A DNA stretch of 7,762 nt, taken from assembly GCA_042216335.1 (NCBI GenBank), contig JBDGTY010000045.1, forward strand, positions 1 to 7,762. The letters run 5' to 3'. This stretch comes from Candidatus Nanohalobium sp. Lineage in GTDB: Archaea; Nanohalarchaeota; Nanosalinia; Nanosalinales; Nanosalinaceae. Below, piece by piece: positions 1-7,762 of the stretch (position 1 is the first letter of the stretch; every line of letters begins with the position of its first letter). The translations under genes and the position numbers were made by a program. Below the pieces are notes generated by a model. That model did not search any database and was not told the DNA's origin. It worked only from the letters and a program-made list of their open reading frames with translations.

Positions 1-510
1 GGCCAGAAGATGCGGTGCGAGCTCGCGGCCGCGTTCCTGCATCATCCGAAAATCGTTTATCTGGACGAGCCGACGATCGGCCTGGATGTCGCAGTCAAGG
101 AGCGTATCAGGGATTTCATCAAGAAGATGAACGAGGAGAAGGACATCACCGTGATGCTGACGACTCACGACATCGGCGATATTGAAGACCTCTGTGAGAG
201 AGTTGTCGTGCTGGATGAGGGCGAGAAGATCTACGACGGAGAACTGGATTCTCTTGTTGACCGCTTTACTTCGCGTAGGATGATTCTGGATGTCAGGAAT
301 GGCGAAAACTTTGATCTGGAGCTTGATGGAGTTCAGGAGGTAGAGAGGGAGGACGCGCATATAGAGGTGGTTTTCGACCGTGAAGTGCTTTCCGCCTCGG
401 ATTTGATGCGTGAAGTACTGGAGAACTACGAGGTGCTTGACTTCCAGCTGAAGGAGCCAGACATCGAGTCGGTCGTTAAAAAAGTGTATAATGAGGGTTT
501 GGAGGAGTAA
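1..510 (+). CDS. ABC transporter ATP-binding subunit (ABC-2/exporter type), 5'-truncated by the window edge
   Basis: Frame is open from base 1 (GQKMRCELAAAFLHHPKIVYLDEPTIGLD). It shows the tail of the ABC signature, Walker B (IVYLDE), the D-loop and the H-switch (LTTHD). Walker A lies upstream of the window, so ATG at 10 is internal. Two permeases follow. Confidence 0.95.
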   Translation, partial: GQKMRCELAAAFLHHPKIVYLDEPTIGLDVAVKERIRDFIKKMNEEKDITVMLTTHDIGDIEDLCERVVVLDEGEKIYDGELDSLVDRFTSRRMILDVRNGENFDLELDGVQEVEREDAHIEVVFDREVLSASDLMREVLENYEVLDFQLKEPDIESVVKKVYNEGLEE

Positions 511-513
511 GTT

Positions 514-1302
514 GTGAATCTGCGGAAGTATCTTGAGTTCACTATGATGGGTTTCAGAACCTTCTTTGCGTACAGGCTTAATGCAGTTTCTTCTTTCGCT
601 AATTCACTGATTTTCCTGGTTCTGATGTATGCTCTCTGGAGTGCTATCGCTACTTCAGGCTCTCTGCAGGGAGGGCTGGACAGGGTTCTGGCTTACATCG
701 TGCTTGGTCAGGTCATCTCCAGCGCAGTTTTCATGAATGTTGAGAAGCTTTTGAGTGGTAAGATAAGACAGGGCACGATTGTCAACGAATTAAAACGGCC
801 TATTTCTCTCCGTGCCCAGGTTTATTGTCATATGCTTGGAATAATGCTTTTTAACCTTGTTTTTGTAGGTGTGCCGCTGCTGGTTGCAGGCTTTCTTTTC
901 CTGGGTCTTACTTTTCCCGGATTTGTGACTTTTCTGGCTTTTGCTGTCAGTGTTTTCCTTGCGTATAATATTGTCTATGCTCTGTCTTATCTTACTTCGA
1001 TGTTGATTTTCTGGACGAAGGTAGGATGGAGCATAAGGATGATGCGTACAACGGTTCAGAGGCTTCTTTCTGGCGTTCTTTTCCCTCTATACCTTCTGCC
1101 TCCCGGTCTTGAAGACATGTTTGGTTATCTTCCTTTCCGGTCGATGGTCGATGCACCGATATCAATCTTCATGGGTGGTATGTCCTCCCAGTCTGTCCTT
1201 AGTGTTTTCGCAACACAGTTGTTCTGGATAGCTGTTTTACTAGTATTAGGTGAGTTGATGTGGTTAAAAGCCCGGAAAAAGTTGACCGTGCAGGGCGGTT
1301 AG
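514..1302 (+). CDS. ABC-2 family transporter permease (DUF990/ABC2_membrane_6-like), 262 aa
   Basis: GTG start 3 nt after the ATPase stop, with GGAGG upstream. About six hydrophobic segments, motifs IRQG...LKRP, LSGVLFPL..LP and LPF, and the C-terminal VQGG typical of this family. Confidence 0.9.
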   Translation: MNLRKYLEFTMMGFRTFFAYRLNAVSSFANSLIFLVLMYALWSAIATSGSLQGGLDRVLAYIVLGQVISSAVFMNVEKLLSGKIRQGTIVNELKRPISLRAQVYCHMLGIMLFNLVFVGVPLLVAGFLFLGLTFPGFVTFLAFAVSVFLAYNIVYALSYLTSMLIFWTKVGWSIRMMRTTVQRLLSGVLFPLYLLPPGLEDMFGYLPFRSMVDAPISIFMGGMSSQSVLSVFATQLFWIAVLLVLGELMWLKARKKLTVQGG

Positions 1303-1303
1303 C

Positions 1304-2101
1304 ATGGAATTGAGGAAGCATCTGACAGTTTACTGGATTTACTTCAGGCAGTACTGGAAGACGAGGCTGGTCTACAAAAGCGACTTCATACTCGGATTCA
1401 CGGCTCAGGCCATCAGCCTTGCCACGTCCTTGGTATTTCTGACACTGATATTCTCCCGTGTCGAAACAATCAACGGCTGGACTTTCAACCAGATGCTGTT
1501 CCTCGCAGGCCTCGGAGGATTCATAATGAATCTTCACCATGTCTTCCTATTTAATGTCTACCGCCTCGGAAGAAAGTTCATAGTGAGAGGTAAAATGGAC
1601 AGGCTGCTTGTCCGCCCCCTAAACCCGTTGTTTCAGGTCTACGCCGATGATGTATCTGACAACAACCTCTCCAAGCTTATAGCCAACGCAGCACTCATCC
1701 TGTACGCAGGAAGCCGGATGGCACTCAATCTTGGCGTCATAGACTTCATCTACGCCGCTATGGCAGTAGCAAGTGGGGTCCTTGTCTTTGCAGGAATATT
1801 CCTGATTTTCGCTACTACAGCCTTTTGGACGGGCCGAAGCAGATCCGCAATGTGGCTGGTCTTCCAACTATCAGACTTCAGAAAATACCCTTACAGCATC
1901 TACCAATTGCCAATCCAGATACTACTCATCACGGTAGTGCCGCTAGCATTCGCATCATTCTTCCCAGCCACATTCTTCCTCGATAAATCTGGATGGACTA
2001 CTTGGCAGATAGCATCAGTCATAGTAGGCCCGGTCTTCTACCTCATAGCCTACGGGTTCTGGAAGTTCGGTTTGTCAAGGTATTCGAGTACGGGAAGCTG
2101 A
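1304..2101 (+). CDS. Second ABC-2 family transporter permease (DUF990-like), 265 aa
   Basis: Starts 1 nt after the previous stop. Motifs YKSDF, INGWTF, G.MDRLLVRP, YPYSIY, VPLAFASFFPA and C-terminal YSSTGS, with multiple TM segments. Confidence 0.9.
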   Translation: MELRKHLTVYWIYFRQYWKTRLVYKSDFILGFTAQAISLATSLVFLTLIFSRVETINGWTFNQMLFLAGLGGFIMNLHHVFLFNVYRLGRKFIVRGKMDRLLVRPLNPLFQVYADDVSDNNLSKLIANAALILYAGSRMALNLGVIDFIYAAMAVASGVLVFAGIFLIFATTAFWTGRSRSAMWLVFQLSDFRKYPYSIYQLPIQILLITVVPLAFASFFPATFFLDKSGWTTWQIASVIVGPVFYLIAYGFWKFGLSRYSSTGS

Positions 2102-2134
2102 AACAAGAGAAAGTTAGAAAAGAAAGGAGAACGT
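2102..2134 (-). terminator. Pyrimidine/U-rich archaeal-type terminator region after ppa, in a convergent intergenic space
   Basis: The minus strand reads CTCCTTTCTTTTCTAACTTTCTCTTGTTT just after the ppa stop. Confidence 0.4.
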
Positions 2135-2674
2135 TTACTCGAAGTTCTCCTTGTAAAGCTTCTGAGACTTCTCGATAGCTTCGTGTGCTTCTTCTTTTCC
2201 GCCCCAGCCCTCGATCTCGACTTCCTTCTTGGGCTCGAGGTTCTTATAGGTCGCGAAGAACTCTGCGATCTCCTTTTTCCTGTGCTCGTTGACGTCGTCC
2301 AGGTCTTCTACATAATCCCAGCGTGGATCTTCTTCTGGTACTGCGATGATGTTATCGTCCTGCTCGCCGTCATCGTCCATGTAGAGGATTCCCACCGGTC
2401 GGACCTCCATGACGCATCCAGGGAACGTGCTGTGCGTGGTCAGGACCAGGATGTCCATAGGGTCGCCGTCCTCGTAGTATGCTTGGGGGATGAAACCGTA
2501 GTCGCCTGGATAGTTGATGGAAGCGTAAAGTACTCTGTCGAGTACCGTTGCCTCCTTGTCTTTGTCGTATTCGTATTTGTTCTGTGTTCCTGTTGGGTTT
2601 TCGATTACCGCGTGGATTGTCTCCGGAGCTTTTCCGTCCGGACCTGTCTCAATATCGTGCCACTTGTTAACCAT
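2135..2674 (-). CDS. ppa: Family I soluble inorganic pyrophosphatase, 179 aa
   Basis: Motifs NKYEYDK, LDRVL, YPGDYGFIP, DGDPMDILV (family I signature) and FFATYKNLE. The start ATG abuts the N gap. Confidence 0.97.
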   Translation of the reverse strand: MVNKWHDIETGPDGKAPETIHAVIENPTGTQNKYEYDKDKEATVLDRVLYASINYPGDYGFIPQAYYEDGDPMDILVLTTHSTFPGCVMEVRPVGILYMDDDGEQDDNIIAVPEEDPRWDYVEDLDDVNEHRKKEIAEFFATYKNLEPKKEVEIEGWGGKEEAHEAIEKSQKLYKENFE

Positions 2675-2774
2675 NNNNNNNNNNNNNNNNNNNNNNNNNN
2701 NNNNNNNNNNNNNNNNNNNNNNNNNNNNNNNNNNNNNNNNNNNNNNNNNNNNNNNNNNNNNNNNNNNNNNNNNN
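2675..2774. other. Assembly gap (exactly 100 N, probably a placeholder of unknown true size)
   Basis: Run of 100 N. ORFs translated across it are unreliable. Confidence 0.99.
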
Positions 2775-2928
2775 ACTCCCTGTTCTTCACCGTGGCGGAC
2801 AGCCGGATCATAGATACATCTGTCACGTTCCCGCAGTCGGAGCAGACCACTCGTACCCAGTCCACGTTCGGCCTTTCAACAGGATTCACAAACAGGTCTT
2901 CGCCGCAGTTCTCGCATTCAGGAGCCAT
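2775..2928 (-). CDS. Small zinc-finger/zinc-ribbon protein (CxxCG...CxxCG), 3' end lost in the gap; alternative start at 2946
   Basis: MAPECENCGEDLFVNPVERPNVDWVRVVCSDCGNVTDVSMIRLSATVKNRE... has two CxxCG knuckles, like haloarchaeal C(P)xCG microproteins. It is divergent from tRNA-Val across a TATA-like box. Confidence 0.7.
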
Positions 2929-2961
2929 TATGTTTTCGCCTACCATAAGTGGTTCTCCGAG

Positions 2962-2970
2962 TTATTTAAG
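2962..2970. promoter_or_regulatory. TATA box (TTATTTAAG; CTTAAATAA on minus), likely serving the tRNA pair and possibly the divergent zinc-finger gene
   Basis: The best TATA-like element between the divergent genes, about 35 nt upstream of tRNA-Val nucleotide 1. Confidence 0.55.
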
Positions 2971-3004
2971 CGTAACCAAAAAACCACGTTTTACAGAACG
3001 CAGA

Positions 3005-3152
3005 GGGTTCGTGGTCTAGTTGGTTATGACACCGCCTTGACAGGGACTGGTTACGCTCAGGTCCATACGCAAGAAACCATGCTACGCATGGCTTGCAGCG
3101 GAATCAGCCCACAAATTGGCGGAGATCCCCGGTTCGAATCCGGGCGAACCCA
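3005..3152 (+). tRNA. trnV: tRNA-Val(GAC) with a 74-nt intron at canonical 37/38 (exons 3005-3042 and 3117-3152); CCA not encoded
   Basis: Acceptor GGGTTCG/CGAACCC with discriminator A3152; D-arm GTC..GAC; anticodon stem CCGCC(3032-3036)/GGCGG(3118-3122); loop TT-GAC-A|T; T-arm CCCGG-TTCGAAT-CCGGG. Confidence 0.95.
3043..3116 (+). other. tRNA-Val intron (74 nt) with a relaxed bulge-helix-bulge/loop junction; folds as a long hairpin
   Basis: TTG(3037-3039) pairs with CAA(3112-3114), with an A/A mismatch at the fourth helix position; 3' bulge AT|T. Basal stem GGG-A-CTGGTT/AATCAGCCC. Confidence 0.85.
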
Positions 3153-3330
3153 TCGCCTCCCGAAGCGGAGTGGCCGAAACTCTTTCAGAGTTTCTGGTGA
3201 CACACAAAATCGCAAGATTTTGGAGTCGCACGCTTCAAACCGTGTTCCACACGGCTTTCGGGAAGTTCTGATTCCAAAGTGCGTTCAGCTTGTCTGAATG
3301 CTCTATTGGGTTGGCGTACCGTAAAACGCC
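3153..3330 (+). ncRNA. Highly structured 178-nt inter-tRNA spacer; candidate ncRNA of unknown family
   Basis: Six consecutive hairpins, including a C-GCAA-G tetraloop, and no TATA box before the second tRNA. Confidence 0.35.
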
Positions 3331-3512
3331 GGGAAAGTAGCTCAGTGGTTAGAGTGCTGCGCTCATAACAACCAAGTTGTGAGCGATGAGGGTTGCAGCC
3401 TTTTTCTGGAAAGGCTGCTTGAGAAGACATCGTGTCTTCGTGCCCGATGATTATTTAGGTTCCAGAACCGTGAGGTACGCAGTGGTCCCGGGTTCGAATC
3501 CCGGCTTTCCCA
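3331..3512 (+). tRNA. tRNA with CAT anticodon, most likely tRNA-Ile2(CAU) (elongator Met not excluded), with a 109-nt intron at 37/38 (exons 3331-3367 and 3477-3512); CCA not encoded
   Basis: Acceptor GGGAAAG/CTTTCCC with A3512; D-stem GCTC/GAGT; anticodon stem CTGCG/CGCAG; loop CT-CAT-A|A; T-arm CCGGG-TTCGAAT-CCCGG. The GGG start, G31-C39 pair and TGGTC variable loop resemble archaeal Ile2 rather than initiator Met (A1-U72) or elongator Met (usually starts GCC). Confidence 0.92.
3368..3476 (+). other. Intron of the CAT tRNA (109 nt), BHB-bounded, with internal hairpins and C/D-like boxes
   Basis: CTCA(3362-3365)/TGAG(3471-3474) form a 4-bp central helix with 3-nt bulges TA|A and GT|A. Internal hairpins at 3395-3403/3410-3418 and 3423-3429/3433-3439. 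Confidence 0.88.
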
Positions 3513-3516
3513 ACTC

Positions 3517-3559
3517 TGTTTTTTCTCTGCTTGAATAAAAGAGAAGGAAGTTGAAAGAA
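3517..3559. terminator. Convergent terminator zone: T6 tract after the tRNA (+) and a pyrimidine tract after the microprotein (-)
   Basis: TTTTTT at 3519-3524; the minus strand reads TTCTTTCAACTTCCTTCTCTTTT after the TAA at 3560-3562. Confidence 0.5.
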
Positions 3560-3691
3560 TTAGGCTGTTATTGCCCTCATTTCCGAGATGCAGTTTCTGT
3601 GGCAGTAGCCTTCCATCGTTTTGAGGTGTTCGTCGGCTTTGTGGACTCGGCTGCCGCAGAGAACGCATAGTCCAAGTTTAGTTTTTGCCAT
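3560..3691 (-). CDS. 43-aa zinc-finger microprotein (C-x2-C-x18-H-x2-C), not in the ORF track
   Basis: MAKTKLGLCVLCGSRVHKADEHLKTMEGYCHRNCISEMRAITA*. SD-like GGGGGAGGG (3695-3703) 3 nt before the ATG, TTTAAA box at 3732-3737, and a pyrimidine tract after the stop. Confidence 0.75.
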   Translation of the reverse strand: MAKTKLGLCVLCGSRVHKADEHLKTMEGYCHRNCISEMRAITA

Positions 3692-3788
3692 TTTCCCTCC
3701 CCCTGGAAATTATATGTTCGTTGTGCTGCCGTTTAAAGAAATGTGTGGAGGAGTCCGATACTACCGAGGGGTTAATTCTACATCTTTT

Positions 3789-4217
3789 CTATGCTTCGAC
3801 CATGTTTTCTCCTTTGTCGCGTTTTCTGAGGTATCTGTACTGTATGTCGATGTTTTCGAAGGGAATCACCGGTTTTCTGGCTCGTCCTTCTTTTTCGAAG
3901 TACAGGATGCCCATTCTTTCCAGTAGCTTGAGATCCTGGTCGACTTCTCTGAGTCCTCTGTCCAGTTCCTCGGCTGTCTCGCTTATGCTGGAGGGCCGTT
4001 CCTCTTTGACGAACTCTGTCAGCTCTCTCCTCTTCGGAGTCATCAGCTTTCTGAGATGCTCCGGCCTGATGTTCTTGGTTATGTAGGGTTCATCTTTCTC
4101 CAGGGCGTTCTTCAGCCCTTCCATCGATTCAGCCGCCTCTTCATCTGGCAAACTGGTTATCACAAGGTCCTTGCCCTTCAGTTCTTCTGGTTCCAGCGGC
4201 ATGTCTTCAATCTTCAT
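3789..4217 (-). CDS. HVO_A0114-like winged-HTH DNA-binding protein (putative antitoxin), 142 aa
   Basis: LRKLMTPKRREL...PSSISETAEELDRGLREVDQDLKLLERMGIL...EGRARKPVIPFENIDI matches my recollection of the family pattern. The start is probably ATG 4217 (GAGGTG SD, 11-nt overlap with the upstream gene), not 4271. Confidence 0.8.
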   Translation of the reverse strand: MKIEDMPLEPEELKGKDLVITSLPDEEAAESMEGLKNALEKDEPYITKNIRPEHLRKLMTPKRRELTEFVKEERPSSISETAEELDRGLREVDQDLKLLERMGILYFEKEGRARKPVIPFENIDIQYRYLRKRDKGENMVEA

Positions 4218-4551
4218 GGTGTTCTTCCACCTCTTGTTTGAACTTTTTCCAGAGCTCTTCCATCGCCTCAACCACCTCTTCAGTGTTATCAGGATCTACA
4301 TCCCTGAATGGGTCTTTTATCGGCCGGGTTGAGCTCTCCTTTTCTATGTGTTTGTGGCGTCTGGCTGCGTGTGCATTATTGGCGTTATCGTACCTGAGGA
4401 CTGTCTCGCCGTCTTTACTGTAGTCTGTGGCCTGTATATTGTACTTCAGGTTGTATCTGAACTCGTCGCTATCCTCCAACTTCCACAGAGTCGCTACTAT
4501 GTCGATGTCATCTCCTATGTAGTCTTCTCTCTGCCATATCAGTTCCGCCAA
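4207..4551 (-). CDS. DUF6516/TumE-like protein (putative toxin), 114 aa
   Basis: Motif LKY...GETVLRYDN...H...HKH. TTG start with a strong SD GAGGAGGTG (4558-4566). Overlaps the HTH gene. Confidence 0.78.
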   Translation of the reverse strand: MAELIWQREDYIGDDIDIVATLWKLEDSDEFRYNLKYNIQATDYSKDGETVLRYDNANNAHAARRHKHIEKESSTRPIKDPFRDVDPDNTEEVVEAMEELWKKFKQEVEEHHED

Positions 4552-4566
4552 CTACCACACCTCCTC

Positions 4567-4589
4567 TTTATGGGTCCTATCCATAAATA
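4567..4589 (-). promoter_or_regulatory. TATA box (TATTTAT, 4589-4583) overlapped by inverted repeat TTTATGG-N7-CCATAAA; putative autoregulatory operator
   Basis: Perfect 7-bp arms at 4567-4573 and 4581-4587, directly upstream of the toxin SD. Confidence 0.55.
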
Positions 4590-4629
4590 CTTTTGGTCTG
4601 TTTGAATAATACTTGAAGGTGCCGAGGAT

Positions 4630-6303
4630 TCACTGGTGGGCGAAGAAGAACACTCCTTCCGAATCACATCGGGCGAAACCGAACCGCTCGAACTGCACGA
4701 CTTCTCCAATTTCTATATCGTTCGGCTCTATGCGGCCCTCAACAGTGCCTCCATCCGGCATCCTGACTTCGGCAGTCTCCGCGTATTTTGGTGCCCAGTG
4801 AATGAAGTCCACATCATTCTCCAGCGCATCTTTGTGGTCGCCTTCGCGGAACTCTGCCTCTCCACCCTCAATTTCTACGTTGCAGAGGCCTTTCAACCGG
4901 TAGAAGCCATCATTAAAGTCACTGGCATCGATGAAAACCTCCAGTTCTCCGTCCTCAATCTCTAGTTCCGGCGACCTGATGCCTCTCTCCGGGTGCTCTG
5001 GATGGACCTCCATCTCGGCCTTCAGATCTTCAGGAACTCCAGTAACCTTCAGCTTCTCCGGTTCTCCCACGAAGAAATACCTGTCTGCTTCGTCGTCGAT
5101 CACGCGCGTGTTCTCCTTCTCCAAACTTTCGATACTGGCGTCCACATCGTTCTCCGTCACGCCCATCTCAACGAAGAACTCTCTGATGGCCTCCGGCTGG
5201 AAGCCACGCCTCTTCAAAGCTCTGAGCGTCGGTGCTCGTGGGTCATTCCAGCCCTCAAGCTCCCCACTTTCTATCATATTTGAAAGCTCTGAGCCGGACA
5301 CAGGAGCGTTGAAACCGGAGATTTTAACATTGCCCCAGTGCCTCACATTTGGGTACTCCCAGTCAAAGTAGTCGTAGATGAACTTCTGGCGTTCCTTTGA
5401 TGCTCGAAGGTCTTTCCCGCGGAAGATGTGTGTCGTACCCATCATATGGTCTTCGACGGCGCCCTGGAAGTCAAGCATCGGCCAGACACGGTACTCATCA
5501 CCAGTGATAGGGTGGTCAGGCTCTTCGATAATCCTGAAGGCCACGAAGTCTCTGACAGCAGGATTCTTGTGCTGCATATCTGTCTTTATCTTCAGCACGG
5601 CCTCGCCTTCGGCTAAACCGCCATTCTTCATCTCTTTCCACATCTCCATATTTTCTTCGGCACTCTGGTCTCTGTGAGGACACGCTTCTCCCTCTTTCCG
5701 GTATTTCTGGCCTTCCTCCTGCGAACACTTACAGACGTAGGCTTTATTCGTCTCGATAAGCTCTTCAGCGAATTCTATGTACTTGTCAAAGTTCTTGGAA
5801 CTGTACCGCACCTCATCAATTTCATAGCCCAGCCACTCGTAGTCTTCTTTAAGCATCTCGTACGCATCATATTCGTCGTTCTTCAGCGGCCTCTTCGTCA
5901 CCGGATCGGTGTCGTCGTATCTCAGTATCAGTTTTCCGACGTACTTCTGCTTCAATTCGCCGTTGATAATCATTCCACGGGCGTGTCCGACGTGTGGAGG
6001 CCCATTAGGATTCGGAGCGAACCTGAGAACCACTTCCTCATCATCTTCCACATCAAGGTCTGGGATAGGGTCGTGTTCATTTTCTTCTTCCTCGAACTCG
6101 AAGCTTTCCAGCTCCTCCTGCTGTTCCTCCTGACTCATCGCATTGACTTCGCCGCAGACCTTTCCAGCTACTTCCTGAACTTCTTCCGGGTCGAAGTCTT
6201 CTTCACTCATTATCTTGCCGATGACTGCGCCAGGGTTGCATTCGCCTCCGTACTCCGAGGCATTCTTCAAAGCATATTTTCTTGCGAGCTCTTCAAGTTC
6301 CAT
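4630..6303 (-). CDS. gltX: Archaeal-type glutamate--tRNA ligase, 557 aa
   Basis: RFAPNPNGPPHVGH (HIGH motif), LRYDDTDP, Cys/His cluster CKC...CPHR, YRVWPMLDF, THIFRGKD, GWNDPRAPTLRALKRRG, C-terminal VQFERFGF, and the archaeal N-terminal domain (ALKNA..Y.G...PGAVIGKIM). Confidence 0.98.
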   Translation of the reverse strand: MELEELARKYALKNASEYGGECNPGAVIGKIMSEEDFDPEEVQEVAGKVCGEVNAMSQEEQQEELESFEFEEEENEHDPIPDLDVEDDEEVVLRFAPNPNGPPHVGHARGMIINGELKQKYVGKLILRYDDTDPVTKRPLKNDEYDAYEMLKEDYEWLGYEIDEVRYSSKNFDKYIEFAEELIETNKAYVCKCSQEEGQKYRKEGEACPHRDQSAEENMEMWKEMKNGGLAEGEAVLKIKTDMQHKNPAVRDFVAFRIIEEPDHPITGDEYRVWPMLDFQGAVEDHMMGTTHIFRGKDLRASKERQKFIYDYFDWEYPNVRHWGNVKISGFNAPVSGSELSNMIESGELEGWNDPRAPTLRALKRRGFQPEAIREFFVEMGVTENDVDASIESLEKENTRVIDDEADRYFFVGEPEKLKVTGVPEDLKAEMEVHPEHPERGIRSPELEIEDGELEVFIDASDFNDGFYRLKGLCNVEIEGGEAEFREGDHKDALENDVDFIHWAPKYAETAEVRMPDGGTVEGRIEPNDIEIGEVVQFERFGFARCDSEGVFFFAHQ

Positions 6304-6327
6304 ATAAAGAACTGGTCAGAAAAACTG

Positions 6328-6333
6328 TTTAAA
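6328..6333 (-). promoter_or_regulatory. TATA box for gltX (leaderless or near-leaderless transcript)
   Basis: TTTAAA 25-30 nt upstream of ATG 6303; no SD. Confidence 0.55.
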
Positions 6334-6337
6334 TCCC

Positions 6338-6832
6338 TTAGTCCTCCATAAGAGTCCACTTCTTCTCCACATCGGAATTATTGATGACTCGGGTGTTCCC
6401 GTCCTCAAGCTCCAGACGTGACTTCCTCAAACCCACGCTGGTCACAACCCCTTTCACTCCGTCGACCTCCACCCTGTCGCCGTTGTTGAAGTCAGGATCC
6501 TTCGCCAAGTATACTCCCGCCACAGTATCGGAAAGCACATCCTTCAATGCGAACGAAACTCCGAGGGCCACGAAACCTGCCGCCGTCCCGAGAGAAGCGG
6601 CTATCTGGCTGAACCCTAAGATGCTCAACACCACGAGGATGGCCGAGAACCACATCAGTCCTCTGGCCACGTTCTCCACGAGGTTGACTATCGTTTCCTC
6701 GGCGAATTTTCTGGAGGCTACACTCCTCACCGCTTTCGACCCCAATCTTATCCCTATGCCGGCTAAGATCAGGAAGGCAAGTGCTGAGGCGATCCGAAAG
6801 GCGGCCATCCTCACAATTTCAATGAAAACCAT
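6338..6832 (-). CDS. mscS: Short MscS-family mechanosensitive channel protein, 164 aa
   Basis: Three TM segments, a Gly/Ala-rich TM3 (SLGTAAGFVALGVSFALKDVLSDTVAG) and the beta-domain F..GDRVEVDGVKGVVTSVGLRKSRL....G....INN. Confidence 0.88.
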   Translation of the reverse strand: MVFIEIVRMAAFRIASALAFLILAGIGIRLGSKAVRSVASRKFAEETIVNLVENVARGLMWFSAILVVLSILGFSQIAASLGTAAGFVALGVSFALKDVLSDTVAGVYLAKDPDFNNGDRVEVDGVKGVVTSVGLRKSRLELEDGNTRVINNSDVEKKWTLMED

Positions 6833-6853
6833 AATTTACTATCCTTCTGACGT

Positions 6854-6860
6854 CTTAAAA
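6854..6860 (-). promoter_or_regulatory. TATA box for mscS (leaderless)
   Basis: TTTTAAG 22-28 nt upstream of ATG 6832. Confidence 0.5.
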
Positions 6861-7013
6861 TCCTAAGGGGGAAAGCCTCAAAACTCTGCCAGAACAAGAA
6901 GTAACTGGATGATATTCATCTTTATCGGCTCGGAGACTCTTTCCTTAATCCGTGTTTGACGGATTTAGGTAATGGGAGGAAGAGCCATAATGTAAGTATA
7001 AACAAACACTCTT

Positions 7014-7021
7014 TTTTAAAT
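7014..7021 (+). promoter_or_regulatory. TATA box for tnpB (leaderless)
   Basis: TTTTAAAT 21-28 nt upstream of ATG 7042. Confidence 0.5.
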
Positions 7022-7041
7022 TAAGCATACCTAATGAAGTT

Positions 7042-7762
7042 ATGAGGAGAACTGTTAAAATCAAGTTAGAAATAGAAGAACAGGAGAAGCTACAAGAAAC
7101 GATACGGCAGTTCAAACACGCCTGTAACCAAGTAGTAGAGCAAGGCTGGAACGAAGAAGGGCTAAAGACATACAATAAGAACAAGCTCCACGAAGAAACC
7201 TACCACGAAATCAGAGAAGAAACCAGTCTTCCAGCAAACCTTGTTACACAGGCAAGAGACAGAGCAAGCCAAGCCATCAAAGCCTGCGTAGAAAAACTAA
7301 AGGAAGAGGAAACAGCTTCCAAACCTGAATTTACATCAGATTCAATAAGATATGACAAAAGAACATTCTCCGTATGGCTCGAAGACAAGAAAGCAACTTT
7401 CTCCACAGTAAACGGACGAATAGAAGCAAAACTTGTTTACGATGAAGAAAAAGAATACTACCAGAAATACCTGTCAGAAGACTGGAATATAACCAGCTCC
7501 ACACTTGAAAAACACAGTTACGAAGACGGAGAACCATACTACCTACACCTTGGTGTAGAGAAAGAAACAGAAACAGAGGAAACTGAACAGCCGAGAGTAA
7601 TGGGCGTAGACCTTGGTGTAGAGAACCTTGCAGTAACTTCGACAGGTAAGTTCTGGTCAGGAAATCAGCTAAACCATCAACGCCGAAGATTCGAGCGGAT
7701 TCGTGGGAAGCTACAGGAAAAAGGCACTCGCTCCGCACACCTAACCATCCAAAGTATGGAAG
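7042..7762 (+). CDS. tnpB: TnpB RNA-guided endonuclease (IS200/IS605 family), 3'-truncated by the window edge; missing from the ORF track because there is no stop codon
   Basis: 240 open codons: MRRTVKIKLE...LPANLVTQARDRA...KPEF...RYDKRTF...STVNGRI...YYLHLGV...RVMGVDLGVENLAVTSTGKFWSG...RRRFERIRGKLQEKGTRSAH. RuvC-I Asp is intact (D190, codon 7609-7611). Confidence 0.93.
   Translation, partial: MRRTVKIKLEIEEQEKLQETIRQFKHACNQVVEQGWNEEGLKTYNKNKLHEETYHEIREETSLPANLVTQARDRASQAIKACVEKLKEEETASKPEFTSDSIRYDKRTFSVWLEDKKATFSTVNGRIEAKLVYDEEKEYYQKYLSEDWNITSSTLEKHSYEDGEPYYLHLGVEKETETEETEQPRVMGVDLGVENLAVTSTGKFWSGNQLNHQRRRFERIRGKLQEKGTRSAHLTIQSME

Follow-up and report, generated by a model that had tools for sequence, protein, structure and literature searches.

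The window, a stretch of 7,762 nucleotides of contig JBDGTY010000045.1 of Candidatus Nanohalobium sp., contains a tRNA-Met(cat) gene at 3331-3512 carrying a 109-nt intron after position 37, as called by ARAGORN with introns allowed. Splicing in silico gives a gene that the same program recognizes as a 73-nt tRNA-Met, and the calls on the intron-bearing and on the spliced gene together fix C34 at 3364 and the intron at 3368-3476. The features of the locus are collected in Table 1. Run with default settings on the window, ARAGORN finds nothing, whereas both tRNAs are returned when introns are allowed on the window alone; on the whole genome, unlike in this latter run, the intron setting lists none on this contig. 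Such intron-bearing genes are therefore overlooked by default tRNA finders, which is of consequence for annotation. With Rfam, at E up to 1, the matches in the window are a tRNA-Val and a tmRNA-like T-arm fragment only, and no snoRNA or sRNA family matches the intron. Four sequencing runs are on record, all of DNA, from a salt lake metagenome.

Table 1. Features of the intron-bearing tRNA-Met gene, in window coordinates
Feature	Position	Strand	Basis
5' exon of elongator tRNA-Met (tRNA positions 1-37)	3331-3367	+	ARAGORN -i, applied to the window and to the gene spliced in silico; exons conserved in relatives
Stretch targeted by the guide, CGCUCAUAAC: tRNA positions 30-37 and two intron bases mimicking A38 and C39	3360-3369	+	Read directly; guide-paired in the minimum-free-energy fold
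Anticodon CAU, with C34 at 3364	3364-3366	+	Within the 5' exon
Intron of 109 nt at the canonical 37/38 site	3368-3476	+	ARAGORN; boundary fixed by orthologues whose intron begins with C
Guide GUUGUGAGCG; G3381 (N+5) pairs with C34	3376-3385	+	N2-N8 pair with positions 31-37 in 27/27 Met orthologues
Variant D box AUGA, forming the non-bulged side of the kink-turn	3386-3389	+	In 40 sequences: AUGA 29, CUGA 10, CCGA 1; stem directly after it in all
Kink-turn C stem, 5' strand GGGU	3390-3393	+	Pairing counts, permutations, RNAalifold
Hairpin 1, inside the C stem, with UUCUGGAA (3404-3411) in its loop	3395-3418	+	Fold and comparison of introns
Hairpin 2, GAAGACA-UCG-UGUCUUC (3423-3439), flanked by GA (3421-3422) and GU (3440-3441)	3421-3441	+	Fold
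Kink-turn C stem, 3' strand GCCC	3442-3445	+	Stem pairing across 40 sequences
3-nt bulge GAU (3446-3448) and box C AUGAUUA (3447-3453)	3446-3453	+	Geometry compared in 40 sequences
Tail segment UUCCAGAA, complementary to loop 3404-3411, including CAGA (3463-3466)	3460-3467	+	Comparison of Met introns
Bulge-helix-bulge, 3' strand, of which 3471-3474 pair with C32-A35 (3362-3365)	3470-3477	+	Read directly
3' exon of tRNA-Met (tRNA positions 38-73)	3477-3512	+	ARAGORN

The host of the intron is the elongator tRNA-Met of a nanohaloarchaeon-type DPANN archaeon, and not tRNA-Ile2. Only two CAT tRNAs were found in the genome (96% complete, 74 contigs), namely the gene at 3331-3512 and an initiator, the latter with an A1-U72 pair and a GGG/CCC anticodon stem. 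A tRNA-Ile(UAU) is encoded as well and is matched in five of five closed genomes of the same family. The TiaS_FLD profile matched none of 40 relatives, and in the genome itself it gave only a 23-bit match, to a 189-aa acidic ORF devoid of any other TiaS domain, which can hardly be taken for a credible TiaS. A preliminary description of this DNA had presented the intron as a possible guide acting on the base that decides between Met and Ile decoding. This angle falls given the elongator identity, the initiator and tRNA-Ile(UAU) both being encoded, and the profile searches yielding no credible TiaS. For annotation, the CAT tRNA in these genomes is to be read as elongator Met, AUA being decoded by tRNA-Ile(UAU).

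The intron segment GTTGTGAGCG (3376-3385) pairs with 3360-3369 over 10 bp including one G.U (U36.G3379), and G3381, the fifth base upstream of ATGA, is paired with C34 (3364). Already pointed out in the preliminary description, this 10-nt complementarity and the position of G3381 opposite C34 were confirmed on the sequence, and the register recurs in all 27 Met and all 13 Trp genes compared. An antisense to the gene's own C34 is thus found at N+5 beside a candidate D box, and in Pyrococcus and Haloferax, C34 of both tRNA-Trp and elongator tRNA-Met is a reported or predicted methylation target of box C/D guides (PMC7994747; PMC4033218). Taken alone, the single window is only moderately unlikely, since a 10-bp run against 3360-3369 appeared in 10 of 5000 mononucleotide shuffles of the intron, and 7 of the 5000 had an antisense of 7 bp to positions 31-37 standing ahead of an NTGA in the N+5 register. 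In the Trp genes, the guide is CUGGAGG and fits their own anticodon loop, and one of them (L053), which has A31, carries the matching U in its guide. As the orthologues are related and each tRNA type keeps one unchanging target loop, guide-target covariation rests on the contrast between Met and Trp and on this one Trp variant. Among the 15 intron-containing tRNA candidates of the genome, an antisense preceding NUGA and directed against the own anticodon arm occurs in two, those for Met and Trp.

The strings ATGA (3386-3389), GGGT (3390-3393), GCCC (3442-3445), CCGATGA (3444-3450), CAGA (3463-3466) and GTGAGGT (3470-3476), as well as the spacer at 3451-3462, all lie where the preliminary description had placed them, and its suggestion that GGGT and GCCC pair to bring ATGA beside the GATGA box is borne out by covariation. 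Indeed, the first three pairs of this C stem are formed in 119 of 120 cells, as against 29-79 of 120 when the strands are slid. The stem exists in 16 distinct versions, and its observed pairing was reached by none of 2000 permutations. RNAalifold applied to 12 of the 40 sequences, those with short hairpins, found the C stem unaided, with six pairs of which five show compensatory changes. On a MAFFT alignment of Met and Trp genes together, RNAalifold recovered the C stem and not the guide helix; the two anticodon arms are aligned one column out of register, so that guide pairing was counted by script.

The same description had objected that the kink-turn lacks a clean 3-nt bulge, an objection that is lifted when GAU (3446-3448) is taken as the bulge and box C is read in the better register AUGAUUA (3447-3453). 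In this arrangement, GA at 3449-3450 stands opposite GA at 3388-3389, U3451 opposite U3387, and U3452 pairs with A3386. Over the 40 sequences, the bulge is GAU in 35, AAU in 4 and UAU in one, U faces U in 39, and the D1:C6 position is A-U in 29, C.C in 10 and C-G in one. With its C stem, 3-nt bulge, tandem G.A and U.U, the structure conforms to the kink-turn of an archaeal box C/D RNA. When the sequences were searched openly, this site came first in 34 of the 40 and among the top three in every one of them. The archaeal consensus is RUGAUGA for box C and CUGA for box D. Both boxes are off consensus here (AUGAUUA and AUGA), whereas other families have the canonical CUGA. Where the consensus has a G6:C1 pair, this family shows U:A (29 sequences) and the other families show C.C (10), box C having U, or C in those other families, at the expected G.

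The guide-D-stem-bulge-GA layout with C34 at N+5 is present in 27/27 parsed tRNA-Met orthologues and 13/13 parsed tRNA-Trp genes of the order. The Met set comprised 30 loci across the order, 27 of which were parsed; two (L014 and L019) were missed by the parser and display the module by eye, and the remaining one (L030) has no CAT tRNA. The D box starts anywhere between intron nucleotides 14 and 46 in Met and 16 and 184 in Trp, at a constant register, and the N+5 spacing holds in 40/40, in families with a short Nop5 and in those with a full-length Nop5 alike. The alignment of orthologues thus upholds the guide, the D-like box, the C stem with its bulge and the GA, and does not uphold CAGA as a conserved box.

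From 5' to 3', the intron consists of a linker, the guide, the D box, the C stem closed by two hairpins, the 3-nt bulge, box C, a tail and the splice-site strand. In the gene, the D box is therefore 5' of box C, and instead of an open terminal stem there is a C stem capped by the hairpins at 3395-3439. In some orthologues and in many other tRNA introns, GA is found on both flanks of the equivalent of hairpin 2. The loop of hairpin 1 and the tail are linked by an 8-nt pairing between UUCUGGAA (3404-3411) and UUCCAGAA (3460-3467). Of the 27 Met introns, 9 have a loop-tail pairing of 7-11 Watson-Crick nucleotides, L010 with its strands exchanged, and the other 18 have none; the observed length of match was reached in 0-13 of 300 shuffles. 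CAGA, which had been proposed as a D'-like box, lies inside this helix, is absent from those 18 Met introns and has no counterpart at this place in Trp introns. GUGAGGU, proposed as a degenerate C' box, turns out to be the splice-site strand: the splice bulge is formed by G3475, U3476 and A3477, with the cut after 3476, and the strand tracks the anticodon, being GUGAG in Met and GGAG in Trp (end GGAGAU). A GUGA found 10-12 nt after box C at the 3' end of some short Met introns is likewise dictated by the anticodon, Trp having GGAG instead. No internal C'/D' motif is conserved, neither CAGA nor GUGAGGU being kept as a box, and neither a second guide (to position 39) nor a D' after box C is conserved in the Met and Trp tails, which share nothing beyond UUAAA and no antisense. 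The shortest orthologous introns (42-65 nt) offer no room for a C'/D' pair, and that of L020, at 42 nt, fits one K-turn only. As no C'/D' motif is found, the guide would be one-sided. The box C/D guide of the preliminary description hence survives as a C/D kink-turn with a guide to C34, and its second (C'/D') half does not.

In silico folding gave -72.1 kcal/mol for the guide conformer and -67.3 kcal/mol for the splice-site conformer obtained by a constrained fold, the unconstrained minimum being -73.6 kcal/mol. The C/D kink-turn, closed by an internal hairpin, is predicted to form in the linear precursor, where it is contiguous with the guide, so that a circle would not be needed, contrary to the earlier view that the order of the boxes arises only in the circularized intron; with no C'/D' motif, there is also nothing for a circle to restore. 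For the excised intron, an energy model without kink-turns or proteins gave the C stem a probability of 0.75-0.85 in the linear form versus about 0.05 in the circular form, and in that model circular folding offers no hint of a benefit.

As regards the protein machinery, the genome encodes fibrillarin (246 bits), a Nop domain protein (174 bits) and L7Ae (93 bits), with the fibrillarin gene kept beside Nop5. Of the proteins that the preliminary description wanted confirmed, fibrillarin and Nop5 are accordingly encoded, TiaS is not credibly found, and Nop5 appears without its N-terminal domain. At 248 aa, this Nop5 aligns only to residues 118-376 of a 388-aa Nop5 of known structure, from which it follows that the N-terminal fibrillarin-binding domain is missing; Nop5 frames measure 248-284 aa in all 25 genomes of the family. 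A profile built on eight N-terminal domains of the same order detects nothing here, nor in a closed genome from the genus. Two single domains and Pfam NOP5NT gave nothing significant in the genome either, archaeal controls for NOP5NT also remaining below the cut-off. A conserved 147-aa ORF just upstream was considered as the other part of a split Nop5 and rejected, as it has no family match and its alignment reads as helical W/F-x-x-EE repeats.

Altogether, the intron is best explained as a single box C/D-type kink-turn of inside-out layout that would guide, in cis, the methylation of its own C34, a reading to which we assign a probability of about 0.7. The layout, conservation and covariation of the module are directly apparent from the compared genes, and the mechanism would run as follows. 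While the precursor is being made, the guide would pair in cis with anticodon-arm positions 30-39, this being the thermodynamically preferred fold, and L7Ae would bind the kink-turn. Nop5 and fibrillarin could then add a methyl group at the 2'-OH of C34, the base facing guide nucleotide five as counted back from box D. Next, the 3' end of the intron (GUGAG) would displace the guide, allowing the bulge-helix-bulge to form and the intron to be cut out. Once excised, the intron may further act in trans, whether linear or circular, because the spliced tRNA retains the same 10-nt target, and circularization would not be required. Against this reading stand the short Nop5 of the family, the off-consensus boxes and the one-sided design, no natural one-sided guide being known to act in vivo.

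The known guide in the tRNA-Trp intron has its boxes in the order C...D, with C'/D' between them. The intron described here differs from it by having one kink-turn, D 5' of C, a hairpin-closed C stem and a tRNA-Met host. Both have in common a location at the 37/38 site, an antisense to the own anticodon loop and C34 at N+5, as described for Pyrococcus sR50 and Haloferax volcanii, where the guide works with L7Ae, Nop5 and fibrillarin and where the guide fold and the splice-site fold are mutually exclusive (PMC7994747; PMC4033218). In these descriptions, the pre-tRNA-Trp guide has two targets, Cm34 and Um39, whereas no second target was found here; the genome's own tRNA-Trp intron contains the same module as its Met intron. 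The other closest precedent is the intron of elongator tRNA-Met in Nanoarchaeum equitans, also a DPANN archaeon. This intron is reported to accumulate as a stable RNA of 66 nt in which box D follows the consensus, box C is a variant and a hairpin has six GC pairs, and the proposal was made that it is a C/D box sRNA (Randau 2012, PMC3491384). From what is reported of it, that intron very likely shares the present layout, the one described here being longer, with two hairpins, a loop-tail pairing and AUGA.

Other likenesses are more distant. Stand-alone Cm34 guides for elongator tRNA-Met, such as a Pyrococcus sRNA, haloarchaeal sR-tMet and human SNORD97/SCARNA97, are reported to act on that very C34, but they are separate genes, trans-acting and bipartite, unlike the intron guide. 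In the permuted, circular sRNA24 of N. equitans, the D-type elements precede the C-type elements as they do here, but it is described with four boxes whose order is restored only by the circle, whereas C'/D' is not conserved in the present introns (PMC3491384). The synthetic half-mer C/D RNAs that were crystallized (Xue et al. 2010, cited in PMC6239191) also have a single kink-turn and a single guide, with the target bound; these are laboratory constructs, whereas the design seen here would be a natural one, joined in cis to its substrate. By sequence and comparison, the module is related to a known RNA methylation guide, of which it is a more compact form; a switch between Met and Ile decoding that depends on a circle is not supported.

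The most serious alternative, clearly less probable than a methylation guide and still to be reckoned with, is that the kink-turn and the antisense constitute an L7Ae-binding device for folding or processing, in which holding the anticodon loop in a duplex would, for example, order folding, shield the loop or time splicing, without any methyl transfer. A Nop5 of the family without the fibrillarin-binding domain, off-consensus boxes and the lack of C'/D' would all suit such a device. Moreover, GA-flanked hairpins adjoin the splice-site strand in many guide-less introns of the genome, so that kink-turns may also serve folding or splicing. A mere clamp, however, would need no exact one-nucleotide gap between the duplex and the D box, yet N+5 is invariant in 40/40; besides, the arrangement is confined to the two tRNAs that have guide-dependent Cm34 elsewhere, and fibrillarin has been retained beside Nop5.

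Very improbable by now is the model from which the analysis started, namely a permuted but complete C/D RNA, active only as a circle, that methylates C34 of tRNA-Ile2 in competition with agmatinylation. It accounts for D standing ahead of C in the gene and for the presence of all the strings, archaeal tRNA introns are reported to circularize (PMC7994747), and a permuted C/D sRNA requiring a circle has been reported in N. equitans (PMC3491384). Nevertheless, both supposed boxes of its second half have other roles, CAGA in a covarying loop-tail helix that 18 of 27 Met introns and the Trp introns do without and GUGAGGU as a splice-site strand that becomes GGAG in Trp; the L020 intron has space for a single K-turn, kink-turn and guide are contiguous before any splicing, and the host is an elongator tRNA-Met in a group that encodes tRNA-Ile(UAU) and in which 40 relatives lack a TiaS match. 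Chance complementarity, or the nested second bulge-helix-bulge once offered as the source of much of the antisense, can be set aside as the least credible explanation since, even if every 37/38 intron must contain one anticodon-complementary segment and a single window reaches only about 0.2% by shuffling, the splice-site strand here is a separate 3' segment (3471-3474), the guide hairpin 3360-3369/3376-3385 is an unbroken 10-bp helix without 3-nt bulges, and conservation of the arrangement in 40/40 contradicts it.

If the intron is indeed a methylation guide, its minimal functional core would comprise the guide, the D box, the closed stem, the 3-nt bulge and the GA. One-sided guides co-occur with a Nop5 deprived of the fibrillarin-binding domain, so that how a C/D particle works with fewer parts becomes testable. 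A more speculative proposal, which we consider rather doubtful, is that Nanohaloarchaea possess a natural minimal methylation machine combining the one-kink-turn cis guide of Met and Trp introns with a Nop5 that lacks the domain holding fibrillarin. Fibrillarin might then be recruited in a way not yet described, or two precursors might pair on a Nop5 dimer, perhaps via intermolecular UUCUGGAA/UUCCAGAA contacts, and so imitate a two-sided guide.

A loose half-mer motif is not enriched over the own genome (101 matches versus 83-102 in shuffles). Five other half-mer candidates with ATGATTA look coding-like by eye, with no ORF check, and have no nearby target, and a strict C-D'-C'-D pattern occurs nowhere in the genome, nor in any of five shuffles. 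Through the comparison, the guide of the tRNA-Trp intron and what was observed once in N. equitans in 2012 become instances of one conserved design, found in both Met and Trp across Nanohaloarchaea as well as further DPANN lineages. When public genomes were scanned, the hairpin with an xAUGA closure, which the search pattern did not call for, was found in 37 of 80 automatically parsed loci and by eye in 11 of 16 further loci, including records titled Woesearchaeota and Aenigmatarchaeota.

The intron of the window's tRNA-Met gene is well supported as the carrier of a box C/D-type guide aimed at the tRNA's own C34. The stretch GUUGUGAGCG pairs with CGCUCAUAAC across the anticodon arm, and G3381, the fifth base upstream of the D box (N+5), faces C34. 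Every string quoted in the preliminary description was found in place, and both its 10-nt complementarity with one G.U and its D+5 base on C34 can be read directly. The observation is real and, with its conservation in orthologues, well beyond chance. For the window alone, intron shuffles reach a run of 10 bp in 10 of 5000 trials, and in 7 of 5000 they place a 7-bp antisense at N+5 ahead of any NUGA. The guide helix is present in the minimum-free-energy fold of the precursor (z = -4.1). Among the 15 intron-containing tRNA candidates of G000, the genome holding the window, antisense before NUGA against the own anticodon arm occurs in Met and Trp only.

Directly after AUGA, a stem, a 3-nt bulge, GA and U follow one another in kink-turn geometry: GA stands opposite GA, U3451 opposite U3387, and U3452 pairs with A3386. 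The proposal that GGGT/GCCC juxtaposes ATGA and a GATGA box thus holds, the stem being found and covarying. A C box does lie by 3446-3453, but the register CCGAUGA first given for it is better replaced by AUGAUUA, restoring the GAU bulge and removing the caveat that a clean 3-nt bulge was lacking.

Features of the tRNA-Met intron and of related loci (coordinates in the window unless a G000 contig is named)
Feature	Position	Remarks
tRNA-Met(cat)	3331-3512	109-nt intron after position 37; ARAGORN, introns allowed
Guide GUUGUGAGCG	3376-3385	10 bp with CGCUCAUAAC (3360-3369), one G.U
Box D strand AUGA	3386-3389	non-bulged
C stem GGGU / GCCC	3390-3393 / 3442-3445	starts directly after AUGA, spans two hairpins
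Bulge GAU	3446-3448	three unpaired bases, then GA (3449-3450), then U
Box C strand AUGAUUA	3447-3453	
Loop strand UUCUGGAA	3404-3411	loop of hairpin 1
Tail strand UUCCAGAA	3460-3467	contains CAGA (3463-3466)
Bulge-helix-bulge 3' strand GUGAGGU	3470-3476	3471-3474 pair C32-A35
GA-flanked hairpin	3421-3441	3' flank GU
tRNA-Val(GAC)	3005-3152	178 nt upstream of tRNA-Met
tRNA-Ile(UAU), intron-containing	contig 43, 13316-13445	
Acidic ORF upstream of Nop5	contig 58, 17275-17718 (locus L148:1051-1494)	
Nop5	contig 58, 17725-18468 (L148:1501-2244)	248 aa
RUGAUGAU-CAAACUUUCAGAAGUUUG module	contig 53, ~22232-22257	3' end of tRNA-Trp intron

Conservation in orthologues and guide-target covariation, both suggested as checks in the preliminary description, were found. 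The 182-nt precursor matched 35 of the 41 genomes of the order Nanosalinales, from which 30 loci were taken, and an intron-containing tRNA(CAT) was recovered by the parser in 27 of them, window included. Two Met loci outside the parser set (odd T loop; contig-end cut) show the module by eye, and the remaining one has no CAT tRNA. In all 27, ATGA or its counterpart, the C-box site and the guide are kept: guide bases N2-N8 pair with positions 31-37 and are followed by one base and then a D-like box, so that C34 always falls at N+5. The tRNA-Trp of G000 (contig 53, 213-nt intron) has the same module, its guide CUGGAGG being antisense to that tRNA's loop, and 13 of 13 parsed tRNA-Trp genes carry the module with C34 at N+5. 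Met and Trp guides thus match their own loops, and one Trp gene with A31 for C31 has U for G at the facing guide base.

Among these 40 sequences, AUGA serves as the D box in 29, CUGA in 10 and CCGA in one, the bulge is GAU (35), AAU (4) or UAU (1), and U stands opposite U in 39. When every NNN-GA lying behind a stem that begins right after the D box was considered, the xAUGAU site ranked first in 34/40 and within the top three in 40/40. Over the first three stem positions, 119 of 120 cells are paired; sliding the partner by 1-3 leaves 29-79 of 120. The stem comes in 16 versions, and none of 2000 permutations reached the observed pairing. For the 12 of 40 sequences whose hairpins are short, RNAalifold found the stem by itself, and five of its six predicted pairs show compensatory changes. 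The position of the module within the intron varies widely, its internal register being constant.

Circular permutation, C'/D' boxes and an Ile2 identity, all put forward earlier for this gene, are not supported. CAGA, read as a D'-like box, belongs to a tail strand exactly complementary to the loop of hairpin 1. Such a 7-11-nt loop-tail match occurs in 9 of 27 Met introns and is absent in the other 18 and in the 13 Trp introns, with 0-13 of 300 shuffles reaching the observed length. Its patchy presence, together with a swap of strands in one locus (L010), marks it as a lineage-specific pairing rather than a box. Likewise, GUGAGGU, taken for a C'-like box, is the splice-site strand, with bulges U36-A37-A3368 and G3475-U3476-A3477; its Trp equivalent, GGAGAU, tracks the anticodon rather than a box consensus. 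At 42 nt, the smallest intron among the orthologues has space for no more than one kink-turn. Without a conserved C'/D' motif, no box order is left for a circle to restore, and guide and kink-turn are already contiguous in the linear precursor.

G000 is an archaeal genome of 1.02 Mb in 74 contigs, 96% complete; the window is its contig 40 and has its best DNA match in a salt lake metagenome. Spliced in silico, the window gene is a 73-nt tRNA-Met by ARAGORN, whose placing of the intron sets C34 at 3364 and the intron at 3368-3476. A genome scan for anticodon loops in tRNA context gave two CAT-loop genes. That on contig 10 has A1-U72 and an anticodon stem GGG/CCC, the marks of an archaeal initiator; that of the window has G1-C72 and CUGCG/CGCAG. 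In the family Nanosalinaceae, 5 of 5 closed genomes have a match to the tRNA-Ile(UAU) of G000 (the UAU loop itself was read in four, the sequence stretch of the fifth stopping short of it). Pfam TiaS_FLD, sought as a sign of the TiaS that the preliminary description asked for, matched 0 of 40 relatives and gave one 23-bit match in G000, to a 189-aa acidic ORF without other TiaS domain. Since the other CAT gene is initiator-type, a tRNA-Ile(UAU) is present and no TiaS was found in these searches, the window gene is an elongator tRNA-Met, and the proposed bearing of the guide on Met versus Ile decoding does not apply. AUA is therefore read by tRNA-Ile(UAU) in G000, and its reading with a UAU anticodon, as reportedly in N. 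equitans, appears to be order-wide. The tRNA set is very rich in introns, at least 15 genes having them, mostly of ~50 to >200 nt (ARAGORN estimates), and several of these genes escape both ARAGORN at default settings and Rfam's tRNA model.

From the observed layout, conservation, covariation and gene presence, we infer the following steps. With the guide at the intron's 5' end and the splice-site strand at its 3' end, and with computed folds favouring the guide conformer (-72.1 kcal/mol) over the splice-site conformer (-67.3), the nascent precursor should first hold C34 in the guide duplex beside the kink-turn. L7Ae would bind the kink-turn, Nop5 and fibrillarin would methylate C34, and the 3' strand would then displace the guide before the endonuclease cuts. 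As the same 10-nt target is kept in the spliced tRNA, the excised intron could act in trans as well. Passages of PMC7994747 and PMC4033218 give C34 of tRNA-Trp and elongator tRNA-Met as reported or predicted box C/D methylation sites in Pyrococcus and Haloferax.

G000 encodes fibrillarin (224 aa, 246 bits), L7Ae (93 bits) and Nop5 (Nop domain, 174 bits), as the preliminary description had asked of fibrillarin and Nop5, but its Nop5 is short. Its alignment covers residues 118-376 of one solved Nop5 (388 aa) and 126-377 of another (379 aa); the N-terminal fibrillarin-binding domain is thus missing, which lowers confidence in the methylation step. Nop5 frames measure 248-284 aa in 25 of 25 genomes of the family; in sister families they are mostly 297-357 aa with a recognisable N-terminal domain. 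An eight-domain profile of that domain gave no match at E up to 1 in G000 and a closed congeneric genome, and matched two genomes that had contributed to it. The split in Nop5 length is also that between AUGA/AUGAUUA and CUGA/AUGAUC introns, and both changes may be a single evolutionary event. The missing domain is unexpected and recommends the system for work at the bench. In 6 of 6 genomes examined, a conserved acidic ORF (146-186 aa) stops just a few bases short of the start of Nop5; it matches no Pfam family, and repeated W/F-x-x-EE...L motifs run through its alignment.

A pattern scan of public genomes, in which the pattern forces the N+5 register, gave at least 80 loci. In 37 of the 80 listed, the parser recognised an intron-containing tRNA(CAT) together with its guide and D box; these are mostly titled Nanohaloarchaea, Nanosalina, Nanohalobium, Nanoanaerosalina or Asbonarchaeum, and in most of them the best stem closure after D is xAUGAU, which the pattern did not demand. 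Inspection by eye of sixteen further loci found the design in 11, including Woesearchaeota- and Aenigmatarchaeota-titled ones, there with D box UUGA, and five look like chance matches outside any tRNA. The other 27 listed loci, mostly with bacterial titles, lie outside these counts. Six loci (Aenigmatarchaeota-titled and other archaeal: L114, L118, L132, L084, L099, L124) appear to combine a guide/K-turn intron with a further insertion in the T arm, which is why the parser missed them. Two loci from MAGs titled Colwellia polaris and Magasanikbacteria (L091, L120) hold a nanohaloarchaeal-type intron-containing tRNA-Met, their contigs being probably mis-binned.

Among the papers searched, none links Nanohaloarchaea, tRNA introns and C/D guides, and one, Randau 2012 (PMC3491384), speaks of a tRNA-Met intron. 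Passages of that paper describe a stable 66-nt intron RNA from the N. equitans elongator tRNA-Met, whose box D is consensus, whose box C is a variant and which has a six-GC hairpin; the authors put it forward as a C/D box sRNA. They describe as well a permuted C/D sRNA dependent on circularisation; these passages name no target for the intron. Both introns, there and in the window, bear C/D-type elements within an elongator tRNA-Met. The guide is of a known kind, its layout here being compact and one-sided.

Other modules recur in the tRNA introns of G000. The long intron of tRNA-Val(GAC) opens with GGGACUGGUUACGCUCAGGUCCAUACGCAA, near-identical copies of which stand at the start of the tRNA-Trp intron (contig 53) and of the intron in a contig-55 tRNA (TGT loop; Thr-TGT by ARAGORN) and are present in many relatives, suggesting a shared and possibly mobile module. 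Many tRNA introns share a hairpin GAAGAnC...GnUCUUC with GA on both flanks, among them those of tRNA genes on contigs 41, 53(-), 58(-) and 74 and, with GU as its 3' flank, that of the window's tRNA-Met; its place is often immediately ahead of the splice-site strand. It also occurs in introns without a guide and might serve as another protein site, of kink-turn-like or three-way-junction type. The RUGAUGAU-CAAACUUUCAGAAGUUUG module of the tRNA-Trp intron is inverted in a contig-46 tRNA intron (from 85; Thr-CGT by ARAGORN), directly adjoins tRNA-Leu(UAA) on contig 32 (from 4093) and has 25-nt identical matches in relatives.
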